From: an uncultured Candidatus Saccharibacteria bacterium
GTDB taxonomy: Bacteria; Patescibacteriota; Minisyncoccia; Phycocordibacterales; UBA12088
Assembly: GCA_964411375.1 (NCBI GenBank)
Contig: CAYPKR010000001.1
Span: 358,629 to 422,628 of the forward strand
Direction of reading: 5' to 3'
DNA length: 64,000 bases
Part shown: piece after piece, positions 1-64,000 of the stretch
Position numbering within the stretch: position 1 is the stretch's first letter
How the letters are laid out: every line of letters begins with the position of its first letter
Program-made: the position numbers and the translations under genes
Notes under the pieces: model-generated
The model's input: only the letters and a program-made list of their open reading frames with translations
The model's database searches: none
What the model was told of the DNA's origin: nothing

Positions 1-1259
1 TCGGCGGTTTCATCGTTGGCGGCTTTCTATTCTTCGTTCTCTTCAAAGGCACCAACCCACTGCAAGATGCTGGTTCAGTCACTATTTGGGGGACGTTTTC
101 AGGGGCACAAATGACCAATTCTCTCCAAACCATCCAGAAAAAAACGAGCGGGCTCGCAAGTGTAACCTACCAAGAAAAAGATCCGCGCACGTTTAAAGAC
201 ACCATTCTTGAAGCACTTGCCGCTGGGAAAGGTCCCGATCTCATTCTTCTCAATCTCGACGATATTCTATCCTACCGGGATCGAATTTTATTCATTCCAT
301 ATACTTCCTACAGCGAACGTTCGTTCCGCGACACATTTTTTGATGACGCAGGGACATTGCTATTCCCGGACGGTATTGCGGGCATACCATTTTCGTACGA
401 TCCGATCGTAATGTATTTCAACCGCGATCGATTTGCTTCTGCAGGAATCGCAAAGCCGCCGGAATATTGGGATGAAATGTTGACCTTGGTGCCAAAACTC
501 ACTAAGATCGATGACAATCAAAACGTACTCCAAAGTGGTCTTGCATTTGGCGAATCGGCAAATGTCGATCATTACAAAGAAATCCTCTCACTCCTTATTT
601 TGCAGGCAGGTTCTCCGATAACACAGGTGCAGACAAATGGTTCCGTCTCTTCTTCGCTTAATAAAAATATCGAAGGGGGAAATGAACGTCCTGGAAACGC
701 GGCGCTCCGCTTCTTTACGGAATTTTCGAATCCAATAAAATCAGTCTACTCATGGAATCGTGCGCTCCCGAGTGCACGGCAAATGTTCCTCTCGGGAGAT
801 TTAGCAATCTACTTTGGGTATGCGAGCGAATATCCTGATCTTCGCGCTGCAAATCCAAACTTGAATTTTGATCTCGCAAGCGTACCGCAATCGCGCACCG
901 CGAAGCGCCGGAGTTCGTACGGACAGATGACTGTGTTTGCGATTCCAAAACTTTCCAAAAATCCACGAGGCGCTCTGATTGCCGCTCAAATCCTTTCAAC
1001 AAACACTGCTGAGCAAGCATTTATAAAAACAACCAAGTTGCCGCCGGTTCGGAGAGATCTTCTCTCGGTTGCACAAACTGATGCATATCTAAGTGTCTTA
1101 TATGACTCAGCAATTATCGGTCGCGGATGGTTAGATCCAGGTCCAAGCGACAGTCTCCCTGTTTTCGCGCGTATGATCGATCAAGTAACTTCTGGTTCCA
1201 AAACCGTTGAAGATTCTGTAGCAGAAGGGGAAGCAGGGCTCGCAAAATTGTTTAAATGA
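1..1259 (+). CDS. ABC-transporter family-1 solute-binding protein (5' end cut by window edge)
   Basis: The frame is open from position 3 with no upstream stop. There is an N-terminal TM/signal-like stretch GGFIVGGFLFFVLF, then an ITIWG-type beginning and a DYxxxL/PDLIL pattern typical of family-1 solute-binding proteins. Confidence 0.55.
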   Translation, partial: GGFIVGGFLFFVLFKGTNPLQDAGSVTIWGTFSGAQMTNSLQTIQKKTSGLASVTYQEKDPRTFKDTILEALAAGKGPDLILLNLDDILSYRDRILFIPYTSYSERSFRDTFFDDAGTLLFPDGIAGIPFSYDPIVMYFNRDRFASAGIAKPPEYWDEMLTLVPKLTKIDDNQNVLQSGLAFGESANVDHYKEILSLLILQAGSPITQVQTNGSVSSSLNKNIEGGNERPGNAALRFFTEFSNPIKSVYSWNRALPSARQMFLSGDLAIYFGYASEYPDLRAANPNLNFDLASVPQSRTAKRRSSYGQMTVFAIPKLSKNPRGALIAAQILSTNTAEQAFIKTTKLPPVRRDLLSVAQTDAYLSVLYDSAIIGRGWLDPGPSDSLPVFARMIDQVTSGSKTVEDSVAEGEAGLAKLFK

Positions 1260-1275
1260 TATACTAAGCTCAACT

Positions 1276-1665
1276 ATGAAACTCCGCATCCGTTTTGCCT
1301 TCAAGAAAATATTTGTTTTCGGAGCACTCTTCCTTTCGAGTCCAATTTTGGTGCTTGCACAAGCGCGGACTGGCGCAAGTTTTCCAAATCCAATTGCTGC
1401 GCCTGACCTTACGACATTTCTCACGCTGGTTCTAAATGCGGTCACGCTCATTGTCTTTCCGTTCATCGTGCTTTTTATTGTCTATGCGGGATTCAAGATG
1501 ATTGCAGCGCGAGGAAACCCAGGAGAAATTTCCAAGGCAAAAGAGCAGATAATATACGCAATAATTGGTGCGCTTATCATTCTTGGTGCGCAAGCAATTT
1601 CCTTCGCGATCAAGGGCACCGTCGATACTATTCGTTGCGGTGGTGTTGGCTGTAATCCGCTCTAA
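1276..1665 (+). CDS. small two-TM VirB2/TrbC-like (CPR 'T4SS pilin-like') protein, array member 1
   Basis: 129 aa with a signal peptide, a hydrophobic helix, a short charged loop (ARGNPGEISKAKEQ) and a second helix. The architecture matches the N-terminal domain of ORFs 19076 and 20679. Confidence 0.5.
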   Translation: MKLRIRFAFKKIFVFGALFLSSPILVLAQARTGASFPNPIAAPDLTTFLTLVLNAVTLIVFPFIVLFIVYAGFKMIAARGNPGEISKAKEQIIYAIIGALIILGAQAISFAIKGTVDTIRCGGVGCNPL

Positions 1666-1670
1666 TCCAC

Positions 1671-2009
1671 ATGAATTCCAAGGTCAGATTGTTTCGAAAC
1701 AATATTATTGCGGTAGCAGTCGGTATTGGTACATTTCTTGCCCCACATATTGTCCGCGCCGATCCTCCGACACTTCGCGACATCATCGTCAAAATAACAT
1801 CGCTCATTCAGCTCGCGTCTATTTTGCTCGGTGGGCTCTTGGTTGTGGCGTTTGTGTGGGGTATCGCACGGTTTATCCTGAATGTGGGCGGATCTGACAA
1901 GCGCGCTGCCGATAAGCAATACTTATTTTGGGTAGTTGTCGCGATGTTCGTAATGTTTGGTGTCGTTGGACTCGTCACAATACTTCAAAACACGCTCCTC
2001 AATGGCTAA
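1671..2009 (+). CDS. small two-TM pilin-like protein, array member 2
   Basis: 112 aa with the same signal + TM-loop-TM layout. The 6-nt gap to the upstream gene suggests an operon. Confidence 0.5.
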   Translation: MNSKVRLFRNNIIAVAVGIGTFLAPHIVRADPPTLRDIIVKITSLIQLASILLGGLLVVAFVWGIARFILNVGGSDKRAADKQYLFWVVVAMFVMFGVVGLVTILQNTLLNG

Positions 2010-2412
2010 ACAATTCATACAAAAAGGCGGACTGGCTCTGATGTTGTGCATCAGCATTGTTCTTCCGAGTGTTGCGTACGGCGAAGCCACCATCGATGAT
2101 TTGTTGGTACATTCAATTGCTTTCGTAAACGGATATCTTATTTATGTGGCCTTTGCCGCGACATTCCTATTTTTCCTATACGGCATCGCACGGTACATTC
2201 TTGCTTCTGGAGATGATGCAAAAGTGGCGGGACGCCAGCTTATGATCTGGGGTTCGGTCGCTATGTTTATTGTTTCCTCAATTTGGGGATTGGTTGCGAT
2301 TATAAACCGCACGCTCGGACTTCCTGGCCAGCCAGAGGGAACGATTCGTGCGACCTGTGTTCATTTATTTGGTGAAGCACCTACCGAAAGCAATTGTGCC
2401 GATACCAACTAG
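2002..2412 (+). CDS. small two-TM pilin-like protein, array member 3
   Basis: The start is taken at the internal ATG 2002 (MAKQFIQKGG...), giving an 8-nt overlap with the upstream stop (aATGGCTAAa). It has two TM helices flanking a DDAKVAGRQLMIWGS loop. Confidence 0.45.
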   Translation: MAKQFIQKGGLALMLCISIVLPSVAYGEATIDDLLVHSIAFVNGYLIYVAFAATFLFFLYGIARYILASGDDAKVAGRQLMIWGSVAMFIVSSIWGLVAIINRTLGLPGQPEGTIRATCVHLFGEAPTESNCADTN

Positions 2413-2473
2413 CATTTGTGGAGAAGTCACTCGACAAATAATCGATGTACCGTAGCATGTAAGTATTATTTTC

Positions 2474-2842
2474 ATGAATCGACACGCTGTATCTCGAATC
2501 ACTGCAACCGTCGCATCGGTTTTTGTTTTCGCTACTCCGCTTATTACGCTTGCGCAAGGAAGCGATCTTTTTACTGTTGGTCAAGATAGCGCTACCGCAC
2601 TTCTTAATATTCTACAAACGCTGACGCAGGTTGCATTTCTCGCAATAATGGTCGCGTTCTTCTGGGGTCTCGCTAAATACATTTGGGGCGGCGCCGAGGA
2701 TAAAGAGCGCGGAAAAAATCTAATGGTGTGGGGAACGCTTGCCATTTTCGTCGCTGCGTCTATCTGGGGAATTGTGACGGTACTCAAAATCACTTTTGGT
2801 GTTGGTAATGAACAAACAGGCTTTGTACCGCTAGTCATTTAA
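2474..2842 (+). CDS. small two-TM pilin-like protein, array member 4
   Basis: 122 aa with a signal peptide and the conserved motif FFWGLAKYIWGGAEDKERGKNLMVWG...ASIWGIV shared with members 5 and 6. Confidence 0.55.
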   Translation: MNRHAVSRITATVASVFVFATPLITLAQGSDLFTVGQDSATALLNILQTLTQVAFLAIMVAFFWGLAKYIWGGAEDKERGKNLMVWGTLAIFVAASIWGIVTVLKITFGVGNEQTGFVPLVI

Positions 2843-2857
2843 CAGTAATAAATCAGT

Positions 2858-3223
2858 ATGACGACATCTAAAATACGATCAGCACTTATGCACGGCGTTG
2901 TCGCCGTAGGTTCTCTTGTTCCAGTTTTGGTTTCCGCACAAGCAAATGCACTCGACACAGTCGACCAGAGTACGATAACCCTTCTCACGATCGTCTCGCG
3001 CCTCTCCCTTATCGCATTCATGGCGATTCTCCTCTTTTTCTTCTGGGCAATAGCTAAATACATTTGGGGTGGCGCTGAGGATAAGGAAGAAACGAAGAAT
3101 CTCCTTATCTGGGCGGTGGTCGCACTGTTTGTCGCCGCTTCAATCTGGGGAATCGTTCAAGTGCTTAAAACAACCTTCGGGGTTGGCGACGAGACATCAG
3201 TCAATATTCCCCGCGCATTCTAA
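2858..3223 (+). CDS. small two-TM pilin-like protein, array member 5
   Basis: 121 aa carrying the motif FFWAIAKYIWGGAEDKEETKNLLIWA...ASIWGIV; a close paralog of 2474 and 3319. Confidence 0.55.
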   Translation: MTTSKIRSALMHGVVAVGSLVPVLVSAQANALDTVDQSTITLLTIVSRLSLIAFMAILLFFFWAIAKYIWGGAEDKEETKNLLIWAVVALFVAASIWGIVQVLKTTFGVGDETSVNIPRAF

Positions 3224-3318
3224 GCTTTATTTGTCCACACCGGATCCTTGCATGAAGGGCGGGAGGCGGTATTCTAAAGGGGAATTAGTCGCAATAGTTT
3301 ATTAATATTTTTGTATTC

Positions 3319-3672
3319 ATGAAAAAACTTATTTCGCTTTCCGCTCTCGGTATGTTTGCTCCGGCGCTTGCATTTGCACAGCTCACTGGTGCAGGTAATA
3401 CCATCACCGCAGCAGTAACAACGTTGGGAAATGTTGTTAACGCCCTTATTCCAATCGCGTTTGCTGCCGCACTCCTCTTCTTCTTCTGGGGTCTCGCACA
3501 GTACATCTGGGGTGGTGCCGAAGAGAAGGAAAAGGGTCGCAACCTCATGATCTGGGGCGTTGTTGCGCTCTTCATCATGGCGTCGATCTGGGGAATCGTT
3601 GGTGTGCTTCGAACAACGTTTGGTATTACTGCAAACCCATCGACTGCACAGGTTCCAGGCGTAACTCCGTAA
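3319..3672 (+). CDS. small two-TM pilin-like protein, array member 6
   Basis: 117 aa carrying the motif FFFWGLAQYIWGGAEEKEKGRNLMIWG...ASIWGIV. Confidence 0.55.
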   Translation: MKKLISLSALGMFAPALAFAQLTGAGNTITAAVTTLGNVVNALIPIAFAAALLFFFWGLAQYIWGGAEEKEKGRNLMIWGVVALFIMASIWGIVGVLRTTFGITANPSTAQVPGVTP

Positions 3673-3691
3673 TCTCTCCATTTTCCCTCAT

Positions 3692-3970
3692 ATGGGATTT
3701 CCTACTTCCGTATCGGAATTTATGAATCGGGTTGATGCCGCAATCATCAACCCGATTTTGGCATTACTCTTTACTGCAGGCATGCTGTACTTCCTCTGGG
3801 GCGGATTCCAGTTTATTGTCGGCGCAGCAGAACCATCAAAGCGCATTGAAGGGAAGCAGCACATGCTATGGGGTGTTATTGGTATGTTCGTAATGTTTTC
3901 GGTCTACGTCATTCTTCGAGTCGGACTTACGACATTTGACATAACGCCAGCACCAGGGTTGCCGCTCTAA
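3692..3970 (+). CDS. small two-TM pilin-like protein, array member 7 (no signal peptide)
   Basis: 92 aa with a diverged version of the same core (LWGGFQFIVGAAEPSKRIEGKQHMLWG). Confidence 0.45.
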   Translation: MGFPTSVSEFMNRVDAAIINPILALLFTAGMLYFLWGGFQFIVGAAEPSKRIEGKQHMLWGVIGMFVMFSVYVILRVGLTTFDITPAPGLPL

Positions 3971-3998
3971 AAATTCGCCCATTTCTCCAAAAGAAAAA

Positions 3999-4036
3999 GC
4001 AGGACGTGCGCGTTGCGCATGTCCTGCTTGTGGTAT
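3999..4036. terminator. bidirectional hairpin terminator between convergent genes
   Basis: Stem GCAGGACGTGCGC/GCGCATGTCCTGC (one G-U pair) followed by TTGTGGTAT. It lies between the end of the pilin array (+) and the stop of the 4084 (-) gene. Confidence 0.5.
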
Positions 4037-4083
4037 GTCGGCGATAATTGCCGACATACCGAATGTACTTTTTCCACATGCAG

Positions 4084-5325
4084 CTAACTTCTCTTCACCT
4101 GGATATGTATCTCCGCGGTGGGAGAGGTGTTTATAGGGCTTTTGGCGTACTTGAAGGTGAGACAATGAGCGTCTCTGCCTTCTCGTGTCCATGGCCTAGC
4201 TTTCCACCAAGGAATCCAGTCGACCGTAGTCGATGTCCACCGCTTCACTCCGATTTCCCAAGCCGCGATGGCTGGATCGGAATCCCAAGTGACAGATAGC
4301 CCGGGATTAAAGCAGAACTCCCTTTGTCCTCCTTTCTTGAGTGGTCCGGTACGTAAGTCTGAATCGGGGGTCTGCAACGTGACCTCTTGTCCCCGGATAA
4401 CCGGCTTCGTGAGGCTCTCTCCGAGATTTCTCACCAGGTTGGCACCCGGAACTGTTGGCAGGTGGATGTATCCCGAAGGTCCAGGCTTTGTCCCTTCGAT
4501 GATGGTGATCCTGTTCACGTCATCTGCTGTCGCATGTTGCTTCAGGATTCTGACGTTCGCACTCTCACCTGAACCACCGATCACATCGCCGACTTCATAG
4601 TCACCGAAGTGAAGTTGGCCGTCATCTCCGAGCGCACAGGGGCTTAATCCTGTTTTCGGATCGACTGCACAAACAGTCCTCCAACCCCAGAACAATTGAG
4701 CTGCTGCCACAAGAAGAATAATGGCGAGCATACCGACTGCAAATCGCCTTGCTTTAGGAATCAAATCCGCAGCGATAAGGGCGATAACCGTGGCAACAAT
4801 TGCTGCGGGATTTTGCTGGTACCAGAAGAGTAAATTTCTTCCGAACAGGGAAAATATCGCCCCAGCGAATATCACTCCCAGGAGGCATGCAAGAAATGCA
4901 GTTCCTCGACGAGGTGTTACACCTTGTTCCGCAAATCCACCTCTGATGGCGGAGATAAGAAATAAGAGTGCTATCACTCCGCCTCCTATCCACATCCCGT
5001 ATTCTCTTGCGAAGTTCTGGGTAGTGGCGAGGGAGGGAATGTATGGGGTTATATGACCCCACCAATACCAGGAGGCGGCAGCAAGGATACTGAAGAGTCC
5101 AAACCAACCGATTGTACTGAATTTCCTCCTTGGCCGGTCTTGTGTCTCCGCGGGATGCGTGACAATAGTTTGGGTCGTTGTTCCCGCCCTTCTCCTTCTC
5201 GGAGGCGGGGGAGCTGGCGCTGCACCGGTTCCTACCGGTGCAGCGTCTGCGGTTGCAGCAGTCGTCGTTACTGCTCCTTCTTCCGGTCTCGACACTGTCG
5301 CCGAGTTCCTTGTTATCCTTGGCAT
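4084..5325 (-). CDS. membrane protein with a Pro/Ala-rich N-terminus, about 5 TM helices and a C-terminal soluble domain (possible NfeD-like partner of the SPFH protein)
   Basis: 413 aa lying in a high-GC island directly downstream of the SPFH gene (16-nt gap). The membrane-plus-C-terminal-beta-rich layout recalls NfeD/YuaF proteins, but I see no recognizable motif. Confidence 0.4.
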   Translation of the reverse strand: MPRITRNSATVSRPEEGAVTTTAATADAAPVGTGAAPAPPPPRRRRAGTTTQTIVTHPAETQDRPRRKFSTIGWFGLFSILAAASWYWWGHITPYIPSLATTQNFAREYGMWIGGGVIALLFLISAIRGGFAEQGVTPRRGTAFLACLLGVIFAGAIFSLFGRNLLFWYQQNPAAIVATVIALIAADLIPKARRFAVGMLAIILLVAAAQLFWGWRTVCAVDPKTGLSPCALGDDGQLHFGDYEVGDVIGGSGESANVRILKQHATADDVNRITIIEGTKPGPSGYIHLPTVPGANLVRNLGESLTKPVIRGQEVTLQTPDSDLRTGPLKKGGQREFCFNPGLSVTWDSDPAIAAWEIGVKRWTSTTVDWIPWWKARPWTREGRDAHCLTFKYAKSPINTSPTAEIHIQVKRS

Positions 5326-5340
5326 CCTCTCTTCCCTTGC

Positions 5341-6654
5341 TTACGGTGAGTTGCCCTCCGCTGGTGGCGGTGGGGAGTGGTCGGTGTTTGCAGAACCAGA
5401 ATTAGCCGGTGTACCCCTAAAGATCGCACCTGCAAGTCCTGCCATTTCCTCGATACCCCTTGCTCCGAAGAAAAAGGTAGCCTTATCTCCGAGCGCTTTA
5501 GTGGTTTCGAGCCCTACGGCGATGCGAGATACATCGTCCAGAGAACCATCAGCTTGTGTTAAACCAGCCTTGATGCCCTCCAGTCGTGCAGTGCTCGCAG
5601 CACCGTCACCTTCGCCTTCCCTCGTTCGCTTAACCCTGTCTGCTTCAGCAGCCAGAACCGTAGCTCGTGCCGCCGCAACCGCCTGAGCGGGCCTCTGGAG
5701 CTGAGTATTCAGCTCATGTGACAGACCAATTGCTTTGATCGCTCCCTGAGTTATTTTTGTACCCCAGGTTTTAGAACGATCTTGCAGTCGAGCGAGGATT
5801 TGATCGCTGAACTCCCTCACCCTGACCATCACTTCCGCGAGCGTATGTGAAGGCAAGAGTTCAGTCAGTGTACGAGTGACCACGTCTTCGAGCAGCCGTT
5901 TTGCTGTGTCGAGATCACGAAGCTCTCGTACAAAGACTCGAGGATTCAGTATCTGAAAGGCAAATATAGCAGATACCTCCTGAGTCACACGCTGCGCAAG
6001 CGGGTCGGGATTGTTTGCATCCCCACCTTGCGCAAATGTGATTCGGAAGACCGGCCTTCTGCCTGGCGGGACGGGAACCCTGTCCTCGTTTCGTACCAGA
6101 AATTCTGGTTCATCCGGCACCTCCTTTTGGATTTCTCCGCTCGGAAAGGTTATTAACGAGCAGAGTCCATAGGGAAGAAATACCGGACCGCTCGTAACGT
6201 TCATGATTGGACGATTGAGCAGGAGTACGACCCCCACTTCATCCGGACCAACGGTGATAACCGAGAGCCCGTCTTCGTCTATCGTGAAGAAGCTGGCAAG
6301 TATATAAGCCAGCACCAAGAGACTCGTAAGAATGCTTGACCAGAGATGGTTATACCCCTGCATATACTGGGCGAGTCGGTGAGGAATAACGTAGAGGGTG
6401 AGATAGACAGCACCGCAAACGAGAACGATCGCGATAAGCGACCATACGACTCTGCGGATAGTCTCGCCGAATCCCGGCGCACCCTCATTTCCGTTTTGGA
6501 TGGGGGAAGGAGCTGGTGGAGTTCTTCGACGCGCACGCATTTTTAGTCCGTAGCGCACGATGACCCCCAAGAATGAGATAGTTACCAAGAAGAAGATTCC
6601 ACCAAAGACGAGATTGCCTGCTCCAAAGGAGTCGACAAGCTGATTGGTGTCCAT
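5341..6654 (-). CDS. SPFH/band-7 (stomatin/prohibitin/HflK-C-like) membrane protein
   Basis: 437 aa with an N-terminal TM region, a core segment (AQRVTQEVSAIFAFQILNPRVFVRELRDLDTAKRLLEDVVTRTL...) and an Ala-rich helix (QAVAAARATVLAAEADRVKRTREGE) typical of SPFH domains. GC is about 57-60%. Confidence 0.65.
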   Translation of the reverse strand: MDTNQLVDSFGAGNLVFGGIFFLVTISFLGVIVRYGLKMRARRRTPPAPSPIQNGNEGAPGFGETIRRVVWSLIAIVLVCGAVYLTLYVIPHRLAQYMQGYNHLWSSILTSLLVLAYILASFFTIDEDGLSVITVGPDEVGVVLLLNRPIMNVTSGPVFLPYGLCSLITFPSGEIQKEVPDEPEFLVRNEDRVPVPPGRRPVFRITFAQGGDANNPDPLAQRVTQEVSAIFAFQILNPRVFVRELRDLDTAKRLLEDVVTRTLTELLPSHTLAEVMVRVREFSDQILARLQDRSKTWGTKITQGAIKAIGLSHELNTQLQRPAQAVAAARATVLAAEADRVKRTREGEGDGAASTARLEGIKAGLTQADGSLDDVSRIAVGLETTKALGDKATFFFGARGIEEMAGLAGAIFRGTPANSGSANTDHSPPPPAEGNSP

Positions 6655-6767
6655 GTTCCTAACCTTCCATTGTCAGAGAGCGGGTACGGCAGTGTCCTGC
6701 GTCATGCAGAAGGTGGCCGTTCTATCGAGTTTATATCATATAAATATTAAAAAGTCAAGGCATTTTC

Positions 6768-7988
6768 ATGGCTCTACTAGAGGGGAAATGGCGTTTGATT
6801 GCTACAATAGCCGCATCCATGAACTGGTGTAAAACTGCCCTACAACGCATGCCGATTGAGGTATTTGTCCTCGGTATCCCATCATTTTTTCTCATAGTTG
6901 GAGGAATTGTATATCGACTATTTTTTATGGCCGGTTCGGATGTAAACACGATCTTTACTACCTTCGCGGCACAGTCAATTGGTGGCGCGTGGTTTTGGAT
7001 GGCGTTTCTCGCCATCATTTGTTGGCTTATCTTGAGAAGTGGCAGAATGATCAATCGTTTTTTGGCGGAACATGATTCAACCGAAGCATCACTTCGATCG
7101 GAATTCCCGAGTCTTCAAAAAAAAATCGGTATGCTGTGGGGAAGCGCCGGATTCATTTTGGCGCTGACCGCACTTTGCTCGATTGCAGTCGCGCTCTCTA
7201 TTACCGCGCTGTTTCATACCGCATCAGCAGCACGGACGATTTATTTTTCACACACACTCTCCGAGATCGAATATGGAGTCTTTGGAGCATATCCACATTT
7301 TGCTATCATCGAATTTTTCGAACGATTTCCATCACTCGATTACTTTATTGTGAATGGATACAACGGACTTTTTGTGTGTGTATCATTTACGTTTTTGCTT
7401 TCACTCGCAACATCGACCCGAATCTTCCGAAGGTACGTACTCGCGTTTTTTATTACTTTCGGCATCGCACTTCCAATTTGGTTTATTTTTCCTCTAGTCG
7501 CACCGCTTGAACTACATGTCGATAATGTATTTCGACAATCCCAATCATCCGCTGTCGTTGCCGCACTTACTGAGTACAATGCTGAACCACTTCCACCAGC
7601 ATCGGAAATGTATCGCAAACAACTTGAAAAATTATGGATTGCACCAGACGGCGATTGGCTTGCGGTCAGTGCGTTTCCAAGCATGCATGCGGGGTGGGCA
7701 CTTATCACCATCATTACGTTATTTTCAATCGATACATTACTTGGACTTATATTTGTACCGACTTTTATTTTCTGCATTATCGGAACGGTGTATACGCTGA
7801 ACCATTATGTTTCCGATGTTGCTGCCGGTTTCTTGGTAGGGATACTTGCGTTTTGGATTGCGGAGCGCGTACTTCGATTCGAGGAAAAATATCGAAGTGA
7901 CGGAGGAAATTTCTTTCTCGCCGCAACGTTGATGCAAACAGATTTAAAGGATCTGTGGAGAAAGGTAGGGAGGTTTTTGAAGGTGTAG
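6768..7988 (+). CDS. PAP2-superfamily integral membrane protein (phosphatase / IPC-synthase-like)
   Basis: 406 aa and polytopic. It carries the motifs FPSMHAGWA (PSGH-like) and LNHYVSDVAAG (H-x3-D) of the PAP2 fold. The start codon is uncertain. Confidence 0.5.
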   Translation: MALLEGKWRLIATIAASMNWCKTALQRMPIEVFVLGIPSFFLIVGGIVYRLFFMAGSDVNTIFTTFAAQSIGGAWFWMAFLAIICWLILRSGRMINRFLAEHDSTEASLRSEFPSLQKKIGMLWGSAGFILALTALCSIAVALSITALFHTASAARTIYFSHTLSEIEYGVFGAYPHFAIIEFFERFPSLDYFIVNGYNGLFVCVSFTFLLSLATSTRIFRRYVLAFFITFGIALPIWFIFPLVAPLELHVDNVFRQSQSSAVVAALTEYNAEPLPPASEMYRKQLEKLWIAPDGDWLAVSAFPSMHAGWALITIITLFSIDTLLGLIFVPTFIFCIIGTVYTLNHYVSDVAAGFLVGILAFWIAERVLRFEEKYRSDGGNFFLAATLMQTDLKDLWRKVGRFLKV

Positions 7989-8032
7989 GGATTATTGGCA
8001 TACAGAGCTTTTTTAGGTAAGATTCAAAACAT

Positions 8033-8105
8033 CCGCCCATAGCTCAGTTGGTAGAGCGACTCCCTCTTAAGGAGACGGTCCAAGGTTCGAGTCCTTGTGG
8101 GCGGA
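8033..8105 (+). tRNA. tRNA-Lys (anticodon CTT)
   Basis: Hand-folded cloverleaf: acceptor CCGCCCA/TGGGCGG, D-stem GCTC/GAGC, anticodon loop CTCTTAA, T-arm CAAGG-TTCGAGT-CCTTG, discriminator A. No CCA is encoded. Confidence 0.8.
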
Positions 8106-8150
8106 CAAGCGTTAAGAAATCCTGATCTACGTCAGGATTTTAGCTTGTCC
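8103..8150. terminator. nested perfect hairpin overlapping the tRNA-Lys 3' end
   Basis: Outer stem GGACAAGC/GCTTGTCC and inner stem AAATCCTGA-TCTACG-TCAGGATTT. The left arm begins inside the tRNA acceptor 3' strand. Confidence 0.55.
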
Positions 8151-8260
8151 GAGCCGGAGCAATGTTGCGTAGCAACTGCGAGGCGGGATCGCGAGTGCTT
8201 AGCATTTTGTGCGTAGCTACAAAATACTTAGCAACTCGTGATGACTTTTTAAAAGACGGC

Positions 8261-8384
8261 AATCGGTCACCGATAATTTTGCGTAGCAAAATTTCGTCGA
8301 CCCCAGCTCGCCGTCGCTTCGCGACATGGCTGCGCTTTTCGATTCCCAACACACTCAAAGCAGCTTGAGTGCTCTCTCGGCACT
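8261..8384 (+). ncRNA. structured non-coding element, copy A (44-nt conserved module, GCGTAGC-loop hairpin, GTCGC hairpin, inverted pseudo-copy of the tRNA-Leu 3' half)
   Basis: 8261-8304 is identical to 9116-9159. Hairpin AATTTT-GCGTAGC-AAAATT; hairpin GTCGC-TTC-GCGAC. TTTTCGATTCCCAAC is a T-loop copy, CACTCAA-AGCAGC-TTGAGTG is an inserted hairpin, and CTCTCGGCAC is a plus-orientation copy of the tRNA-Leu 3' acceptor. Confidence 0.5.
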
Positions 8385-8409
8385 CTTTACTCAACTTCGT
8401 TTCGTTCGG

Positions 8410-8496
8410 TGCCGAGAGTGGGAATCGAACCCACACGAGCGTTTATAGCCCTCGGGATTTTAAGTCCCGTATGTCTACCAATTCCATCATCTCGGC
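8410..8496 (-). tRNA. tRNA-Leu (anticodon TAA), long variable arm
   Basis: The reverse complement folds with acceptor GCCGAGA/TCTCGGC, anticodon stem CGGGA/TCCCG with loop CTTAAAA, a long variable arm, T-arm GTGGG-TTCGATT-CCCAC and discriminator A. Confidence 0.8.
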
Positions 8497-8503
8497 GTAC
8501 TCG

Positions 8504-9097
8504 CTATTGTAAATTAGTACCCCAATATTGTCTCGATGCAAGTATTGCAATAAATCCGCACCCTATGAATGAATAGATAGGATAGGCTAAGTTATAGGCT
8601 GCGTACGAGGAAACTGCAAGAATCCCGCAGAGTGCGGAAAGGGTGATGAGTGCCCAAGGTAGCAACGCCTCCGACTCGGGCATTCGGTATGTTTTAGTGA
8701 TCGTTGGGATGGTAAAAAATGCATCGCCGATGATTGAAATATAAATTGCAAGTACTGGGTCGTTGGTATACACCCATGCGGCTATTGCCATGATTCCTAT
8801 TAGGAACGCAAGTGTATCAATCCAGTGGTACGCCGTAAGATATTTTTTGTAATAAACCGAGACGCCGAGTGTTAGTAGGCAATTAAAGGTGAATATGGTT
8901 GGAATGACTATCGACCAATCTGCGCCTTTTGAAAACTGCGCAAGAGCCGGAATTGCAGAAAGGAGTGACCAACCTATTTGTGAATAAATATGTGGACGAG
9001 TAGTGCCGTATATAACGCTCCGCAAATAGGGAACCGCCGAAGAAAGCGCAATGCACGTTGCAGCTATTCCGAGTAGTGCGTGGGAATTGATAGGCAT
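8504..9097 (-). CDS. polytopic membrane protein (hypothetical, about 6 TM)
   Basis: 197 aa and hydrophobic throughout. It sits between tRNA-Leu and the second copy of the 44-nt module. Confidence 0.5.
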   Translation of the reverse strand: MPINSHALLGIAATCIALSSAVPYLRSVIYGTTRPHIYSQIGWSLLSAIPALAQFSKGADWSIVIPTIFTFNCLLTLGVSVYYKKYLTAYHWIDTLAFLIGIMAIAAWVYTNDPVLAIYISIIGDAFFTIPTITKTYRMPESEALLPWALITLSALCGILAVSSYAAYNLAYPIYSFIGCGFIAILASRQYWGTNLQ

Positions 9098-9115
9098 TGG
9101 TTTCTTAATTTTAGG

Positions 9116-9320
9116 AATCGGTCACCGATAATTTTGCGTAGCAAAATTTCGTCGACCCCGCCTTACTCATCCATAAGCCAGTCCACGCAGGATCGGTCCT
9201 TACAGGACCAGTATACCGTGCGGATTTTTTCTTCGCCTTCGGCTCGAAAAAAGTCTCGCACGGTTTTCGATTCCCGCACGAACGCTCCCCCGGAGCGTTC
9301 TCGGGCCCCAACTTCGTTGG
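9116..9320 (+). ncRNA. structured non-coding element, copy B (44-nt module + variable hairpins + T-loop copy of tRNA-Cys + CCC-triloop hairpin)
   Basis: 9116-9159 is identical to 8261-8304. There is a GGTCC-TTACA-GGACC hairpin; TTTTCGATTCCCGC is a plus-orientation copy of the tRNA-Cys T-loop/T-stem; and there is a GAACGCTCC-CCC-GGAGCGTTC hairpin. Confidence 0.5.
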
Positions 9321-9392
9321 AGTCCACGGCGGGAATCGAACCCGCGTATAAGGGTTTTGCAGACCCATGCCTTACCACTTGGCCACGTGGAC
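9321..9392 (-). tRNA. tRNA-Cys (anticodon GCA)
   Basis: The reverse complement folds with acceptor GTCCACG/CGTGGAC, anticodon stem TGGGT/ACCCT (a 27-43 U-U pair) with loop CTGCAAA, T-arm GCGGG-TTCGATT-CCCGC and discriminator T. Confidence 0.75.
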
Positions 9393-9397
9393 AATTT

Positions 9398-9715
9398 TTA
9401 TTGCAGTGCCTCGGCGCTGGTATCCGTCATCGGAATATCCGGCGCAATGACAAAATCGATGAAGGGAAGTCCGCGGAGCGCGCTCTTCTCCTTTAAATAT
9501 TCACGAAATTCACTTCGCTTCCGCTTCAAAAAATCAAGCGCTGCAGCTTCGTGATCTTTTGGATACACCGAGCAAAAAATCTTTGCCTGCTTTAAATCTT
9601 CCGAAAGATACACGCCGGTTACGGTTATGAGCGACTGACGATTGGATTCTATATTCACAAATGTCGCAGCAAGATGCTGAAGCTCTTCCCTCGTGCGTGC
9701 AGTACTGTCCTCCAT
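9398..9715 (-). CDS. rbfA: ribosome-binding factor A
   Basis: 105 aa carrying the RbfA core ITVTGVYLSEDLKQAKIFCSVY. It lies immediately downstream of infB, the conserved infB-rbfA order. Confidence 0.75.
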   Translation of the reverse strand: MEDSTARTREELQHLAATFVNIESNRQSLITVTGVYLSEDLKQAKIFCSVYPKDHEAAALDFLKRKRSEFREYLKEKSALRGLPFIDFVIAPDIPMTDTSAEALQ

Positions 9716-9724
9716 AAAACTATC

Positions 9725-11227
9725 TTATTTAACGACAATAATAAAGCACTGCAGAGTGTCCCCCGGAGCGATCAAGGTTTTTGATTCGACTTCCGCACCA
9801 AACTCTCCCGATTCAACCGATTTTGTTGGTGCTTTCTGTTGTTGGAGTCCAATGATTACTCCGTCTCCTATAATCTCGCCACGACGATCAATTGAGAATC
9901 GATCTTTGATTTTTAACACACCGTTTTCTGCTTTGCCGCCGATGATTTGCTTGTCCTTGTTGGTGCTAAATACTTTAAGTACTTTTGCGCTGCCAGTTTC
10001 ATCCCTTCCTTCTTTTTTCGGTCGGCGGGTTTCGAGTTTTTCTTCGAGCCATTCGGCAAGGCGATAGATGATATCGAAAAGACCGATGTCGATACCGTTT
10101 CGTCGCGCGGACTCTTCTGCCGCACTATCCACTTTCACATTGAACCCAACGATGAGTCCTTGTTTGCCAAAGCCGATCGATTGCGCATCATTTTCGCTGA
10201 TTGTCCCAATGCCTTCCGAAATGATCTTACAGCGCACACCTTCCATGTGAATTTTTCCGATCTCGTGTTTGATCGCGTCGATCGCACCTGCTGCGTCCGC
10301 CTTGATTACAACCGGCACGATAAATGTATCCTGATCTTCCGCTTCTGGAGCGACCGTGCCTTTTCCACTTCGACGGAATTCATCCGCAATGGCTTCCGCT
10401 TCTTTTTTGCTCCCCACTGTTTGGAAATGAGCCCCCGTTTCGGGAACTTCAGAAAAACCAATTATTTGAATGGGGCTTGAAAACATTGCTTCGGTGATAC
10501 TCCGTCCCGCAAAATCTTGCATAATGCGAGTCGGTGCAAACGCGCTTCCTGCGACAACAAATTGTCCGCTCCGGAGCGTACCGTCTTTTAGGATGAGTGT
10601 TGCGGAAATTCCTTTTTTCGGATCGCGTGATGCTTCAATGATGAAACCGCTCGCGTCCGCGTCCGGGTTTCCTTTGAGTTCACCAAGTTCGGAAAGTAAG
10701 AGAAGAACATCGAGCAGATCTTCAACGCCGTCGCCGGTTTTTGATGAGAGGGGAACATACGGCACATCACCACCAAGTCCTTCGAGGTAAATTTCATTTT
10801 CAATCAACGAGCTTTTTGCCCGCTCTATATTTGCTCCACTCTTGTCGATTTTGGTGAGCGCGACTACAAACGGCGTTCCTTGCGAGCGGATCGCATTCAT
10901 TGCTTCTATTGTCTGCGCTTTTACACCGTCTTCTGCGGATACGACCAAAATGGCAATATCGGCGACTTCAAGCCCTTGCGAGCGCATTCTCGAGAATGCT
11001 TCGTGTCCGGGCGTATCGAGAAAAGTGATTTTCTTTTTTTCTCCCTCCTTTGTTTCGTGGAGAACTTCATACGCCGAAAGCCGCTGAGTGATGCCGCCTG
11101 CTTCCGAGTCAACGACCCGCGTTTTTCGGATGTAGTCCAAAAGGGTTGATTTGCCATGATCAATATGCCCAAGGATTGCGACAACCGGGGGACGAGTATT
11201 CTTTTGTTCAGGAGTAGAGGTGGACAT
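9725..11227 (-). CDS. infB: translation initiation factor IF-2 (short form starting at the G domain)
   Basis: 500 aa with G1 AILGHIDHGKSTLLD, a DTPGHEAF switch, NKID and the IF-2 C-terminal domains (GFNVKVD..., IIYRLAEWL). Confidence 0.85.
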   Translation of the reverse strand: MSTSTPEQKNTRPPVVAILGHIDHGKSTLLDYIRKTRVVDSEAGGITQRLSAYEVLHETKEGEKKKITFLDTPGHEAFSRMRSQGLEVADIAILVVSAEDGVKAQTIEAMNAIRSQGTPFVVALTKIDKSGANIERAKSSLIENEIYLEGLGGDVPYVPLSSKTGDGVEDLLDVLLLLSELGELKGNPDADASGFIIEASRDPKKGISATLILKDGTLRSGQFVVAGSAFAPTRIMQDFAGRSITEAMFSSPIQIIGFSEVPETGAHFQTVGSKKEAEAIADEFRRSGKGTVAPEAEDQDTFIVPVVIKADAAGAIDAIKHEIGKIHMEGVRCKIISEGIGTISENDAQSIGFGKQGLIVGFNVKVDSAAEESARRNGIDIGLFDIIYRLAEWLEEKLETRRPKKEGRDETGSAKVLKVFSTNKDKQIIGGKAENGVLKIKDRFSIDRRGEIIGDGVIIGLQQQKAPTKSVESGEFGAEVESKTLIAPGDTLQCFIIVVK

Positions 11228-11309
11228 AGGACTTTTTTGAAATGCAAAAATAACTGCTTTCTGATGCTATCTCTTTTACCGCTCTTTGGCTACCCCGAGC
11301 TATTTCCTG

Positions 11310-11813
11310 TTATTTCTTTGCCGATTCAAGACGTGCCTTGAGCCGCTCCGCCGCCTCATTCTCTTCATCGGTCAGATCGTACGTCGAAGCAAAATGGTGG
11401 AGCGGTTTCGAATAGACACTTACTCGATCTCTCGAGTGAAGACCCGTTATGACAAATCCGTCTCCCTCTTCGCTCGCTGCCGCAACCGAAAAACTTTGGT
11501 TGCCGCCCGATCCATCTCCCTTGAACGGATGGAATCTGATTACTTCACTTCCTTGGAGAGAGCGGCGAAGACGCTTTTCGACGCCTTCGAGATAGATTTC
11601 CAAATCTTTTCGAAATGTCGCTTCTTTTGAATATTGTTCGGCGATAGTGCGAAGCATTGCTTCCAAGTTTTTCTCTGGACTCCCACGAAGTAGGCGAGAA
11701 ATGCGCCACTCGAGATGGATTACCCAAAAGAGCAATATCAATATCGCGGCAATAAGAAAAAGCGCGCCGATTACCGACGGAGTTTTCAGGGTTTCGATTG
11801 AGAGTGCCTGCAT
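11310..11813 (-). CDS. single-TM protein, DUF4446-like
   Basis: 167 aa with an N-terminal TM helix then RFHPFKGDGSGGNQSFSVAAASEEGDGFVITGLHSRDRVSVYSKPL, which resembles the DUF4446 core. Assigned from memory of the family. Confidence 0.35.
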   Translation of the reverse strand: MQALSIETLKTPSVIGALFLIAAILILLFWVIHLEWRISRLLRGSPEKNLEAMLRTIAEQYSKEATFRKDLEIYLEGVEKRLRRSLQGSEVIRFHPFKGDGSGGNQSFSVAAASEEGDGFVITGLHSRDRVSVYSKPLHHFASTYDLTDEENEAAERLKARLESAKK

Positions 11814-11895
11814 GACGATTTTCAGTATACCGTGAGTCGGGGTTCATTCGAAATTCACTTTCCAAAAACGGATTGTACGGTACAATCGAAAAGTT

Positions 11896-13080
11896 ATGGC
11901 AGAAGAAAGCAAGTCTCGAATATATCTCGACCATGCCGCATCTACTCCGGTTTTGCCGGAAGTGATGGACAGGATGGCACCATATTGGAATGATGTCTTT
12001 GCGAACGCGGGAGCGATTCATTCGGATGGAGTCAAAGCAAAGCAGGCTTTGGAGGATGCACGCGAAGTATGCGCAAAATCGCTTGGGGTCAAGTCGAGCG
12101 ATATTATTTTTACTTCCGGCGGAACCGAAGGAAACAACCTTGCAATTTTCGGACTTGCAGAATCCTTGCTCGACAGCGGACTCGCCTATGGCGATATGCA
12201 TTTCATAACGGGCGCGATCGAGCACGCATCGGTGCTTGATTGTTTTAAAGTACTTGAGAAAAAAGGTGCGAGCTTTACGATCGTACCGGTTGGCGAAGAA
12301 GGACTCATCTATCCAGAAGATGTTGCCGCGGCAATCACAGAAAAGACGGTGCTTGTTTCAATAATGTATGCAAATTCCGAAATCGGCACCATCCAGCCGA
12401 TTCGTGATATTAGCGAAGCGATCAAAAAGAAAATCGCTGGATCGGCGCAGAAAATATATTTTCATACCGACGCATGCCAAGCGCCCGTGTATCTTTCGTG
12501 CCACGCAGATACACTCGGCGTTGATTTGATGACTATCGATGCACAAAAACTCTACGGACCAAAAGGATCTGGTGCGTTGTATATAAAACAGGGGACGCCG
12601 ATTGCGCCAATTATGCGTGGCGGAAACCAAGAAAGAAATTTGCGTCCCGGTACACCAGTCGTCATGCTCGCTGTGGGACTTGCAGAAGCGTTGAAAATCG
12701 CAGATCTGAATCGAACAGAAGAAAGCGAGCGTGTACTTGAACTCCGTGACTATTTTATCGATGAGGTTCTCAAAGAAATTCCAACTGCCCACGTAAATGG
12801 TTCTCGCAAAAATCGACTTCCAAACAATGCAAATTTTTCATTTCCTGGGAAGCTGGCAGAAATGATCGTGCTCGGTCTTGATCAGAAGGGAATTTCTGCA
12901 TCAACAAGAAGCGCGTGTCACATTAATGAAAAAGGCGGTTCGCATGTCGTACGCGCACTCGGACTTGGGGAAGATTATGCAACAAGCGCAGTCCGCTTCT
13001 CGCTCGGACGATCAACAACGAAAGAAATGATTGATGCGACTGTTGCAGCGCTGAAAGAGACTATTGACAAAAATAAATAA
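11896..13080 (+). CDS. cysteine desulfurase (class-V aminotransferase, IscS/NifS-like)
   Basis: 394 aa with LDHAASTP, a PLP-lysine region DAQKLYGPKGSGALYIK, and an active-site Cys loop STRSACHINEKG. Confidence 0.8.
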   Translation: MAEESKSRIYLDHAASTPVLPEVMDRMAPYWNDVFANAGAIHSDGVKAKQALEDAREVCAKSLGVKSSDIIFTSGGTEGNNLAIFGLAESLLDSGLAYGDMHFITGAIEHASVLDCFKVLEKKGASFTIVPVGEEGLIYPEDVAAAITEKTVLVSIMYANSEIGTIQPIRDISEAIKKKIAGSAQKIYFHTDACQAPVYLSCHADTLGVDLMTIDAQKLYGPKGSGALYIKQGTPIAPIMRGGNQERNLRPGTPVVMLAVGLAEALKIADLNRTEESERVLELRDYFIDEVLKEIPTAHVNGSRKNRLPNNANFSFPGKLAEMIVLGLDQKGISASTRSACHINEKGGSHVVRALGLGEDYATSAVRFSLGRSTTKEMIDATVAALKETIDKNK

Positions 13081-13103
13081 TTAGTGTAAAAAATTAGGAG
13101 CTT

Positions 13104-13490
13104 TTGGGCATGGAGCCCGTACGTAGATACGAGGAGGAATCTTCAGTGCAGACGCAAGGAACTCTCGAGAGGTGCGCAGAGAGTGCAGTTCGTCAGTTTT
13201 TGAACGATCAAGTTGGAACGCTTTTGATCGGCGTAAAGAGGAAAACGCCAATCAGTTTCATCGTCTACTGGTTTGCGAATGATCCGACAACCGGTCGCGA
13301 AGCTCGCGGTTTGGTGATGTGTGATCGAGACGGAACATACCTTCTTGTATTAAAGCGTACGTATTTTCCGGACACACGCACCTGGATACAATACGACACA
13401 GCGACAAAACAAATGTCAGCTTATACTCACGCAAGGGGTAGAATCAGCGGTGATCGCGCTTTCCAATATGCTGTATCAGCAGCGGCATGA
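13104..13490 (+). CDS. hypothetical protein
   Basis: 128-aa ORF followed by a clean terminator (13503-13538). No recognizable motif. Confidence 0.35.
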   Translation: MGMEPVRRYEEESSVQTQGTLERCAESAVRQFLNDQVGTLLIGVKRKTPISFIVYWFANDPTTGREARGLVMCDRDGTYLLVLKRTYFPDTRTWIQYDTATKQMSAYTHARGRISGDRAFQYAVSAAA

Positions 13491-13502
13491 GCCGCTCCAT
13501 TT

Positions 13503-13538
13503 CGACCAGCCGCAAGTGGCTGGTCGAATTCTTTTTTG
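13503..13538 (+). terminator. rho-independent terminator
   Basis: CGACCAGCCGCAAGTGGCTGGTCG stem-loop followed by AATTCTTTTTT. Confidence 0.6.
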
Positions 13539-13683
13539 GCTTTCTTTACGAAAGCTCTTTTTTATGATTTTATAGTGATACCAACCGCATCTCCCGAGAC
13601 GCTATCGATACGAAACCCTGAAACGCGTCCGCACGGGAGGCAGTGTTTGGTACAATATATTTTGTAACGACGATACAAAGGGC

Positions 13684-14544
13684 ATGAATCTTGAGGATTT
13701 GTCAAAAACACAGTTGGTATTACTCACCCTCTTGGTGAGTTTTATCACCTCGATCGCAACCGGTATCATGGCGGTCGCGCTTTTGACATCGCAAAATCAG
13801 CAGAGTCCGATTACGCGCACGATCAACAACGTTATCGAGCACACGATTGAAAAAGTCGTGCCGAGCGATACAAAAACAAAAGAGGCGCCTGCGGTAACGA
13901 GCCAAGATCAGATTACTAATGCGATTGCGGGGGCGAGCAAATCAATCGTTCGCATCTACACGACCCTTGATCCAACCGCATCAACCACTAACATTTCAGA
14001 AAAAGGCGTGTTCCATGGAATCGGGGTACTTGTTTCAAGTGATGGACTCTTCCTTGTTCCAGATTCACTTGCAATCAAGGGACGCACATACACAGTTGAA
14101 ACGGGAAATGGTATCCAAACTCCCGCAACGATTGTTGCAGAAGGAAGAGGGGATGTTGCGCTTATGAAGATGACTCTCGCAACTAACACACCCACTCTAT
14201 CAAGTGCAACGCTCGGCACACCAGCCTCGCTCAAACTTGGTCAGACAGTGGTTGGAGTTGGCGGAGAATCGCGCACATCGGTATCGGTCGGAACTATTTC
14301 GAGTCTCGTATCAGGAGAAGGAGATAGTATCAAAGCGATCGAAGCTGAAACTGCCGGAGTTTCCACGCTCGGAAGCGTCCTCATTTCATCTTCTGGATTG
14401 GCGCTCGGACTTTACTTACCAGATTCAAAAACATATGCGCCGATTTCTTCTGATCTGGTAAAAAGCTTGCAGAAACCCGTAACAGAAAAGCCGCAAGGAA
14501 CGTCATCACAAGCAGCGAGCGGCAGTACGGCCAACACCCCATAA
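13684..14544 (+). CDS. membrane-anchored trypsin-like (S1/HtrA-fold) domain protein, probably catalytically inactive
   Basis: 286 aa with an N-terminal TM helix and HtrA-like strands (SIVRIYTT..., GDVALMKM ~ DIALLKI) but no GNSGG/GDSG serine motif. A TGGTACAAT extended -10 sits about 30 nt upstream. Confidence 0.4.
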
Positions 14545-14564
14545 ATTCCGAATTATTTGCTTAC

Positions 14565-17270
14565 TTGTCTAAATCTACTCACATGACTCCATTCAATAAT
14601 TTCACAACCAAGGCGAAGGAAGCGGTACGAAAAGCCCACGAACTTGCTATTGAACGCGGACAAAATCACGTCAATCCGCTCCATCTTCTAACCGCACTCA
14701 TCCTGCAGGAAGAAAATACTGTCTTTTCTATACTCGAGCGACTCGACGTCGATACGGTACTTTTGACTGACACACTCCTTGAAGCACTTGAAGCGCCGGA
14801 AGGATCATCAGTGCTCTCACCTTCATATCAGCTCTACCTCACGCCAGAACTTGCACACGTACTTGAAAATTCTGCACGCATTGCGTCAGCACTTGGCGAT
14901 CAGTTTGTTTCTACCGAACATCTTTTCATCGCTATTCTTGATAATCCGGGCCCAGCGCGCGAAGTAATCGCTCGTTTCCGATTTGATCGGAATTCTGTCA
15001 TCAGAATTATTCAGGAACTCAAGGCAAACAATGTTACTGATGTCGCACAACCAAAGAAATTTAAAGCCCTCGCAAAATTTACGCGTAATCTAACGGCGCT
15101 TGCCGCTGACAACAAACTCGATCCAGTCATCGGTCGTGATGGTGAAATCACCCGCGTCATTCAGATCCTTTCTCGTCGAACCAAAAATAATCCGATTTTG
15201 ATCGGTGAGGCGGGTGTTGGAAAAACCGCAATCGCCGAAGGTCTCGCAAATCGTATCGCATCAGGTGACGCACCAGAATCGCTTCGCGGAAAGGAACTTG
15301 TTGCGCTCGACTTAGGGCTTCTCATTGCGGGTACGAAATATCGCGGCGAATTTGAAGAGCGTCTCAAAAACATTATGAAAGAAGTTGAGAAGGCGGATGG
15401 GAAAGTCATCCTCTTTATCGACGAGCTTCATACGATCGTTGGTGCGGGTGCAGCAGATGGCGCGATGGATGCGTCAAACATGCTGAAGCCAGCGCTTGCG
15501 CGCGGAGAACTTCGGGTTATCGGTGCAACGACGCTTGCTGAATATCAAAAGCACATCGAAAAAGATGCAGCGCTCACGCGTCGCTTCCAGCCGGTCATTG
15601 TAAATGAACCGTCGATCGAAGATGCGGTCGCGATTCTTCGTGGACTTCGTGAAAAGTACGAAGTCTTCCATGGCGTTCGAATTACCGATGAAGCAATCGT
15701 TGCGGCAGTTAATCTTTCTTCCCGCTATATCACTGATCGATTCTTGCCGGACAAGGCGATCGATTTGATTGACGAATCTGCGTCAGCACTCCGTATCTCG
15801 CTTGAAAATAAACCGGCGGCTCTCGAAGATGCACACCGCAAAATAATGCGCCTCGAAGTCGAGAAGGAAGCGCTTTCAAAAGACTTGGAAATTCACGAAG
15901 GTCGTGATACCAAGGCGCGCATCAAACAAATTGAAAAAGAAATCGCCGATCTTCGCGAGAAGACTGCCGACCTCGAACTTCGATGGAGCAACGAAAAGGA
16001 AGTGCTCTCTGATATCAAGGCGCTCAAAAAACAACTTGAAACGCTTCGAAATGAAGCAGAAAACGCGGAAGCAGTTGCTGATCTTTCTCGTGCTGCCGAA
16101 GTACGCTATGGAAAAATTCCGGCACTTGAGCGCGATCTCGATCAGAAGGTCAAAAAATTAAAGCGATTCCAGCAGACGCGCCGTGTGCTGAAAGAAGAGA
16201 TTATGGAAGAGGATATTGCAGCAGTTGTTGCGCGCTGGACGGGTGTTCCGGTTTCTCGAATGCTCGAAGAAGAAGCACAGAAGCTTTCTCGTATGGAAGA
16301 TTCGCTGAAAGATCGAATCGTGGGACAAGATGATGCAATTACGAAGGTTGCCGCTGCGGTGAAGCGATCTCGTGCAGGCATTGCTGATCCAAATCGTCCA
16401 ATCGGTTCGTTCCTCTTCCTCGGTCCAACGGGAGTTGGTAAAACGGAACTCTCAAAGGCGCTCGCTGAATTCATGTTTGATGACGAGAAATCGCTCATTC
16501 GAGTCGACATGTCCGAATACATGGAACGCCACGCAGTGTCCAAGCTCATCGGTGCGCCTCCAGGATATGTTGGATTTGAAGAAGGCGGATCTTTGACCGA
16601 ACTCGTTCGTCATCGTCCGTACTCGGTTTTGCTCTTCGACGAAATTGAAAAAGCGCATCCCGAAGTCTTCAACATTCTGCTTCAAGTTCTCGACAGCGGT
16701 CATTTGACCGATTCAAAGGGACGCAAAGTGAACTTCAAAAATACAATCATCATTTTGACTTCGAACATTGGTTCGCAATACATCGATCGCATGACGCAGA
16801 TCGGATTCTCGAAAGATAATGGTAACGAGGCGGTGCAGTACGAAATGACAAAGGACAAGGTGATGGATTCGCTCAAAGAATTCTTCCGCCCTGAATTCCT
16901 CAATCGTCTTGATGAAATCATCATCTTCAATATGCTCTCCGAGGACGCGATTAAGAATATTGTCGCGATGCAGGTGAAGTTGGTCGCTGATCGCTTGCTC
17001 CAAAAGGGAATCACGCTCACGCTCACTGATGCCGTCTATGCGCATCTCGCAAAAACTGGATACGATCCGCACTACGGTGCCCGTCCACTGAAGCGCTTGA
17101 TTCAAAACAAGATTTTGACCCCGGTCGCCTCGATGATGATCTCCGAAGGACTGCTTGGGGGTGGCTCGGTTGTCGTCGACATGAAGGGGACGGAATTCGC
17201 ATTCGATGTGAAGAAAAAGAAGGGAACCGTTCGTCGGGCTTCAAAGAAAGAGGAGAAGGTGTTGGTATAG
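14565..17270 (+). CDS. clpB: ATP-dependent chaperone ClpB
   Basis: 901 aa with Clp-N repeats, D1 Walker [16 protein letters not shown], a long coiled-coil M-domain, D2 Walker [16 protein letters not shown], Walker [11 protein letters not shown] and sensor GARPLKR. Confidence 0.85.
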
Positions 17271-17280
17271 TAATTTAATC

Positions 17281-17326
17281 GAGCGGAGAATCCGGTGCGA
17301 AGCGGTTCGCACCGGATTCTCCGCTC
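17281..17326. terminator. 21-bp perfect palindrome (clpB terminator)
   Basis: GAGCGGAGAATCCGGTGCGAA-GCG-GTTCGCACCGGATTCTCCGCTC. Confidence 0.6.
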
Positions 17327-17343
17327 GATTGTTGTATGAAAAC

Positions 17344-17371
17344 AAAAAATCCCTGTGAGGGGATTTTTTGG
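17344..17371. repeat. AAAAAATCCC-N6-GGGATTTTTT palindrome (family member 1)
   Basis: Perfect 10-bp stem. Same-family hairpins lie at 18243-18272 and 22570-22617. Confidence 0.6.
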
Positions 17372-17382
17372 TAAAGTTCGAA

Positions 17383-18066
17383 TTAATTTTTGGAAGATTC
17401 GGGTTTATTCGTTTTCTTCTTTTGATCAGCCATTGCCCTTACATTCTCCAGACGTTGCTGTCGTTCATAACGTGTCACATACCAATCCTCAACTAAATTC
17501 TCTATGAGACCTATAAGTAATTGCGCCTCGTTTGGATCAATTTCGATAATTACATTTACGTCCTTTTCCATGTGTGCACCGATATTCCCTACGGAACGTA
17601 CAGCGTCAATAGCGTCCCAAGTATCAATATTCACCTGATCTTTTATGGCTTCAATCTCATTTTTTAACATTCCTGATTCTACTTTCCAGAAATCTCGAAT
17701 CATTCCTTGCAGAGCACGCCTAGCAAGGGTAGCCGAAGCTTTCGGACTTAGATCTCTAATTCTGCAGGCTTCGTAGTAATCCTCTTTGATAGCAACTGGT
17801 ATGTATTCTGGCAATACTTTGGCCGAAGACTCTGGAAGCAGTTGCCAGGTTTGAGTAGTAGGCCCCTCTTCCCCCTGCACTAATCTTGTGAGTCTCGTTT
17901 TTAAATAAAGCTCGTGGCACATAGGATTGGGACATCGTACAGCAAAAAAACCAACGCCCACAGCACCCTTTTTCGTAGCATTGATATAGACACTTCTCCA
18001 GTGATTAAAGCTGTCATTTCCCACAATGGTGGAGTGGTGACCACAGTATGGACATGTGTAATTCAT
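17383..18066 (-). CDS. Zn-ribbon + DUF4145 domain protein (defence-island-associated family)
   Basis: N-terminal CPYCGHH...CPNPMC ribbon and C-terminal ...AVRSVGNIGAHMEKDVNVIIEIDPNEAQLLIGLIENLVEDWYV, matching the R-x2-GN-x-GAH core of DUF4145. The start is taken at ATG 18066 (GAGGG RBS), because the upstream GTG-extended frame to 18207 overlaps the tRNA-Tyr-associated hairpin region. Confidence 0.5.
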   Translation of the reverse strand: MNYTCPYCGHHSTIVGNDSFNHWRSVYINATKKGAVGVGFFAVRCPNPMCHELYLKTRLTRLVQGEEGPTTQTWQLLPESSAKVLPEYIPVAIKEDYYEACRIRDLSPKASATLARRALQGMIRDFWKVESGMLKNEIEAIKDQVNIDTWDAIDAVRSVGNIGAHMEKDVNVIIEIDPNEAQLLIGLIENLVEDWYVTRYERQQRLENVRAMADQKKKTNKPESSKN

Positions 18067-18191
18067 AATACCCTCAATATATTCCTCTCTTCTTTGTATG
18101 TCCAAAATATTTTGAGAGGGAGTTTCGACCCCTACAGGGTCAGTCCAGGTTGTATGATCTTTTCTTCCTTCGGTCGAAAAGCTCGACAACC

Positions 18192-18242
18192 TTTTCGAAT
18201 CCCTCACGAAAGTTCCCCCGGAGCTTTCTCTGTGCCACCAAA
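18192..18242 (+). ncRNA. inverted pseudo-copy of the tRNA-Tyr 3' half with a CCC-triloop hairpin insert
   Basis: TTCGAATCCCTC is a plus-orientation copy of the tRNA-Tyr T-loop/T-stem, followed by the GAAAGTTCC-CCC-GGAGCTTTC hairpin and GTGCCACCA, which resembles the acceptor 3'-CCA. Confidence 0.45.
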
Positions 18243-18272
18243 CAAAAAATCCCTTTCAAGGGATTTTTTGTT
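18243..18272. repeat. CAAACAAAAAATCCC-TTTCAA-GGGATTTTTTGTTTG perfect palindrome abutting the tRNA-Tyr 3' CCA
   Basis: 15-bp perfect stem ending 1 nt before the tRNA-Tyr 3' end. Confidence 0.6.
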
Positions 18273-18358
18273 TGGTGCGCCGGGAGGGATTCGAACCCCC
18301 GTAGGCATAAGCCGCTTGGTTTACAGCCAAGTGCGATTGACCACTCCGCCACCGACGC
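18273..18358 (-). tRNA. tRNA-Tyr (anticodon GTA), long variable arm, CCA encoded
   Basis: The reverse complement folds with acceptor GCGTCGG/CCGGCGC (a G-U pair), anticodon stem CTTGG/CCAAG with loop CTGTAAA, a long variable arm, T-arm GGGGG-TTCGAAT-CCCTC and ACCA. Confidence 0.75.
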
Positions 18359-18408
18359 GTTCCCACAAATTATCACGCTCCCTAGAATCTGGGAAGGAGT
18401 GGTGAATA

Positions 18409-18924
18409 TTACTTACAAATCGACGTTGAAGAGGCTATATGTCCCACGGTCGAACTTGAGGTTCCTACAATGCAGATGATACCTCTGCCAAATGCCCCGC
18501 TGCCCACTTCGAGAAATGCAAGAACAGAATAATCATCTGTCTTCGGAGAACTGCCTCCGCCGCTTGAAGAAATGCCATATTGGCACACGCCTGTTGAAGA
18601 TAGAGTACAAACTGTTGTTCCGTTCGGATCCTTAAATTTGGAGAGTTGGGTCATATCAATTCCATTTATTGTTCCCGTGCACGAATTTATATTCGAGCTT
18701 GCCGCGGTACAGCCTTGAAGCGCTGGACCCGTAGCTCCGGTTGCGAGATTGAGTACGCGCCCAATCTGTTCAAGATCAGAAATACGTTGGGCATCACGCG
18801 CCTTGGTCCTGGCGCTATTCAAGGATGCAAGAACAACTGATGAGAGAATGCCGATGATTGCGATGACCACGAGAAGTTCGATAAGCGTGAATCCATAACT
18901 CCTCCTTATTTGGGGGCTGCTCAT
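18409..18924 (-). CDS. type IV pilin / pseudopilin (class III signal peptide)
   Basis: N-terminus MSSPQIRRSYG|FTLIELLVVIAIIGIL with the prepilin-peptidase site G-F and a Glu at +5. The remainder is Ser/Thr/Gly-rich with 6 Cys. Confidence 0.7.
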   Translation of the reverse strand: MSSPQIRRSYGFTLIELLVVIAIIGILSSVVLASLNSARTKARDAQRISDLEQIGRVLNLATGATGPALQGCTAASSNINSCTGTINGIDMTQLSKFKDPNGTTVCTLSSTGVCQYGISSSGGGSSPKTDDYSVLAFLEVGSGAFGRGIICIVGTSSSTVGHIASSTSICK

Positions 18925-19075
18925 ACTGATGTAGTTCAAATTAATTACAACAAATTTATCATAGCATCCTTCAAGGAAGCGGCGCAGGGTTCCGAGGCCG
19001 AGGTGGGGAAATCTTTCCCCGCGTTCTGTGTATAAAAACAGCCATATCGTCGCATTTTATCGTTATACTAATTTC

Positions 19076-20053
19076 ATGAAGTATCTTGCATGGCTCCTTG
19101 CCTTGCTCTCGTTTTCGATTATCCCGACGGCCGTGTTTGCCGCTGGTGGACTTGTACCGTGCGATGGACCGGAGTGTGATATCTGTTCGTTTGTTGCGCT
19201 CGGACAAAAAATCCTCAATTTCCTCGTCTATGCTTCGGTCCTTATTGCGACCATCATGTTCACGTATGCAGGGATTGAAATGCTCATTCATTCCGACAAT
19301 TCCGGAGCGATCTCGCAAGCGCGACATACGTTTATGAATGTACTGATTGGACTCGTCGCAATTCTCGCCGCGTGGCTCATCATCGATACAGTTATGCGCG
19401 TTCTCTTTACCTACAACAATGGTTTTGAAGGAACGGCAGGATACGGAAAGCCTTGGGAGGATATTTTGTGCGCGTATCAATCGGAACCGCCTCCACCCAC
19501 TACCGGAGGCGGTGGAACGACTGCTACCGCAGGAGGGGGTAGCGCGACCGCGGGAGGTGGAGGTGGATCATGCACAGTACAAACGGATGGTGCGTGTAGT
19601 GTGAGTGCGCTGACACCAGTCTTCGATACCGTAGCAAGCCAAGCATCGCAAATCTGCAATGCAGAAAGCGGCGGAAATCCGAACAGTGAAAGTGCTGTGG
19701 ATCGCATTCTCGCTGGCGGACAGGCATTTTCAGTCGGGCTATTTCAAATAAACATGACGCAACATGATCTCACTGCTCCGGCATGCAAGGCGCTAAACGG
19801 CGGTAATCCAATGGATTGCTCCCAATTAGATACTTCTGTAATAGGTCCACCGCTCACTCCACCTGCATTTACCGGCTCAAATCGAAATGCCCGCATTACT
19901 AATACTGCTTTGTACAATGCATGTAGTGCAGCGCTCAAAAATCCTGCGTGCGCAATACAGACTGCCAAACAAATTTACATTGCTGGCGGAGGTCCTTCGC
20001 GCCCAAATTCATGGGCACAGTGGTCGACTGCTGCAACCTGTCATCTTCCGTAA
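19076..20053 (+). CDS. fusion protein: N-terminal VirB2/TrbC-like two-TM pilin domain, Gly/Thr linker, C-terminal lytic-transglycosylase/lysozyme-like domain
   Basis: The start is taken at MKYLAWLL. It has a signal peptide, then PCDGPECDICS, two TM helices (the same layout as array gene 1276) and a GGGTTATAGGG linker. The C-terminal CNAESGGNPNSES...GLFQIN matches the E-S...GL(F/M)QI signature of SLT/Rpf-type transglycosylases. Confidence 0.5.
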   Translation: MKYLAWLLALLSFSIIPTAVFAAGGLVPCDGPECDICSFVALGQKILNFLVYASVLIATIMFTYAGIEMLIHSDNSGAISQARHTFMNVLIGLVAILAAWLIIDTVMRVLFTYNNGFEGTAGYGKPWEDILCAYQSEPPPPTTGGGGTTATAGGGSATAGGGGGSCTVQTDGACSVSALTPVFDTVASQASQICNAESGGNPNSESAVDRILAGGQAFSVGLFQINMTQHDLTAPACKALNGGNPMDCSQLDTSVIGPPLTPPAFTGSNRNARITNTALYNACSAALKNPACAIQTAKQIYIAGGGPSRPNSWAQWSTAATCHLP

Positions 20054-20084
20054 TTTTTGCTCGTAGCATAGTATTAGTACAACC

Positions 20085-20666
20085 ATGAAAATATTCCTCA
20101 AATTTTTTCTCGGCATAGGGGTGATCGGGCTCATTGGAGTTTCCATTCTCTATTTCTTTTTTACGAAACAGCAACCAATCGAGGAGCCAACAACTGGAGA
20201 GGCAACGATAAACGGATTTCCAACAAGTGGCGGTGGAACAATTATCGGAGGAGGATCGGCGGGGAGCACAACAACCACTGGAGAGATTCCTCCCGGCAAG
20301 CGCGCTATTCAGACCCGTGGATCTGACAAGATTGTGGTAAATGATTTCCTCGCAAGTTCAACACCGCATCAGGACGAATATATCGGCGAATATTATTTAC
20401 TGAATGAATCGACGACGACACCGCCATTCCAAATTATTTACACGGCGAAAGATCAGTTTTTCCAGATTTCGATTGAAAAAGCTCCGCTCGGAATTGTCCG
20501 AAAAGATGCAGAAACATTTCTTCTTACCTCGCTCGGTATAAACCAACAGACGGCGTGCTTACTGAAACATTCAGTCGGAGTTCCTAATTGGCTCGATACG
20601 CATTATTCGGGAAAGAATGTGGAATTTAGTTTTTGCCCAGGTACTGTATTGCTTCCAGAAATTTAA
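20085..20666 (+). CDS. membrane-anchored hypothetical protein with Gly/Thr-rich linker
   Basis: 193 aa with an N-terminal TM helix, a GGGTIIGGGSAGSTTTTG linker and a beta-rich C-terminus. Confidence 0.4.
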   Translation: MKIFLKFFLGIGVIGLIGVSILYFFFTKQQPIEEPTTGEATINGFPTSGGGTIIGGGSAGSTTTTGEIPPGKRAIQTRGSDKIVVNDFLASSTPHQDEYIGEYYLLNESTTTPPFQIIYTAKDQFFQISIEKAPLGIVRKDAETFLLTSLGINQQTACLLKHSVGVPNWLDTHYSGKNVEFSFCPGTVLLPEI

Positions 20667-20678
20667 TTTATCCTCGAT

Positions 20679-21617
20679 ATGAAATCAGTAATCCGATTTT
20701 TTACAGTGACGGTAGTTGCATTTATGCCGTTTGTCGTTTTGTATGCCGCGGGTGGACTCGTACCGTGCGACGGACCAGAGTGTGATCTATGTTCACTTGT
20801 CGCGCTCGCTCAGAAAATAATGAATTTCCTGATTTTCATTGCGGTCATTATTGCGACCATCATGTTTGTCTACGCGGGATTCACGATGCTCGTGAATGCA
20901 GACAATGCAGGAAAGCGAAGTGAGGGGCGGAAAATTTTTGTGAATGTACTGATTGGACTCGTCGCAATTCTCGCCGCGTGGCTCATCATCGATACGGTCA
21001 TGAAAGTTCTCTTCGTCAATTCTGAACTCAACAACGATCGGGTCGGGCGCCCGTGGCAGGATATTTTGTGCGAGTTTCAATCCGTAAAGCCGCCACCCGA
21101 TGGGGGTGGAACTGCAACTGCAGGAACAGCTACCGCAGGCACCGCGACTGCTGGCGGTACCGCAACAGCAGGAGGCGGAACCGCAGGTGGTAGTGGTAGC
21201 GGAGCTCCATTGCATCAGGATGCGGCGTTCGCTCTTCTTAATGCAAGTAACATCGCAATACATAGCTCAGGTGATTGTACCGATCCGAATATTTCCACCT
21301 GTACATCTCTTGAAGGAATGCGGCAGGGAACTGTTGCCGGCATCATCAATCTATCGAATAGCGTCTGTGGCTCGGATGGGGGTTGTGTCGTAGTGACCGG
21401 AGGTACGGAAGTAGGGCATGAACCAGGAGTCTGTTCTCATTCAAATGGATGCAAGGCAGACGTTGCATTTAATCCTGCGGTCGATGCATATATCACGACC
21501 TTTGTTCGAATAGGCGACCGGACTGACGGTGCGGCGCAGTATCAGGATAGGTGTGGAAATATCTATGCCCGAGAGTCAGACCATTGGGACATCTCTTTCC
21601 CGAACGCATGCTCCTAA
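20679..21617 (+). CDS. fusion protein: N-terminal pilin-like two-TM domain (paralog of 19076) + (GTATA)n linker + Cys-rich C-terminal domain of unknown function
   Basis: The N-terminal 130 aa is about 75% identical to 19076, including a 55-nt identical DNA tract (20941-20995 = 19335-19389). The C-terminal domain is unrelated and has 12 Cys. Confidence 0.5.
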   Translation: MKSVIRFFTVTVVAFMPFVVLYAAGGLVPCDGPECDLCSLVALAQKIMNFLIFIAVIIATIMFVYAGFTMLVNADNAGKRSEGRKIFVNVLIGLVAILAAWLIIDTVMKVLFVNSELNNDRVGRPWQDILCEFQSVKPPPDGGGTATAGTATAGTATAGGTATAGGGTAGGSGSGAPLHQDAAFALLNASNIAIHSSGDCTDPNISTCTSLEGMRQGTVAGIINLSNSVCGSDGGCVVVTGGTEVGHEPGVCSHSNGCKADVAFNPAVDAYITTFVRIGDRTDGAAQYQDRCGNIYARESDHWDISFPNACS

Positions 21618-21629
21618 TAGGAATCGACC

Positions 21630-21658
21630 TTTGACCGCAGGAAACCCTCGTGCTATAG
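21630..21658 (+). promoter_or_regulatory. sigma-70-like promoter (TTGACC-17-TATAGT) giving a leaderless rpmG mRNA
   Basis: Consensus -35, 17-nt spacer and consensus -10. The ATG at 21668 lies 9 nt after the -10. Confidence 0.5.
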
Positions 21659-21667
21659 TCTCATCCT

Positions 21668-21823
21668 ATGTCACAGGATAACTTGGTAAAAATCAAAAAT
21701 AGCCAGACGGGAGAAATGTATTTCACCCGTAAAAATCGTCGCAAAGTCGAGAAAAAGCTCGACCTTAAGAAGTACTCTCCAAAGCTTCGCAAACACGTTT
21801 CTTTCAAGGAAGTAAAAAAATAA
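21668..21823 (+). CDS. rpmG: 50S ribosomal protein L33
   Basis: 51 aa, [51 protein letters not shown]. It fits the L33 pattern (...Y.T.KN.R...KLELKK..P..RKHV..KE.K). It is absent from the ORF track because it is under 60 aa. Confidence 0.75.
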
Positions 21824-21824
21824 T

Positions 21825-21868
21825 CAAAACAACAAACCCCGCCAATTGGCGGGGTTTGTTGTTTTGAT
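21825..21868 (+). terminator. rho-independent terminator
   Basis: AAAACAACAAACCCCGCC-AATT-GGCGGGGTTTGTTGTTTT followed by a T-rich tract. Confidence 0.65.
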
Positions 21869-21912
21869 CACTGCGCCGTACACTTACGGTATTATTCTTT
21901 TACAATTCCGAC

Positions 21913-22203
21913 ATGAATATGGAGGGACAAAATCAGGGAGCGGAAGCAACTCCTGATTTTACAAAAGCGGATACGTGGGAAGATGTCATGACTGTTTTAG
22001 ACACCGTCGAGGGTGTGCAGGGATCCAAGCAGTTCTACCCAGTAGATATGATTCACGAGCAGATGAGTACATACGCTGCTCGACTCGCAGAAGGAAATGA
22101 AGATTTGGCGGCAGATGAACTTGCCCAAATAACTGGAACGGGAGGTCTTCGAGGTGCAGTAGAGCGGGCAGTACAGAAAAGAATTGAAAACGCAAAAAAG
22201 TAA
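21913..22203 (+). CDS. hypothetical acidic protein
   Basis: 96 aa followed by the hairpin AAACCGCC-TTTCGA-GGCGTTT. Confidence 0.35.
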   Translation: MNMEGQNQGAEATPDFTKADTWEDVMTVLDTVEGVQGSKQFYPVDMIHEQMSTYAARLAEGNEDLAADELAQITGTGGLRGAVERAVQKRIENAKK

Positions 22204-22245
22204 CCAAAACCGCCTTTCGAGGCGTTTACCTTCTACTACTCAACT

Positions 22246-22365
22246 TTATCGTCGCTTCTTACTTGCTCGCTTTGTCAACATTTCTCTCTTCGCCGCAAGT
22301 CGCTTTTTTGTTTTCCGTGAGCGAGATTTTCTAGCTCGCGCCGGTCCTGTGTCTCTTTTTGCCAT
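22246..22365 (-). CDS. possible very basic 39-aa protein (ribosomal-protein-like composition)
   Basis: MAKRDTGPARARKSRSRKTKKRLAAKREMLTKRASKKRR; 17 of 39 residues are K/R. The ATG is at 22365 and a terminator hairpin follows. Confidence 0.25.
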   Translation of the reverse strand: MAKRDTGPARARKSRSRKTKKRLAAKREMLTKRASKKRR

Positions 22366-22432
22366 ATGACTCTAGTATATCGTACCGAAAGGGTAAGAGG
22401 AAACATTTACATGTTGGCGGACTATGAGGAAC

Positions 22433-22560
22433 TCGGTCACGGATAATTGTTGCTACGCACAATTTCCGCGACCCGTGAAAAGGTGTCCGTACACCTTTTC
22501 ACCACCGTCGCTATGCGACATGGCTCCGTCTTTCGATTCTGAAGGAGGTCTGCGCAGGCA
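22433..22560 (+). ncRNA. structured non-coding element, copy C (diverged homolog of copies A/B, with T-loop copy of tRNA-Trp)
   Basis: CGGTCACGGATAATTGTTGCTACGCACAATTTCCGCGACCCG aligns to the 44-nt module; the loop GCGTAGC becomes GCTACGC while the stem is kept. It has an inserted 12-bp hairpin, a GTCGC-TAT-GCGAC hairpin conserved with copy A, TTTCGATTCTGAA (a tRNA-Trp T-loop copy) and a GTCTGCG-CAGG-CAGAC hairpin. Confidence 0.5.
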
Positions 22561-22569
22561 GACTTCTGT

Positions 22570-22617
22570 GGCCCGCAAATGTAAAATCCCTCAAAAGGGA
22601 TTTTACATTTGCGGGCC
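22570..22617. repeat. 21-bp perfect palindrome GGCCCGCAAATGTAAAATCCC-TCAAAA-GGGATTTTACATTTGCGGGCC overlapping the tRNA-Trp 3' end
   Basis: The right arm includes the tRNA-Trp acceptor 3' strand (GGGCCC). Confidence 0.6.
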
Positions 22618-22682
22618 CACTCAGAATCGAACTGAGAACGTCGGTTTTGGAGACCGAAATTTTACCGTTAAACTATAGGCCC
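22612..22682 (-). tRNA. tRNA-Trp (anticodon CCA)
   Basis: The reverse complement folds with acceptor GGGCCTA/TGGGCCC (a U-G pair), anticodon stem TCGGT/ACCGA with loop CTCCAAA, T-arm CTCAG-TTCGATT-CTGAG and discriminator G. Confidence 0.75.
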
Positions 22683-22736
22683 AATCGTGACTGTGTAGCC
22701 ATTCTTCCAGAGAATCGGATAAAACTCAAATGGAAA

Positions 22737-23648
22737 TTATTTTTGAGCCCATTTTGAAACTATTGGGAGAATGTTTGGATCAGTACCACTTTCGTACCAC
22801 TGAATATCCGGATTCCGTTTAAACCACCGGAGCTGACGCTTTGCATATTGCCAATCCCCATACTCGAGTCGCTTTGCGAGTTCCTCTTTTGAAATTTTAC
22901 CGTTTAGATATTCAAGCGTCAGTGAAAAATCAAATCCAAGCTCTGATGCGCGTCCAGTGTTGAGTGCGCCGCTTTCATATTCTTTTTGAATTTCTTGAAT
23001 CATGTCGTCGAGTCGCGTCTCAATTCGTTTTTGAATACGTTCGCGAAGAAGTTCATCTTGGGGTTTTAGACCAATTATGAGCGAATCAAATCGTGATTTG
23101 TATAGAGCGGGGATTTCTGGAACTTTGCCAAGCACGGTCGCAATTTCAATCGCACGTATAAGCCGGCGCGGATTTTCTCTTTCAATCGATAGCGTGCGAA
23201 CTGGATCGAGTTCCTCAAGTATTTTGAAAAGTTCTTCTGCTGATTTTTCCGAAAGCTCTGCTCGTAATATTGAATTTTCTTGAACTTCAGGAAATTCTCG
23301 ATCATATAAAACAGCATCAATGTAGTAACCGGTTCCACCACAGAGAATTGGAAGCTTTCCCCGACTTTGAATATCGGCGATAATCGCTTCCGCCCGTTTC
23401 TGATATTCAGCAACTGAAACGCGCTCGGTGATATCCGCGATATTAAGAAGATGGTGGGGAACACCGCTCATTTCTTCTTCGGTTACTTTGACGGTTGTTT
23501 GATCAAATCCGCGATACACCTGTCTGGAGTCAGCAGAAACTACCTCGCCGTCAAAATGTTTCGCGAGCAGAATAGAAAGCGCCGTCTTGCCGGAAGCGGT
23601 TGGTCCAACGATTGCGAGGAGTTTTTGGTTGTCTGTATTGCGTTTCAT
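22737..23648 (-). CDS. miaA: tRNA dimethylallyltransferase
   Basis: 303 aa with the P-loop GPTASGKTALSILLAK and ADSRQVYRG (the MiaA signature). Confidence 0.8.
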   Translation of the reverse strand: MKRNTDNQKLLAIVGPTASGKTALSILLAKHFDGEVVSADSRQVYRGFDQTTVKVTEEEMSGVPHHLLNIADITERVSVAEYQKRAEAIIADIQSRGKLPILCGGTGYYIDAVLYDREFPEVQENSILRAELSEKSAEELFKILEELDPVRTLSIERENPRRLIRAIEIATVLGKVPEIPALYKSRFDSLIIGLKPQDELLRERIQKRIETRLDDMIQEIQKEYESGALNTGRASELGFDFSLTLEYLNGKISKEELAKRLEYGDWQYAKRQLRWFKRNPDIQWYESGTDPNILPIVSKWAQK

Positions 23649-23701
23649 TTCAAGGTAGATTACCTTACGACCAGAACCACCACAACAAGGGACTATTCAC
23701 T

Positions 23702-24367
23702 ATGACTGAGACCGCACACGAACAAGCGCTCCGCTTGTTCAAGGAAGCTGGGGCACTGCTCGAAGGCCATTTTGTCGGCACCTCGGGCAGACATTTGGAA
23801 CATTACGTGAACAAGGATGCACTATATGTATCTCCCTACACCATAAGCACCATCTGTCGGTTGGTTGCGCAGATGATTGCTGAGCTGGGTCTTGGTATAG
23901 ATGTTGTCCTCGGCCCTGCATGCGGCGGTATCGTACTTTCGCAGTGGACAGCATTTCACCTTTCAGAGATCGTTGGTGGCGATGAAGTCCATGCGGTGTT
24001 TGCCGACAAAAATAATGACGGCACACTCGTTCTCAAGCGAGGCTACGATAGGATTGTCAAAGGCAGTCGTGTTCTGGTGACAGAAGATATCTTGAATACA
24101 GGCAAATCTACGCGTCGCTCTGTTGATCTGGTAACTAAACACGGAGGTTTTATAATCGGCGTCAGCGCTTTGTGGAACAGGAGCAGTAAAAATGTTCTTG
24201 ATCTTGGTTTGGGCACGAAGTTGTATCCTCTCATCGAACAGAGCCTTCCTTCGTGGGCCGCAACGCCGCAAGATCCTTGCCCGCTCTGCGACGCGCTTGT
24301 TCCCATTAATACTGAATTCGGTCACGGTCGTAAGTATTTAGCGACGCTTACCGCCTCGAATTCCTAG
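23702..24367 (+). CDS. type-I phosphoribosyltransferase, orotate-PRTase-like
   Basis: The start is taken at MTETAHE. It has the PRPP-binding motif RVLVTEDILNTGKSTRRSV and a C-terminal CPLCD. Confidence 0.55.
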   Translation: MTETAHEQALRLFKEAGALLEGHFVGTSGRHLEHYVNKDALYVSPYTISTICRLVAQMIAELGLGIDVVLGPACGGIVLSQWTAFHLSEIVGGDEVHAVFADKNNDGTLVLKRGYDRIVKGSRVLVTEDILNTGKSTRRSVDLVTKHGGFIIGVSALWNRSSKNVLDLGLGTKLYPLIEQSLPSWAATPQDPCPLCDALVPINTEFGHGRKYLATLTASNS

Positions 24368-24456
24368 ACTTCGCTCGTCTGCACCGCCTCGAAAGAGGCG
24401 GTGCTTTCTTTTTTGCATGTTTTCATATACAGTCTTGCGCAGATCAACTGTGACGC

Positions 24457-25197
24457 ATGTGCGTCCAAACCACGGGAAAAGTAAGGATGACGATAGTCTA
24501 CTTGGCGCTTCATGGTCTGCATATGTATGACAATCAAGCGCTGACCGCTGCGAAGCTCTTCCGCGGTCCCCTCAGATCCTACATCGTTCCGAAAGTAGGA
24601 TTGCCCACGATGAATGCCTTGAGTCCAAGTGGAGTAAAAATGGCGCTCCAAAGGGTTGAGATTCCAACCGGCGGCGATCTCTTTCTAGACCTGAAAATCC
24701 AGACAGGTGATCCACGGGAGGTTCTCGAAATACTTGAGATATGGGGTTCGGTATTCCCGAATGCCTACATAAATGTGTTGCCGGCGGCATTCTATACGTT
24801 ACCGAATGTATTGCCTCAAATACCCGATTCTCGCAGGCTTCGTATTCTCTCGCTCTTCAATATGTCATTTCGAGGAGGAAGTGACCATGCAGACTCAGCT
24901 GTTGAAAGCAGTGTTGAATTCTCTCAACGCTTTGGATGCGATGGGATCATTATGCCGGGTTCTGGTGGTGAGTGGGGATTCGAGTTTGCACGAAGACATG
25001 GACTAAAGATTGTTGTTACCGGAGTTCGCCGACCAGGCGATCGGAATGATGATGTTCATGCGTTACCTGTAGAGCCGGGTGTCGTGCGGGAAATCAATCC
25101 CTTTGCGTTTGTGCTTGGCAATCCGGTTTTGAATGCGACTGATCCCGAAAAGGCACTCTCGGTGTATTTAGAAGAAGCCGGAGCTCTCCAACCTTGA
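24457..25197 (+). CDS. orotidine-5'-phosphate decarboxylase-like (PyrF-like) TIM-barrel protein
   Basis: FLDLKIQTGDP (cf. FLDLKFHDIPNT), KIVVTGVRRPGD (cf. LVTPGIRPQG) and FAFVLGNPVLNATDPEKAL (cf. YMVIGRPVTQSVDPAQTL). The spacing of the second Asp in the DxKxxD motif is altered. A hairpin + T6 terminator follows at 25209-25238. Confidence 0.45.
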   Translation: MCVQTTGKVRMTIVYLALHGLHMYDNQALTAAKLFRGPLRSYIVPKVGLPTMNALSPSGVKMALQRVEIPTGGDLFLDLKIQTGDPREVLEILEIWGSVFPNAYINVLPAAFYTLPNVLPQIPDSRRLRILSLFNMSFRGGSDHADSAVESSVEFSQRFGCDGIIMPGSGGEWGFEFARRHGLKIVVTGVRRPGDRNDDVHALPVEPGVVREINPFAFVLGNPVLNATDPEKALSVYLEEAGALQP

Positions 25198-25246
25198 TTG
25201 TTTTGCGACCCCGAGCGCTAACGTGCTCGGGTTTTTTATATTGTTG

Positions 25247-25329
25247 TGCCCGAGGTGGGAATCGAACCCACACTTCTTGCGAAACACGATTTTGAGTCGT
25301 GCGCGTCTACCAATTCCGCCACTCGGGCA
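25247..25329 (-). tRNA. tRNA-Leu (anticodon CAA), long variable arm
   Basis: The reverse complement folds with acceptor GCCCGAG/CTCGGGC, anticodon stem CACGA/TCGTG with loop CTCAAAA, a long variable arm, T-arm GTGGG-TTCGATT-CCCAC and discriminator A. Confidence 0.8.
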
Positions 25330-25482
25330 TTCCCTAGATTTTGGGTCGTGGAGAAAATGTCTCCCAGACATTTTCTCCTACCAATTCCGCCATCCCGGCA
25401 ATTGGCTTGAGTGTAGCAGATTCACATATTGCCGCAATTTTTTCACATTTTTTGCCTGCAAATGGCGTGGTACAATCACCGA

Positions 25483-26523
25483 ATGAAATCAGAACAGCAG
25501 TACGAAGCGTCCATCTTCTGGGTGCCGATCGAAAAGATTATTCCGAATCCTTTCCAGCCACGCAAAGATTTTGATGAAGCGAGACTTCGAGAACTTGCTG
25601 AATCTATCCGCCAATACGGAGTACTCCAACCGCTTGTTGTCACCAAAAAAGAAACGGAACATCAAGACGGCAATCTCACGGTAAATTACGAACTCATTGC
25701 CGGTGAGCGCCGTCTGCGCGCTTCCAAACTCGCAGGACTTTCGCAACTTCCGGTTTTGATTCGCTCTGCTGATGAATCTGATCAGATGAAGTTGGAGCTC
25801 GCGATCATCGAAAACTTGCAGCGTGAAGATCTAAATCCTGTTGATCGTGCTCGCGCGTTTCGCCAACTTGCGGATCATTTTAAATTTACGCATCAGGAAA
25901 TCGGTACCAAAGTAGGAAAGAGTCGCGAATATGTATCCAACTCGCTTCGCGTTCTTCTCCTTCCCGACAATATTCAAAAAGCAATCACGGACGGAATGCT
26001 CTCTGAAGGTCACACACGTCCCTTGCTCATGCTCGTTGGTCGTGACGCTGAACAAGAAACGCTCTTTGCCGATATTCTTTCGAAGAAACTTACCGTTCGC
26101 GAAGCTGAACAAATTGCGCGCCGCATCGCAGTGGATCGTGCAAGAAAGAAGCCCTTGAATCCTGAAATGATCGAACTTGAACGCGAACTTTCGGAATCGC
26201 TCGGAACACGCGTACACATCGAAGCAAAAGAAGTTGGTGGAAAATTAGTTATCGATTATTTTTCTGCATCCGACCTCCAGAGCATACTCGCACTGATTAA
26301 AGAGAAAAAAGAAATCGCAGAAATTACTGGCGTTCAGCCAAAAGTAGAACTTCCCGCGTCTGTGCTTGATACGCCTTCTGCCGTTCCTGATGGTCCGCTT
26401 TCGGCTGCGATTGCACCTGAGGACGCTCCCGCAGTTGTTGAAGAGACAAAAATTATGCAAAACGATGTTCCACCTAAAGAAGAGGAACAAGACCTGTATT
26501 CGATACGAAATTTTACACTCTAA
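25483..26523 (+). CDS. parB: chromosome partitioning protein ParB/Spo0J
   Basis: ParB box PNPFQPRKDFDE, LAESIRQYGVLQPLVV, GERRLRASKLAGL and the HTH region. TGGTACAAT lies at 25466-25474, suggesting a leaderless or near-leaderless start at 25483. Confidence 0.8.
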   Translation: MKSEQQYEASIFWVPIEKIIPNPFQPRKDFDEARLRELAESIRQYGVLQPLVVTKKETEHQDGNLTVNYELIAGERRLRASKLAGLSQLPVLIRSADESDQMKLELAIIENLQREDLNPVDRARAFRQLADHFKFTHQEIGTKVGKSREYVSNSLRVLLLPDNIQKAITDGMLSEGHTRPLLMLVGRDAEQETLFADILSKKLTVREAEQIARRIAVDRARKKPLNPEMIELERELSESLGTRVHIEAKEVGGKLVIDYFSASDLQSILALIKEKKEIAEITGVQPKVELPASVLDTPSAVPDGPLSAAIAPEDAPAVVEETKIMQNDVPPKEEEQDLYSIRNFTL

Positions 26524-26795
26524 AGATCGTCTGAACTTGCTATTGCAAATTTTGTTTCTGCAGTTAATCCGTCTACGAAACGTCCATCTTCAGTGGCATA
26601 CCCGTGTATCGCGGTACCATTTAAAATTTCGTCATCCAAATCAACGCTAGGATTCTCCGCAGCACATTGTTTATTAGCTAAGGAATGGTCGAATCCTTTA
26701 TACACCTTGCCGCCATATAATACGGCGGCATAATGCAAATCCTTCCTTCGAATCGAGGGATCAATTTCATTATTTTGAGGACTTTCGGCTGACAT
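26520..26795 (-). CDS. hypothetical protein
   Basis: 92 aa, with the start taken at MSAESPQ. No motif recognized. Confidence 0.3.
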   Translation of the reverse strand: MSAESPQNNEIDPSIRRKDLHYAAVLYGGKVYKGFDHSLANKQCAAENPSVDLDDEILNGTAIHGYATEDGRFVDGLTAETKFAIASSDDL

Positions 26796-26808
26796 AGTAT
26801 TGATTATA

Positions 26809-28392
26809 TTACCCCTTGGGAATATCGTGTATTGCTTTTGGTTGTGCATCGACTGCAGTTCGAATATGTTTCCTCGCAGTTGCTGTTTTTACTAGATCAA
26901 GCCATTTGCCAGTTGGTTTTGAAGACTTTTTGGTTATGACTTCAACAATGTCACCGTTTCGAAGTTTGGTGTCGAGCGTGACGAGCTTGCCGTTTACTTT
27001 GACTCCAGAGATGTGGTCACCAATGTCTGAATGAATCGCATATGCAAAATCGATCGGACTTGATGCGATTGGTAAATCAACAACGTCACCCTTCGGGGTG
27101 AATACGAACACGCGGTGGCTGAAAAAATCTCCTTTAAGTTCATTGAAGAAATCATCACTTTCTTGGAGTTCTTCCTGGGTATCGGCAACTTCAGCAATCC
27201 ATTTTGGAATATTTTCGGTCGAATACGATACCGCCTCATTCGGTTTTTCTCTACCCATCCGGCGCGCGCCAGGAAGAAGCGACCATAGCCACATGAATGC
27301 CGAGTAACTCGAACGACCTTCATCGCCAGATTCTTTGTATGCAAAATGCGCAGCAATACCAAATTGTGCTTCTTTATGCATCACTTCGGTTCGAATTTGA
27401 ATTTCAACAATACCGCCGTCTCCAGTAAATACCGTGGTATGGAGTGACTGATACCCATTTGGTTTTGGAAAGGCGATGTAATCTTTGATTTTTCCCGGAA
27501 GTGGTCGCCAGAGGCTGTGTACGATACCGAGTGCGCGATAACAATCAGAAACCGTTTTTACAATGATACGAATCGCAATAATGTCATAGATTTTCTCAAC
27601 TTCGCCTTCCTTACGCTCAACTTTTTTGTGAAAACTGTACACACCTTTGGTGCGGGCTTCAGTTCGGAAATCAGTCATCCCTTGCGCCGCAAGTTCTTTT
27701 TTCAAAACCTTCTGGACTTTTTCAAGATCAACGCCACTTTCTTTGCGTCGCTCATCGAGTTTGCGCTTCGCTTCCTCATATTCTTTCGTATAGACGAAAG
27801 GAAATGCGAGATCTTCGAGTTCGCGCTTCAGCCGACCCATTCCGAGCCGATCAGCAATCGGCGCGTAGATTTCGAGTGTTTCAAGCGCGATGCGTCGCTG
27901 TTTCTCTTTTTTCACATGACCCAATGTTTTCATATTGTGGAGGCGGTCCATGAGTTTGATGATGATGACGCGCACATCTTGAGATGTTGCGACGAAGAGT
28001 TTACGCAAACTCTCTACGTGACGTGTTGCACCGCGGTATTTGAGCGCTCCAAGTTTGGTGACGCCTTCGACAAGAAAGAGCACATCTTTGCCGAATTCTT
28101 TTTCGATGGTGTCTTGCGTAATATTCACATCTTCAATGGAGTCATGAAGAAATCCGGCTGCTATGGTCTGTGCGCCCATCCCAAGTTCGGCGAGTGATTT
28201 TGCGGTTTCAAATAAATGAAGAAAATAGGGTTCTCCGGAAAGCCGGGTGTGGTCTTTGTGCGCTTCTTTTGCAAAATCGTACGCTTTGCGAATGAGGGCT
28301 TCGTCTCCGGGAGAGAGGGAACCCGTTACGGTGAAGATTTCTTTGACATCAGGCATGATTTTCATTATGGTGAATCGCAGTCGAAAGCGCAA
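26809..28392 (-). CDS. bifunctional (p)ppGpp synthetase/hydrolase, RelA/SpoT family (short form, HD + synthetase + TGS)
   Basis: HD motif GFLHDSIED, the synthetase region (RxKxxxS-like YSFHKK..., DIIAIRII) and a TGS domain VFVFTPKGDVVDLPIASSPIDFAYAIHSDIG. Confidence 0.8.
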   Translation of the reverse strand: MRFRLRFTIMKIMPDVKEIFTVTGSLSPGDEALIRKAYDFAKEAHKDHTRLSGEPYFLHLFETAKSLAELGMGAQTIAAGFLHDSIEDVNITQDTIEKEFGKDVLFLVEGVTKLGALKYRGATRHVESLRKLFVATSQDVRVIIIKLMDRLHNMKTLGHVKKEKQRRIALETLEIYAPIADRLGMGRLKRELEDLAFPFVYTKEYEEAKRKLDERRKESGVDLEKVQKVLKKELAAQGMTDFRTEARTKGVYSFHKKVERKEGEVEKIYDIIAIRIIVKTVSDCYRALGIVHSLWRPLPGKIKDYIAFPKPNGYQSLHTTVFTGDGGIVEIQIRTEVMHKEAQFGIAAHFAYKESGDEGRSSYSAFMWLWSLLPGARRMGREKPNEAVSYSTENIPKWIAEVADTQEELQESDDFFNELKGDFFSHRVFVFTPKGDVVDLPIASSPIDFAYAIHSDIGDHISGVKVNGKLVTLDTKLRNGDIVEVITKKSSKPTGKWLDLVKTATARKHIRTAVDAQPKAIHDIPKG

Positions 28393-28420
28393 TGGTGCGC
28401 AAATACGGAGGCTACGAATG

Positions 28421-28690
28421 ACGATCGATCAATCTGTACTTGATACAGAGGGAGGAGATATTGCCGCATTAGAGTGCCGGGTTCGAGACTTGCTCATGCA
28501 GGGTCAGAGAATCCACCCAGGATTAGCGGGAGAGTTTTCTCATCCCAAATTCTCTCAATTGGTAGGCGATGCCCAGCAAGCCCTTGCCGAGGATGGGAAT
28601 TTCATCTTGGCTCGTCAAATTGATTTGCTGTTCCCGGGAGATGGGATAATCGGCGAAGGCCCGATCATCCAAAATGGGAGATGCGACTGA
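28421..28690 (+). CDS. hypothetical small protein
   Basis: 89 aa from MTIDQSVL. The longer track ORF from 28247 overlaps relA on the opposite strand, so the internal start is preferred. Confidence 0.3.
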   Translation, partial: TIDQSVLDTEGGDIAALECRVRDLLMQGQRIHPGLAGEFSHPKFSQLVGDAQQALAEDGNFILARQIDLLFPGDGIIGEGPIIQNGRCD

Positions 28691-28862
28691 AAGCGAGGCA
28701 AAAATGCGGAAGACCGACTGTCCAGTGTGTCTCGATCAGCGTTCGGTATGCCTGTTTCATCAAATGACGGTTCGGACTTTTGTCGCAATCATTCTTTTTG
28801 CTCCTGCCGCCAATATGACGGTATATGCGCTTCGTCGTTTTCGCAGACGAAGGCGCCAGTGA
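28674..28862 (+). CDS. hypothetical small membrane/zinc-ribbon-like protein
   Basis: 62 aa with CPVC...C, then a TM helix and an R-rich tail. A GC hairpin terminator follows at 28866-28893. Confidence 0.3.
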   Translation: MGDATESEAKMRKTDCPVCLDQRSVCLFHQMTVRTFVAIILFAPAANMTVYALRRFRRRRRQ

Positions 28863-28985
28863 GTTTGACCGGTGCGGGCGAATGCCCGCACCGGATCTCT
28901 ATTTGACATCGTTTGTTTATTTTTCTATGGTCGAACAAGAACTACTCAAAAACAGAGGAGATTGGTCGTGGGAGAAGCATATGAC

Positions 28986-29477
28986 GAAATGGTAGATCGA
29001 TATCGATGTACCGCATGCGGTTCGTTTTCCGGAAGATACAAGAAGTGTTTTGGTTGCGAGAATAAATATCGAAGACACTGTATTTCTTGTACGCGATTTG
29101 TTAGGCGCGGTCACAAGAAGTGTGATAGGTGTGAACGTGGAGACTTGATTAATGAGTGGGATCAGGGGATTCAAACACTCAAAACAGAAATTGCCAAGGC
29201 GCTTGGGCATACCCACGTCTCGATTAGAGCAATCTTTGCGGCGCGTGTGGAAAAATCAAGGAAAAGAAAGTTATTGCTCTCAGAGAACGCGTATGCACGG
29301 GGAAGATTTTCTGAGCGAAAACTAATATTGCTCCAATTGTACCAACGGGCAGAACATTTTCAGAATCGACTCAACAGAGAATTAGTACTGCCATACCGTT
29401 TTTACTGGGATGCTGGTTTTTTAAATCAGTATTGGGATATTATTCATGCTCCCGAGTTCGCATTATATGTAAAATAA
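28986..29477 (+). CDS. Cys-rich (multi CxxC) zinc-ribbon protein, hypothetical
   Basis: The start is taken at MVDRYRCTACGSF, which has a GGAGA RBS. It carries 4 CxxC pairs in 60 aa. Confidence 0.4.
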   Translation, partial: EMVDRYRCTACGSFSGRYKKCFGCENKYRRHCISCTRFVRRGHKKCDRCERGDLINEWDQGIQTLKTEIAKALGHTHVSIRAIFAARVEKSRKRKLLLSENAYARGRFSERKLILLQLYQRAEHFQNRLNRELVLPYRFYWDAGFLNQYWDIIHAPEFALYVK

Positions 29478-29502
29478 AAGGAGCCACCTGGCTCCTTTCT
29501 TT

Positions 29503-31869
29503 TTATGACTTCAATGCTTCAATCGCGTCGTCAACCGTAAACTTTTCCAAATCTACTCCGGACGGAAGCGGAATTCGTTTGAATCCTTTTTTGAGGAAGA
29601 GTCCTGATTTTGATTCGTAGACGCGAATCATCTTTTTTGTTTTTGGGTGGAGTCCGACTTCCTTCGCGACCTTTTCTCCTTTTCGTCCTTTCTTTTCTTC
29701 TTTCAAAATTTCGAGTGCGCGTGGAAGCTTGATTTCATAAATATCGTCAGGAGATTTGACCGAACGGAAATCGCCTTCGTGTACGATAAAAGGACCAAAG
29801 CGACCAATTGACGCGGTGATTTCTGAACCGGTGTCAGGATGCGTGCCGAGAACTCGCGGGATCGTCAAAAATTTAAGTGCCTGCTCGAGTGTTACTGTTG
29901 TCGGATCGAATTCTTTTGGAATCGAGGCGCGTTTCGGCTTTATTTCTTCAGTCACTTTTTTTCCACGCCCTTTTTTCTTTTCAGGCGTTTCGCCAACTTG
30001 TACATACGGACCAAAACGTCCATTCATGACGTACACATTTTCTCCAGTTTCGGGATAGGTTCCAATCGGTGCTTCTGGTTTCACTTCACTGCCATCTTCA
30101 AGACGCGCGCCTTTGCAATCAGGGAAGCGCGAACAGCTCATGAATTTGCCGCTTCGAGACAATTTGTAAATCATCGGTGAGCCGCACACCGGACATGGAA
30201 ATTCTTTTGGCGCAGAACCAAGATCCGTAATTTTTGATGCGTCTTTTTCCTTAACCTTCACATCCTTCTGGAATGGACTATAAAACGCCTTGAGCGTTTT
30301 TACATATTCCCGTTCTCCGCGCGCGATCTCGTCGAGCTCGTCCTCCATTTCTGCTGTGAAGGAATCACTAATATAGTTCATAAAATTCTGCTCGAGGAAG
30401 CTCGAAACAACGTCTCCGGTATCCGTTGGTCGGAGCGTGCGTCCTTCTTTCAGAACATAGCCGCGATCTTGAAGCGTTTTCATAATCGACGCATAGGTTG
30501 AAGGTCGTCCGATTCCGCGCTTTTCAAGTTCTTTGACAAGCCCTGCTTCGGTGTAGCGACCAGGCGGTTGTGTTTCTTTTCCTTCCGCGTCGAGAGAAAG
30601 AATGGCAACCGGTTCTCCAACAACTACTTTTGGAAGTTCAACATCTTCGCCCCGCGCACGAGGATCAACAACGAGCCATCCATCGAATGTGACGCGCGAA
30701 CCGTTCGCAGTGAAGTCGGGAATGTCAGCACTCTTCGGTCGTGCCGTGATTTTAGTGCGAAGCGTTTCTGCATCCGCCATCTGCGAAGCGACTGTTCGCT
30801 CCCAAATAAGCTGATAGAGCATTTTTTGTTCTGCATTTGCACCAGCACTTTCTTTTTCAACATGTGCGGGGCGAATCGCTTCGTGCGCTTCCTGCGCGTT
30901 CTTGCTTTTTGTTTTGAATGTACGTCCCTCAACGTACTTTTTGCCAAACTTCTTTTCGACAAGTTTTAGAATGCCTGCAACTGCTCCGGCCGAGAGATTC
31001 ACCGAGTCGGTTCGCATATAAGTGATATGACCGGCTTCATAGAGTTTTTGAGCAATACCCATGGTGCGCGCCGGAGAAAATCCAAGGCGCGTTGATGCCG
31101 CTTGCTGAAGTGTCGATGTAGTGAACGGAGGGCGTGGCGTGCGCTTAACTGCGGTTTCGGTGACATCAGTGATTGTCCACAATTCTTTTCTTCCGACTTC
31201 GAGAATGTGATCAACGATTTTTTTATCGCGCGGCTCCTCGACACAGGTAAAGGTGATCTTTTCATTCGCCTTCGTTTTTGTTTCTGCAGTAATTACCCAA
31301 TATGCTTCGGGAATGAAGGAGCGAATTTCGCGCTCGCGCTCCATAAGAATACGAAGGGCAGGCGATTGTACGCGTCCCGCAGAAAGTCCGTAGCGTACCT
31401 TTTTCCAGATCAAACCTGAAAGGTCATAGCCCACGAGGCGATCCAAGACGCGCCGTGCTTCCTGTGCCTGACGGAGATCCTCATCAATATCACGAGGATT
31501 TTTCATCGCTTCTTGAACTGCTTCTTTGGTGATTTCGTTGAACGTAATTCGCTTCGTCTTTTTCTTTGGAAGTTTAAGCGCTTCGAAAAGGTGCCACGCG
31601 ATCGCTTCGCCTTCGCGGTCGGGGTCGGTTGCAAGAACAATTTCATCCGCTTTGTCGGCAAGCGTTTTCAGTTCATGGATCACATGCTCTTTGCCGCGCG
31701 ATACTTCGTAGCGCGGGACAAATCCTGCATCGATGTCGATCGCGTCTTTGTTTGATTTTGGCAAATCACGAACATGCCCCACGGACGCTTTGACCGTGTA
31801 TTCGTTGTTCAAATATTTTGCGATCGTTTTTGCTTTCGCGGGGGATTCGACAATTAAAAGTTTTGACAT
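29503..31869 (-). CDS. topA: DNA topoisomerase I
   Basis: 788 aa with Toprim LLIVESPAKAKTI, the active-site region GHITYMRTDS and C-terminal Zn-ribbon and Lys-rich repeats. Confidence 0.9.
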   Translation of the reverse strand: MSKLLIVESPAKAKTIAKYLNNEYTVKASVGHVRDLPKSNKDAIDIDAGFVPRYEVSRGKEHVIHELKTLADKADEIVLATDPDREGEAIAWHLFEALKLPKKKTKRITFNEITKEAVQEAMKNPRDIDEDLRQAQEARRVLDRLVGYDLSGLIWKKVRYGLSAGRVQSPALRILMEREREIRSFIPEAYWVITAETKTKANEKITFTCVEEPRDKKIVDHILEVGRKELWTITDVTETAVKRTPRPPFTTSTLQQAASTRLGFSPARTMGIAQKLYEAGHITYMRTDSVNLSAGAVAGILKLVEKKFGKKYVEGRTFKTKSKNAQEAHEAIRPAHVEKESAGANAEQKMLYQLIWERTVASQMADAETLRTKITARPKSADIPDFTANGSRVTFDGWLVVDPRARGEDVELPKVVVGEPVAILSLDAEGKETQPPGRYTEAGLVKELEKRGIGRPSTYASIMKTLQDRGYVLKEGRTLRPTDTGDVVSSFLEQNFMNYISDSFTAEMEDELDEIARGEREYVKTLKAFYSPFQKDVKVKEKDASKITDLGSAPKEFPCPVCGSPMIYKLSRSGKFMSCSRFPDCKGARLEDGSEVKPEAPIGTYPETGENVYVMNGRFGPYVQVGETPEKKKGRGKKVTEEIKPKRASIPKEFDPTTVTLEQALKFLTIPRVLGTHPDTGSEITASIGRFGPFIVHEGDFRSVKSPDDIYEIKLPRALEILKEEKKGRKGEKVAKEVGLHPKTKKMIRVYESKSGLFLKKGFKRIPLPSGVDLEKFTVDDAIEALKS

Positions 31870-32094
31870 ACTGTCCGCTCACTAATACGGGGACTTCGCT
31901 TTTTTGTCAAATGCGCTTATTCAAGAAATACGGATTTCACCCATGCGCTCCGTGATAATTCCCGAAAGTTGCATGGGGGATAACAATACATTTATATGTG
32001 TGATTTTGAAGCCATTCTTTGTTGCGTAGAAGGCGGATGAGCTCATTCTGTGAATGAGGATTTTCGAGAAATTCGGTTACGATTTCGCAATTCC

Positions 32095-32664
32095 TTAATT
32101 TCCGCCTACGCAAACAGTCGTCTGACTGCCCCACCAATTGCCGTTTGCGCCTGTATATTTGCCGACACAATAATGCGGCTGGGAGCCAATTTCATAATAC
32201 GCGCCGCCGCTGTTGTAATAGCCCTTGTCTCCGGTTGCGTGGGAAAAACTGCCCGCATCCGCCAGACGAATCATGAATCCGTACGTTTGGTAGTTGTCGC
32301 CGGAATCTGAATCGTAATAATACCGATATACGTTTGCGCCGGGATTCGGATCGATCGGTACTTTGAGGTAGGGAGCGAGGTCGGTAACCAATCCGCACCA
32401 CGCAGCATTTCCTCCGCATGCTTGCGTCACATCAGTCTGGGCGTTGTTACGCTTCGGGTAATAACCGTACGTGTTCACATAGAGAGCGAGTGCCGTTCGT
32501 ATCTGTTTTACGTCTGATAATCGAGTGGCGTCCTGTGTTTTGGTACGCGCAGATGCAAGGGAAGCGAGAATGACGCCTGCAAGCAGTCCAATAATCGCGA
32601 TGACGACAAGAAGTTCGATGAGGGTAAAAGCGCGTTGTCGGGCGCGCTGTTCGGAGGTGACCAT
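32095..32664 (-). CDS. type IV pilin (class III signal peptide)
   Basis: MVTSEQRARQRA|FTLIELLVVIAIIGLLAG. Ala rather than Gly sits at -1. The globular part is Tyr/Gly/Asn-rich with 4 Cys. Confidence 0.65.
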   Translation of the reverse strand: MVTSEQRARQRAFTLIELLVVIAIIGLLAGVILASLASARTKTQDATRLSDVKQIRTALALYVNTYGYYPKRNNAQTDVTQACGGNAAWCGLVTDLAPYLKVPIDPNPGANVYRYYYDSDSGDNYQTYGFMIRLADAGSFSHATGDKGYYNSGGAYYEIGSQPHYCVGKYTGANGNWWGSQTTVCVGGN

Positions 32665-32776
32665 ATATTTTCAGAATATCAATATATGGCGGGAATACAA
32701 TCTCACCATTTCTGTAGGTGGGGATTAAAAGCACATCGTAGCAAGACATAATTTTTACCCAAGCAATATGTTTTTG

Positions 32777-33646
32777 CTAACACCTATGCAGTGAGCCGCT
32801 TCGCTCAATGATGATTCCTTTGAGTTCCAGCGTTGCGAGAAGTACGTTTGTTTTTGAAATGGGAAAATTGAGCACTCGGATGATTTCATCGCGAGGAAGC
32901 GGATTCTCAAGAAGATCAATAATCCGGCGTTCATCTAGGGAAAGAGAGGAAAGGTCAATGCTTGGCTTTTCGCCTTCTACCGAAAAGCCGAGTGCTTCCA
33001 AAATATCTTCGCTTTTAGTTATTGGTGTCGCACCATTTCGAATGAGCATATGCGGTCCATACGAGTGTGGATTAAAAATCGAACCAGGAACTGCAAAAAC
33101 ATCACGATTATATTCGGTCGCAAGTTTTGAGGTAATGAGCGTTCCTGATTTTTCTCCAGCCTCGATCACGAGTGTCGCATGAGAAATTCCTGCCATAAGG
33201 CGATTGCGGCGCGGGAAGCTCCAAGTCGTCGCTTTGAAATCAGGTTCGAATTCAGAAAGTAATGCGCCCTTTGTATCCAAAATTCTTTTTGCAAGTAAAC
33301 GATTTGATGCGGGGTAGAGAACGGCGTCAGCAATTCCACTTCCGGGAATCGCAAGTGTGTAGAGACTCGCATCAAGTGCCGCTTCGTGCGCGAGCGCGTC
33401 AGTTCCAAGCGCGAGACCAGAAACAATTCCAACCTTGTAGCCGCGAAGTCCCGCAATCAATTTTTGCGTCACTTCTTTTCCGTACGAAGAAATCGCACGC
33501 GAACCAACGACTGCGAGCAACTTCAAATCCGGCGAGGGAAGTGTCCCGCGCAAATATAGTTTCTTTGGCGGATCAGTAATTTCTTTCAGGAGTTGAGGAA
33601 ACTCGTCGAACGAAAGTGTTTCCATATCAATATATTGTAGCGCCAC
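32777..33646 (-). CDS. dprA: DNA processing protein DprA (Smf)
   Basis: LAVVGSRAISSYGKEVTQKLIAGL, GIVSGLALGTDALAHEAAL and a C-terminal wHTH. The dprA-topA neighbourhood is conserved. Confidence 0.8.
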   Translation of the reverse strand: MALQYIDMETLSFDEFPQLLKEITDPPKKLYLRGTLPSPDLKLLAVVGSRAISSYGKEVTQKLIAGLRGYKVGIVSGLALGTDALAHEAALDASLYTLAIPGSGIADAVLYPASNRLLAKRILDTKGALLSEFEPDFKATTWSFPRRNRLMAGISHATLVIEAGEKSGTLITSKLATEYNRDVFAVPGSIFNPHSYGPHMLIRNGATPITKSEDILEALGFSVEGEKPSIDLSSLSLDERRIIDLLENPLPRDEIIRVLNFPISKTNVLLATLELKGIIIERSGSLHRC

Positions 33647-33755
33647 ATGGATTGTATAAAAAAGAAAACCCCGCTCGGCAGTTACGTGCTGCTCAAGCGG
33701 GGGTGACTCATGGAGTCAAATTGGTTGGTCGCAGGTCAACGACCTAGAAAAGGAG

Positions 33756-34310
33756 CTAGTTCGACTGCATTCGTAGATGATTGGCGAGCGCTTTACGTCG
33801 CCGTGCGACTTCGGCCTGACTTAGCCTTGAAGGGACGCTTCTGACGGCGTCCACTGGATCCGGCATCTTGGCTGTGATTGTCGGCTGGGGCTCGTGTCGA
33901 ATATCGAACCGAATGACCCGTTTGCCTGCCGGTGGGATGACCCAATCCGTTGTTGCAGGCCTTGAAAAGGCAACGTGCATGCCCTCCTCGAAATCGAGGT
34001 CGAGGCCGATCACCCGGTCGCCGACATGATCGGGCCACGTCAAACCCTCGAGATGACGGAAATACCTTTGACGATTCTGCCGGGCTTTTGCCGCCAGCTC
34101 GTCGTAGGCCTGCCCCCGAAGGAGGGCGATCTCGGGGTTCATGCCCCGATGGTCCGGCACCTGCTCGATCGGGACATATGGTCCCAAACCACGTGCGCCG
34201 GTGTCGTAGGTTGCTGTACTAAACATCGCCATTTCCCTGTCTGGCGTTTTTAGGACATCAGACCGTCTGAGTCCAGAAAAATATATACCATACTGAAGGG
34301 GTATTGTCAA
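33756..34310 (-). CDS. hypothetical protein in a GC-rich segment
   Basis: 184 aa with GC clearly above neighbours (about 58%). No motif recognized. Confidence 0.35.
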   Translation of the reverse strand: MTIPLQYGIYFSGLRRSDVLKTPDREMAMFSTATYDTGARGLGPYVPIEQVPDHRGMNPEIALLRGQAYDELAAKARQNRQRYFRHLEGLTWPDHVGDRVIGLDLDFEEGMHVAFSRPATTDWVIPPAGKRVIRFDIRHEPQPTITAKMPDPVDAVRSVPSRLSQAEVARRRKALANHLRMQSN

Positions 34311-34435
34311 TTAACAACTTTCGTGTTACAGATGAATTAGTTCATCATCAATCAGCTGCGAGGGATTTGGGACCCACCCCTCGTATGCTGTAGAGCCGCA
34401 TGCTCCTACGGTGTGACCGTCGCGCCGGAAAGCGT

Positions 34436-34480
34436 GTGGTTCCGACCCCTCGACCGCGAATTTTTCTCGCGGTCGAGGGG
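34436..34480. terminator. 14-bp GC-rich hairpin + T-tract
   Basis: CCCCTCGACCGCGA-ATTTTTC-TCGCGGTCGAGGGG followed by ATTGTCTTTT. Confidence 0.5.
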
Positions 34481-34667
34481 ATTGTCTTTTATTGACGACA
34501 CGCCAGGCACTTGCTACCTTTTTGGTATGAGTAGTATCTCGTCGTCCTCGAGCTCACGTATCCGCTAAGCGGGGCTTTGGATTATGAGACCAGAACCCGC
34601 CACAAGCGGGCATTTTTTATCCATTATTATTTCGCTTCGGCGCATATACATATATAATTGCCTCACC

Positions 34668-35942
34668 ATGCTAGACATCAATTTCATCCGCGAGAATCTC
34701 GATATTGTTAAGATGGCAGCGAAGAAGAAGCATATCGATGTCGATCTTGACCGACTCATTGCGCTCGATGACGAACGCAAAGTACGCCAAACAAAGATAG
34801 AAGCGATGCGCGCTGATCAAAACGTCGCGAGCGATCAGATTGCTCGTGCCCGCGATTCTGCGGAACGTGAAGCAATCATCACGAGCGTGCGCGCCGTCAA
34901 AGATGAAATGCAGAAAGAAGAAGAAGCGATTCGTCCGATTCTTGAAGAATGGCGAGGACTTATGGTGATGGTACCGAACGTTCCGGATATGTCGGTTCCT
35001 GATGGTGATTCTGACGAAGACAATGTTGAAGCACGCGTATGGGGTGAAAAAACGACATTTGATTTTGAACCAAAAAATCATGTCGATCTTATGCTGGCAA
35101 ACGACATGCTCGATTTGGAGCGCGGCACCAAGGTTGCGGGATTTCGTGGATATTTTTTGAAAGGAGATGGTGCCAGGCTCGCGTTTGCGCTTTGGCAATT
35201 TGTTATTGATGAATTTTCAAAACAAGATTTTACGCCGATGATTGTGCCGTCTTTGGTTCGCCGCGAGCCATTTATCGGCACCGGGTATCTGCCACAATCG
35301 GAAGAAGATCTCTACAAAACGCAGGATGGCGATTATCTCGCGGGAACCGCAGAAGTCGCAACGATGGGCTACTACATGGACGAAGTCATCGATTCGAAAC
35401 AACTTCCAATAAAATATTTTGCATTTTCTCCATGTTTCCGTCGCGAAGCGGGAAGTCACGGCAAGGATACCCGCGGCATCATTCGCGTGCATGAGTTTTT
35501 CAAATTTGAACAAGTGGTGCTCTGCGAAGCGAATCACGAAACATCGGTCAAATTCCATGAAGAATTGACGAAGAATTCTGAAGAGCTTTTAAAGCTTCTA
35601 AACCTTCCATACCACGTTGTGGTAAATTGCGGCGGTGATATTGGACTTGGACAAGTGAAGAAATACGACATCGAAGCATGGATGCCATCAGAGAAAAAAT
35701 ATCGCGAGACACATTCGTCTTCGTACTTCCATGATTTTCAGACACGCCGCCTCAACATTCGTTATCGCGATGAAACCGGCAAAATGCGCTTTGTACATTC
35801 CTTGAATAACACCGCAATCGCAACTCCGCGCATCTTGGCACATATTATCGAAAACAATCAGCGTGCGGACGGTTCAATCTATATTCCCGAAGTATTACAA
35901 AAATACATGGGCAAAGCAGTAATCGAAGCGAAGCAGAAATAA
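34668..35942 (+). CDS. serS: seryl-tRNA synthetase
   Basis: The start is taken at MLDINFIRENLD, with TATATAAT at 34643. It has an N-terminal coiled coil and class-II motifs (FRREAGS, GRDTRGIIRVHEF, ...ATPR). Confidence 0.85.
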   Translation: MLDINFIRENLDIVKMAAKKKHIDVDLDRLIALDDERKVRQTKIEAMRADQNVASDQIARARDSAEREAIITSVRAVKDEMQKEEEAIRPILEEWRGLMVMVPNVPDMSVPDGDSDEDNVEARVWGEKTTFDFEPKNHVDLMLANDMLDLERGTKVAGFRGYFLKGDGARLAFALWQFVIDEFSKQDFTPMIVPSLVRREPFIGTGYLPQSEEDLYKTQDGDYLAGTAEVATMGYYMDEVIDSKQLPIKYFAFSPCFRREAGSHGKDTRGIIRVHEFFKFEQVVLCEANHETSVKFHEELTKNSEELLKLLNLPYHVVVNCGGDIGLGQVKKYDIEAWMPSEKKYRETHSSSYFHDFQTRRLNIRYRDETGKMRFVHSLNNTAIATPRILAHIIENNQRADGSIYIPEVLQKYMGKAVIEAKQK

Positions 35943-36809
35943 ATGATTAGAAGAAGGGGAATCGGAAAAGGGAGGCTTGAGGTAACGACAAAGGAGCGTG
36001 CAGAAAAGCGCCGCCTAAAAAGACGACGACGCATGATTCTCATTTTTATCTGCATACTTTTTCTCATCGCAGGAATTATTGGAATCTTCCATATCCCTGC
36101 GCTACGAATCAAAAGTGTTAAGGTTGCTGGAGTTGAAACAATTCCAGAAAATGCGCTCGAATCATTGATCAAAGACAATCTTGCCGGTTCGTATTTTTTC
36201 CTAATCCCCAAAGACAGCATTTTCTTTTATCCAAAGCGATCAATTGAGGGAACGGTCACCGATACCTATCCTGAAATTAAAGACGTTGGGGTTTCACTTT
36301 CAAATCTCACCACGCTTTCTAGTTCAGTTTCTGAGCGCCATCAAATCGGCGTGTGGTGTAAGGAGGAGATCACGTGCTATTTCCTCGACGACACCGGATA
36401 TCTTTTTGAAAATGCGCCGCAAATTTCTGGCAACGTGTATTTCACCTATCGCGGTGATCTCGTAAGCGGAACTTCAACTGATGCACTCAAAGGATCATTT
36501 CTTGATGAAGCCACATTCAAAAAATTAAACACCTTCATTCAAGCGCTCAAAGATCTCCATGTCTTTACGCCAATTGCATTTACCAAAACTGCCCAAGGAG
36601 AAGGAGTGATCTCGACTGAAGAAGGTGTCGATATTCGCATTAATACAGTGAGTGATATAAGCGCAACACTTGAAAATCTCACCTCAGCACTTGGAAGTTC
36701 GTCGCTCCAAGATCCAAAAACTCGCGCGAGCCTTGAATATATCGATCTCCGTTTTTCAAATAAAATTTACTACAAGCTCAAGGGAGGAAGTGCAGTCAAA
36801 GAGGAGTAG
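35943..36809 (+). CDS. FtsQ/DivIB-like cell-division protein (basic tail, TM, POTRA)
   Basis: RRRGIGKGRL...KRRRRM, a TM helix and IKSVKVAGVETIPENAL (POTRA-like). Confidence 0.5.
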   Translation: MIRRRGIGKGRLEVTTKERAEKRRLKRRRRMILIFICILFLIAGIIGIFHIPALRIKSVKVAGVETIPENALESLIKDNLAGSYFFLIPKDSIFFYPKRSIEGTVTDTYPEIKDVGVSLSNLTTLSSSVSERHQIGVWCKEEITCYFLDDTGYLFENAPQISGNVYFTYRGDLVSGTSTDALKGSFLDEATFKKLNTFIQALKDLHVFTPIAFTKTAQGEGVISTEEGVDIRINTVSDISATLENLTSALGSSSLQDPKTRASLEYIDLRFSNKIYYKLKGGSAVKEE

Positions 36810-36873
36810 CTATTGACGAGATGGTAATTTTGATGGTATAGAAAAGGTTGAACAATGTAGGGAGAGTCCTTGC

Positions 36874-37236
36874 ATGGGTTCATTCCACGAGTCTCATGTA
36901 GCAGACGCGAAAATCCTCGCAGAACTTTTTGCGGCGCTTAAAGATCCGGTTGCCGTTCTTATTTTTCTTTCGGCAAAGAAGGGGGAATTTTGGAGCGCGC
37001 ATGACATGGCTGCCTCGTTCGATGCGTCGCTCGATTGGCGGGCAAGCGCGGTTGCTCCGAGTGTAGCTACGATTCTCAGGCATGCAAATATACTCCATAG
37101 GCTTGGATTGCTGGAACAGGGTCCGTGGACCGATGGTTTCAAACGATTCTCGATCTCTTCACACGGTCTGCTGTTAAGGGAGCAATTCGTCTGGATAAGT
37201 GCTGCACGCAAGTCACGAAATATTTTTTCTCCTTAG
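36874..37236 (+). CDS. possible ArsR-like winged-helix regulator
   Basis: LAELFAALKDPVAVLIFLS...VATILRHANILHRLGLLE resembles the ArsR/SmtB HTH. Confidence 0.3.
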   Translation: MGSFHESHVADAKILAELFAALKDPVAVLIFLSAKKGEFWSAHDMAASFDASLDWRASAVAPSVATILRHANILHRLGLLEQGPWTDGFKRFSISSHGLLLREQFVWISAARKSRNIFSP

Positions 37237-37335
37237 GAGAAGCCGATTACACCCGCGTGGCGTCAGCCGCGCGGGAATTCTTTTTAACACTCACCCTCTC
37301 TCTAAACAGTTGATACACGGTATACTAAGGAGACG

Positions 37336-37719
37336 ATGCCCCTGGTATTTATCTATTACACCTATTGGCACTACACCCATGCGCCACGGGATATTTTCCA
37401 GATTTGGAAAAATTTCCTATGGTTTTTTCTCAATTTTTTCTCCATCCCTCTTCTCCTTATGTCGCTCTTTGCGCCATTTGAGCGACTCGATGAAAAACCG
37501 CGAAAAGGATTTGATCTCGAAGCGATCGGGGAAGCTTTGATTGTGAATATCCTGATGCGCATCGTTGGATTTGCGGTCAGGGCAGGAACAATCGCGATCG
37601 GACTCGTATTTCTGGCAGTCACTTTTTTTGGTGGAATACTTTTTCTTCTCGCATGGCTTTTGATGCCACTTCTGATTCTCTCCCTTATCGTTGCCGGAAT
37701 GTTTCTTATAGTTGTCTAA
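37336..37719 (+). CDS. small polytopic membrane protein, translationally coupled to the downstream AAA+ gene
   Basis: 127 aa with about 4 TM helices. It overlaps the next start by 8 nt. Confidence 0.45.
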   Translation: MPLVFIYYTYWHYTHAPRDIFQIWKNFLWFFLNFFSIPLLLMSLFAPFERLDEKPRKGFDLEAIGEALIVNILMRIVGFAVRAGTIAIGLVFLAVTFFGGILFLLAWLLMPLLILSLIVAGMFLIVV

Positions 37720-40189
37720 TATGATCTTCTCCGCATTCCAAGACACGGTCGAGAAAGTGTATGCGCCCGCGCTGCTTCTTGAACGAACACTGCCGCATCG
37801 TCTGCGCCATCGAATTGAACTCATACTCGACGGCATTCTCGCGCTTACATTTGCGGGGATCCTTGTTTCTTTTTTGTCTGCAAATGTTGCAAGTAATCTC
37901 GGCACCTATCCTGCGTTTCATTTCTTCACACTCTATGCGGATAAACTGTACGGCATTTTTTTGATCGCGGTCGCGCTTCGCGCAATCCTCTCCGGTCTTG
38001 AATCATTTTTTCGCTCGTATTATTTTCGAGGACTTGAAACAATCCTGAAAGAAAATACCCTCCATGAAATGCCGACCACTCTCGAAGTCGCGTCGTTCAT
38101 TTCCGGAATAAAAGGTGATGATTTGGTTGGCGGGTTTTTCATGTCGGAATATGGCGCTGAGATTGCACTCCGCTCCGGTCTTTCGCTCGAAAAAGTGCAA
38201 GCATTTCTTTCTGCTCGCGAACATTCACTTCCGCCGGCGACTCTAAATCTCACCGAACCAGTTTCGATGAAAAGCTATGCTTCCGACATCGTGCATTCAG
38301 ATGAGGGATTTGCACAATTTCTTCGCGAGTCAGGAATCACCGAAGATATTTTTATTGAAACGGCAGATTGGATAGAGCGTGCTCATTCAGAGGCGAAATA
38401 TCACCGAAGATGGTGGTCGCGCGACAATCTGGGACGCATTCCATCAATCGGCAAAAACTGGTCGTATGGTCAGGTACAAGTTCTTGAAAAATACGCGCAT
38501 CCGCTTGCGAGCGACCCGGTGTACCGTGCAACTGAAAATCAGTCGTGGGGAGATGAGGAGTCCGTCAAAAAATTGGAAACCATACTTTCGCGCGATCGCG
38601 AAGCAAATGCGCTTATGGTTGGAGAAGCGGGAGTTGGTGTTCTTGAAATTATCGCGCGACTTGGACACATGGTTGAAAGCGGTCAGGCGCTCCCACAACT
38701 TGAGCGCAAACGAATATATCTCTTGCAGGGAGATGCAATCATCGCAGGCACTCGCGAAAAAGGCGCATTCGAAGCCGCATTTCATTCGGCGATGAAAGAA
38801 GCGATTCGAGTCGGGAACATCATTTTGGTTATTGAAAATTTTCCACTCTTTGTGGAAAGCGCTTCGTCAATCGGATCCAATCCAGTCGAGCTTCTTGAAG
38901 ACTATCTTCGCTCGAATAAAATCCAATTTGTCGCGACTGCGGATCAAGGCGATTATCATCGCGTACTCGAACAAAATACGCTTTTCATGGAACTTTTCGA
39001 GCGAGTCCAGATTGGAGAAATGGGCGGCGAAACCTTGATTCGACTGCTTCAAAATCTTGCGCTCGAACTCGAACATCACACCGGAATTCTCATAACCTAT
39101 CCGGCGCTCAAGGAAATTGCCGAGGGTGCTGATCGTTACATCCCAGATGGCGTGATGCCAGACAAAGCGATCGACCTTCTCTCCGAAGTCATTCCCGCAG
39201 TTGAAGAAAAGAAAAAAGATACGGTTGAGAAAAGTGACGTGCTCGATCTCATCTCTGGCAAAACTGGCGTGCCGCTTGGAGATGTATCGACTGCAGAAAA
39301 AGACAAGCTCTTGAATCTCGAATCGATTCTTCATAGTCGGGTGATCGGACAGGATGCGGCGATTTCGGGCGTTGCAAATGCGATGCGACGAGCACGTGCG
39401 GGAATTCAAAATCCAAATCGTCCAATCGGCTCATTCCTTTTCCTTGGACCAACCGGAGTTGGAAAAACTGAGACGACCAAAGCGCTTGCGGCAGTGTTCT
39501 TTAATAACGAGGACGCGATGATCCGTCTCGACATGTCGGAATACAAAGGGGCGGATGCGCTGGAGCGGCTCATCGGCTCGTTTGAAACGGGGAAGCCAGG
39601 CACACTCGTTTCTAAACTTCGTGAAAAACCATATGCTGTTCTCCTCCTCGACGAGTTTGAAAAAGCAACTGCAGAAGCGCAGGATCTGTTCCTCCAAGTT
39701 CTTGACGAAGGTAAGTTTAAAGACGCGAGCGGCAAAGAAGTGAATGCGCGAAATACGATAATCATCGCGACATCGAACGCCGCGAGCGACAAAATTTGGG
39801 AATATTTCAAATCGAATACGCCGATTGACGGACACGAGCGCGAAATCATCGACACGATTATCGAGCGGAAAATTTACAAGCCGGAACTTTTAAACCGCTT
39901 CGACGGCGTCATCGTCTTCCATCCTTTGAGCGAGGCGGATATCGAAAAAGTCGCGCGCCTCATGCTTGAGCGTCTTGCGAAGCGCCTCAAAGAACGCGGC
40001 GTGATTCTTACGATTAACGATCCGCTGATCAAATACCTAACCAAGATCGGATACGATCCAGAGTTCGGTGCTCGTCCGATGAATCGCGCGATTCAAGAAA
40101 AAATAGAACAGCTCATCGCTGACCGAATGCTTCAAGGAACAATCAAATCTGGCTCGCACGTAGAACTTACTGATGCGGATTTGAAATAA
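37712..40189 (+). CDS. membrane-anchored Clp/Hsp100-family AAA+ protein with a degenerate (ATPase-dead) D1 and intact D2
   Basis: Two N-terminal TM helices are followed by one Clp-N-like repeat. The D1 Walker A is GEAGVGVLEIIARLG (K and T lost) and Walker B is ILVIENFP (DE lost). D2 is intact: [28 protein letters not shown] and GARPMNR. There is no long M-domain. Confidence 0.65.
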   Translation: MSNMIFSAFQDTVEKVYAPALLLERTLPHRLRHRIELILDGILALTFAGILVSFLSANVASNLGTYPAFHFFTLYADKLYGIFLIAVALRAILSGLESFFRSYYFRGLETILKENTLHEMPTTLEVASFISGIKGDDLVGGFFMSEYGAEIALRSGLSLEKVQAFLSAREHSLPPATLNLTEPVSMKSYASDIVHSDEGFAQFLRESGITEDIFIETADWIERAHSEAKYHRRWWSRDNLGRIPSIGKNWSYGQVQVLEKYAHPLASDPVYRATENQSWGDEESVKKLETILSRDREANALMVGEAGVGVLEIIARLGHMVESGQALPQLERKRIYLLQGDAIIAGTREKGAFEAAFHSAMKEAIRVGNIILVIENFPLFVESASSIGSNPVELLEDYLRSNKIQFVATADQGDYHRVLEQNTLFMELFERVQIGEMGGETLIRLLQNLALELEHHTGILITYPALKEIAEGADRYIPDGVMPDKAIDLLSEVIPAVEEKKKDTVEKSDVLDLISGKTGVPLGDVSTAEKDKLLNLESILHSRVIGQDAAISGVANAMRRARAGIQNPNRPIGSFLFLGPTGVGKTETTKALAAVFFNNEDAMIRLDMSEYKGADALERLIGSFETGKPGTLVSKLREKPYAVLLLDEFEKATAEAQDLFLQVLDEGKFKDASGKEVNARNTIIIATSNAASDKIWEYFKSNTPIDGHEREIIDTIIERKIYKPELLNRFDGVIVFHPLSEADIEKVARLMLERLAKRLKERGVILTINDPLIKYLTKIGYDPEFGARPMNRAIQEKIEQLIADRMLQGTIKSGSHVELTDADLK

Positions 40190-40207
40190 AAAAACAGGAG
40201 CCGTATT

Positions 40208-40540
40208 TCAGACTCCTGTAGAAGGGACGTGGTCGGGAATACCGATCTCGTCAAATATATACACGCAATCTCTGACAAACTGTCCGAATCGGTAGGGAAC
40301 CACCATCCGCTCCTCCCACTTGTCGGCGATGATGATCGCAAGCATTTTTGGTACGCAAATCGCGTCGAGAAGGGTTAGCAGAACCTGCCGTGGGCTAGCT
40401 TCTTCCGCATTTCCCCGTACTACGAGATACAACAGTTCCCTTGGTAGAAATACCCACGGCTTATCGTCAAGAATACCGAACGGAATATTGTCGTTCGCAA
40501 TCTCGAGGGATCGTATCAGCTCTGCAAACGCTTTGTCCAT
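40208..40540 (-). CDS. hypothetical protein (member of a 4-gene small-ORF operon)
   Basis: 110 aa. A hairpin at 40196-40222 follows the stop. Confidence 0.35.
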   Translation of the reverse strand: MDKAFAELIRSLEIANDNIPFGILDDKPWVFLPRELLYLVVRGNAEEASPRQVLLTLLDAICVPKMLAIIIADKWEERMVVPYRFGQFVRDCVYIFDEIGIPDHVPSTGV

Positions 40541-40549
40541 CGATTTCTC

Positions 40550-40882
40550 CTAGAATCTGAGCGTGTAGAACTCAAGATGTTCATGATGTTCCCGAGCGAT
40601 CGAGATAGCCATCGGAACAGGAAGAACATGATCTTGTTCCCACTCTCTAAGTATTAGGAATGTCTTCACATTCGAATACCCGGCAGCTTTCGCATGGACT
40701 GAAAGATATTCCTTGGACCCATCATTCTCAATGATCCACGCATGTAGTTGAGGATCTTCCTCCTTAATGCTTACAAATTCGTTGACATCCAAATCGGGAA
40801 GAAAATCATCATTGGCTGCGATGGGCATAACCCACCACTTAGGGTGTAACTCTATGACCGTATCGGTCATCGTATGCTCCAC
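40550..40882 (-). CDS. hypothetical protein
   Basis: 110 aa, acidic, lying 10 nt from the neighbouring gene. Confidence 0.35.
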   Translation of the reverse strand: MEHTMTDTVIELHPKWWVMPIAANDDFLPDLDVNEFVSIKEEDPQLHAWIIENDGSKEYLSVHAKAAGYSNVKTFLILREWEQDHVLPVPMAISIAREHHEHLEFYTLRF

Positions 40883-40963
40883 TTCTCGGTTACTTCCTCA
40901 GATTACCTTGAACCGCTGAGTCGCTCTTGTCAATTACTCTATCTCATATAGAAAAGGGGAGCC

Positions 40964-41329
40964 TTAATTGCTCCCCCACCTCGCCACTATTTTCGGATCG
41001 TCTCTTGCTAGACGATATAATTTTACTGCTTCGAGAAAATTCAGCACCCATTCGATTGAAAGATATCCCGGTCGCCTAGCATCATTCCTAAATCTCGATT
41101 TGAGTACTCGATGCGCTTCACTGTCTTTGTGCAGAGTAATGTAGCGGTGTACGAAAATCCAATATCCACTGGGATCAAATTCCATTCGAGCGGCAGTAAC
41201 AAGTGCTACTTCACAAAGCGGAGAAGTTTTTTCCCGCTTGAATAATACCAAGTAGGTGTCGGCAAATTCGCTGGGGATAAATTCACAGGAAAATTCTCGA
41301 ATTACCCTCAAACGTTCACGGGTAACCAT
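40964..41329 (-). CDS. hypothetical protein
   Basis: 121 aa. Confidence 0.35.
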   Translation of the reverse strand: MVTRERLRVIREFSCEFIPSEFADTYLVLFKREKTSPLCEVALVTAARMEFDPSGYWIFVHRYITLHKDSEAHRVLKSRFRNDARRPGYLSIEWVLNFLEAVKLYRLARDDPKIVARWGSN

Positions 41330-41562
41330 GCCCCTCTCCTCAAGCTTCGTCTGTGATGTTGTTGCGCTAAGAACGCTTCTCGAGCTTCTCGTGCATCTTG
41401 TTCCGCGAGCGTAGAACGCAGGCGATCCCTTTGGCTCTGCAAGCAGTCTCTTACGAGCTCTTCAGTAAGCGGCCCACCATATTTTTGTTGATGGCGAACT
41501 GCACCCCACGGGATGAAGTCAAAGCCTTCGCGCATGACACGCTCCCAACTGTCTCCAATCAC
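41308..41562 (-). CDS. hypothetical protein
   Basis: 84 aa, with a 22-nt overlap with the downstream gene. Confidence 0.3.
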   Translation of the reverse strand: MIGDSWERVMREGFDFIPWGAVRHQQKYGGPLTEELVRDCLQSQRDRLRSTLAEQDAREAREAFLAQQHHRRSLRRGAWLPVNV

Positions 41563-41599
41563 AATTCCACTTGTACATTATGCTGTCAATCGGTAGAGT

Positions 41600-42583
41600 G
41601 TGCGCATGTCATTTTGGAATAATTTGAAGAAACCGATACTCGTACTTGCGCCGATGGCAGACGTGACTGACGCGGCATTTCGTCGTGTCATTGCAAAATA
41701 CGGCAAACCGGACGTGATGTGGACTGAATTCGTTTCTGCCGATGGTCTCTATCATACTCGTGAAATTCAAAAAATTCCCGATGATCAGAATCCGCTAATG
41801 AGTGATCTTATTTTTTCCGAAGCGGAACGACCAATTGTCGCGCAATTTTTTACCGCAAAGCCGGAGATGATGGAATATGCCGCACGTCTCGCGCGTGAAC
41901 TCGGTTTCGACGGTGTTGATATCAACATGGGCTGTCCTGACCGAAGTATCGAAAAGCAGGGTGCAGGCGCGTCCCTCATCAAAAATCCGGAGCTCGCGAT
42001 CAAACTCGTCGAAGCCGCTAAGCGAGGTGCAGGCGATCTTCCTGTTTCAGTAAAAACTCGTATCGGATATTCGAAGCGCGAAGAACTTGAAGAATGGATT
42101 CCAAAAATTCTTGCTGCAAAGCCAGCGGCGCTTACGCTCCACGCGCGAACACGAAAAGAAATGTCGAATGTTCCTGCACGATTCGAACATGTGAAGCGCG
42201 CAGTCGAAATTAGAGACGCAGTTTCTCCAGAGACGCTCATTCTTGGAAATGGAGATGTAATGACAATCGAAGAAGGGAAAGTAAAAACTAAAGAAACGGA
42301 TTCTGACGGCGTCATGATCGGTCGTGGCATTTTTGGCAATCCATATTGCTTTAATCCGGAAATCAAGATGAATGAATTGCCTCTTTCTGAGCGATTCAAG
42401 ATTATGATTGAACACACCAAACTATTCAGTGAACTGTTGCAACACAAGAATTTTGCAATCATGAAAAAACACTACAAAGCCTATGTGAATGGATTTGATG
42501 GCGCCAAAGAACTCCGAATGAAACTGATGGACGCAAAGGATGTGAAAGAAATTGAGGCAATTGTGTCCGAGTATCTCAGGTGA
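41600..42583 (+). CDS. dus: tRNA-dihydrouridine synthase
   Basis: LAPMADVTDAAFRRV, the FMN-binding region INMGCP, catalytic Cys at GCP and the VKTRIGY lysine. Confidence 0.8.
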   Translation: MRMSFWNNLKKPILVLAPMADVTDAAFRRVIAKYGKPDVMWTEFVSADGLYHTREIQKIPDDQNPLMSDLIFSEAERPIVAQFFTAKPEMMEYAARLARELGFDGVDINMGCPDRSIEKQGAGASLIKNPELAIKLVEAAKRGAGDLPVSVKTRIGYSKREELEEWIPKILAAKPAALTLHARTRKEMSNVPARFEHVKRAVEIRDAVSPETLILGNGDVMTIEEGKVKTKETDSDGVMIGRGIFGNPYCFNPEIKMNELPLSERFKIMIEHTKLFSELLQHKNFAIMKKHYKAYVNGFDGAKELRMKLMDAKDVKEIEAIVSEYLR

Positions 42584-42883
42584 TGCAGGGTGCACTTATT
42601 TGTGTTACATAGAATCTAGAGCTCGTCTCTAGAGGGGAAGAGTAATGTCCTTGGACACACACCTACCACTTTTTATTGGGTCCCATCATCTCGTACTTGA
42701 GCAAATAATCAGACAAGGCATATTTCCTTTCTGGCTAATTCCTGACTATAGCTATCACCTGGCGGTCAGGATCAACTCGATCGGAGATCTATGCGAACGT
42801 CTTCCCGATGTTTTTGGGAGGAGTGACAAACGAAGACTTCAACTTTCGCATGAAAGAGCCGCAGGAGGAGTATTCGCGCATGC

Positions 42884-43327
42884 ATGTTTGAGGTAGAAAG
42901 GAAGACCTTCGCGCCGGAGAAACTCTCCGGCGCGATTCATTTTGACTTGTCCCCATACTTTTCGATCCTCATTCTATTTTCAGATACAAAGGGTCAGTAT
43001 AATAGAGACGTGGAGCAGATACTTGAGACGAACATTTTTTTCTACATCACCTCTGTCGCCGTTGTGGTGGTAGCAGTCTTAGTCTGTATCGCGCTCTACT
43101 ACATCATTGGCATACTTCAGAATGTTCGTGATGTCACCGATCGGATTCGTCGTGGTAGCGAACAGCTTGCGGAAGATGCGAGTGAATTTCGTGAACAGAT
43201 TATCCAAACGACAACGCCGATTCGTGATGTCGCTGCGTTCGTAGGACGAAGAACCGGATGGTTCGAAGGCGGTAAGAAAAAACGTGCCAAACGAAAAAGC
43301 ACGAAAAAGCCGAAGACAGAGGAATAG
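42884..43327 (+). CDS. single-TM hypothetical protein with Lys-rich tail
   Basis: 147 aa. Confidence 0.3.
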   Translation: MFEVERKTFAPEKLSGAIHFDLSPYFSILILFSDTKGQYNRDVEQILETNIFFYITSVAVVVVAVLVCIALYYIIGILQNVRDVTDRIRRGSEQLAEDASEFREQIIQTTTPIRDVAAFVGRRTGWFEGGKKKRAKRKSTKKPKTEE

Positions 43328-43365
43328 TACGGACGCCCAGTAATTACAAATAATTCAGGACGAAT

Positions 43366-43770
43366 ATGAAAAAAGCAGTTAAACGAAATCTCGGTGTCGC
43401 AGCTGCAGCAGCGGCAGCAGGAGTCGCGGCAGCAGGGGCAGGCGCATATTATTTTTATGCAAGTAAAGATGCGAAGAAACATCGTAAGGTAGCTGCTGCG
43501 TGGATGCTTAAAGCAGAAAAAGAAATAAAATCACAGGCAGGGAAGCTCAAGGATGCAGCGATGAACGAAAAGAACTACAAACAGATCGTTCAAACTGTTT
43601 CGAAGAAGTATCAGCAGGCAAATAAGGTTGGTGGCGCGGAGCTCGCATCATTCGTCAAAAATTTGAATGGCGAATGGAAGAAAATGAAGAAGCAGGCGCC
43701 AGCTGCAAAGAAGGCAGTCACAAAAGCAGTACAGAAGGTGGCGAAGAAGGCCGCTGCAAAGAAAAAATAA
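43366..43770 (+). CDS. Ala/Lys-rich protein (TM helix + histone-H1-like AKKA-repeat tail)
   Basis: 134 aa followed by a strong terminator at 43778-43826. Confidence 0.4.
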   Translation: MKKAVKRNLGVAAAAAAAGVAAAGAGAYYFYASKDAKKHRKVAAAWMLKAEKEIKSQAGKLKDAAMNEKNYKQIVQTVSKKYQQANKVGGAELASFVKNLNGEWKKMKKQAPAAKKAVTKAVQKVAKKAAAKKK

Positions 43771-43870
43771 TATTTTGAAACAAACCCCCGCGCGACCGAA
43801 GGTCGCGCGGGGGTTTGTTATTTTATAAAAAAGTTGTAATTTACTTCAAGCGCTATTTGGGGACAGTCCG

Positions 43871-44197
43871 ATGAAGCATGTCTTCTTGGTTCTATGGATG
43901 TTTTCTTGCCTCTTCTTCTCTGTACTGTGTGTCAGCGGTCTTTTTGAGGAGAATTACCCACAAGCAGGTTTTGGGGTGATTCTTGTTTCCTACGCATACT
44001 TTCGTTTCTTCCGAACTTCAAGACAGCCCCTTTCTCTACATAATGCGCGAGATAACGTGCTGGATGGAGGACTCTCTGTATGCGTCGGAGTCTACGGTCT
44101 TTTCTTTACAAATCTGTTTCCTGATCTGACTCCATATCTCTGGCTCTTGTTCATTTGCTTTGGCGTTCGCATCGCGTTTTCAAATGCTCCAACATAA
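43871..44197 (+). CDS. small membrane protein, hypothetical
   Basis: 108 aa with 3 TM helices. Confidence 0.35.
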   Translation: MKHVFLVLWMFSCLFFSVLCVSGLFEENYPQAGFGVILVSYAYFRFFRTSRQPLSLHNARDNVLDGGLSVCVGVYGLFFTNLFPDLTPYLWLLFICFGVRIAFSNAPT

Positions 44198-44247
44198 TAA
44201 TGGCGGCCCTTCGGGGCCGTTTCTATTTTCTGCTATACTGAATCCTT

Positions 44248-45306
44248 ATGAAAAATGCTGACCGAAGTGAACATCAGACCCTTTACCGTAAATACCGTCC
44301 AGAAGACTTCGAGGAAGTATTAGGACAGGAACACATCACCAGCGTACTCAAGGGTGAAATTGAAAAAGGTACGGTCGCTCACGCATATCTCTTTGCGGGT
44401 CCGAGGGGAACCGGAAAAACCTCAACCGCACGCATTCTTGCCCGCGCGATTGGTACGACCGACAACGATCTTTACGAAATCGATGCGGCTTCAAACCGCA
44501 AGATTGATGAAATGCGCGCTCTTCGCGAAGCAGTTCTCGCACTTCCATTTGAATCACCAAAAAAAGTCTACATTCTCGACGAAGTGCACATGCTGACCAA
44601 CGAGGCGTTTAATGCATTTCTTAAAACGCTCGAAGAGCCGCCAGCTCATGTTGTCTTTATTCTTGCAACAACCGATTTCGACAAAGTGCCGGAAACGATC
44701 ATCTCTCGGTGCGAAACATTTACATTCCGTAAACCATGGCAGAAAATTCTCTCGGAACTCATTTTGAAAACGGCAAAGAAAGAAGGCGTATCGCTTGACT
44801 CCGCCTCTGCCGATCTTATCGCGCTTCTCTCCGAAGGATCGTTTCGTGATGCGCATGGCATTCTCCAAAAAATTCTTTCTTCGACTTCAGACAAAAAAGT
44901 GACGATCGATGAAGTTGAAATTGTTACTGGAAGCCCGAAGGGAAGCTTGGTCAATCAGGTCATTCAAGGAATAGCAGAAGGCGCGGCTGAAAAAAGTCTG
45001 GACGCGCTTCGAAGCGCGTCTGCAAGCAATATCGACATGAAATTGTTTTTGCGGCTTGTGCTTGAAAAATGCCGCGCAATTCTTCTTTTCCGTTTTGCGC
45101 CGTCTCATAAGAAATCGCTTGAAGAAAAATATACCGCTGAAGATGTTGCGTTTCTTCAGTCGATTGCCGGAGAAAAACAGTCAAAACTCAATTCAAACGC
45201 ACTTCGCGAACTATTGCTCGCCTACAACGAACTCTCATATTCCGCGCTTCCCGAAATTCCTATCGAATTAGCACTCATGAAAATCAGCAATGCCGAAGGA
45301 AACTAA
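44248..45306 (+). CDS. dnaX: DNA polymerase III subunit gamma/tau (short form lacking zinc module)
   Basis: YRKYRPEDFEEVLGQEHI, GPRGTGKTSTARILA, ILDEVHML and SRC sensor, 352 aa. Confidence 0.75.
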   Translation: MKNADRSEHQTLYRKYRPEDFEEVLGQEHITSVLKGEIEKGTVAHAYLFAGPRGTGKTSTARILARAIGTTDNDLYEIDAASNRKIDEMRALREAVLALPFESPKKVYILDEVHMLTNEAFNAFLKTLEEPPAHVVFILATTDFDKVPETIISRCETFTFRKPWQKILSELILKTAKKEGVSLDSASADLIALLSEGSFRDAHGILQKILSSTSDKKVTIDEVEIVTGSPKGSLVNQVIQGIAEGAAEKSLDALRSASASNIDMKLFLRLVLEKCRAILLFRFAPSHKKSLEEKYTAEDVAFLQSIAGEKQSKLNSNALRELLLAYNELSYSALPEIPIELALMKISNAEGN

Positions 45307-45928
45307 AACAATATGGCTCGTGCGGCACGGGCTTACCGTTTCAAATATTTCAAACACGATCCAGGGACTTGATGATCCGCTCACTGAAGAGGGAATCAAG
45401 CAGGCAAAAAAGCTGGGCGAGCGATTCATAAAAATCGATTTCGATTTGCTTCTTGCGAGCGACGCCATCCGCGCAATTGGGACTGCAGAGCAGATTGCAA
45501 AGTTCAGCAATCACAATATCCAATCAAGCCCGCTCTTCAGAGAGCTGTCTGATCCGACAGAACTCATTGGGCAAATGAGGACAGAACCAGATGCGGTCGT
45601 GTATCTGGAAGCGCAAAGAGAAAATAACGAAGATCCGGATTGGAAGTATCGCGATGAAGAAAGCTACGCTGACCTTTTTGCTCGCGCGGAAGCCGCATTT
45701 ATGCACATCCTTTCCCACGAAGAGGAGCGAATTGTAGTGGTCACGCACGGACGGTTTCTAAAATTTCTCACCGCATACGCGATGTTTGGCGACACGCTGA
45801 CTCCGAATATTTGGAATTCCATGAATGGATCGATGCGAACCGTGAATACCGGAATTACGCTTCTGAAATGGAATGGGGAGAAGTGGCATCTTCTTGCGTG
45901 GAATGATCATGCGCATTTAGGGGAATAG
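45290..45928 (+). CDS. histidine phosphatase (phosphoglycerate-mutase-like) family protein
   Basis: IWLVRHGLTVSN (the RHG motif) and a C-terminal VVTHGRF second His. It overlaps dnaX by 17 nt. Confidence 0.65.
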   Translation: MPKETKTIWLVRHGLTVSNISNTIQGLDDPLTEEGIKQAKKLGERFIKIDFDLLLASDAIRAIGTAEQIAKFSNHNIQSSPLFRELSDPTELIGQMRTEPDAVVYLEAQRENNEDPDWKYRDEESYADLFARAEAAFMHILSHEEERIVVVTHGRFLKFLTAYAMFGDTLTPNIWNSMNGSMRTVNTGITLLKWNGEKWHLLAWNDHAHLGE

Positions 45929-45936
45929 CAAACGCC

Positions 45937-45962
45937 GGTTTTTCCCTTCGGAAAAACCGGCG
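45937..45962. terminator. bidirectional hairpin terminator
   Basis: GCCGGTTTTTCC-CTTC-GGAAAAACCGGC between convergent genes. Confidence 0.55.
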
Positions 45963-45982
45963 CCACTTCTTTCTTATTGCTA

Positions 45983-46216
45983 TCACTCATCTCGCAACCG
46001 ATCCTCTAATTCGTTCTGACGCGCAATCGTTTCGCGGCAGCCGTTAATTTGACCGGTCAGTATTGCAACTTGGTCTTCGAGTGCTTGCTTTTCCCTCGGC
46101 AGGTCGGGCACGACTATTATCAGCGCGAAAACTGCTCCAACGATACCAGATATAACAGCAACGACCATTGTAGCTATAACAGAAATTAGACACCTTTTTA
46201 GACGTCTCATCTCCAA
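45983..46216 (-). CDS. small TM + coiled-coil protein, hypothetical
   Basis: 77 aa. Confidence 0.3.
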   Translation of the reverse strand: MEMRRLKRCLISVIATMVVAVISGIVGAVFALIIVVPDLPREKQALEDQVAILTGQINGCRETIARQNELEDRLRDE

Positions 46217-46305
46217 TACCTCGTCATGCTAGTTCAACTTCGCCTACCTTAGAATATGAGGATGCCGAAGTCAATTCTATTGACTCCTTGGCGGATGGGT
46301 ATTAA

Positions 46306-46575
46306 ATGAACTCAGCGCAATTCGAGTCAGGGAGAAACACTTCGATGACACGGGGTTCCGGTCTTCAGCACTTTATGGGACGGTATCAATGTTTGATGCC
46401 ACGTTGGTCTTGTCGTGCGGAGCAGCCTTCGAAGCCGTCAGAACCAGAGCCGCCAACCTATGGCGATGACGTTCATCTGATCGCGGTTATCCAAGAACTC
46501 GAAGCTGCACGCCTTCCTAGGCGTGTCGAGCAACCAGACGAACCTTCGCCTGCCGATCAAATGCCGGCGTATTGA
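46306..46575 (+). CDS. hypothetical protein
   Basis: 89 aa followed by the terminator GAAAGCGGAGAGCAC-ATAC-GTGCTCTCCGCTTC. Confidence 0.25.
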   Translation: MNSAQFESGRNTSMTRGSGLQHFMGRYQCLMPRWSCRAEQPSKPSEPEPPTYGDDVHLIAVIQELEAARLPRRVEQPDEPSPADQMPAY

Positions 46576-46639
46576 AATACCGAAAGCGGAGAGCACATAC
46601 GTGCTCTCCGCTTCGAACTTTTTAATACAGTGGCTTTAA

Positions 46640-47212
46640 CTATATTTGCGCGCCGTCGCCAACATTCATCTGCGCTTTGTAGCGTTCAATGACTTCAGGA
46701 TGTTTGCCTTCTTTGCATTCCGCGACAAATTTGTCCGCACTTGCTCCGTCAGGGAATGTCATGTATGCAAGTGCACCTCGGCATACCGCATTGATATCAA
46801 TTTTCATACTCGCGGTTGAAGTCGCCGTGGTTGTTGCAGGACTCGTAACCGTGAAGATTCCTTTCATGTTGTATCTCTGCCATTGATCGGAATTAAGCGC
46901 TTCTTTTGGTACAAAGAAACCGCTGATCGTCACATGTTGGCCGCTTTGAAATGCGTTCATCGCATCTGCCGATTGCCCAAAATTGACTGCGTAATGGTCG
47001 CCTTGGTCGCTTTTAATTCCGAATGCGCATTCCATCGTTTGTGGACCATCAGGATTTGCGTGCGGCAAACATTCATAGGTTCCCGAGATTGTCATGGGTT
47101 GCGGAGTTGAATCGATCGGAGCAGCATCGTGCTCTTTCATTCCTCCAAATGCTAAAAGTGCGCCGATAAGCACCACCAGCACGCCAAGCGCGATTACTAT
47201 TTTTGTTTGCAT
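46640..47212 (-). CDS. membrane-anchored/secreted hypothetical protein
   Basis: 190 aa with an N-terminal hydrophobic anchor. Confidence 0.4.
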   Translation of the reverse strand: MQTKIVIALGVLVVLIGALLAFGGMKEHDAAPIDSTPQPMTISGTYECLPHANPDGPQTMECAFGIKSDQGDHYAVNFGQSADAMNAFQSGQHVTISGFFVPKEALNSDQWQRYNMKGIFTVTSPATTTATSTASMKIDINAVCRGALAYMTFPDGASADKFVAECKEGKHPEVIERYKAQMNVGDGAQI

Positions 47213-47358
47213 ACGCTAAGTATAACGAAGTACTAATAGATTTCTATATCATTGAAGACATTTCATGAAGGCAAAACTTACAGTTTCGAAGAAATCTAGA
47301 TTCATATAAAAGTGAGAAGCGGCCACCTTCGAGAGGTTGGCCGCTTGTCGACAGAAGA

Positions 47359-47715
47359 TCAGGGCTCTGTCAGGAAATGGTGTTTGTAAAGTGGGTGTCT
47401 GGTCACGCGAGTGGCCGCTGCGTCCACCCATTCCTGGCTATCGCAGCGAAGAATGACTGAACCGCAATTGTCCACCCCTCCACGTTCCAGCTCTATTTCT
47501 GTCTCCACGCAGGGAGACCATTGCGCCAAATCCTTTATTAACGCGCCTCGGATACCCTGCGCAGTGGCACGAAAGTATAGTCTGGCTTCTGGCATGGTGA
47601 CATCCCAAAAAGTTGCACTGTCGGCACAGTACAAGTACACATGTGAAATGTCAATTTCTACCCAACAAGAATTGCCACTAGTTGCGACACTCCGTCTACG
47701 GCAAGTTCTGCCCAA
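47359..47715 (-). CDS. hypothetical protein
   Basis: 118 aa (or fewer if the start is MPEARL). A terminator-like hairpin lies at 47318-47350. Confidence 0.3.
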   Translation of the reverse strand: MGRTCRRRSVATSGNSCWVEIDISHVYLYCADSATFWDVTMPEARLYFRATAQGIRGALIKDLAQWSPCVETEIELERGGVDNCGSVILRCDSQEWVDAAATRVTRHPLYKHHFLTEP

Positions 47716-47984
47716 ATAAGGACGAGCGCAAAGATAATTCCAATACAGGCAATCACTCGATGAAGCGGACTCTGTATTTTTCGTATTGCAAAATCAATCG
47801 AAAGACCAGTCACAAAAAGGAGTGCTCCCATAATCACAAAATCCATAGCGCCCCAATCAAAACCGCCGCCTACTCCGCCGTTAACGGTTGCGTTTGGATT
47901 CATAAGAGTTGCTACGAAGGGGACAAGGAGCAGCAGTCCGGTAATAGCCGCAACACGAACAATATTTCTCGTTGAAGTAATCAT
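47658..47984 (-). CDS. small membrane protein, hypothetical
   Basis: 108 aa with 3 TM helices. Confidence 0.35.
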   Translation of the reverse strand: MITSTRNIVRVAAITGLLLLVPFVATLMNPNATVNGGVGGGFDWGAMDFVIMGALLFVTGLSIDFAIRKIQSPLHRVIACIGIIFALVLIWAELAVDGVSQLVAILVG

Positions 47985-48032
47985 ATTCCTCTAGAACGTG
48001 TAGCGGGGGAAAAAGGTTACCAAGGCTTCAAT

Positions 48033-48563
48033 CTACCTTGATTCTCCTTCGAAATTTGGTTCGACAATCGCCCACTGCATGCGTTCAGTATCGAGTTTTA
48101 GATACACGCTTTTGCCGACCGTTGGCGCTGCAGCCATGGGATCGGTTGGTTTTCGATCCGCATAATTTACAACGATGACATTTTTCTGTTTTGGATTTTG
48201 ACTCTCTTCAATTGTCTGCGGCGCTATCCGATCGCCGAGCAAATACCCATCCGTGCCGCTATATCCGTTTGTTGCATCTTGAATTGCGCCGACCACATAA
48301 AAAAATGTGCCGCTTCCGCTCAAACTTTGCGTAACGATAAACGCGAGATCGGGAATTCCGTCGCCATTCAAATCGGTCTTCAGTTCATTTCCAAAATACT
48401 GTGTCGTCGTGCCGTCTATCGTTGTCGGCTTTCCATCAATAAAATACGTAGCGGCTTTATAGTTAGTTGGTGCTTGCTTCTGATGATAGATATAGGAATT
48501 CAATACAAAAAATCCGCCCACTAAAACGACCACGATTCCAAGTACCCCAAGTGTCCATTTCAT
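48033..48563 (-). CDS. membrane-anchored hypothetical protein
   Basis: 176 aa with an N-terminal TM helix. Confidence 0.4.
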   Translation of the reverse strand: MKWTLGVLGIVVVLVGGFFVLNSYIYHQKQAPTNYKAATYFIDGKPTTIDGTTTQYFGNELKTDLNGDGIPDLAFIVTQSLSGSGTFFYVVGAIQDATNGYSGTDGYLLGDRIAPQTIEESQNPKQKNVIVVNYADRKPTDPMAAAPTVGKSVYLKLDTERMQWAIVEPNFEGESR

Positions 48564-48596
48564 ATCATTAGTATATCTCTATTTGGCTTTCTTTTG

Positions 48597-48665
48597 CTGC
48601 GGGACTAGGGGTCGAACCTAGATTAAAGGCTTCAAAGGCCTCTGTCCTGCCATTAGACGATCCCG
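48597..48665 (-). tRNA. tRNA-Gln (anticodon TTG)
   Basis: The reverse complement folds with acceptor GCGGGAT/GTCCCGC (a U-G pair), anticodon stem GAGGC/GCCTT with loop CTTTGAA, T-loop TTCGACC and discriminator A. The D-arm is short, so tRNAscan should confirm. Confidence 0.65.
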
Positions 48666-48764
48666 CAATAGTAGAGTAAAAGTAGCAAATTCAAGAGTTA
48701 ATTGCTACTTAATGCGAGTATGCATACCTTTCTTTCGTGAGGTTTTTATGCGATAACATGGACG

Positions 48765-49148
48765 ATGGCAACAGGACCAGACCTTAAGGCTATAGCCCAA
48801 TCGCGTCTCAATACGGCTAAGATGTTGATGGAGACTGAAGATTGGCATGGCGCTAGTTATATGCTTCCTCATGCTCTTGAATGCGCATTAAAAGCAGCAA
48901 TCTGTAAGACTCTTCACTTAGGAGTATACCCAGACAACGAGAAGAGCACCGCTATAAGAACTTTTTTTGCCACCCACTATTTTGTCCAGCTCCTTGTTGC
49001 GTCAGGTTTACAAGATATCATTAGTCCAACGGGGGCAAAGAAGGTAGACCAGAACTGGGCTGACTTCACTCTCGTGTTTGCAGGAAACTGGCCTGAAATG
49101 GAAGATACGAAGAAAAATATGAACGAGATCTTAGTTTTGCGGAATTGA
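48765..49148 (+). CDS. HEPN-domain protein
   Basis: The N-terminal pattern A..DL..A..MLMETEDWHGASYMLPHALECALKAAICK matches the HEPN helix-1/2 consensus (...QAvEKaLKA...), and R-x5-H (RTFFATH) is present. Confidence 0.55.
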   Translation: MATGPDLKAIAQSRLNTAKMLMETEDWHGASYMLPHALECALKAAICKTLHLGVYPDNEKSTAIRTFFATHYFVQLLVASGLQDIISPTGAKKVDQNWADFTLVFAGNWPEMEDTKKNMNEILVLRN

Positions 49149-49567
49149 AACAACTCGAAAGTCTCCGTGCCATGGATCCGCTTCACTTTGAAAAATATAT
49201 AGTGGATATGTTCAGAAAGAAAGGATATGAAGGAAAAGAAGGTGCTGGACGAGGTGATCACGGGATTGATGGCGAAATATGGAGTGGACACGCGATATTC
49301 GCCCTTCAGATGAAAAGATATCAGATAGGACACAATGTGGGAGAAAGAGAGATACGAGATTTTCATGGCAGTATTTCAAAGCTCCATAAATATTTAGGTG
49401 GAAAGTTTATAACCACCAGTGATTTCACTCCGGCTGCACGAAAGTGGGCAGAGGATACACCAATGATTGAATTATGGAATGGTGAAAAACTACTCGAAGA
49501 GTTAGGAAAAGTGGAAGCTCCTGTTCATATCGCTGACCGAGCTTTTGGATCGAAAAGAAATATCTAA
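49145..49567 (+). CDS. Mrr-cat / restriction-endonuclease-fold (PD-(D/E)xK) protein
   Basis: FEKYIVDMFRKKGY...GDHGIDGEIW...ALQMKRY gives D...D...Q-x-K, as in Mrr_cat (PF04471). There is a 4-nt ATGA overlap with the HEPN gene. Confidence 0.6.
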   Translation: MKQLESLRAMDPLHFEKYIVDMFRKKGYEGKEGAGRGDHGIDGEIWSGHAIFALQMKRYQIGHNVGEREIRDFHGSISKLHKYLGGKFITTSDFTPAARKWAEDTPMIELWNGEKLLEELGKVEAPVHIADRAFGSKRNI

Positions 49568-49577
49568 ACTAATTTTT

Positions 49578-50468
49578 CTACAAACTCTCCAATCTAAAAT
49601 TATCGAACTTCACATCCATGAAGTCGGTGCGCACTCCGGCATAGCCCGTCTGCGTTATTGGCGGCGTGCCGCCAATAACTTTGCCATCATCTTTTGCGGA
49701 AAGTAAAAGCATCCACGCGGTTTCATTTGCACGCATCATATAGAGCGCTATGCCGACAGAAGACCCGTCGGGAGTCGTCGTCGTTTCGCTTCTGAGGCGA
49801 ATCCATTCGTTGTGAGGAATTAAATTAACGTTTGGTTGATTGCCCGCGTATGTTCCGGGGAAAATCTGCTTCTGCGCCATCGTGAAATACGTGCCGTTAT
49901 ATTTTTTCTTGATGACTGCCGTACCGTCGACGCGAATTCCTGCGTAGTAGAGCGTTTGTCCACCGATTTGGTAGCGGCTCATGAGCAAGAGTCCGTTGGA
50001 TGCATTTCGGCTGGGGCTCGAAGAAAAATTGTCCGCCGCGATGTAAAAACTCGTGTCTGCGCGCACATTATTCCACTCTTGCCGAGTGACCAGGCGGAAA
50101 ATATTTTGCGGATGAAATCCGTTGTCAGTATCGATCGGATTTGCTGACGCATACGCAATACGCCACGGATCAAGAGCCGGAAGCGAACCTTGGATCGTTT
50201 CACCCGCGCCATTTTCGATAATCATTTTTCCGCCAGAGTTTACAAACCAATACGGACTCCAACTTTCATTGATCGATCCAGCTTCGTTCACCACGCCGTT
50301 TGAGTTGAATGAGTAGACGAATGGGGAAGTGACGAGCGCCGCTGCGGCACCTATAGATAGTGGAGGAATTATTCCAGAAAGTTTTGCGGTCTCAATACCA
50401 AGAGTACTTGCGAGCATCACTCCTACCACAACGATAGCGATTCTACTTCGTGTAGTCAGCGTGTCCAT
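49578..50468 (-). CDS. exported hypothetical protein (beta-rich; first gene downstream in the EPS operon)
   Basis: 296 aa with an N-terminal signal/anchor. Confidence 0.4.
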   Translation of the reverse strand: MDTLTTRSRIAIVVVGVMLASTLGIETAKLSGIIPPLSIGAAAALVTSPFVYSFNSNGVVNEAGSINESWSPYWFVNSGGKMIIENGAGETIQGSLPALDPWRIAYASANPIDTDNGFHPQNIFRLVTRQEWNNVRADTSFYIAADNFSSSPSRNASNGLLLMSRYQIGGQTLYYAGIRVDGTAVIKKKYNGTYFTMAQKQIFPGTYAGNQPNVNLIPHNEWIRLRSETTTTPDGSSVGIALYMMRANETAWMLLLSAKDDGKVIGGTPPITQTGYAGVRTDFMDVKFDNFRLESL

Positions 50469-50491
50469 CTTGCTACTTAGTATAGTTCATC

Positions 50492-52117
50492 TCATAGTGC
50501 GTGTGCAGTTACTTTTTCTACATCAAGCGATGCGGCGTTTGGTTCGGCGCTCCAGATTTGAATTCCTAAGCTTCCGCTATGCACGTATGAAGGCTTCACC
50601 GCGCTCGATACGGTTTTTCCATACGCGCTGCATGATGCTCTGTTACCATCGACTTTCATCGATGCTTCGAATGTGCCGGTCGTAGTCGGATAGTTGTACG
50701 GTGTCGCTTCAATTGTTTGTTGTTCTTTGTTGATATGCGCGACGAGCGAGATGGTCGATGTTGAAAATGCGCATGAGAGGAATGACTTTGAGTCAGTCTG
50801 GTAGCGGGAAATAAGCGAGAGGTGACTTCCGCTATTCCACTTTGCAGAAATAGTCATTTCGTAGTCATGCCAGAGACGTGAGCCATTCAGAAGTCCTGCT
50901 GCACCCGTCGTATCCGGAGTCGAGCGGAGATGCAGTGTATTATCGCTTCTGGTGACTTTGCCCCAGTTACTGCTCCAATCGGTCGTGAAGGTATCGCTCG
51001 TGTAGGGAAGCGGGCGAGGCGCAGAATCATTCAGCATATTGCGGAGATCATCACCACTCCACGATGCGACTGGTTCGATACGCTTCACCATGTACGCATT
51101 TGGATCAGCGTAGTTGAACGGGTCGTCGCGGCTCGGGTCGATCTGATAGAAGGCGTACATAAACTGCGCTTTCACCACGTTTGAGAGAATATCTTTTGCA
51201 TCCGCAAAGTTCACCGTGTCTTGTCCGTAATCGTTAAAGGGAAACGCGAATGCGGTGACTTTTTTTCCAAATGCATTTTCGAGTTTTTGTTTGGAGAATA
51301 TAAGGTCGTCAGTGACGCGCTTGGTGTATTCGTTGTTTGTTTCAAGGCGTTTGTCGCCCGTTCGCCAAAATTTGTTACTTAAGAATCGATTTTGCGGCAG
51401 AACATCGAGATTGTCTCCGGTTGATGACGCGGTTGGCACATCGTAGAGGCGGTGATCTTCATCGCCGTGCGATTCAAGCTCCCATCTGCCGCTGTCTGCC
51501 ATGAATGCGAGTTCTGATTTCGAGAGATAAAAGTTTGACGTCTTTTTTACATCATCTGGAAGGGAGAAGCCGGTGATGACGAACATGACTGCATTGAAGC
51601 CGAGATCTTTGAGAACCGGGTCGACTGGATAAAAACTTTCTTTGCGTCCATCGTCGAATGTGAGGAGGAATGATTTTGGCGGCAATGTTATTTTCCCTTG
51701 CATAAACTGCTCAAACTGATCGAGCGTGATCGTATGCCAGCCGTCGTCATGGAGCGCACGCATTTGTTCGACGAAAATATTTTGTGGAAGTGGAGGATTA
51801 TCGTTTCCTTCTGGTGGTGTGCCGTGATAGAGGAGAACAGGAACTCCGCCCGAACCATCGCTCGAACTTTGTGAAAACCACACCGCAGCCGCCTGATTCC
51901 CCCACGGAAGGCGATAAAATGCGGTGTAGAAGGTGTTTCCGGTAATGCGGGAAATCAATTCTCCGGTTCCGTTCACAAAATTGTAGGCGCCGTTATATAC
52001 GAGGAAGCCCATGACTGCGCCAAGCAGAATGATGATGAAGGAAGACATCAGCGCTACTTTTTTGAAGGAAAATTCGAAAAACATTTTTTGAAGATTATCT
52101 ATTATCTCGTTCCCCAA
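50492..52117 (-). CDS. polysaccharide deacetylase (NodB-domain; PgaB/IcaB-like) with C-terminal beta-rich domain
   Basis: Motif FLLTFDDGRKESFY (TFDDG) and His motifs. An N-terminal TM helix is present. Confidence 0.65.
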   Translation of the reverse strand: MGNEIIDNLQKMFFEFSFKKVALMSSFIIILLGAVMGFLVYNGAYNFVNGTGELISRITGNTFYTAFYRLPWGNQAAAVWFSQSSSDGSGGVPVLLYHGTPPEGNDNPPLPQNIFVEQMRALHDDGWHTITLDQFEQFMQGKITLPPKSFLLTFDDGRKESFYPVDPVLKDLGFNAVMFVITGFSLPDDVKKTSNFYLSKSELAFMADSGRWELESHGDEDHRLYDVPTASSTGDNLDVLPQNRFLSNKFWRTGDKRLETNNEYTKRVTDDLIFSKQKLENAFGKKVTAFAFPFNDYGQDTVNFADAKDILSNVVKAQFMYAFYQIDPSRDDPFNYADPNAYMVKRIEPVASWSGDDLRNMLNDSAPRPLPYTSDTFTTDWSSNWGKVTRSDNTLHLRSTPDTTGAAGLLNGSRLWHDYEMTISAKWNSGSHLSLISRYQTDSKSFLSCAFSTSTISLVAHINKEQQTIEATPYNYPTTTGTFEASMKVDGNRASCSAYGKTVSSAVKPSYVHSGSLGIQIWSAEPNAASLDVEKVTAHAL

Positions 52118-53490
52118 CGGGTGTCAGCGATTGTGACCAAGGCCCACGGCAACTGCCACATGAGAATCACACTGTAAAACCAGAACGATAGGACTGCGCG
52201 AAGCCATGGTCGTCTACCAACCTGCGCGCGGTAATAGATGCCGTGGAGGAGAAGCATAAGGAGGAGACCGACCAGGTAGACAACCGGAACGATGTGATAC
52301 ACGACTGGATTCCAAACAACGGCGTGCAGGAAGACGAATGGACCAGCGAATGCGAGAAACACATACATATAGAAGAAGACTGCCGCAAACGGATGCTTCT
52401 TCCAGAGGAATGAGGACGCGATAAAGGTTTCGCGAATCCACGATTTCTTCCAGCGTTGTTGTTGCTTCACATACTTTGAGAACGAACTTGGTACCACCGT
52501 ATGTGCTTTTGCTTCGGGAGAGTACGCGGTCATATATTTGCGAAGCATGTAATTGGTGAGTGAGCGATCGTCGCCGAAGGTGCATTCGGTTCCGAAGAAT
52601 GTTTGATGTAGCCAGTCGTCGATGAACTCGTCGAGATATTCTTTTCGATACGCACTACAACAGCCGGGACAGCAGGTTACGATTCCGAATACTGATTCCG
52701 CCGCTTTGTACACTTTGAATGCGATGTAGTAGCGAAGCGCCTGCATTTGGGTCAACACATTTTCGTCTGCATTGTAGACGTCCGTGTGTCCCGAAACTGC
52801 TCCGACTCTTCTATCGGCAAAATATTTTACGAGATGACGTACGCCGTCTGGTGAGATGAAGCTGTCAGAGTCGATGAAAATAATGATTTCATTTTTGGCG
52901 CGCTTTACTCCTTCCGCCATTCCGGCGCGCTTGCCGCGATTGACCTTCCAGTCGACGACTTCGACGCGCGCGACACTGCCTGATATATCTTTTGCTGCGC
53001 GTTCCATTTCTCCAAACGTGCCGTCGGTTGAGCCGTCATTGATCGCGATAACCTCGATTTTTTCGGATGGATATTCGACTTCCGCAAAGCGGAGCAAGGT
53101 TTCCCGAATATTGTCTTCTTCGTTTTTCGCGGGCACGACGAAGGTTATCGTCGGTTCGTAATCTGCTTTGAAATGAATGGTGCGATGGAAGAACGAGAGG
53201 AAAAAGCGTGAGAAGATATAACCGGTAATCGTAATACTGTAGATACGGAAGAAAAGGTCGTCGTTCAGGTAACTTCCGCTCGTCACCTTGACCAGAATGA
53301 TCGTGTAGATGATGCAGAAGAATGCAAACCACAGTCCGGCGTCTCCCCAGACAAACTGGATCTCCCTCTCTTTTTTCTGTCGGCGAGGATTGGTTAGCGT
53401 CGTTTGCATGATGGTGTGATTATCTGCCAATACCGCGATATGCGATGTCACTTTCGATAAATGATTCTTTGTCGAGACAATTGCGCCCAT
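52102..53490 (-). CDS. processive family-2 glycosyltransferase (PgaC/IcaA/cellulose-synthase-like)
   Basis: D, DxD (IDSDS), TED-like and QQRW (QQRWKKSW) motifs, flanked by TM helices. Confidence 0.7.
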   Translation of the reverse strand: MGAIVSTKNHLSKVTSHIAVLADNHTIMQTTLTNPRRQKKEREIQFVWGDAGLWFAFFCIIYTIILVKVTSGSYLNDDLFFRIYSITITGYIFSRFFLSFFHRTIHFKADYEPTITFVVPAKNEEDNIRETLLRFAEVEYPSEKIEVIAINDGSTDGTFGEMERAAKDISGSVARVEVVDWKVNRGKRAGMAEGVKRAKNEIIIFIDSDSFISPDGVRHLVKYFADRRVGAVSGHTDVYNADENVLTQMQALRYYIAFKVYKAAESVFGIVTCCPGCCSAYRKEYLDEFIDDWLHQTFFGTECTFGDDRSLTNYMLRKYMTAYSPEAKAHTVVPSSFSKYVKQQQRWKKSWIRETFIASSFLWKKHPFAAVFFYMYVFLAFAGPFVFLHAVVWNPVVYHIVPVVYLVGLLLMLLLHGIYYRAQVGRRPWLRAVLSFWFYSVILMWQLPWALVTIADTRWGTR

Positions 53491-54778
53491 CGATCACGAT
53501 CTCGATATTTTTCTCTCTGAATTCATACGGCGTCAGCGAGACGAATTCTTTGTGGGCGGTCGCGATGATTGCTGCTGACGCGCCGTCGAGGGCCTTTTCA
53601 AGTGAATCAACATTGGATTCTTTGGGCGCATACGGATCGAATACTTGCACATTCGCGCCTTTCTTTTTGAGCGCGTGCCAGATCTCGTAGGCTGGGCTTT
53701 CGCGCAAGTCGCTGATATTTGCTTTGTAGGAAAGTCCGAGAAGGGCAATCGTTGTTCCTTGGAGCGAACTGTTTTTTTCTTGGAGTTCTTGTTCCAAAAT
53801 ATGAACGGTGAATTCCGGCATGCCGTTGTTTATTTCACGAGCAAGTGAAAGGAATCGATGCGTAAATCCATTTTCTTTTGCATAGCGAATCAAGTAGTAC
53901 GGATCAACGGGGATGCAGTGTCCGCCAACTCCCGCACCCGGATGATGGAGCATGAAGCCGAATGGTTTGGTCGAGGCGCCTTCGAGTACGTTGGTGACAT
54001 CGATCCCGAGCATGTCGAAGGACATCGCGAGTTCGTTGACGAATGCAATGTTTACATCGCGGAAGGAATTTTCAACCATCTTCACTGCTTCTGCTTCGCG
54101 AATGGTTTGCATTTCGTGTACATTTGCATCGAGAATCGATCGATAAAAACGTGCGGCACGTTCGCGTGCTTCTGGTGTTATACCTCCAACCACGCGCGGG
54201 ATTTTATTTGCTGGCCATTTTTTGTCACCTGGATTGATTCGCTCTGGACAATGTGCAAAATCAAAATCAACGCCACCCTGAAGACCAGATTCTTTTTCGA
54301 GAATTGGAATGAGAATTTCTTCAGATGTTCCGGGATGCACTGTCGATTCGAGAATAAGTAATTGTCCCGGAGTCATATTTTTCCCAATCGAACGGCATGC
54401 CTCTTGGAGAAGGGTGAGGTCAGGCATATGTGATTCATCGACGGGAGTTGGTACACAGATAATCACTGTTTCATTCGTACCAATGGTAGAAAATCGATCA
54501 GAGAGTCCGAGTTGTCCGCTTCGAAGTTCACTCTCAAGTCGTTCATCTAAGTCGGGAACCGAACCATTTCGAATGCGCTCTAATTTTTTGCTATCAATAT
54601 CAATACCGGTCGAAGCATATCCGTTCCGTTTGGCGAGAAGGAGAAGCGGAAGTCCAACATATCCGAGTCCAACGACCGCAACACTTCCAACCGTATATTT
54701 TGAATCTTCAGAAAAGTCCGCATCTCTATTCCACTTGGTGCGAGGATTCCTTCTTTGAATAAGCGCATTTTTTTCCAT
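53420..54778 (-). CDS. nucleotide-sugar (UDP-glucose/UDP-ManNAc) 6-dehydrogenase
   Basis: N-terminal Rossmann fold VAVVGLGYVGLPLL, a catalytic Cys region and a UDPG_MGDP_dh C-terminal domain. Confidence 0.75.
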   Translation of the reverse strand: MEKNALIQRRNPRTKWNRDADFSEDSKYTVGSVAVVGLGYVGLPLLLLAKRNGYASTGIDIDSKKLERIRNGSVPDLDERLESELRSGQLGLSDRFSTIGTNETVIICVPTPVDESHMPDLTLLQEACRSIGKNMTPGQLLILESTVHPGTSEEILIPILEKESGLQGGVDFDFAHCPERINPGDKKWPANKIPRVVGGITPEARERAARFYRSILDANVHEMQTIREAEAVKMVENSFRDVNIAFVNELAMSFDMLGIDVTNVLEGASTKPFGFMLHHPGAGVGGHCIPVDPYYLIRYAKENGFTHRFLSLAREINNGMPEFTVHILEQELQEKNSSLQGTTIALLGLSYKANISDLRESPAYEIWHALKKKGANVQVFDPYAPKESNVDSLEKALDGASAAIIATAHKEFVSLTPYEFREKNIEIVIDGRNCLDKESFIESDIAYRGIGR

Positions 54779-55127
54779 AGTAATTTTGTGTTAGCTATTC
54801 TCTATCTGAAGACGACAGGTTATTCGAAGCACTTACCGGTTCATGTAAACTTCAGGAACTCGTCGTTTTGTCAGAAGAAGCAATTCGGTCAAAGTGAGGG
54901 CCCCTTGCGTTTATATTCCGCAAAGGGCCCTCAACTACGGCATCACCAGCCGTAAACGCTCCTCAGACATTGATAGGTACTTAGTCTAATAACTCGTCTT
55001 CCGATATATCTGCATAATAAATTGAACGTCGATGCGAATTTTTTCTTCGCATACCAGAATCGTAGCAATGTAGTGGTGAAGGAAAAATGAAAAAAACCAT
55101 GAAGAAAAATTCATACAAAGAAAACAA

Positions 55128-55160
55128 AAAATGCGCAGGGAAGCCTGCGCATTTTTTGTA
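55128..55160. terminator. bidirectional hairpin terminator
   Basis: AAAAAATGCGCAGG-GAAG-CCTGCGCATTTTTT. Confidence 0.6.
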
Positions 55161-55167
55161 CCTATTG

Positions 55168-56334
55168 CTATATTGTTTCGCCGCGCGTCTCCGAACTACT
55201 CGAAAAATCAACCGATATCTCACTCTTGAGTTCAGATTTCTCCTCGGAGGTAGAGGGTTCCATAACGGGAGTGCCGCTTGGCAAATATACGGATACTGTT
55301 GTACCTTGTCGGAGCGCGCTTCTGATAGTGATTCGTCCATGATGTACGCGGACAATTTCATTCACGATCGTGAGCCCAAGTCCGCTTCCGGCTCGACGCA
55401 CGCGACGCACTCTCGAAGTGTCTGCGCGATAAAACGGTTCAAAAATATGGAAGAGATCTTCCTGAGAAATACCGATACCGGTGTCTGCAACCGAGAAGAG
55501 AACGCGGTTACGATCATTTCGCTCTAATAGAACAGTGACGACACCGCCAGAATCGCGTGGAGTATAGCTGATCGCATTTTTAATCACGTTCATAACGACT
55601 TGTTCGAGTGCAGTTGCGTTGCCCCACACGGTGCGGTACGTATCCATTTTGACAACTATTTTGACATTTCGTTCTTCTGCGAATGAACGAAGCCTCCGCA
55701 CCGTATCTTCAACAATCACTCCAAGATCAGTATCCTGAAATTGGATTCGCTCGGGTCTTGTGAACATGTCGAGCGAAAGCAAGTTGTTGATAATCGAAGA
55801 AATGCGATCAAGCTCATCAACGGTGCTGTGGAATACTTTTTTTATTGATGGATCGAGTTCGGGATCGAGGAGTGCGACCTCACTTGATGTCTTGATCGTT
55901 GAAAGCGGTGTGCGAAGTTCGTGCGCGATATTACTGATGAAGAGTTTCTGATAGCGAAGCGTGTCGCGTGCGGGGCGAAGTGTAAAGCGCGCAACCAATA
56001 TCCCGAATCCAATTGCGATCAATATGACACCGCCAAATATATACCAGATGCTTTTTTCTTGGATTCCACTAATCGACTTGGCAAGCTCTTCGGGTGTTTG
56101 CAGTGGTGCATTTGTGAGGATCGCACGGATATTTTCGACGACGAACATCGCAATCGCGTGGTTGTTGTATTCAAGCACCATGCCGAAGGCGATGATGAGA
56201 ATCAAAACCATTCCTGCTTGGAGCAGAATGACGTGCGTTGTTGTTCGGAAAAAGAGATCGCTACGATACTTCTCCCGTAATCCGGTAGCCCACTCCGCGA
56301 ACTGTTTCAAATAACGTTTCGCCATCTTTTCCAT
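55168..56334 (-). CDS. sensor histidine kinase
   Basis: 2 TM helices, H-box NIAHELRTPLSTI and HATPase N/G boxes. Confidence 0.8.
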   Translation of the reverse strand: MEKMAKRYLKQFAEWATGLREKYRSDLFFRTTTHVILLQAGMVLILIIAFGMVLEYNNHAIAMFVVENIRAILTNAPLQTPEELAKSISGIQEKSIWYIFGGVILIAIGFGILVARFTLRPARDTLRYQKLFISNIAHELRTPLSTIKTSSEVALLDPELDPSIKKVFHSTVDELDRISSIINNLLSLDMFTRPERIQFQDTDLGVIVEDTVRRLRSFAEERNVKIVVKMDTYRTVWGNATALEQVVMNVIKNAISYTPRDSGGVVTVLLERNDRNRVLFSVADTGIGISQEDLFHIFEPFYRADTSRVRRVRRAGSGLGLTIVNEIVRVHHGRITIRSALRQGTTVSVYLPSGTPVMEPSTSEEKSELKSEISVDFSSSSETRGETI

Positions 56335-56947
56335 TTTCGAGTTTTTTACGAAGATTTTTCATGTGCACGTCAAGTACGTTGGACCACCGAAGGGCATTGA
56401 AATCCCAGACTCGGTCGAAGAGCGTTTCGCGAGATAATACCACTCCTGGTTCCTTGAGGAAACATTCAAGCAGCGCGAATTCTTTGAGCGTGAGTGGCAC
56501 CTCGTCGCCATCCTTTCTGACAGTTCTGGTTGCCACATCCATTTCAATCACACCAACTTTGAGCACAATCGGTTCTGAAGTCTTGGGACGACGAAGCACC
56601 GAATTGATGCGCGCCACTACTTCCTCGAATGAGAAGGGTTTGACGATATAATCGTCGGCGCCTTTATTCAAGACTTCGATTTTATGTTCGGTTTCGTTTC
56701 GTGCGGTCAAGACGATGATTGGTGTCGTAACCCCTTCTTTTCGAACCGTTTCGGTAATGGTCGCTCCATCCATGCCGGGGAGCATAAGGTCGAGTAAGAT
56801 AAGGTCGTATTCTTTTTGGTAGAGTATAATTCGTTTGCAGGCTTTCTCGGAATCGGAGAGCCAATCTACCGCAAATCCTTCAAGTTCAAGTCCTTTTTTA
56901 AGAGCTTTTGCTAGTTTTTCCTCATCTTCAACTATTAGCAGTCGCAT
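56261..56947 (-). CDS. OmpR-family response regulator
   Basis: Receiver domain (LLIVEDE..., LDLMLPGMDG) plus a winged-helix C-terminus (LTLKEFALLECFL). Confidence 0.8.
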   Translation of the reverse strand: MRLLIVEDEEKLAKALKKGLELEGFAVDWLSDSEKACKRIILYQKEYDLILLDLMLPGMDGATITETVRKEGVTTPIIVLTARNETEHKIEVLNKGADDYIVKPFSFEEVVARINSVLRRPKTSEPIVLKVGVIEMDVATRTVRKDGDEVPLTLKEFALLECFLKEPGVVLSRETLFDRVWDFNALRWSNVLDVHMKNLRKKLENGKDGETLFETVRGVGYRITGEVS

Positions 56948-57209
56948 ATTATTGTAGTGGTTAAGCTAGTAATCCTACTCTGCGATCTTCTATATTCTCG
57001 AAGACGAACTAAGTATGAAGTACCTTACCTGAAGCTTTAATGAAGAATTGTTCAGAGAGGGAAAATGCCTCTATAATTATATTCTGTGGAATATCGGAGA
57101 GCCAGCGAAGTACTAGTACCTATGGGAATTATAACAGGAAAAAATATTACGATTTTGACACTCGTCATTTTTGTGGTCGGGGCGATTATTGCGTACGTGA
57201 CGATCTAAT

Positions 57210-57638
57210 ATGGAAACCTTTCTTTTTTATGCACATCTCACGTCGCTCGCGGTTGCTGCCGTCGGAGTTTTCTATGCAGATTCGCTCGCGATGAAATGGA
57301 CCCGAGGAAAATCTGCCACCCTTGAACTTCGACACTTGAACTTCGCACATCTCATCGTTTCATTCGCACTTCTCTCACTCGTCATCACCGGCGGATTCTT
57401 ATTTTGGCCAATGCGAAGTTATTTGCTCTTTTATCCGCCATTCTTGCTCAAAATGGCGTTCGTCCTTGTACTTATATTGAATTCTTTTGCGATCGACACA
57501 TTCATGCATGTCGCGCGTGCGAGATCGTTTGATTCGCTTTCTCCCAAAGAAAAATTGCCGCTCTTTATCAGCGGTGCTCTTTCAACACTTTGTTGGTTTG
57601 GCGCGGGTATCACTGCACTCGTGATTTTTGGAATCTAA
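57210..57638 (+). CDS. polytopic membrane protein, hypothetical
   Basis: 142 aa with 4 TM helices. Confidence 0.4.
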   Translation: METFLFYAHLTSLAVAAVGVFYADSLAMKWTRGKSATLELRHLNFAHLIVSFALLSLVITGGFLFWPMRSYLLFYPPFLLKMAFVLVLILNSFAIDTFMHVARARSFDSLSPKEKLPLFISGALSTLCWFGAGITALVIFGI

Positions 57639-57642
57639 TTCC

Positions 57643-57882
57643 ATGTACTTCGTGTATATACTCGAGTGCAAAGATCGTACGCTGTATACAGGAATCACGA
57701 CTGACGTCACCCGTCGATTTTCTGAGCACAAAGCAGGAAAGGGCGGACATTACACCAGAGCACACCCACCGAAGAAAATGCTCTATGTCGAAGACGCGGC
57801 AAACAGAAGTACAGCCTCAAAGCGCGAAGCAGAAATCAAACGCATGACTCGGAGGGAGAAATTGCTCCTGGTGCGTAGATAA
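57643..57882 (+). CDS. GIY-YIG nuclease-domain protein (UPF0213/YhbQ-like)
   Basis: MYFVYILECKDRTLYTGITTDVTRRFSEH: GIY-YIG with conserved R and E. Confidence 0.65.
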   Translation: MYFVYILECKDRTLYTGITTDVTRRFSEHKAGKGGHYTRAHPPKKMLYVEDAANRSTASKREAEIKRMTRREKLLLVRR

Positions 57883-57991
57883 TCTGTTGTACCGTGCTAT
57901 CCCCAAACGATCCTGTGAGGAAGTTTTCGATTGACTGATAGAATACAGGCAACACTCTTCGGTGAATTTTCAGTGAGGAGCTGTTCGGCAA

Positions 57992-58603
57992 ATGTTGTTG
58001 CCAACAAAATATTCGTTTCGATTGATATCCTCACGGAAGTATGAGGAGAATTTGGCTACCACGATTCCACCGATTACTAAGAATGTTTCTCAAGAGGATA
58101 TTGATGATGGTAAGCGAGTATTTTTGAAACTCGCGGGAATGGTTGGACTTGGCGTTGTTGCTTCGCAAGTATTTTCAAATAAAGCAGAAGCGTACGTCAT
58201 GGGAAGCGCACCGACCTCGGGAGTTGTCGGAGTAAAAAATTCCTCGAACACGCGCATTAATCCGGCAACGGATGAAAGTCTCACCTCGCTCTTAACCGGT
58301 CAAGGGGTTACGAAGCTTACGACAAATCTTACTGCTTCGGGCACGGTACGTACGCCAACGAGCGGCAAAAAAATTCGAGTCTACGCGACTCGCTTTTCTC
58401 TGACTGCTGACATGACCAGCGTCTCATTCCGATTCACCTCGGGAGGCACTGATTATGAAAAGTTTCTTGCGCCAAAAACCGGAGGACTCTACGGATCAAA
58501 CAATCATCCGAATTATGTCGAAGGTGGCGTCGATCAAGTATTGTACTGTGCAATTTCAGGAACCGGCACAGTACAAATTAATGTTGATTATCTCGAAGTA
58601 TAA
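57992..58603 (+). CDS. exported protein with Tat-type (KR-variant) signal peptide
   Basis: DDGKRVFLKLAGMVGLGVVASQVFSNKAEA|Y: the Tat motif (S/T-R-R-x-F-L-K) appears as KRVFLK with an h-region and an AxA site. The mature part is Ser/Thr/Gly-rich and beta-rich. Confidence 0.45.
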   Translation: MLLPTKYSFRLISSRKYEENLATTIPPITKNVSQEDIDDGKRVFLKLAGMVGLGVVASQVFSNKAEAYVMGSAPTSGVVGVKNSSNTRINPATDESLTSLLTGQGVTKLTTNLTASGTVRTPTSGKKIRVYATRFSLTADMTSVSFRFTSGGTDYEKFLAPKTGGLYGSNNHPNYVEGGVDQVLYCAISGTGTVQINVDYLEV

Positions 58604-58619
58604 TCGCTAGCAGATTTCC

Positions 58620-59054
58620 ATGCGTGATTCGATCAATCTCCGCGGCGCACTTCATATCGAACTTCGAAATAAAGAAGGAGATCTTGTGAGTGATATCAAG
58701 GTGCCAAATACAATTACCGATTTGGGCAAAGCATACATTGCTGATCGCTTGGGCTCACAGACACAAACAGCAATGAGTAATATGGCAATCGGAACAGGAA
58801 CGCCCTCCACGACAACGCTCGGCACTGAACTTGCAAGACGAAATTTTCGAACCCCTACATCAAGTAGTGCAACGTGGACGTATGTTGCGGAGTGGAATAT
58901 TGATGACAATGTTTCTGGAACAATAACCGAAGCAGGAATTTTTAATTCTGACCTGGCAAATAGCGGCACGATGCTCTGCTCATCTTCTTTTACGGGAATC
59001 GTAAAAGCAGTGAATGACACGCTGACCATAACGTGGACGATAACAATTTCATAA
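58620..59054 (+). CDS. hypothetical beta-rich protein
   Basis: 144 aa ending ...LTITWTITIS. Confidence 0.35.
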   Translation: MRDSINLRGALHIELRNKEGDLVSDIKVPNTITDLGKAYIADRLGSQTQTAMSNMAIGTGTPSTTTLGTELARRNFRTPTSSSATWTYVAEWNIDDNVSGTITEAGIFNSDLANSGTMLCSSSFTGIVKAVNDTLTITWTITIS

Positions 59055-59800
59055 TGCCTCCAACTGAAAACAGACGAAGAGACAGGAAGCAAGATGGATC
59101 AGATGGTCCTGAATTTTCTCTCGGTGAAAATTTGATTCTTCGAAGACTTCGGTGGGGAAGTCTTGGCCCTCGCGCGCTTCGGTCGATGGATGCAGTTGCT
59201 GACGATTCTCTCGTTGATGAAAGTCTGGCACTTGCGAGACATATGCAGTCAATGATTGCTGACAAAATCGAGATTGCATCTGCCGGCGCACACCCGCTCG
59301 TAAATCAGGGAATGCAAATAGCGAAGCAAATTGTTGCTGACATTTTTAATGAAAAATCTGATGAGGAAGTTCCGCCAGAGCCAGCACCAGCGGATCAGGT
59401 ACCGGTAGAAACTCCGCCGCCAGAAGAAGTTCCTCCAGAAGAACCGATACAAACAGAAACTGAAACAACAACGCCAGAACAAATTCCTGCCGAAGAAGAA
59501 AGTCCAGTTGAGGAATCGAAGGTTCCGGAACCTGAGATACAAGAAACTCCACCGGTAGAAGATACAGCAAGTTCAACTCCTAAAGTGGAGATTCCCGAAT
59601 CTGCTCCAGAGACAAATTCAACGACGACTGATGAAAATGGTGTCGAGTTAGATACTGAATATAATCCAGTCACGGAAGACTCGCCGCCAGCGCTTTCACC
59701 TCAAGCAGAAGGGAACGCAAGTACGACTTCACCCGCTCCAAATGTTCAGAAAGCGGAATCCACCACATCAAATCCGTCAGAGCCTGTTGAAGACGAGTAG
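59033..59800 (+). CDS. highly acidic Pro/Glu/Thr-rich (disordered) protein
   Basis: 255 aa. The C-terminal 150 aa is PE-repeat-like, reminiscent of scaffold/spacer proteins. Confidence 0.4.
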   Translation: MDDNNFIMPPTENRRRDRKQDGSDGPEFSLGENLILRRLRWGSLGPRALRSMDAVADDSLVDESLALARHMQSMIADKIEIASAGAHPLVNQGMQIAKQIVADIFNEKSDEEVPPEPAPADQVPVETPPPEEVPPEEPIQTETETTTPEQIPAEEESPVEESKVPEPEIQETPPVEDTASSTPKVEIPESAPETNSTTTDENGVELDTEYNPVTEDSPPALSPQAEGNASTTSPAPNVQKAESTTSNPSEPVEDE

Positions 59801-59842
59801 TGCCCTCATGGTATTCTAATAAGTAATTAATTTTTTTAAGAT

Positions 59843-60646
59843 ATGGCCATAACGACACTCGACGGAGCACTCGCGGGAATGCAACCCCCGGTTGAATTTT
59901 CAAAATCGCTCACCGGTACCATGGTTGCTGGTCGTGCGCACTCACTCTTTTATCTTTCAGGTATTCCTGGCGCTGCAGTCGCTCCGTCTCCCGGTATCGG
60001 TGGGGCAGTACTCACTAGTTATTCCGGACAGTTACCATTTACGAATCCAGGTGCAGGAAATAGTTATCTTGCACGTTTTTGTGCACAAGCAACGATCGCA
60101 GGGACACTTCTTCTTTGCGATCGACTCTGGCACAACAGCGGTATCAACATTACAGCAACCAGCGAACAGACATTTACCAGTTCTGCACAAATCCCTACAC
60201 GCGATAATACTGGCACCAACAATGGCGTTGGAGTGTATGCAGGAGTAGAAGTATCAAGTGCGACTGGTTCTGGTACTCCGACTCTGACACTCAAATATAC
60301 AAATTCTTCCGGTACTCAAAATCAAACGGCAACCAACACGGTCGCAACCGTTGCGTCATCGATTGCAGGAACGTTTCATACTATTGGTCTTGCGGCGGGG
60401 GATGTTGGAATTCAAAAAGCCCAATCGCTGACGCTCTCTGCTACATGGACTTCGGGCACGATTCATGTCGTTCTCTACCGCGTACTTGCCCGAATGGAGC
60501 TTGGTCCCCAAATTCCAAACGCAATGGATCTTTTGACCGCCGGATTTACTCGCATGTACGACAACACGGTTCCATTCCTCGTATTTATTCCAAACACCAC
60601 GACGACTTCAAACATTTCAGGAAATGTAATCTGGACGCAAGGCTAA
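59843..60646 (+). CDS. hypothetical 267-aa protein, paralog 1
   Basis: About 60% identical to the next gene (MAITT..., LPFTNP, CDRLWHNSG, NNGVGVYAGVEV, TLKYTNSSGT, VLYRV). Confidence 0.45.
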   Translation: MAITTLDGALAGMQPPVEFSKSLTGTMVAGRAHSLFYLSGIPGAAVAPSPGIGGAVLTSYSGQLPFTNPGAGNSYLARFCAQATIAGTLLLCDRLWHNSGINITATSEQTFTSSAQIPTRDNTGTNNGVGVYAGVEVSSATGSGTPTLTLKYTNSSGTQNQTATNTVATVASSIAGTFHTIGLAAGDVGIQKAQSLTLSATWTSGTIHVVLYRVLARMELGPQIPNAMDLLTAGFTRMYDNTVPFLVFIPNTTTTSNISGNVIWTQG

Positions 60647-60653
60647 TTTTTGT

Positions 60654-61463
60654 ATGGCTATTACAACAATAAGCGGTGCGGTCAGCAGCATGATGCAGCC
60701 GATTGATTTTGTTAAGCAAGCGACTGGTACCTTGGTAGGCGGTCGCCCGATATCGCTATTTTATTTAGCTGGTACTCCTGCTGCTGCAACCGCTCCTTCT
60801 CCCGGAATCGATGGAGCAGCGCTTACTACGTACACGGGTCAATTGCCATTCACGAATCCCTTGAGTGGAAATACATACTTGGCACGAATGCAGGCACAAG
60901 CATCAATTCCAGGCACCCTTATGTTATGCGACCGACTCTGGCATAACAGCGGATATAACGTAACCTTAACCACGGAACAAACAAGTAATGCCGCGCAAAT
61001 CCCTGCACGCGACAATAATGGAACTAACAACGGAGTTGGAGTGTACGCCGGTGTGGAAGTTGCAACGGCACTTGGAAACGGTACGCCGACGTTCACACTT
61101 AAATATACAAATTCATCGGGAACCGCGGGACAAACCGCAACCAATACGATTGCGACTGCAAACGGTCCCGTTGCCGGCACCTTTTTTCCAATCGGTCTTG
61201 CAAACGGAGATGTGGGAATCCAAAAAGTTGAATCACTCACACTTTCTGCAACGTATACGTCGGGCAAGATTGGAGTCGTGTTGTACCGAGTCATTGCGCG
61301 ACTTGAAATTGGGGTAACAGGCGGAATCATGACGAATGCGATTGATGCAGTGACTGCCGGTTTTCCGCGCCTCTATGATAACAGCGTACCGTTTCTCATT
61401 TTTAATCCGAACGGTGTCAACTCAACAAATATCAATGGACACATTATCCTCTCGCAAGGATAA
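60654..61463 (+). CDS. hypothetical 269-aa protein, paralog 2
   Basis: A tandem paralog of 59843. Confidence 0.45.
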   Translation: MAITTISGAVSSMMQPIDFVKQATGTLVGGRPISLFYLAGTPAAATAPSPGIDGAALTTYTGQLPFTNPLSGNTYLARMQAQASIPGTLMLCDRLWHNSGYNVTLTTEQTSNAAQIPARDNNGTNNGVGVYAGVEVATALGNGTPTFTLKYTNSSGTAGQTATNTIATANGPVAGTFFPIGLANGDVGIQKVESLTLSATYTSGKIGVVLYRVIARLEIGVTGGIMTNAIDAVTAGFPRLYDNSVPFLIFNPNGVNSTNINGHIILSQG

Positions 61464-61472
61464 TAGAAATAT

Positions 61473-61706
61473 ATGGCACAAGTAGGACGAGCAAATTTTA
61501 CATCCGCATTTGGAATGAAACACCGAAAGACGGATCGTTTTGCGCTGATGCGTGATACGTGTTCTGAGTCAGATAACAAACCAAATATCTGGAAGACGTG
61601 GTGGCTTGATGATATCTCCGTCTCTGCAACCACAAAAACACTTACGGATACTCTCTCCGGAAGTGGTGGTGGATCATCCGGCAATATTTTCATAATGTCT
61701 GAGTGA
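61473..61706 (+). CDS. small hypothetical protein
   Basis: 77 aa. It overlaps the tatC start by 4 nt. Confidence 0.3.
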   Translation: MAQVGRANFTSAFGMKHRKTDRFALMRDTCSESDNKPNIWKTWWLDDISVSATTKTLTDTLSGSGGGSSGNIFIMSE

Positions 61707-62440
61707 GCATGGATTCTCTGACGGCGTTTACGGAAAAATACGGCACCTATCTTGAAGATGTCCGTGTTCGAGTGTACCGACTGGTAGTTATTTTTGCGAT
61801 TACTTTCGTGGTCGGATTTTTTTCGACCTCATGGCTCGTTAAAATATTGGTTGATGTTTGGAAAATAGAAAATGTAACGATTGTTGCGACTTCGCCGTTT
61901 CAGTTGGTTGATCTTGCGGTATCGATCGGATTTTTTCTTGCGATAATTGTCATTTTACCTCTCAGTGTACGAGAGATGTATGCGTTTCTCCGCACCGGTC
62001 TCCTCAAGCGTGAGCGGCGCCTATTTCTTTCGCTCCTTCCGGTCGCATTTCTATTGTTTGTTATTGGTTTTGCGTATGGAGTTGCGGTCATGTATTTTGC
62101 GCTCCAGGTCATTGCACAAGTGAATGTTTCTTTAGGTGTTGCTAATTTGTGGGACATCACTCGATTTGTATCCCAAATAATGATTACTTCGGCACTCCTT
62201 GGCGTTGTATTTGAATTTCCGGTAGTACTAACTTTTTTGATTCGACTTGGGATCGTGCCAATTTCATTCCTAACTCGGAAGCGTCGCCATGCGATCGTAG
62301 TTATCCTCATTTTAGTTGCGCTTCTGCCTCCAACAGACGGAATATCCTTTATAATAATGTCAGTGCCGCTCATCGGTATTTATGAGCTGACTATCTTTTT
62401 TAATTCTTTTAAGAAGCGTGGTCGAAATTTACCAGTATAA
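61703..62440 (+). CDS. tatC: twin-arginine translocase subunit TatC
   Basis: 245 aa with 6 TM helices in TatC topology and conserved FFSTSWLV..., PFQLVDLAVSIGFF and LPPTDG motifs. Confidence 0.7.
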   Translation: MSMDSLTAFTEKYGTYLEDVRVRVYRLVVIFAITFVVGFFSTSWLVKILVDVWKIENVTIVATSPFQLVDLAVSIGFFLAIIVILPLSVREMYAFLRTGLLKRERRLFLSLLPVAFLLFVIGFAYGVAVMYFALQVIAQVNVSLGVANLWDITRFVSQIMITSALLGVVFEFPVVLTFLIRLGIVPISFLTRKRRHAIVVILILVALLPPTDGISFIIMSVPLIGIYELTIFFNSFKKRGRNLPV

Positions 62441-62455
62441 AAAGGAGAGCAAAAT

Positions 62456-62626
62456 ATGTTTGGACTAGGAACTCGAGAAATAATCATCATTGGTGTTGTC
62501 GCCGTATTGCTGTTTGGATCAAGCCGCATACCTGCGCTTACGAAGAGTATTGTTGATGCAATTCGTACACTTCGTGGAGCATTCAAAGAGGAGGAAATAG
62601 TGTCGTCGAAAAAAGTTATTAAATAA
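62456..62626 (+). CDS. tatA: twin-arginine translocase TatA/E-family subunit
   Basis: MFGLGTREIIIIGVVAVLLFGSSRIPALTKSIVDAIRTLRGAF: TM helix + FG hinge + amphipathic helix. AAAGGAGAG RBS. Confidence 0.7.
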   Translation: MFGLGTREIIIIGVVAVLLFGSSRIPALTKSIVDAIRTLRGAFKEEEIVSSKKVIK

Positions 62627-62636
62627 AGAGTATTCT

Positions 62637-62801
62637 ATGGATATTGGAGTGAAGGAAATAGCAATTATCGCAGTCGTGATGGTGGTCCTCTTTGGATCAA
62701 GTCGTATCCCAGAATTTGCAAAAAACATTGTTGAAGCGATGCGCAATGTTCGCAATGCATTTTCTGGTAAAGAAACGGTTGCAGTAAGCAAACGCCGCTA
62801 A
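62637..62801 (+). CDS. second TatA/TatB-family subunit
   Basis: MDIGVKEIAIIAVVMVVLFGSSRIPEFAKNIVEAMRNVRNAF. Confidence 0.65.
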   Translation: MDIGVKEIAIIAVVMVVLFGSSRIPEFAKNIVEAMRNVRNAFSGKETVAVSKRR

Positions 62802-62832
62802 TACTTCGCGGCACTGCCGCCTGTACTCGGGT

Positions 62833-64000
62833 ATGAACATAATCGGCGACCCTAAGCTAGGTATATTCAGGGCGTGCCTTGGTATATTTTTTATTAGTGG
62901 GATTCTATTCCACGCTTCTCCTCTATTTGCCGATAGTTATCCAACGTATGCTCCAGGCGTTCAGATCACTATCGGAGAATTTGTATATAACGACGATTTT
63001 TCTCCGAGCACCGATGATTGCACGATAACTGTTTATAATCCATCGGGAACAACAGTGGTGAGTGCAGTCACCATGACTGCAAATGCAAACGGATGGCATT
63101 ACTATGCTTTTACTCCTTCAAGTATTGAGGGAACATGGCCCGCCTTCATTTCGTGCGGCTCAACTCTTACCGGAGATTTGATAAAGGAAGACAAGACATT
63201 TCAAATTAGTTCATATGTCGTTTCCTCGACGACCGTTGCCTCCCTCGTAAACGCAAACACCAACTCAGTCGTCACTTCCGCTTCTTCTTCGCTCCCTGCA
63301 ACGGTGTGGAATTACACATCGCGTACACTTTCATCGTTCGGCACGCTCGCGACTGATGTATGGAGCGCGACGACTCGGCTACTCACGGGCGCAAGTATTA
63401 CTGGCGGTTCACTCGCGACACTTTCTGATGTTCAAAACGCTACTTCATCGATTGCCTCTGCAATTACTACCGCTTCAAGTTCGGTCGCGAATAGTGTGAA
63501 TGGAAATACTAATTCGCAAACGAGCGGTATTACATCGGCGGTTAACTCACATACTGATTCAGCACTGAATACCGCAACTTCTTCTATCCAATCGGCAATT
63601 ACGACCGCCTCATCGTCCGTTGCAAATTCAGTAAATGCAAACACCAACACGGTTGTTGGAAATGCTTCCTCCTCATTGTTTGCGATGCTTCCGTCAGCAA
63701 TCTGGTCCTATAGCGCACGCACCCTTACTTCATTCGGAACATTGGCAACTGATGTGTGGAGCGCAACCACACGCCTCCTCACGGGTGCCGGTATAACCGG
63801 AGGTTCTCTCGCAACACTCTCTGACGTAAATTCAGCCTCGAGCTCAATTCAATCTGCAATCACAACCGCGTCATCGTCCGTTGCAAATTCAATTAATGGC
63901 AACACAAACTCGCAGACTTCGGGAATTACTTCAGCCGTAAACGCACACACTGATTCTGCACTCGCAACCGCAACCTCATCGGTCGCAGCAGTTGTAAATG
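62833..64000 (+). CDS. large secreted Ser/Thr/Ala/Asn-rich repeat protein (3' end beyond window)
   Basis: Signal peptide MNIIGDPKLGIFRACLGIFFISGILFHASPLFA. Repeats of about 123 aa (...TVWNYTSRTLSSFGTLATDVWSATTRLLTGA.ITGGSLATLSDV...SSVANSVNGNTNSQTSGITSAVN.HTDSAL...) occur at least 2.5 times. The frame is open to the window end. Confidence 0.55.
   Translation, partial: MNIIGDPKLGIFRACLGIFFISGILFHASPLFADSYPTYAPGVQITIGEFVYNDDFSPSTDDCTITVYNPSGTTVVSAVTMTANANGWHYYAFTPSSIEGTWPAFISCGSTLTGDLIKEDKTFQISSYVVSSTTVASLVNANTNSVVTSASSSLPATVWNYTSRTLSSFGTLATDVWSATTRLLTGASITGGSLATLSDVQNATSSIASAITTASSSVANSVNGNTNSQTSGITSAVNSHTDSALNTATSSIQSAITTASSSVANSVNANTNTVVGNASSSLFAMLPSAIWSYSARTLTSFGTLATDVWSATTRLLTGAGITGGSLATLSDVNSASSSIQSAITTASSSVANSINGNTNSQTSGITSAVNAHTDSALATATSSVAAVVN

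Follow-up and report, generated by a model that had tools for sequence, protein, structure and literature searches.

Integron cassettes are non-autonomous units that are inserted serially at a fixed site, and some of them carry no ORF; their attC sites are conserved in structure, with bulged or mismatched bases and a strand bias. Both the integron attC and the attP of the CTX phage act as folded single strands. IMEX elements of the CTX type use host Xer recombinases and, after integration, both of their target-like copies stay at one end. A further group of described systems comprises islands and prophages that are inserted in tRNA and tmRNA genes by tyrosine integrases and include a class with the crossover in the T-loop (Islander, PMC4383910; Williams 2002, as far as it is summarised there). 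For such integrative islands, the regeneration of the tDNA with displacement of the old fragment, the T-loop crossover, the use of tmRNA genes as targets and the formation of tandem arrays are established (PMC4383910).

The locus described here is part of a window of 64,000 nt (the whole stretch of DNA that was analysed), which represents the housekeeping chromosome of a member of CPR/Patescibacteria; its best protein relatives are named Paceibacterota. The window encodes IF-2, two ClpB-like proteins, MiaA, ParB, RelA/SpoT, TopA, DprA, SerRS, Dus and TatC, as well as type IV and T4SS pilin-like proteins. Its GC skew is flat and uninformative on the direction of replication. Seven tRNA genes are present in the window, and five of them are occupied by elements of the kind described here. 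On balance, the element at tRNA-Trp, designated copy C, is probably a decaying member of a family of small non-coding, non-autonomous insertion cassettes that reside in the T-loop of tRNA and tmRNA genes of CPR/Patescibacteria. The units of this family are insertions at T55/C56, which regenerate the tRNA and displace its old 3' half downstream. Their presence and type differ among relatives, the units stack, and the pairing within their modules is maintained.

Further copies, whose loci are numbered with the prefix L, were collected in two scans. An exact-pattern scan of species-representative genomes gave 13 matches, of which eight are true copies from MAGs of Saccharibacteria, Kaiserbacteria and Minisyncoccia; the other five (L002, L006, L008, L011 and L013) were rejected as chance matches in unrelated coding DNA. 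A scan of metagenome contigs added 11 further loci. All copies found adjoin a tRNA or tmRNA gene or a piece of displaced tRNA sequence, and their orientation is always the same as that of the tRNA. No tie of the element to a particular tRNA identity or downstream gene was seen, and two of the genes with units (L001 and L019) are tmRNA genes.

The unit is non-coding, has a size of approximately 170–250 bp and, on the tRNA-sense strand, follows the order tRNA, spacer (often a terminator-like palindrome), X1, one purine, module and X2. X1 is the reverse complement of the tRNA 3' half and terminates in ...GGGAWTCGAA. The distance from X1 to the module is always short, and none of the approximately 25 copies contains cargo between them. 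The type-1 module consists of the P2 5' strand GNC, GGA, the variable hairpin H2, GA, the P2 3' strand GN'C, GGGG and the long hairpin H1, GUCGCGGAAAUUUUGC-NNN-GCAAAAUU(A)UCCGUGAC. X2 is located directly after GUGAC and is a direct copy of the tRNA from C56 of the T-loop to the 3' end and a few bases beyond. An exact direct match of 14–21 nt was detected at seven loci (L003, L004, L009, L014, L016, L018 and L023), and the direct repeat begins at C56 in every informative copy. The exact inverted match between a tRNA and its trailer is 9–18 nt long in every element-bearing gene, compared with 4–6 nt in tRNAs without a visible element. Since X1 copies the trailer together with the gene and no CCA is added, it is a DNA-level copy and not one of mature tRNA; an origin from mature tRNA, as the primer site of a retro-element, was rejected on the same grounds. 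One long palindrome is made up of the tRNA 3' half, the terminator and X1 in L007, L016, L017 and L023. In L007, the module is separated from the tRNA by an intrinsic terminator, which copies of type A lack.

A second type of module (type 2) was found in the same position in the inner unit of copy B and in copy D of the window, in the inner unit of L018 and at the tRNA-Trp and tRNA-Tyr genes of L030. It also covaries, with 13 of 23 pairs changed on both sides (alifold, five sequences). Tandem or nested units, each with its own displaced tRNA fragment, are present at L004, L018, L024 and in copy B. Near-identical modules occur at different tRNAs, as in L003 (Ser) and L023 (Tyr), which differ only in the triloop. 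X2 of L017 derives from a different tRNA, and this copy is therefore a recombinant.

The sequence at positions 22433-22560 is as given in the original prediction, in which copy C was described as a third, diverged copy of an element that trails tRNA genes at two other places (copies A and B). The relationship is confirmed: when copy C was withheld from the covariance model, the model still recovered it at 22426-22542 on the minus strand (41.8 bits, E = 1.5e-11), and a 35-nt stretch is 86% identical to copy A (repeat family D20; 8311-8345 on the copy A side). The motif CGGTCACSGATAATT is found at 8264, 9119 and 22434 and, with two mismatches, at one more site in the window; 0.29 matches are expected by chance, and none of 100 shuffles reached four. 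Since the letters at both junctions of the units track the local T-loop (ATTCG, AATCG, ACTCG, ACTTG or AATTG), the leading TCG that had been included in the motif is tRNA-derived: it is a remnant of the displaced T-loop, not part of the element, and is replaced by TTG for Asp and Gly. The element is longer than had been proposed and occupies 22413-22629 on the minus strand. Its placement just 3' of the minus-strand tRNA-Trp stands, but it is not simply a tRNA-trailer element, the unit being a T-loop insertion that supplies the gene with a new 3' half while the old one stays downstream.

All parts of copy C are read on the minus strand. The tRNA-Trp(CCA) gene is located at 22611-22682 (ARAGORN; 63.3 bits with the Rfam tRNA model); under the insertion model, the stretch between C56 (22629) and the 3' end of the gene comes from the element. 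The spacer palindrome T, GGCCCGCAAATGTAAAATCCC - TCAAAA - GGGATTTTACATTTGCGGGCC (22570-22617; repeat family D10), was recognised in the sequence as a 15-bp stem present in both folds; it is terminator-like, and its arms extend into the acceptor end of the tRNA. It was not flagged by the consensus promoter/terminator scanner, which misses A/T-extended palindromes. Hairpin H0 (22543-22569), with the stem GTCTGC/GCAGAC, was identified by sequence comparison and in the centroid fold; it is placed inside the inverted copy of the tRNA half and has counterparts in copies A, B and D. The core of X1, TCAGAATCGAA(A) (22531-22542), is the reverse complement of the present T-loop and 3' T-stem of tRNA-Trp, with an exact inverted match of 11 nt.

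The module of copy C begins with the P2 5' strand and internal loop, GAC-GGA (22525-22530, by alignment to the covariance model). The intact copy of L032 reads GCC-GGA...GA-GGC, and the corresponding partner strand GA-GUC is absent from copy C. Two H2-like hairpins follow. The first, GCC AU GUCGC AUA GCGAC GG (22505-22523; GTCGC-TAT-GCGAC in the original prediction), is of the copy A type according to the D20 identity and the fold. The second, a 12-bp hairpin at 22475-22502, had been regarded as an insertion; sequence comparison shows that it is the counterpart of the normal H2 in the intact tRNA-Trp element of the relative L032, in which positions 2907-2935 read AGUAAAAGGUU-CGGGG-AAUCUUUUACU versus GUGAAAAGGUGU-ACGGA-CACCUUUUCAC in copy C. 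The GGG junction and H1, GUCGCGGAAAUUGUGC-GUA-GCAACAAUUAUCCGUGAC, occupy 22436-22474, the hairpin itself being at 22436-22472 (covariance model hit and fold); H1 has the invariant G.U pair and the bulged A of the family. X2, CGAGTTCCTCATAGTCCGCCAAC (22413-22435), is what remains, after displacement and decay, of the ancestral tRNA-Trp 3' half; it is collinear with L029, where the site is empty, and is followed by the native trailer and the promoter of a small ORF.

The three hairpins proposed originally (H1, GTCGC-TAT-GCGAC and the 12-bp one) all exist and are present in the predicted folds of both strands (z = -7.9 and -7.5). A compensatory change between copies A and C was likewise verified, two H1 pairs being altered on both sides (C-G to G-C and U-A to G-C). 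The inverted loop is no peculiarity of copy C, as had been supposed: no part of the family varies more than the triloop, for which eight or more different triplets were counted, and the triloop of copy C is the commonest type (GUA on the tRNA-sense strand), the odd ones being copies A and B with GTA on the opposite strand. P2 of copy C cannot form because GA-GNC has been lost, and this loss of the P2 3' strand, together with the presence of two H2-like hairpins, indicates that copy C is a chimeric, decaying copy.

In place of the three elements recognised earlier, the window contains five, the additional ones being a type-1 copy after tRNA-Lys and a module of the second type after tRNA-Tyr. 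Copy A (8256-8407, minus strand), a type-1 element after tRNA-Leu(UAA), is the most intact one in the window; it scores 89 bits, its P2 is AGC/GCU, and its minimum-energy fold reproduces the three-way junction described below. The type-1 copy after tRNA-Lys(CUU) (8107-8252, plus strand), detected as a skeleton-pattern match, scores 57.7 bits over 8140-8252 and stands tail to tail with copy A; its X1 is truncated and its X2 is lost. Copy B (9111-9317, minus strand; 46.5 bits) is a nested array after tRNA-Cys. Its type-2 unit adjoins the tRNA (approximately 9196-9317); next come the decayed remnant of a tRNA-Cys 3' part (9179-9195) and a type-1 unit so truncated that only H1 is kept (9121-9156). 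H1 of copy B with its flanks is 100% identical to copy A over 44 nt (family D17); an 8-nt direct tRNA match was found at +130, and the type-2 alignment supports the inner unit. Copy D, a type-2 element after tRNA-Tyr (approximately 18110-18272, minus strand), was identified by a 12-nt inverted tRNA match and the type-2 alifold, and has its ortholog at 14570-14737 of L030. An interpretation of copy D as copy A without H1 was rejected, as it represents the second module type. Two other candidates were also discarded: the leader of a downstream gene, because the downstream genes differ and copy A has none, and a tRNA-like gene on the plus strand, because the 5' T-stem partner is absent. No recombinase or transposase, TnpA included, and no integron integrase or attI was found in the window; none of the former was noticed beside an element in the few fetched loci that were scanned.

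Relatives of the window were found via IF-2 and MiaA homologs, and filled and empty sites were compared by anchored pairwise alignment. The tRNA-Trp gene was found in four states: empty in L029, with an intact type-1 unit in L032, with a type-2 module in L030 and with a decayed type-1 unit in the window. At the empty site of L029 (MiaA 80% identical), the tRNA is followed by approximately 28 nt and then by a conserved basic ORF of 43 aa. The window from 22435 down to 22413 (23 nt after GUGAC) and beyond is collinear with the tRNA-Trp of L029 from C56, its trailer and the ORF. The score of X2 against L029 was reached by 38 of 5000 shuffles, and it exceeds the score against the present 3' half of the window's own tRNA. 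The unit of L032 (81%) has a normal P2, GCC/GGC, and shares with copy C the UUGUGC-GUA-GCA variant of H1. In L030 (71% for MiaA), three of three tRNA genes of a 21-kb locus are occupied; besides the type-2 modules, a type-1 variant is found at tRNA-Leu(CAA), a tRNA that has no element in the window. Since the tRNA-Tyr element is kept in L030 at only 71% MiaA identity, some copies are long-lived. In L027 (IF-2 72%), tRNA-Cys and tRNA-Leu(UAA) are 52 nt apart, with neither element B nor ORF197 present; the exact-protein look-up of ORF197 gave no record.

The T-arm of tRNA-Trp reads CTCAG/TTCGATT/CTGAG in the window versus CGAGG/TTCGAGT/CCTCG in L029 and L032, and X2 of the window retains the type of the relatives. 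It follows that the element brought in the working 3' half. The change also extends to the 5' T-stem strand of the window tRNA-Trp, which a crossover at C56 alone does not account for; a recombination tract begun further upstream fits it.

The type-1 fold is modelled as a three-way junction formed by the closing stem P1, the 3-bp helix P2 with the variable hairpin H2, and the long hairpin H1, and this fold is supported by the comparison of copies. The model R1 was built from an alignment of 15 sequences (A2) with an author-assigned structure, and 23 sense-strand matches with E < 1e-7 were aligned to it (A4); pair counts were compared with controls in which partners were slid by 1–3 columns and with 500 shuffles. 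In this alignment, which is fitted to the model and to which the counts are tied, 92.4% of the cells are paired, compared with 33–50% in the slid controls, and 21 of 30 pairs are changed on both sides, compared with 3–7 for slid partners. The covariation score was 0.277 versus approximately 0.04, and none of the 500 shuffles reached the observed values. The covariation of P1 is trivial, X1 and X2 having their common source in one tRNA; this stem has 15% mismatches without strand bias (9 G.U versus 9 A.C), which looks like decay from a common origin and not like selection for pairing. The middle pair of P2 occurs in three states (C-G, A-U and G-C), while copy A has an A-U first pair in P2 and L030 has ACU/AGU. 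Wholly different inner stems of H1 are seen in L001 (tmRNA), L007 (Arg), L017b, L030 (Leu) and the tRNA-Lys copy of the window. The fourth pair of H1 is G.U in all 23 copies, and the bulged A (C in L001) is kept in the copies inspected. The suggestion that structure is conserved in place of sequence is borne out for the family, whose fold covaries in 23 copies, but not for copy C, which is a chimeric, decaying copy and not a selected variant.

Outside P1, 28 G.U pairs versus 2 A.C were counted on the tRNA-sense strand. The GGA/GA internal loop of this strand could form tandem G.A pairs, and the opposite strand would have UCC/UC, CCCC and an A.C mismatch instead of GGA/GA, GGGG and G.U. Among 19 H1 triloops, 14 are GNA with a C-G closing pair when read on the sense strand; loops of the C(GNA)G type give hairpins of single-stranded DNA an unusual stability. 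The G.U excess, GGA/GA, GGGG and the GNA triloops point to the tRNA-sense strand as the folded one. This strand bias is suggestive only, because most of the G.U count is one inherited position, and folding of the sense strand does not separate RNA from single-stranded DNA.

Such a fold raises the alternative, which seems rather unlikely, that the tRNA-sense strand gives rise to a structured ncRNA, as a trailer or by read-through, in which the three-way junction is functional; X1 would then pair with the tRNA 3' half or with X2 and affect tRNA processing, stability or sensing. The orientation, always that of the tRNA, agrees with an RNA of this kind, but the presence of the element at the same tRNA varies among close relatives, and it is unlinked to tRNA identity or to the downstream gene. 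Strong covariation and features that favour the sense strand (the invariant G.U, the purine-rich GGA/GA loop and the GGGG junction) would also suit it, whereas the mismatches of P1, with G.U and A.C in equal number, would not. Type-A copies lack a terminator before the module, yet many others have a terminator or palindrome there. The sequence is kept across distant CPR lineages (Saccharibacteria, Kaiserbacteria and Minisyncoccia), and X1 follows the changed T-arm of the window tRNA-Trp; set against this are the tandem arrays and the truncated or chimeric copies, such as copy C without the P2 3' strand and copy B with only H1 of its type-1 part. The Rfam check proposed earlier was run, and the copies match no family. 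In Rfam 15, at gathering thresholds and at permissive E-values, only tRNAs were found; weak tmRNA, miRNA and snoRNA matches are noise, and nothing overlapping copies A, B or C had a believable E-value on either strand.

The insertion-cassette reading is favoured by the tRNA-half repeats, the empty site, the turnover among relatives, the arrays, the movement of modules, the covariation, the DNA-level origin of X1, the terminator of L007 and the precedent of tDNA islands. According to this reading, a unit consists of a replacement tRNA 3' half (h), a spacer that is often a bidirectional terminator, X1 as the inverted h, and the structured module; the layout would correspond to the integrated form of a circle joined at GUGAC|C56. 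The structure would act at the DNA level, on the tRNA-sense single strand, in which pairing of h with X1 would yield a duplex mimic of the target with the module at its base. H1 and H2 would supply recognition features, for example the invariant G.T pair and the bulged A, and by analogy with CTX attP and integron attC, a recombinase encoded elsewhere would recognise the fold. DNA uptake followed by plain homologous recombination might also carry the units between orthologous tRNA genes, the tRNA body and X2 acting as homology arms. Folding as DNA would give X1 a role and would account for the strand bias and for the conserved bulge and mismatch. Neither circles nor excised forms were seen, and no match to the module was found in viral contigs (two patterns) or in phage and plasmid records (blastn). 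The reading gives no account of how one module family gained the correct 3' half for many tRNAs, which counts against it, as do the altered 5' T-stem strand of tRNA-Trp and the persistence of the tRNA-Tyr element in L030. A more tentative proposal, for which the case is possible but doubtful, is that CPR bacteria possess an integron-like or CTX-like system, undescribed before, in which ORF-less, foldable single-strand T-loop cassettes would be recombined into tRNA and tmRNA genes by a recombinase encoded elsewhere, with a hairpin on each cassette that mimics the tRNA half it targets. In the literature searched, the coverage of which is incomplete, such elements are not described.

It is quite improbable that the units are ordinary integration scars, i.e., integrase islands or prophages with their cargo deleted, the module being a conserved attP arm. 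The regenerated tRNA with a displaced fragment does obey the island rule (PMC4383910), but independent deletions would not repeatedly yield the same compact unit at many tRNAs, with X1 always close to the module and no cargo in some 25 copies. Real islands use tRNA ends, as does a 5-kb island with a large serine recombinase at the tRNA-Glu of L020; that island, however, sits at the tRNA 3' end, which is a different point, and lies outside the unit as a separate, later insertion. The modules are also unmatched in viral contigs and in phage and plasmid records. Least probable is an origin without dedicated machinery, in which template switching at the terminator and T-arm palindromes would triplicate the tRNA halves and the module would be a passive hitch-hiker whose only route of spread is natural transformation followed by homologous recombination: a direct-inverted-direct order of the halves is the one that two switches would produce, the window has DprA and pilin genes, the replaced 5' T-stem strand of tRNA-Trp fits a conversion tract starting upstream of C56, and L017 is a recombinant with X2 from a different tRNA, but two module families, a constant GUGAC|C56 junction at the same point in many tRNAs and tmRNA, and helix pairing kept through sequence change are left unaccounted for.

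If the insertion-cassette reading is true, some ultra-small CPR genomes have had the majority of their tRNA genes remodelled by very small non-coding insertions, which replace the 3' half of the gene, and the new T-arm of the window tRNA-Trp, unlike that of its relatives, is an example of such remodelling. The inserts would then be an unnoticed cause of altered tRNA sequences, of chromosomal rearrangements and of breaks in metagenome-assembled genomes, and would illustrate in nature how structure can define a recombination target. The module family provides a ready covariance model for annotating such regions, which would otherwise be taken for novel tRNA-linked ncRNAs or for fragments of tRNA pseudogenes. 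Should the T-loop-cassette system prove true as well, its landing pad would be the most conserved sequence in biology, occupied in most tRNA genes of some genomes.

In comparison with known systems, a plain terminator or tRNA trailer does not describe the unit: several helices are present, they are kept across CPR classes and covary, and the terminator-like hairpin is one part of the unit only. Like MITEs, REP/BIME and the palindromes derived from IS200/IS605, the elements are short, non-coding, hairpin-rich intergenic repeats in many copies. They differ from all of these in that the flanking inverted repeats are target-derived and locus-specific, the linkage to the tRNA T-loop is strict, and there is no short target-site duplication, no GTAG foot and, in the window, no transposase. 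In contrast to MITEs, whose terminal inverted repeats are constant and whose target-site duplication is short, X1 and X2 vary by locus, and the duplication is a tRNA half of up to approximately 20 nt. In contrast to REP/BIME, which are imperfect palindromes of approximately 35 nt with a conserved GTAG/CTAC foot, scattered over many intergenic regions and accompanied by a RAYT transposase, GTAG is found only in some of the variable triloops, and all copies abut tRNA or tmRNA genes or tRNA fragments. IS200/IS605 elements have subterminal hairpins and no inverted ends, insert 3' of a fixed short target and are accompanied by a TnpA (Y1) of the genome; the hairpins of the units and their constant insertion point, after GTT of the T-loop, are consistent with this, whereas the target-derived inverted and direct repeats are not. 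CTX and IMEX elements are similar in having two inverted target-like copies, here approximately 70–110 nt apart, which could fold into a duplex mimic of the chromosomal site; unlike them, the units have a target other than dif, no phage genome and no recognised Xer binding sites.

As in integrons, the units are serial and non-autonomous, with structure conserved over sequence, a conserved bulge and mismatch and a strand bias, and the similarity would extend to single-strand recombination. Extrahelical bases are conserved with the structure while the sequence is free, as seen in the H1 inner stems, the G.U pair of 23/23 copies and the bulge. Unlike in integrons, there are no RYYYAAC/GTTRRRY cores, intI or attI, and the target is the tRNA T-loop; the sense strand of H1 starts with GUCGCGG and ends with CCGUGAC, P1 is tRNA-derived, and no AAC/GTT cores are visible. 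In their insertion, the units resemble tDNA islands: the insert splits the tDNA and restores its 3' part, the displaced 3' fragment forms the direct repeat at the far end, tmRNA genes are targeted too, and a single tDNA can hold a tandem array. Of the features by which Islander recognises islands, an intact tDNA with a co-oriented displaced 3' fragment was found at seven loci and, as a decayed fragment of 23 nt, in copy C, and the crossover at C56 falls within the T-loop, one of the three accepted places together with the anticodon loop and the T/acceptor junction. An integrase inside the insert is the feature that is absent, the units being non-coding and the window having no integrase. Unlike tDNA islands, the units measure only approximately 170–250 bp and contain no genes, each has an inverted tRNA half and a folded module, and one module family serves many tRNAs. 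The family is best placed among the tDNA-targeted integrative elements, with a cassette-like, structure-defined module.

The tRNA-Trp gene of the window (22611-22682, minus strand) was compared with those of two close relatives, L029 (2815-2888) and L032 (2788-2859). Its T-arm departs from theirs in three base pairs of the stem and in a single base of the loop. The elements, which are hairpin-rich inserts in the T-loop that bring a new tRNA 3' half and displace the old one downstream, appear from this sequence comparison to rewrite tRNA T-arms, because the displaced tRNA-Trp fragment in the window retains the relatives' version.

In addition, a type-1 element was found 3' of tRNA-Lys (window 8107-8252, plus strand), tail to tail with copy A, the type-1 copy at tRNA-Leu(UAA); the loops of both its hairpins are GCGTAGC. 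Beside the element-free tRNA-Leu(CAA), at window 25198-25245, the sense strand reads ...CTCGGGGTCGCAAAAC, which shows likeness to the start of the long hairpin H1 (GGGG-UCGC). Judging by this likeness, the stretch may be the leftover of a lost element, or the likeness may be due to chance.

Element B lies with ORF197 (window 8504-9097, minus strand) between tRNA-Cys and tRNA-Leu(UAA). The gap between these two tRNAs is only 52 nt in the relative L027 (3670-3847), and therefore about 820 bp, ORF197 included, are extra in the window. ORF197 had no Pfam match and no record as a called gene. Downstream of tRNA-Trp, a very basic ORF of 43 aa, MAKRDTGPARARKSRSRKTKKRLAAKREMLTKRASKKRR (window 22275-22406, minus strand), has a counterpart in L029 (about 2916-3047, plus strand) that starts with GTG. 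Differences between the two are mostly synonymous or conservative; the window ORF had no Pfam match, and it is probably a real small gene.

The ends of three Logan contigs of relatives (L026, L028, and L032) fall within or just past a tRNA or an element, as would be expected if short-read assemblies break because tRNA halves recur and elements have modules in common.

Several other repeat families of the window correspond to tandem paralogs of small membrane ORFs (D1 and D4, 1957-3681), T4SS-pilin-like paralogs (D3 and D8, 19028-21617), two ClpB-like genes (D2 and D15, 14565-17270 and 37712-40189), and, at the end of the window, a coding repeat rich in serine and threonine (D6, 63448-63912). 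A further short hairpin repeat, CATACTCTCACnTTCTTArGAACGTGAGA, occurs in the compared locus L017 (about 917-945 and 1225-1253) and has no relation to the tRNA elements.

Another compared locus, L020, carries an island of ~5 kb inserted exactly at the 3' end of tRNA-Glu(UUC), with the tRNA on one side and an older type-1 element on the other. Its large serine recombinase gene (605 aa, L020 8425-10276, the same as in L010) and tRNA-Glu(UUC) overlap at their 3' ends.

Follow-up and report, generated by a model that had tools for sequence, protein, structure and literature searches.

A conserved Patescibacteria operon links a minimal TatA-TatC translocase to phage-tail-type proteins and may export a surface assembly

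In Bacillus subtilis, the phoD-tatAd-tatCd operon ties a TatAC translocase to one substrate. Phage tails have been put to use by cells as tailocins and extracellular contractile injection systems, in which a complete tail persists (tube, sheath or tape measure, baseplate) and which leave the cell through lysis or a dedicated machinery. Signal-less proteins are also known to be co-exported through Tat by partners carrying the signal, as in the hitchhiker cases HybO-HybC and DmsA-DmsB. A three-subunit case of Tat co-export, PaoABC, has been described as well (PMC4273604).

The locus analyzed here lies in a 64-kb stretch of DNA (the window) from a small-genome bacterium of the CPR/Paceibacteria type. 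It consists of ten plus-strand genes separated by 16, -1, 42, 7, 9, -4, 15, 10 and 31 nt, in that order, and these are real genes in one tight operon. A previous reading made from the sequence only had listed eight of them, all of which were confirmed on that strand and where it had placed them; the two missing were p5b, a 77-aa ORF between p5 and tatC, and a large surface protein gene, dsP, after the second tatA. Of the several 4-nt overlaps it described there is just one, at the junction of the overlooked p5b with tatC.

The first gene, p1 (57992..58603, +), was assigned from its sequence as a Tat-signal protein of 203 aa. Its predicted Tat-type signal peptide (residues 1-67; 57992..58192, +), delimited from sequence and alignment with cleavage after AEA, contains in this order KRVFLK (residues 41-46), LAGMVGLGVVASQVF and AEA (65-67), and a conserved KYSFRL motif stands ahead of KRVFLK. 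Past the signal come a conserved unstructured stretch, VGVKNSSNTRINPATDE, and an 8-strand jelly-roll domain at residues ~103-203. The family is exclusive to Patescibacteria, and in 120/120 homologues [KR]R-x-F-[LIVM] leads into a hydrophobic stretch, the second Arg and the Phe being kept in every one of the 120 and A-x-A coming after the motif in 114; true RR is present in 9 of the 120 and KR in most members, and R42, F44 and A67 are invariant in the family alignment A2. The mean hydropathy of the h-region, 1.1-1.7, is moderate, like that of Tat signals, and in a crude scan of the window ORFs such a signal appeared in p1 alone. The KR-variant twin-arginine signal that had been proposed thus appears, from the conservation of motif and A-x-A, to be a genuine conserved signal of twin-arginine type. 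In profile searches the cluster proteins matched no redox-cofactor family, in agreement with the earlier inspection for cofactor motifs.

The Tat genes stand between p5b and dsP. TatC (61703..62440, +), starting at GTG 61703, which gives the 4-nt overlap with p5b, or at ATG 61709, matches PF00902 with 136.6 bits (cut-off 25.1; E 1.3e-39; profile positions 2-208 of 208) and TIGR00945 with 113.7 bits, under the equivalog cut-off of 132.7; its nearest relatives are from Parcubacteria and Nomurabacteria. The two TatA copies, of 56 aa (62456..62626, +) and 54 aa (62637..62801, +), match PF02416 with 41.7 and 45.5 bits, respectively (cut-off 21), and the first scores 43.1 bits with TIGR01411, under its cut-off of 53.9. 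Related loci have one or two tatA copies. Linkage was evaluated in 73 species-representative Patescibacteria genomes, 46 of whose loci have 9.9 kb or more of flank downstream; in all 46, tatC is found downstream of p1 on the same strand, at 2.8-4.1 kb or ~9 kb. When the flank filter is left out, tatC is present in 55/73 p1 loci, and nearly all the others end at contig edges. The reverse search, departing from TatC, gave a p1-like gene 4-5 kb upstream in 4/4 loci. Because the p1-Tat linkage recurs in every related locus with enough flank, the arrangement is not due to chance. The survey of related genomes that had been suggested therefore found p1-tatC linkage throughout the loci with sufficient flank, and together with the conserved p1 signal it bears out the description of the cluster as Tat-centred. 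The further idea that the Tat machinery is dedicated to this cargo agrees with the linkage in both directions, and a dedicated TatAC translocase for the operon would fit these gene arrangements.

Across loci, p1, tatC and tatA (one or two copies) are constant in the operon, as is a neighbouring surface protein exported by Sec, while the interval between p1 and tatC is variable and holds large contents without signal peptide. A single protein of 541-1072 aa (at least 707 aa in all except one) occupies it in 42 loci, and the repeats of this common slot protein align to the N-terminal part of phage families annotated as 'tail fiber protein' (phrog_1591, 4e-17; phrog_1980, 3e-11). Several loci have three tandem paralogs instead, and a more distant clade has proteins of 888-1187 aa unrelated to the others; there, a pre-tatC protein lacking a signal peptide carries a Glucosaminidase (peptidoglycan hydrolase) domain (31.7 bits, cut-off 30.2). 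The p2-p3-p4-p5-p5b content is that of the window and of loci L003/L056, and in one other genome the module is intact together with p3 and the Tat genes, with different flanks. Thr, Ser, Gly and Ala abound in slot proteins, tandem paralogs are frequent among them, and Pro/Thr/Glu-rich tails are found in proteins at the pre-tatC position. These comparisons identify the p1-tatC interval as a swappable, modular slot.

The surface protein dsP (62833..64000, +), recognized from its translation and its adjacency in relatives, begins 31 nt past the second tatA, and the window ends within it. A Sec-type signal is present, as are a conserved N-domain of ~200 aa and internal repeats rich in Ser, Thr, Ala and Asn; a 69-nt internal repeat occurs in three copies. 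A homologue adjoins the cluster in 55/73 loci, either after tatA or divergent before p1. The neighbouring genes of related loci encode surface proteins with signal peptides, one of them, the dsP homologue of L003, with a dockerin (Dockerin_1, 34.8 bits against a cut-off of 22.9). The flanks in the window contain genes for a glycosyltransferase, a UDP-glucose dehydrogenase, a two-component system and a GIY-YIG protein, and no integrase, terminase, portal or capsid genes.

The slot content of the window has relatives in phages. The stand-alone 144-aa protein p2 (58620..59054, +), without signal peptide, resembles a tail-fibre N-terminal domain according to its PHROG matches: over its whole length to phrog_5417 (E 2e-21), and to phrog_4176, 'tail fiber protein' (E 4e-4); against PF12571 it reaches 14.8 bits, under the cut-off of 23. 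It is 54% identical to the ORF immediately upstream of the p4 homologue in the phage-like contig L001 and 39% identical to an ORF of Synechococcus phage BUCT-ZZ01 located two genes upstream of an annotated tail fibre gene. The paralogs p4 (59843..60646, +; 267 aa), a large jelly-roll protein without signal peptide whose family is one of phage tail modules, and p5 (60654..61463, +; 269 aa) share 66% identity (E 3e-123), and p4 is 78% identical to its counterpart in L001, where the order is p2-like, p4, p5b-like. The p4 family comprises 2271 clusters at 50% identity and has members on at least 160 IMG/VR contigs, within tail modules; in a siphovirus-like contig the homologue follows the tape-measure gene. 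Tandem pairs of the family occur in 14/80 viral loci, the phage-like contig of P0003 shows the gene order [142][278][269][71], and capsid genes are present separately in MW202795 and L243. Conversely, p1, p3, tatC and tatA were absent from 80/80 viral and 80/80 metagenome loci bearing p4 homologues. These data indicate that p2, p4/p5 and p5b form a module derived from the tail region of a phage. The paralogs and the 144-aa protein had been considered specific to this lineage, a view that the spread of p4 and the phrog_5417 match of p2 contradict; nor is the tandem pair with its small ORF particular to it, the same set being already present on phage-like contigs. The sequence-only reading had set against its own proposal the case of a prophage remnant revealed by phage homology: since p2 and p4/p5 belong to large phage families, homology to tail proteins is indeed there, but a remnant is not supported, given the cellular flanks.

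The remaining slot proteins are p3 and p5b. The acidic protein p3 (59054..59800, +), described as such from its composition and devoid of signal peptide, had been assigned 255 aa from GTG 59033; ATG 59054, in a TAATG overlap, is the most likely start and gives 248 aa. An N-terminal domain of ~106 aa precedes a tail rich in Pro, Glu and Thr (30 Glu, 29 Pro and 19 Thr in the C-terminal 142 residues), and the entire protein has a pI of 4.09. No family was matched by p3 in profile searches, and the sole homologue detected is in L003 (36% identity over the N-domain). Elsewhere the corresponding position holds proteins of similar build, an ordered N-domain plus an acidic Pro/Thr-rich tail, for which no homology with p3 was detected. 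The small protein p5b (61473..61706, +), with homologues similarly placed in other loci, has a body homologous to the small ORF located after p4 in phage contigs (BLAST E 2e-9 with the 74-aa ORF of L001; 6e-11 with the 73-aa ORF of L003), and ends in GNIFIMSE, the motif characteristic of the small protein native to the operon (hhalign probability 93.8% against that family, over the last 11 residues only). [IV]FIMSE ends 38/41 operon small proteins, and the IFIMSE motif is absent from the phage versions of p5b. In the small proteins, the motif codons are freely variable at synonymous sites, which places selection on the peptide. Hence p5b has acquired the operon-specific C-terminal motif, which points to its functional integration into the operon.

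The window thus carries a variant of an operon conserved in Patescibacteria (Paceibacteria/Parcubacteria-type), in which a minimal TatA-TatC translocase is encoded with its own putative cargo. With a probability of about 0.5, we consider that this dedicated TatAC exports a folded phage-derived surface assembly using the signal of p1; for the signal-less proteins, export is what we infer. The phage-type proteins would fold and oligomerise in the cytoplasm, like phage fibres, and would then be carried folded across the membrane by Tat, with p1 providing the only signal peptide through hitchhiker co-export. The acidic p3 could act as assembly factor or wall-spanning linker, and the exported complex might be a cell-surface structure for binding, such as one that attaches the cell to a host. 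The Glucosaminidase domain, the Pro/Thr/Glu-rich tails and the surface-protein neighbours argue for an extracellular role. All this suggests that the cell may employ Tat to display a phage-like binding structure at its surface. Several facts weigh against export. The p1 jelly-roll domain is 60-78% identical between loci with a big slot protein and loci with the phage module, so it stays constant whatever the slot holds, whereas co-variation with the cargo would be expected of a specific p1-cargo interface. A way round this lack of co-variation would be that the small protein acts as adaptor, with its body on the cargo and its C-terminal IFIMSE peptide on the constant machinery (p1 or TatC). 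In addition, the window signal has KR instead of RR and reaches 13.8 bits with TIGR01409, under the cut-off of 16.7, and p3 lacks detectable homology to its counterparts in other loci. To our knowledge all Tat hitchhiker cargos are cofactor enzymes, and slot proteins of 700-1070 aa, if trimeric like phage fibres, would exceed the size of any Tat cargo we know of.

The constancy of the p1 mature domain regardless of slot content is also what would be expected if p1 acted alone as the only Tat substrate, with p2, p3, p4, p5 and p5b remaining in the cytoplasm as its chaperones or regulators or in a separate, co-transcribed role, and the signal is indeed present in p1 alone. This explanation is rather unlikely, however, in view of the large tail-fibre-like proteins or phage module kept between p1 and tatC in >50 species, proteins that in phages, as far as known, function outside cells; the peptidoglycan-hydrolase-like domain found at this operon position in the distant clade must be able to reach the cell wall, and the neighbours encode surface proteins. 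If export does take place, its product could be a self-assembling envelope structure, an S-layer-like lattice or a jelly-roll fibre of p1 with p4/p5, rather than a discrete adhesin, and the tandem paralogs would give surface variation. Both p1 and p4 combine a jelly roll with a conserved N-terminal extension, and the Thr/Ser/Gly/Ala-rich slot proteins, often tandem paralogs, follow a pattern typical of S-layer genes. Nevertheless, the fold matches are generic and come without sequence signal, and non-homologous slot contents between clades better fit a swappable tip or adhesin than an essential lattice, making such a structure improbable.

The phage relationships admit two other explanations. 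Cell-made copies of tail or receptor-binding proteins might work as decoys or blockers of phages using the same proteins; the module is common to phages binned with Paceibacteria genomes, and slot content turns over between lineages, as is common in defence loci. This anti-phage role is very improbable: no cluster protein matches a PADLOC model (the lone match, weak, was LeoB at E 1e-4 in the repeat region of dsP), the operon lacks nuclease, ATPase or other effector genes, and we know of no defence system constantly linked with Tat and surface proteins. It could also be argued that p2-p5b are a decaying fragment of an integrated phage lying by chance between p1 and tatC, as the identities of p4 and p2 with L001, the conserved order and the tandem pair plus small ORF on a phage-like contig would allow. 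Such a remnant is largely refuted and hardly credible, since every ORF is intact and tightly packed, the module coincides exactly with the slot that varies in an otherwise conserved operon, a second genome with other flanks repeats the arrangement, p3 and Tat genes included, and p5b has gained the operon-specific C-terminal motif. The absence of other phage genes around the cluster, in cellular flanks, likewise argues that it is not a prophage remnant.

Regarding individual proteins, none of the homologues of p4 is named, and by fold it matches jelly rolls of a generic kind. XepA of the Bacillus subtilis PBSX element (PDB 6i56; PMC6834076) shows only 13% identity in an alignment spanning less than half of p4, and membership in its family was rejected: many unrelated jelly rolls (TNF-like ligands, phage cement proteins, fibre knobs and carbohydrate-binding modules) score nearly as well, and no sequence relationship was detected; the likeness is one of fold and not of family. 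The match of p2 to PF12571 (as in P2 gpH) and phrog_5417 is in line with its phage relatives being near tail-fibre genes or just upstream of p4 homologues, but p2 is a stand-alone protein instead of the N-terminus of a long fibre and is encoded in a cellular Tat operon. Like tailocins and extracellular contractile injection systems, the operon would have proteins of phage-tail origin serving the cell outside, though here they are two or three small tail-module proteins linked to Tat. With Tat hitchhikers it would share one signal-bearing subunit and folded signal-less partners encoded side by side; the known cases are cofactor-containing redox enzymes with demonstrated complexes, while here no cofactor family was matched and the putative partners are of phage-tail type. 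The closest parallel in gene organization is phoD-tatAd-tatCd, which likewise consists of TatA and TatC without TatB and shares its operon with an adjoining gene for a protein bearing a twin-arginine-type signal, an organization which implies a translocase dedicated to its cargo. PhoD, however, is a single enzyme with its own RR signal, whereas p1 is a small jelly-roll protein with mostly KR, and here several large signal-less proteins intervene before tatC; moreover, that operon belongs to one species, while the linkage reported here extends across the Patescibacteria loci sampled.

The operon is made up of 10 closely packed ORFs on the + strand, running from position 57992 to the end of the window, with intergenic gaps of 16, -1, 42, 7, 9, -4, 15, 10 and 31 nt in operon order. 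The first gene, p1, starts at 57992 and encodes a 203-aa protein with a Tat-type signal; it is followed by p2 (144 aa), p3 (an acidic protein of 248 aa, ATG at 59054), the paralogs p4 and p5 (267 and 269 aa, 66% identity) and p5b, a 77-aa ORF located at 61473-61706 that was absent from a previous sequence-only reading of this cluster. The genes tatC, two tatA and dsP (62833-64000) complete the run, the latter encoding a large surface protein with a Sec-type signal that continues beyond the window end. The several 4-nt overlaps formerly described are reduced to one, which joins p5b to tatC when the latter is read from its GTG start. Of the last 142 residues of p3, 30 are Glu, 29 Pro and 19 Thr.

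The upstream flank has an ordinary cellular gene content, with genes for a polysaccharide deacetylase, a GT2 glycosyltransferase, a UDP-glucose dehydrogenase, a histidine kinase, a response regulator, a membrane protein and a GIY-YIG protein. The two genes nearest to the operon on this side (57210-57882) overlap by 11 nt; they encode a 142-aa membrane protein, for which no family match was found, and a small GIY-YIG protein of 84 aa (PF01541, 62 bits). The pair formed by the histidine kinase and the response regulator adjoins the operon in the window (55168-56947, - strand) and in at least two other loci (L003, 295-1501; L159, 17617-20323), on differing sides of it, and may act as its regulator. 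The contig that holds the window is 514 kb long. Seven tRNA genes are spread across the window, and the nearest relatives of each protein are found in Patescibacteria (Paceibacteria/Parcubacteria-type) assemblies. A scan for promoter-like sites returned fewer than in shuffled sequence, and terminator-like sites were mostly intragenic; the scan was of no help in defining the transcript.

The p1 family comprises 571 proteins, and a pattern scan of species-representative genomes located it in 73 loci, most of them labelled as Patescibacteria-type, with seven assigned to 'Gammaproteobacteria' and one to 'uncultured bacterium'. In the window protein the motif reads G-K-R-V-F-L-K, that is, with KR instead of the arginine pair of the consensus S/T-R-R-x-F-L-K, and the score against TIGR01409 is 13.8 bits, under the cut-off of 16.7. 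Natural Tat signals with KR exist. The pattern [K/R]-R-x-F-[LIVM] is present in all of the 120 best p1 homologues (KR in 111, RR in 9), followed in 114 of them by A-x-A within 32 residues, and an alignment of 36 family members shows no variation at D38, R42, F44 and A67. The h-region, LAGMVGLGVVASQVF, has a moderate mean hydropathy (1.1-1.7), and AEA at residues 65-67 is the candidate cleavage site. Judging from these sequence features, the N-terminus of p1 appears to have the form expected of a KR-variant Tat signal; a crude scan of the 64-kb window gave no second ORF with a Tat-like signal. The extreme N-terminus (57992-58100, residues 1-36) shows a further motif conserved among homologues, x-x-P-x-K-[YH]-S-F-[RK]-[LF], around 35 residues ahead of the KR/RR motif and separated from it by a variable spacer. 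For a signal peptide, the n-region is of unusual length and conservation, and the motif could be a chaperone-binding site.

The predicted fold of p1 is a plain 8-strand jelly roll (pLDDT ~64-90 in the C-domain), with generic matches only, among them the STIV turret protein, Ena pilus subunits, nucleoplasmin and phage cement proteins; a search of the PDB with the p1 profile matched nothing, and hhalign detected no homology to a 142-aa ORF located upstream of the phage module on the phage-like contig L001. No molybdopterin, Fe-S, copper or haem domain, nor any Pfam or NCBIfam family, was identified in p1 to p5b, and the lack of resemblance to a cofactor enzyme agrees with the earlier view that the cluster resembles an assembly module more than enzymes.

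TatC matches PF00902 over its full length (E 1.3e-39, 136.6 bits, cut-off 25.1) and stays under the NCBIfam equivalog cut-off (113.7 versus 132.7). The two TatA proteins reach 41.7 and 45.5 bits with PF02416 (cut-off 21), and for both of them the TatA/E model outscores the TatB model, with scores under the cut-offs of those models. Since these values fall under the NCBI equivalog cut-offs, the three proteins can be considered divergent members of their families. No additional TatA/B-family gene was seen in the operon. The gene tatC was found in 55 of the 73 p1 loci; most of the remaining 18 end at a contig edge ~1-4 kb from p1, the exceptions being the multi-paralog variants L006 and L009, where the contig ends before the expected tatC position. 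When at least 9.9 kb of sequence was available after p1, tatC was always present (46/46). The converse test, done with four TatC homologues on long contigs, revealed a p1-like gene 4-5 kb upstream in each of the four. The proteins encoded by these genes keep the KYSFRL motif, the KRxFLK signal and the start of the mature protein, VGVKNxxNxRINPATE; their C-terminal domain differs and carries repeated NPAT[ED] motifs. The cluster described earlier is real, and the linkage between p1 and Tat is well supported by these comparative data. The proposal that the cluster is centred on Tat therefore holds, both from the conservation of the signal and from the association of the genes in the two directions, and this same linkage makes it probable that the translocase is dedicated to the cluster.

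The interval between p1 and tatC, here referred to as the slot, could be read in 43 loci, and in 42 of them it has the same three-gene layout: a protein of 541-1072 aa (707 aa or longer in all but one case), a protein of ~150-300 aa whose N-domain is ordered and whose tail is acidic and rich in Pro/Thr, and an acidic protein of 55-63 aa. The slot proteins are signal-less in the 43 loci examined, and so are p2, p3, p4, p5 and p5b in the window. The commonest occupant, the big slot protein, has no signal peptide and contains ~75-residue repeats with matches (4e-17 and 3e-11) to two PHROG 'tail fiber protein' families, in their N-terminal part. Three tandem paralogs of this protein, of ~800-950 aa each, are found in L025 (10625-18554) and also in L033, L076 and L006; with the p4/p5 duplication as a parallel, the slot gene seems to have been multiplied in tandem repeatedly. 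A more distant Parcubacteria clade, reached via TatC, has other signal-less slot proteins, of 888-1187 aa, with no detectable similarity to the big slot protein or to PHROGs. In this clade the protein preceding tatC (L159, 9118-9978; L160, 9130-9996; L161, 9110-9970; L162, 9048-9944) lacks a signal peptide and shows a coiled-coil N-terminus, a Glucosaminidase (peptidoglycan hydrolase) domain barely over the Pfam threshold and a Pro-rich acidic tail.

The arrangement p2-p3-p4-p5-p5b occupies the slot only in the window and in GCA_017991895.1 (L003, L056); no further Tat loci of the p4 type were found among 80 viral loci, 80 metagenome loci and the contigs of P0003 and P0005. Comparisons with hhalign of the big slot protein with p2 or p4, and of p3 with the proteins at the corresponding position elsewhere, gave only low-complexity matches, and for this reason the contents of the slot were treated as non-homologous or too diverged. 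What is conserved is an operon that links TatAC, one protein with a Tat-type signal and variable signal-less proteins; those slot proteins that can be classified are of phage-tail type.

The phage origin of the module present in the window is indicated by p4, which has 2372 word-indexed homologues in a family of 2271 clusters at 50% identity and matches no Pfam or PHROG model. A homologue is present on at least 160 IMG/VR viral contigs. In the 80 IMG/VR loci fetched, p1, p3, tatC and tatA are absent from all, and a tandem pair of p4-family genes exists in 14; the 80 metagenome loci give the same picture. Many of the contigs carrying p4 are 37-45 kb long. The gene content of L001 includes RusA, a DnaB-like ATPase, an HNH gene and many small ORFs, and that of L002, Gp80 and a 1678-aa Laminin_G_3 protein. 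In the siphovirus-like L089, p4 follows four small ORFs and precedes a 1742-aa protein; ahead of these ORFs come, in this order, the major tail protein, the tail chaperones and a 2039-aa tape measure. In the podovirus MW202795 an unannotated p4 homologue (35% identity) lies between capsid and tail-fibre genes. L243 has a separate Phage_capsid_4 gene. Structural matches of p4 in BFVD reach a TM of 0.89, and sequence searches of the PDB with p4 and p2 gave no meaningful match. The tail-block gene order and the separate capsid genes on the carrier contigs show p4 to be a protein of a tail or adsorption module, not a capsid protein. A capsid or encapsulin nature of the paralogs, including that of two single-jelly-roll capsid proteins, was considered and rejected on the same grounds (MW202795, L243 and the location of p4 in tail modules), and no capsid or encapsulin family was found for p4/p5 in Pfam or PHROG. 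The paralogs, initially thought to be specific to this lineage, are instead phage-derived.

Along the same line, p2 matches phrog_5417, a family of unknown function, over its full length (E 2e-21), and more weakly a 'tail fiber protein' PHROG; its match to PF12571 (14.8 bits, E 0.028) is under the cut-off of 23. In phages, the relatives of p2 have tail-fibre genes in their vicinity or a p4 homologue as the next gene downstream. The order p2-like (54% identity), p4 (78%) and p5b-like (40%) is found on L001, and the phage-like contig of P0003 has consecutive ORFs of 142, 278, 269 and 71 aa, the same layout as p2, p4, p5 and p5b. Given this shared order, the p2-p4-p5-p5b module was most likely captured as a block. 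The contig with the closest full p2-p4-p5b module, L001/L079 (IMG/VR UViG_3300029288_000026, 44.6 kb), is binned in GenBank as 'Candidatus Paceibacterota', and the 37-45 kb contigs bearing p4 may correspond to a phage family infecting Paceibacteria-type bacteria. Small ORFs of membrane and Cys-rich type come after the module on L001 and resemble a lysis cassette in appearance. A conserved ORF of ~135 aa precedes p4 on most phage contigs (L079-L158), e.g. MAIQFSVAVRNARLDAIETAIG...; the largest similarity cluster of ORFs of 125-150 aa upstream of p4 groups 31 of 52. By eye, the pattern of this family is like that of tail-fibre N-terminal domains and p2, and hhalign with p2 as a single sequence was negative.

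Of 41 small acidic proteins (55-63 aa) whose genes immediately precede tatC (L008-L078), 38 end in [IV]FIMSE-COOH. Synonymous sites of the FIMSE codons vary freely among these 38 loci, which implies selection on the peptide. We know of no described motif like this one; it may serve for docking to TatC or p1. The body of p5b is homologous to a phage small ORF (E 2e-9) and its end is GNIFIMSE; the copy in L003 ends in GNIFILAD, and the ends of the phage small-ORF copies are unrelated to IFIMSE. The presence of the GNIFIMSE end of the operon on a phage-type body shows that the captured module has been adapted to the operon.

Downstream, dsP has a conserved N-domain of ~200 aa and Ser/Thr/Ala/Asn-rich repeats (a 69-nt unit in three copies), and in 55 of 73 loci a homologue adjoins the operon. 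It is usually followed by two more proteins, of ~290 aa (48/73 loci) and ~570 aa (47/73), which would fall past the window end. In L003 both look, by eye, signal-like at the N-terminus and have a hydrophobic segment close to the C-terminus. Cohesin domains were suspected in them by eye; Pfam gave no support, so that only the C-terminal type I dockerin (34.8 bits) of the L003 dsP homologue (6571-8238, - strand) is retained as supported.

Our preferred reading, to which we assign a probability of about 0.5, is that Tat exports the folded, phage-type slot proteins for surface display, with p1 carrying the signal. The slot proteins would fold and oligomerise inside the cytoplasm and be taken across the membrane by Tat in folded form, by virtue of the signal of p1; the small protein would serve as adaptor, and the acidic one would either assist assembly or form a linker across the wall. 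The product would be shown on the surface alongside the neighbouring Sec-exported proteins. An extracellular role is favoured by the nature of phage fibre proteins, the peptidoglycan-hydrolase-like domain at the equivalent operon position in the distant clade, the Pro/Thr/Glu-rich tails and the surface-protein neighbours. The KR signal, the likely size of the larger slot cargos and the fact that Tat hitchhiker cargos are, to our knowledge, all cofactor enzymes count against co-export. So does the mature domain of p1, which remains unchanged with the type of slot content; this absence of co-variation is a mild argument against a direct, specific interface between p1 and its cargo. The main rival is that p1 is the only protein exported, which we regard as unlikely.

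Other explanations carry lower weight. A prophage remnant between p1 and tatC would agree with the phage relatives of the module, but this reading is rejected: the flanks contain no integrase, terminase, portal, capsid or tail tube genes, Tat genes and a surface protein lie downstream, every ORF is intact, and a second genome has the same gene set, p3 and Tat genes included, among other neighbours. The most telling point against it is p5b, with its phage-type body and the C-terminal peptide of the operon. As for a defence role of the operon, PADLOC models gave no match in p1 to p5b, and a weak match to LeoB (E 1e-4) falls in the dsP repeats. A version of the export model in which the cargo forms a lattice or a fibre is likewise given less weight.

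Extending the co-export reading, it could be proposed, tentatively, that CPR bacteria of the Paceibacteria type keep Tat for a dedicated task, the export of a modular surface organelle. In it, TatAC and p1, as carrier of the KR/RR signal, would be constant; the distal part would be an exchangeable cassette, replaceable also by phage tail-fibre or receptor-binding modules, and a small adaptor protein would connect it to the machinery via its six-residue C-terminal peptide, IFIMSE.

Tat genes have been recorded in Paceibacteria (PMC9166423), and no proposed cargo for them was found in the literature searched. Most of the redox enzymes usually served by Tat are missing from cells of this type, and the operon offers a concrete, testable answer on the purpose of the system. 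It also supplies a candidate surface structure for bacteria in which host attachment is of central importance but poorly understood. If co-export is true, the cargo range of Tat would extend to folded, virus-derived binding assemblies, and phage adsorption modules would be directly reused by cells that those phages probably infect. The modular organelle, if real, would represent a new class of Tat cargo, phage-derived, oligomeric and cofactor-free, and a new route for episymbionts to acquire and vary attachment structures. Even with p1 as the only exported protein, the operon brings to light several sizeable unannotated families, namely those of p1 (571 proteins), p4 (over 2000 clusters), the big slot protein and the IFIMSE peptide.

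No description of the operon, p1 or the p4 family was found in the literature searched, in which journal coverage was incomplete. The closest precedent for the genetics is the phoD-tatAd-tatCd operon of B. subtilis, and for the mechanism, Tat hitchhiker export, of which PaoABC is a three-subunit example (PMC4273604); the p1 cluster likewise pairs a signal-bearing gene with adjacent signal-less ones. The operon is of the substrate-linked TatAC type, with probable hitchhiker cargo; it stands out by an unusual cargo, exchanged with phages, and by a putative adaptor motif not noted before.

Follow-up and report, generated by a model that had tools for sequence, protein, structure and literature searches.

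At the 3′ end of the window, the 64,000-nt stretch of DNA from an uncultured Candidatus Saccharibacteria bacterium analysed here, an open reading frame begins behind the tat genes and runs off the sequence, which raises the question of what kind of protein it encodes and how its internal repeats have been maintained. The frame starts with the ATG at 62833, 31 nt past the stop codon of the second tatA, and continues free of stops for 389 codons to the window end (62833–64000, + strand, as for every part of the gene described below), in line with the initial annotation of a signal-peptide-bearing ORF that follows the tat genes directly and leaves the window. In the best reading, these codons cover one third to one half, counted from the 5′ end, of a cell-surface fibre gene of Patescibacteria (CPR). 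The protein had also been called giant, which is not supported: its own gene is cut by the window end, and full-length relatives measure 505–676 aa in the protein search and 440–1478 aa in genome loci, most of them 500–680 aa.

The first 33 residues (MNIIGDPKLGIFRACLGIFFISGILFHASPLFA; 62833–62931) form a Sec-type signal peptide without a twin-arginine motif, as read from the sequence and from the AlphaFold2 model of the window fragment, in which a helix occupies residues 7–27. K8 and R13 are followed by a hydrophobic stretch (14–27) and the ending ...PLFA|DS. None of RR, KR or RK was found before the hydrophobic core, and the Tat motif S/T-R-R-x-F-L-K is absent; judged from these residues, the window protein is not a canonical Tat substrate. 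Relatives showed an equal signal-peptide layout with A-x-A-like sites at its end, and the n-regions of 38 of them were ordinary Lys-rich Sec-type in 33, with KR or RK in three and RR in two (P0001, LRRRDFLA; P0006, DRRNS). An RR (MRQGRRNSF) was also read from the sequence of the ORF at locus L002, which stands outside this count.

The signal peptide is followed by an MG2/filamin-like Ig beta-sandwich (aa 35–128; 62935–63216), probably the distal tip of the protein, which was modelled with pLDDT 93–98 over aa 45–125. The modelled beta-sandwich is superposable on MG or filamin domains, and Foldseek against the PDB returned the Lin-41 filamin domain (4umg; E 1e-4) and alpha2-macroglobulin MG domains (2p9r; E 2e-4), as well as C3/C5 MG domains, with probability 1.0. 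Pfam MG2 (PF01835) remained below threshold on the window fragment (E 0.035; 14.9 bits vs the cut-off of 32.8) and passes it in relatives, such as P0003 with 55 bits. GEFVY.DDF, C62, NGWHYY and WP..(I/M)SCG are conserved in this domain.

The repeat array and the stalk

The period of the repeat that follows is 396 nt (132 aa); the ~369 nt (~123 aa) given initially looks like the same figures with their digits transposed. A leading partial helical piece (aa 131–154, SSTTVASLVNANTNSVVTSASSSL; 63223–63294), which matches the tail of the repeat unit (direct-repeat families D4/D5) and is a helix at 132–152 in the model, precedes two units. Unit 1 (63295–63690), delimited by the offset of 132 aa/396 nt, comprises a Trp block and a long helical Ser/Thr/Asn-rich segment over 132 aa, and unit 2 (63691–64000), placed by repeat comparison, is cut by the window end after 103 of its 132 aa. 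This amounts to about 1.96 copies within the window (the full unit 1, the 103/132 aa of unit 2 and the 24-aa leading piece), not the at least 2.5 annotated before. The repeat is far above chance, even given the Ser/Thr/Ala/Asn-rich composition, with 86 identities within the stalk at the 132-aa offset vs 38.9 ± 2.5 (maximum 48) in 500 same-residue shuffles.

Over the 102 ungapped codons that could be compared (63298–63603 vs 63694–63999), units 1 and 2 were 79% identical in amino acids and 66% in nucleotides, and their identities at the three codon positions were 78, 88 and 32%, corresponding to a saturated pS of 0.74 and a pN of 0.18. The range over the repeat comparisons, 79–82% for protein and 66–71% for DNA, is lower than the ~85% and ~75% reported initially. 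Of 81 residues shared by the units, 53 are encoded by different codons, where 54.0 would be expected under random synonymous choice, and in four of the 17 Ser-Ser pairs one copy uses TCN and the other AGY. Since third positions are 32% identical and codon choice is at its random expectation, the duplication is old and under strong purifying selection; that the protein was kept while synonymous sites diverged had been recognized from the beginning, and the measured pattern is stronger than first claimed. An active avoidance of DNA repeats, that is, synonymous divergence beyond random, was considered and rejected (53 vs 54.0 expected; 62 vs 64.9 expected), as saturation suffices to produce the synonymous pattern. 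Tandem Repeats Finder reported no array in 62500–64000 because the DNA copies are too diverged. A like regime was found in an unrelated species, in which the Trp-block copies (L002) are 94–98% identical in amino acids with third-position identities of 0.34–0.42, and recent duplicates also occur among relatives (96% nt in L002 and 93% nt in L005).

The Trp block quoted in the initial annotation is present twice (aa 157–200 and 289–332). Copy 1 (PATVWNYTSRTLSSFGTLATDVWSATTRLLTGASITGGSLATLSDV; 63295–63432) and copy 2 (63691–63828) are built of ~18-aa mini-repeats, D[VI]Wxxxx R[TS]LT xFGTLxx, and share 82% of amino acids, 67% of nucleotides and 30% of third positions. An alignment of 24 copies drawn from many species has the residues W, R, L, L, D, W, R, L unchanged throughout, and the repeats are present in orthologs, with at least one W-x(4-7)-R-x-[LI]-[TSN] motif in all 76 homologs. 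Searching with a Trp-block profile retrieved 2417 protein clusters, while neither the block nor the repeat had a matching model in Pfam, NCBIfam or PHROG. On sequence grounds, the Trp block is a widespread repeat without description in the domain libraries searched; AlphaFold2 modelled it without confidence (pLDDT ~50) in both the window fragment and the relative P0005.

Throughout the family, Trp blocks (VWxxxxRTLT...DVWxxxxRxLT) alternate with long Ser/Thr/Asn-rich helices. The Ser/Thr/Asn-rich segments noted initially behind the Trp block were recovered in the window as a long alpha-helical Ser/Thr/Asn/Ala-rich stalk segment (aa 197–285; 63421–63687), modelled as a single 89-residue helix with pLDDT 83–95 and containing VN(A/G)NT motifs. 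A second, incomplete segment (aa 329–389; 63817–63999) was assigned by homology to unit 1, the model being unconfident at the fragment end. A 45-aa sub-repeat, SSIxSAITTASSSVANSxNxNTN, recurs in the units at aa 205, 250 and 337. The hydrophobic periodicity of the helical segment is 3.75 residues, with a power reached in none of 1000 shuffles, which suggests that the stalk may oligomerise as a coiled coil, with small beta connectors linking its helices; structure prediction was of the monomer only, and the long helix and the period are compatible with a coiled coil rather than proof of one. Searches of PDB sequences gave no match of the stalk to solved structures, and for the window fragment only non-significant, composition-driven phycocyanin matches (E 0.05 or worse).

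The dockerin family and its cohesin-like neighbour

Homology searches with the window protein returned 76 proteins, all from Patescibacteria (best E 1e-72), the closest of which is 44–55% identical, and a genome-collection scan found relatives at 44% identity or less only. No paper on this fibre family was found in the literature; the window protein is best described as uncharacterised, not as giant or exotic. In relatives, the signal peptide and the MG2/filamin-like Ig domain lead into a variable stalk, behind which come two Ig-like domains and, after a Gly linker, a type I dockerin at the C-terminus. MG2 and Dockerin_1 were found in most full-length matches, the dockerin (PF00404) with E 6e-10 to 4e-6, and the canonical duplicated dockerin segments DxNxDxxVNxxDFSILL are legible. 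In the AlphaFold2 model of P0005, the N-terminal Ig domain is followed by a low-confidence stalk, two beta-sandwiches (219–425, pLDDT >90), the Gly linker and a two-helix dockerin region (pLDDT ~80–87), and Foldseek matched this model to adhesin extender repeats and macroglobulin domain arrays. The stalk varies widely among species, from no repeats in a protein of 440 aa (L009) to one of 1478 aa (L002), the unit number ranging from 0 to >10. Because the C-terminal half of the window protein lies beyond the window and its closest relative is this distant, its architecture is extrapolated from the family.

In each of the eight related loci that extend downstream (L002, L004, L005, L006, L007, L008, L009 and L054), the gene directly 3′ of the fibre gene codes for a small protein that combines a signal peptide and a cohesin-like domain with, as its likely membrane anchor, a C-terminal hydrophobic segment followed by K/R residues. 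Comparing the profile of this neighbour with the PDB placed three Ruminococcus flavefaciens scaffoldin cohesins on top (5aoz, E 2.3e-5; 5m2o, 2e-4; 5m2s, 1.5e-3), in a match that spans only the first ~55 residues of the domain; the Pfam cohesin model did not match the neighbour protein.

We consider it reasonably probable that the gene product is a cohesin-dockerin-anchored surface fibre of a Patescibacteria bacterium. The pre-protein, whose signal peptide is plainly seen, would be exported by Sec. Its C-terminus, beyond the window, would consist, as in relatives, of a pair of Ig-like beta-sandwiches and, behind a Gly-rich linker, a type I dockerin, and this dockerin would bind the cohesin-like module of the membrane-anchored protein encoded immediately downstream. 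The fibre would thereby be fixed to the cell by its C-terminus and present the MG2/filamin-like Ig domain at its distal tip, with a stalk of alternating Trp blocks and long Ser/Thr/Asn-rich helices in between. The number of units, which would have arisen by tandem duplication and then been kept by strong purifying selection, would set the stalk length, and the likely task of the fibre would be to present a binding domain to a host cell or surface from a fixed distance. The initial annotation had proposed a secreted fibrous adhesin or host-attachment fibre. Its fibre part stands, as a secreted, fibre-like surface protein is the best reading of the signal peptide, the confidently modelled helix, the distal Ig domain and the stalk of variable length in the family; an adhesive or host-attachment role we infer only, no known adhesive or ligand-binding domain having been detected.

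Genomic context and competing explanations

Upstream of the fibre gene lie tatC (61703–62440, + strand; PF00902, E 1e-39), probably in the same operon, and two tandem tatA genes (62456–62626 and 62637–62801, + strand; PF02416, E 7e-11 and 5e-12); in the window, the interval from tatA to the fibre gene contains neither a promoter-like nor a terminator-like site. The pair tatC-tatA is directly upstream of, and co-directional with, the fibre gene in the window and in L002, L003, L004, L006 and L054/55, while tatA alone precedes it in L005 and tatC-tatA lies within 4 kb in L001 and L007; as far as these gene orders tell, Tat adjacency is a conserved feature of the fibre family. Other genes in the window encode a two-component system, polysaccharide synthesis, tRNAs and conserved envelope-cluster proteins of no assigned role, and L054 includes ribosomal protein, RF-1 and EF-Ts genes; this context is chromosomal and not that of a phage. 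Synteny with tat and housekeeping genes is kept across distant species. A 203-aa protein is encoded at 57992–58603, and all of its homologs carry (K/R)R-x-FLK. Comparison with the proteins of ~200 aa encoded immediately 5′ of tatC in L002 and L006 showed no homology; its true homologs are located further upstream in both loci.

The cohesin-dockerin fibre model leaves the conserved Tat linkage without an explanation. This linkage would be accounted for if the fibre depended on the adjacent translocase, either as a non-canonical folded cargo or by assisting a complex that Tat exports, and such a dependence is favoured by the position directly behind tatC-tatA, here and at several loci, by the 31-nt gap without a terminator-like site in the window, and by the RR signal peptides of P0001 and P0006. 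We nevertheless hold it to be decidedly unlikely, as the window protein has neither RR nor KR, the great majority of its relatives have Lys-rich n-regions, and the 203-aa protein appears to be the better Tat cargo in the cluster. It is also unlikely, though somewhat easier to envisage, that the protein is a purely structural envelope strut, spacer or S-layer part, which is docked on the membrane cohesin protein and sets the envelope geometry without being adhesive. Such a role would suit the lack of a detected adhesive or ligand-binding domain, the location in a conserved, near-housekeeping cluster and the very strong purifying selection on the stalk, which fits structural constraint more than an arms race; however, a more than threefold variation of stalk length between species would be unexpected at a fixed geometry, and fibrillar adhesins typically present a folded Ig domain at their free end (PMC9210967).

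Dockerins also bring to mind cellulosome-type complexes, which are their classical role. Membership of a cellulosome-like polysaccharide-degrading complex would agree with the type I dockerin of the relatives and with the rumen cellulosome scaffoldins from which the best PDB matches of the neighbour come, but scans of family members and neighbours turned up neither a glycoside hydrolase domain nor a carbohydrate-binding module, and non-cellulosomal cohesin and dockerin modules are widespread, at least as Peer et al. (2009, PMC3035643) are cited in PMC10066038; we therefore regard this as highly improbable. A phage or prophage virion fibre gene, in place of a cellular one, is suggested by ORFs with Trp blocks on 44 IMG/VR viral contigs (loci L010–L053), which adjoin portal or virion structural genes in both contigs examined. 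These viral-like relatives lack a signal peptide and share an Ig-like domain at the N-terminus, behind which Trp blocks lie, and comparing CPR with viral-like N-terminal domain profiles (57% probability, E 1e-4) was suggestive of homology; in addition, a neighbouring 144-aa gene matches phrog_5417 (E 2e-21) and, weakly, tail-fibre families. The motifs W...RTLT and TAGSxGK were presumed to match known phage tail fibres, and such a match was rejected, as tblastn of the window repeat, an L006 repeat segment and P0077 had no hit in 50,697 GenBank phage records; all of the viral link comes from IMG/VR contigs. A virion fibre is very unlikely in view of the signal peptide of the window protein, the dockerin and cohesin-like neighbour of its relatives, the conserved chromosomal synteny, the GC content, which agrees with the rest of the window, and the finding of no capsid, portal or terminase gene among the neighbours scanned.

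Known surface fibres and significance

The virus ORFs (P0077, P0089, P0108) resemble the fibre in a tandem 18-aa DVWxxxxRTLTSFGTLxx mini-repeat behind a small N-terminal beta-sandwich, whereas signal peptide, MG2 pair and dockerin are all missing from them and they sit in virion structural modules. Stalks of trimeric autotransporter adhesins (YadA/BadA type) are made of polar helices with non-heptad periods, [aliphatic]xxNT motifs and short connector modules. The fibre shares with them polar Ser/Thr/Asn-rich helices, the 3.75 (15/4) period, [aliphatic]xxNT motifs and conserved short connectors between helices; unlike them, it has no YadA-like beta-barrel anchor, as the relatives end in a dockerin and have no YadA anchor in Pfam. 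An outer membrane is not expected.

Among cellular systems, non-cellulosomal cohesin-dockerin surface proteins are like the fibre's relatives in their C-terminal type I dockerin with two Ca-binding segments, in a cohesin-like module on a membrane-anchored partner and in the absence of enzymes. The dockerin of the fibre family differs in carrying a long repeat stalk with an Ig domain at its tip, and the putative cohesin partner, a domain missed by the Pfam cohesin model, is encoded directly downstream in a conserved cluster with tatC/tatA. Dockerin-bearing envelope proteins have been noted in Saccharibacteria (PMC10633639) and Omnitrophota (PMC10066038). Fibrillar adhesins and Periscope Proteins (SasG, Aap, Rib, Sgo_0707; PMC8201768, PMC9210967) likewise combine a signal peptide and a distal folded domain with a repetitive stalk; as the number of stalk units changes from genome to genome, the tip reaches out to different distances. 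In Periscope Proteins, the DNA of the repeats is near-identical and drives rapid recombinational length change (PMC8201768), whereas the fibre copies are 66% identical and lack such highly identical DNA; this value and the randomised synonymous sites indicate that the array of the window gene is old and recombinationally stable. The fibre stalk also differs in consisting of helices and Trp blocks instead of tandem Ig-like domains, and its anchor would, as in relatives, be a dockerin instead of LPXTG.

As a wider and more tentative proposal, which we think possible yet doubtful, the fibre, the cohesin-like anchor, the Tat translocase and the Tat-signal protein may form one undescribed, CPR-wide surface-appendage cluster. 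The N-terminal Ig domain and Trp block shared with uncultivated viruses would then have been borrowed one way or the other, the appendage would be a contact organ of episymbiotic cells, and the Trp block would be a new oligomeric fibre-building repeat (~2400 clusters).

Most CPR/Patescibacteria have yet to be cultured. They spend their lives attached to other cells, and to our knowledge their attachment is largely unexplained beyond type IV pili. The fibre family would provide them with a concrete anchoring scheme, in which a fibre dockerin is paired with a cohesin-like membrane protein encoded next door and the stalk differs in length between species. Its Trp block is shared with viral contigs, and its conserved Tat linkage suggests that a small protein exported by Tat is a further part of the cluster. 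Its repeats, conserved in protein and randomised at synonymous sites, represent a regime opposite to that of the recombination-prone Periscope repeats.

Probable fibre gene and its diverged repeat

The 5′ part of the fibre gene is an open frame of 389 stop-free codons that starts at ATG 62833 (+ strand), 31 nt past the stop of the second tatA gene, and runs off the window at 64000, as the initial annotation had described for a signal-peptide ORF following the tat genes. Residues 1–33 are arranged like a Sec signal peptide, with Lys8 and Arg13, a hydrophobic core (14–27) and PLFA|DS after it, and residues 7–27 form a helix in the AlphaFold2 model. Comparison of the protein with itself gave a best offset of 132 aa, with 96 identities versus 52 at the next best offset; within the Ser/Thr/Ala/Asn-rich stalk alone, offset 132 gave 86 identities, compared with 38.9 ± 2.5 (maximum 48) in 500 same-residue shuffles. 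The DNA spacing was accordingly 396 nt, and the period of 369 nt (123 aa) proposed at first apparently had its digits transposed. The best DNA segments were 70–71% identical between copies, and Tandem Repeats Finder detected no array in the repeat region. A leading 24-residue piece matching the unit tail (63223–63294), a complete unit (63295–63690) and 103 of the 132 residues of a second unit (63691 to the window end), all on the + strand, amount to about 1.96 copies in the window, fewer than the "at least 2.5" initially counted. A 45-aa sub-repeat (SSIxSAITTASSSVANSxNxNTN) is nested within the units.

Over 102 ungapped codons, the two copies share 79% of amino acids and 66% of DNA positions, with identities of 78%, 88%, and 32% at codon positions 1, 2, and 3, respectively, so that conservation of the protein despite divergence of the DNA is stronger than originally stated. 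Synonymous sites are saturated (pS 0.74) at a pN of 0.18, and this, together with the conserved protein, indicates that the duplication is old and that both copies are under strong purifying selection, with dN/dS at most about 0.06. Different codons were used for 53 of the 81 identical residues, compared with 54.0 predicted by random choice under the gene's own codon usage, and in 4 of the 17 Ser pairs conserved between the copies, one codon belongs to the TCN class and the other to the AGY class. As synonymous sites differ no more than random codon choice would predict, nothing points to active avoidance of DNA repeats.

In L002, a related locus of an unrelated species, Trp-block copies were 94–98% identical in amino acids with a third-position identity of 0.34–0.42, and recent duplicates were found in L002 as well as in L005 (93% nt). 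The family therefore goes on duplicating units in tandem and conserving them afterwards. The 1478-aa member of L002 (9923–14359) combines old units with one recent segmental duplication at an offset of ~356 aa, its Trp-block copies at aa 400 and 756 being 100% identical in amino acids and 96% in nucleotides; a third type of module, VWNVATSTFTNAGTAGKHxVATLDAAVSS, is present in this protein as well.

Repeat unit and family architecture

Each 132-aa unit consists of a Trp block followed by a Ser/Thr/Asn/Ala-rich segment. The Trp block is a series of ~18-aa mini-repeats, D[VI]Wxxxx R[TS]LT xFGTLxx, and its W, R, L, L, D, W, R, and L residues do not vary among 24 aligned copies from many species. 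The pLDDT of the block was only about 50 in the AlphaFold2 monomer, and we suspect that it needs an oligomeric partner. The Ser/Thr/Asn/Ala-rich segment at aa 197–285 was modelled as one unbroken 89-residue helix (pLDDT 83–95), with a hydrophobic moment peaking at 3.75 residues, the power of which was reached by none of 1000 shuffles, and with VN(A/G)NT motifs. The polar coiled-coil stalks of trimeric autotransporter adhesins have a 15/4 period and [aliphatic]xxNT motifs; the fibre helix may recall them in both features, a likeness that serves as a lead only.

Searches with the fragment found 76 homologs (best E 1e-72, 30–55% identity), and all those with a named source are from Patescibacteria/CPR (Parcubacteria, Paceibacterota, Magasanikbacteria, and Wolfebacteria), while the records of nine related genome loci are labelled Saccharibacteria (six), Falkowbacteria, Paceibacterota, and Gammaproteobacteria (L009). 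Full-length members measure 505–676 aa in the protein search, and those of the genome loci range from 440 aa (L009, without stalk repeats) through 940 aa (L006) up to 1478 aa (L002), lengths that do not support the description "giant" for the family. From N- to C-terminus, members comprise a signal peptide, an Ig-like domain with conserved GEFVYxDDF, NGWHYY, and WPxxxSCG motifs, a variable-length stalk, two beta-sandwiches, one of which passes Pfam MG2, a Gly-rich linker, and a type I dockerin with two canonical DxNxDxxVNxxDFSILL segments. The N-terminal domain of the window protein (aa 45–125) was modelled at pLDDT 93–98, and Foldseek aligns this model with filamin and macroglobulin MG domains (E 1e-4 to 1e-3, probability 1.0). 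In the model of P0005, the closest full-length relative, both C-terminal sandwiches exceed pLDDT 90 and the two-helix dockerin region reaches about 80–87, with adhesin extender repeats and macroglobulin domain arrays as the best Foldseek matches. The C-terminus of the window gene would be as in these relatives.

The Trp block appears to be a widespread and undescribed module: no Pfam, NCBIfam, or PHROG model matches it, and its profile found 2417 representative clusters at E ≤1e-3 and 1000 at ≤1e-10, in proteins of up to 2268 aa with up to 23 matched stretches. Among the 51 top matches, a dockerin occurs in only 10 and MG2 in 8, and most have no Pfam domain. In several Trp-block proteins without a signal peptide, tandem Trp blocks come after a small Ig-like domain at the N-terminus; profile comparison of this domain with the CPR N-terminal domain (57% probability, E 1e-4) is suggestive of a relationship.

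Conserved gene neighbourhood

Upstream of the fibre gene lie tatC (61703–62440, +) and the two tatA genes (62456–62801, +). A promoter-like site precedes tatC, and neither a promoter-like nor a terminator-like site was found in the 31-nt tatA–fibre gap; the tatC, tatA, and fibre genes are probably co-transcribed. The tatC–tatA pair is directly upstream and co-directional in L002, L003, L004, L006, and L054/L055, as is tatA alone in L005, and in L001 and L007 tat genes lie on the opposite strand at ≤4 kb.

The gene at 57992–58603 (+) encodes a protein of 203 aa that bears a Tat-type signal (DDGKRVFLKLAG...NKAEA|Y). Homologs with 55–73% identity occur in the same cluster at eight other loci, including L001, L002, L003, L007, L008, L009, and L054, and all carry (K/R)R-x-FLK (RRRVFLK in L002) before a hydrophobic stretch ending in AEA. 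The protein matched nothing in Pfam, NCBIfam, or PHROG; its signal makes it a likely cargo of the adjacent TatAC and a better candidate than the fibre.

Between this gene and tatC, an alternative cassette (58620–61463, +) occupies the place of L054 5410–8070. In the window and L007 it comprises four genes, of 144 aa (phrog_5417, E 2e-21, with weak tail-fibre/tail-collar matches), 255 aa (acidic, Pro/Glu/Thr-rich), and 267 and 269 aa (tandem paralogs, 66% identical, no family matches), and in L054, L001, L002, L003, L004, L006, and L008 it is one internally repetitive protein of about 810–940 aa with no family matches. Two conserved small genes (about 200–244 aa and about 58–59 aa) directly precede tatC at L054 8072–9002 and its equivalents in L001, L002, L003, L004, and L006, and have no homologs within the window. 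At 50492–56947 (−), genes for a polysaccharide deacetylase, a chitin-synthase-like family 2 glycosyltransferase, and a UDP-glucose dehydrogenase, followed by a histidine kinase and an OmpR-type response regulator, form by their annotation an envelope-polysaccharide module beside the surface-protein cluster.

In all eight related loci reaching that far, the next gene begins within ~110 nt of the fibre stop. Its ~290-aa product has a signal peptide and a conserved N-terminal domain, and carries near its C-terminus a hydrophobic stretch with Lys/Arg after it; a paralogue of about 570 aa is encoded next. Searched against all PDB sequences, the ~290-aa profile had three Ruminococcus flavefaciens scaffoldin cohesins as top matches (5aoz, 2.3e-5; 5m2o, 2e-4; 5m2s, 1.5e-3), which supports, but does not prove, a cohesin-like N-terminal domain; as only the first ~55 residues matched and the Pfam cohesin model gave no match, we use the label "cohesin-like" only. 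At L054 12032–14600 and equivalents, the NCBIfam model for an OmpL47-type beta-barrel domain (NF047446) also matches the two downstream proteins, of 291 aa and 572 aa (E 6e-8 and 7.5e-9, respectively, below the curated cut-off), and in L006 a Big_13 Ig-like domain is present as well. A PilM-like type IV pilus assembly gene (L006 15207–16346) lies 3.7 kb 3′ of the fibre gene at this one locus.

Proposed arrangement and alternatives

In the best-supported model, Sec would export the fibre protein and its C-terminal dockerin would bind the cohesin-like module of the membrane-anchored neighbour. Held in this way, the fibre would rise from the cell surface, its N-terminal Ig domain being the outermost part, and the stalk of helix and Trp blocks would set its reach. 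Dependence on Tat was considered, given the conserved gene linkage; since the window signal peptide contains neither RR nor KR, and relatives contain RR in 2 of 38 and KR/RK in 3 of 38 cases, the fibre is no canonical Tat cargo.

An origin as a phage gene was also weighed. Trp-block ORFs occur on 44 predicted viral contigs (IMG/VR), usually behind a small N-terminal Ig-like domain; of two contigs examined, one (L022) has the ORF after a portal gene, a peptidase gene, and an unannotated 315-aa gene, and the other (L014) directly 3′ of a virion structural/tail-spike-like gene. These viral ORFs have no PHROG family matches, and no matches were found in GenBank phage records. The dockerin and its putative partner raise the further alternative of a cellulosome-like complex; through its relatives, the fibre belongs with non-cellulosomal cohesin–dockerin systems (Peer et al. 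2009, PMC3035643, cited in PMC10066038). A purely structural envelope strut was considered as well; the fibre may oligomerise and may have an adhesive or host-contact role.

Like fibrillar adhesins and Periscope Proteins (PMC8201768, PMC9210967), the fibre bears a distal domain on a variable-length repeat stalk, but its repeats are not DNA-identical as in Periscope Proteins, and its stalk chemistry and anchoring also differ. For a cultivated Saccharibacterium, an envelope protein with a dockerin domain has been described as essential (PMC10633639). Our literature search found no paper on the fibre family, the Trp block, or the gene cluster. As a surface fibre, the protein belongs to an ordinary class of object, and its novelty lies in a repeat module not described before, a plausible docking partner encoded by the adjacent gene, and a conserved linkage to Tat that the proposed arrangement does not explain.
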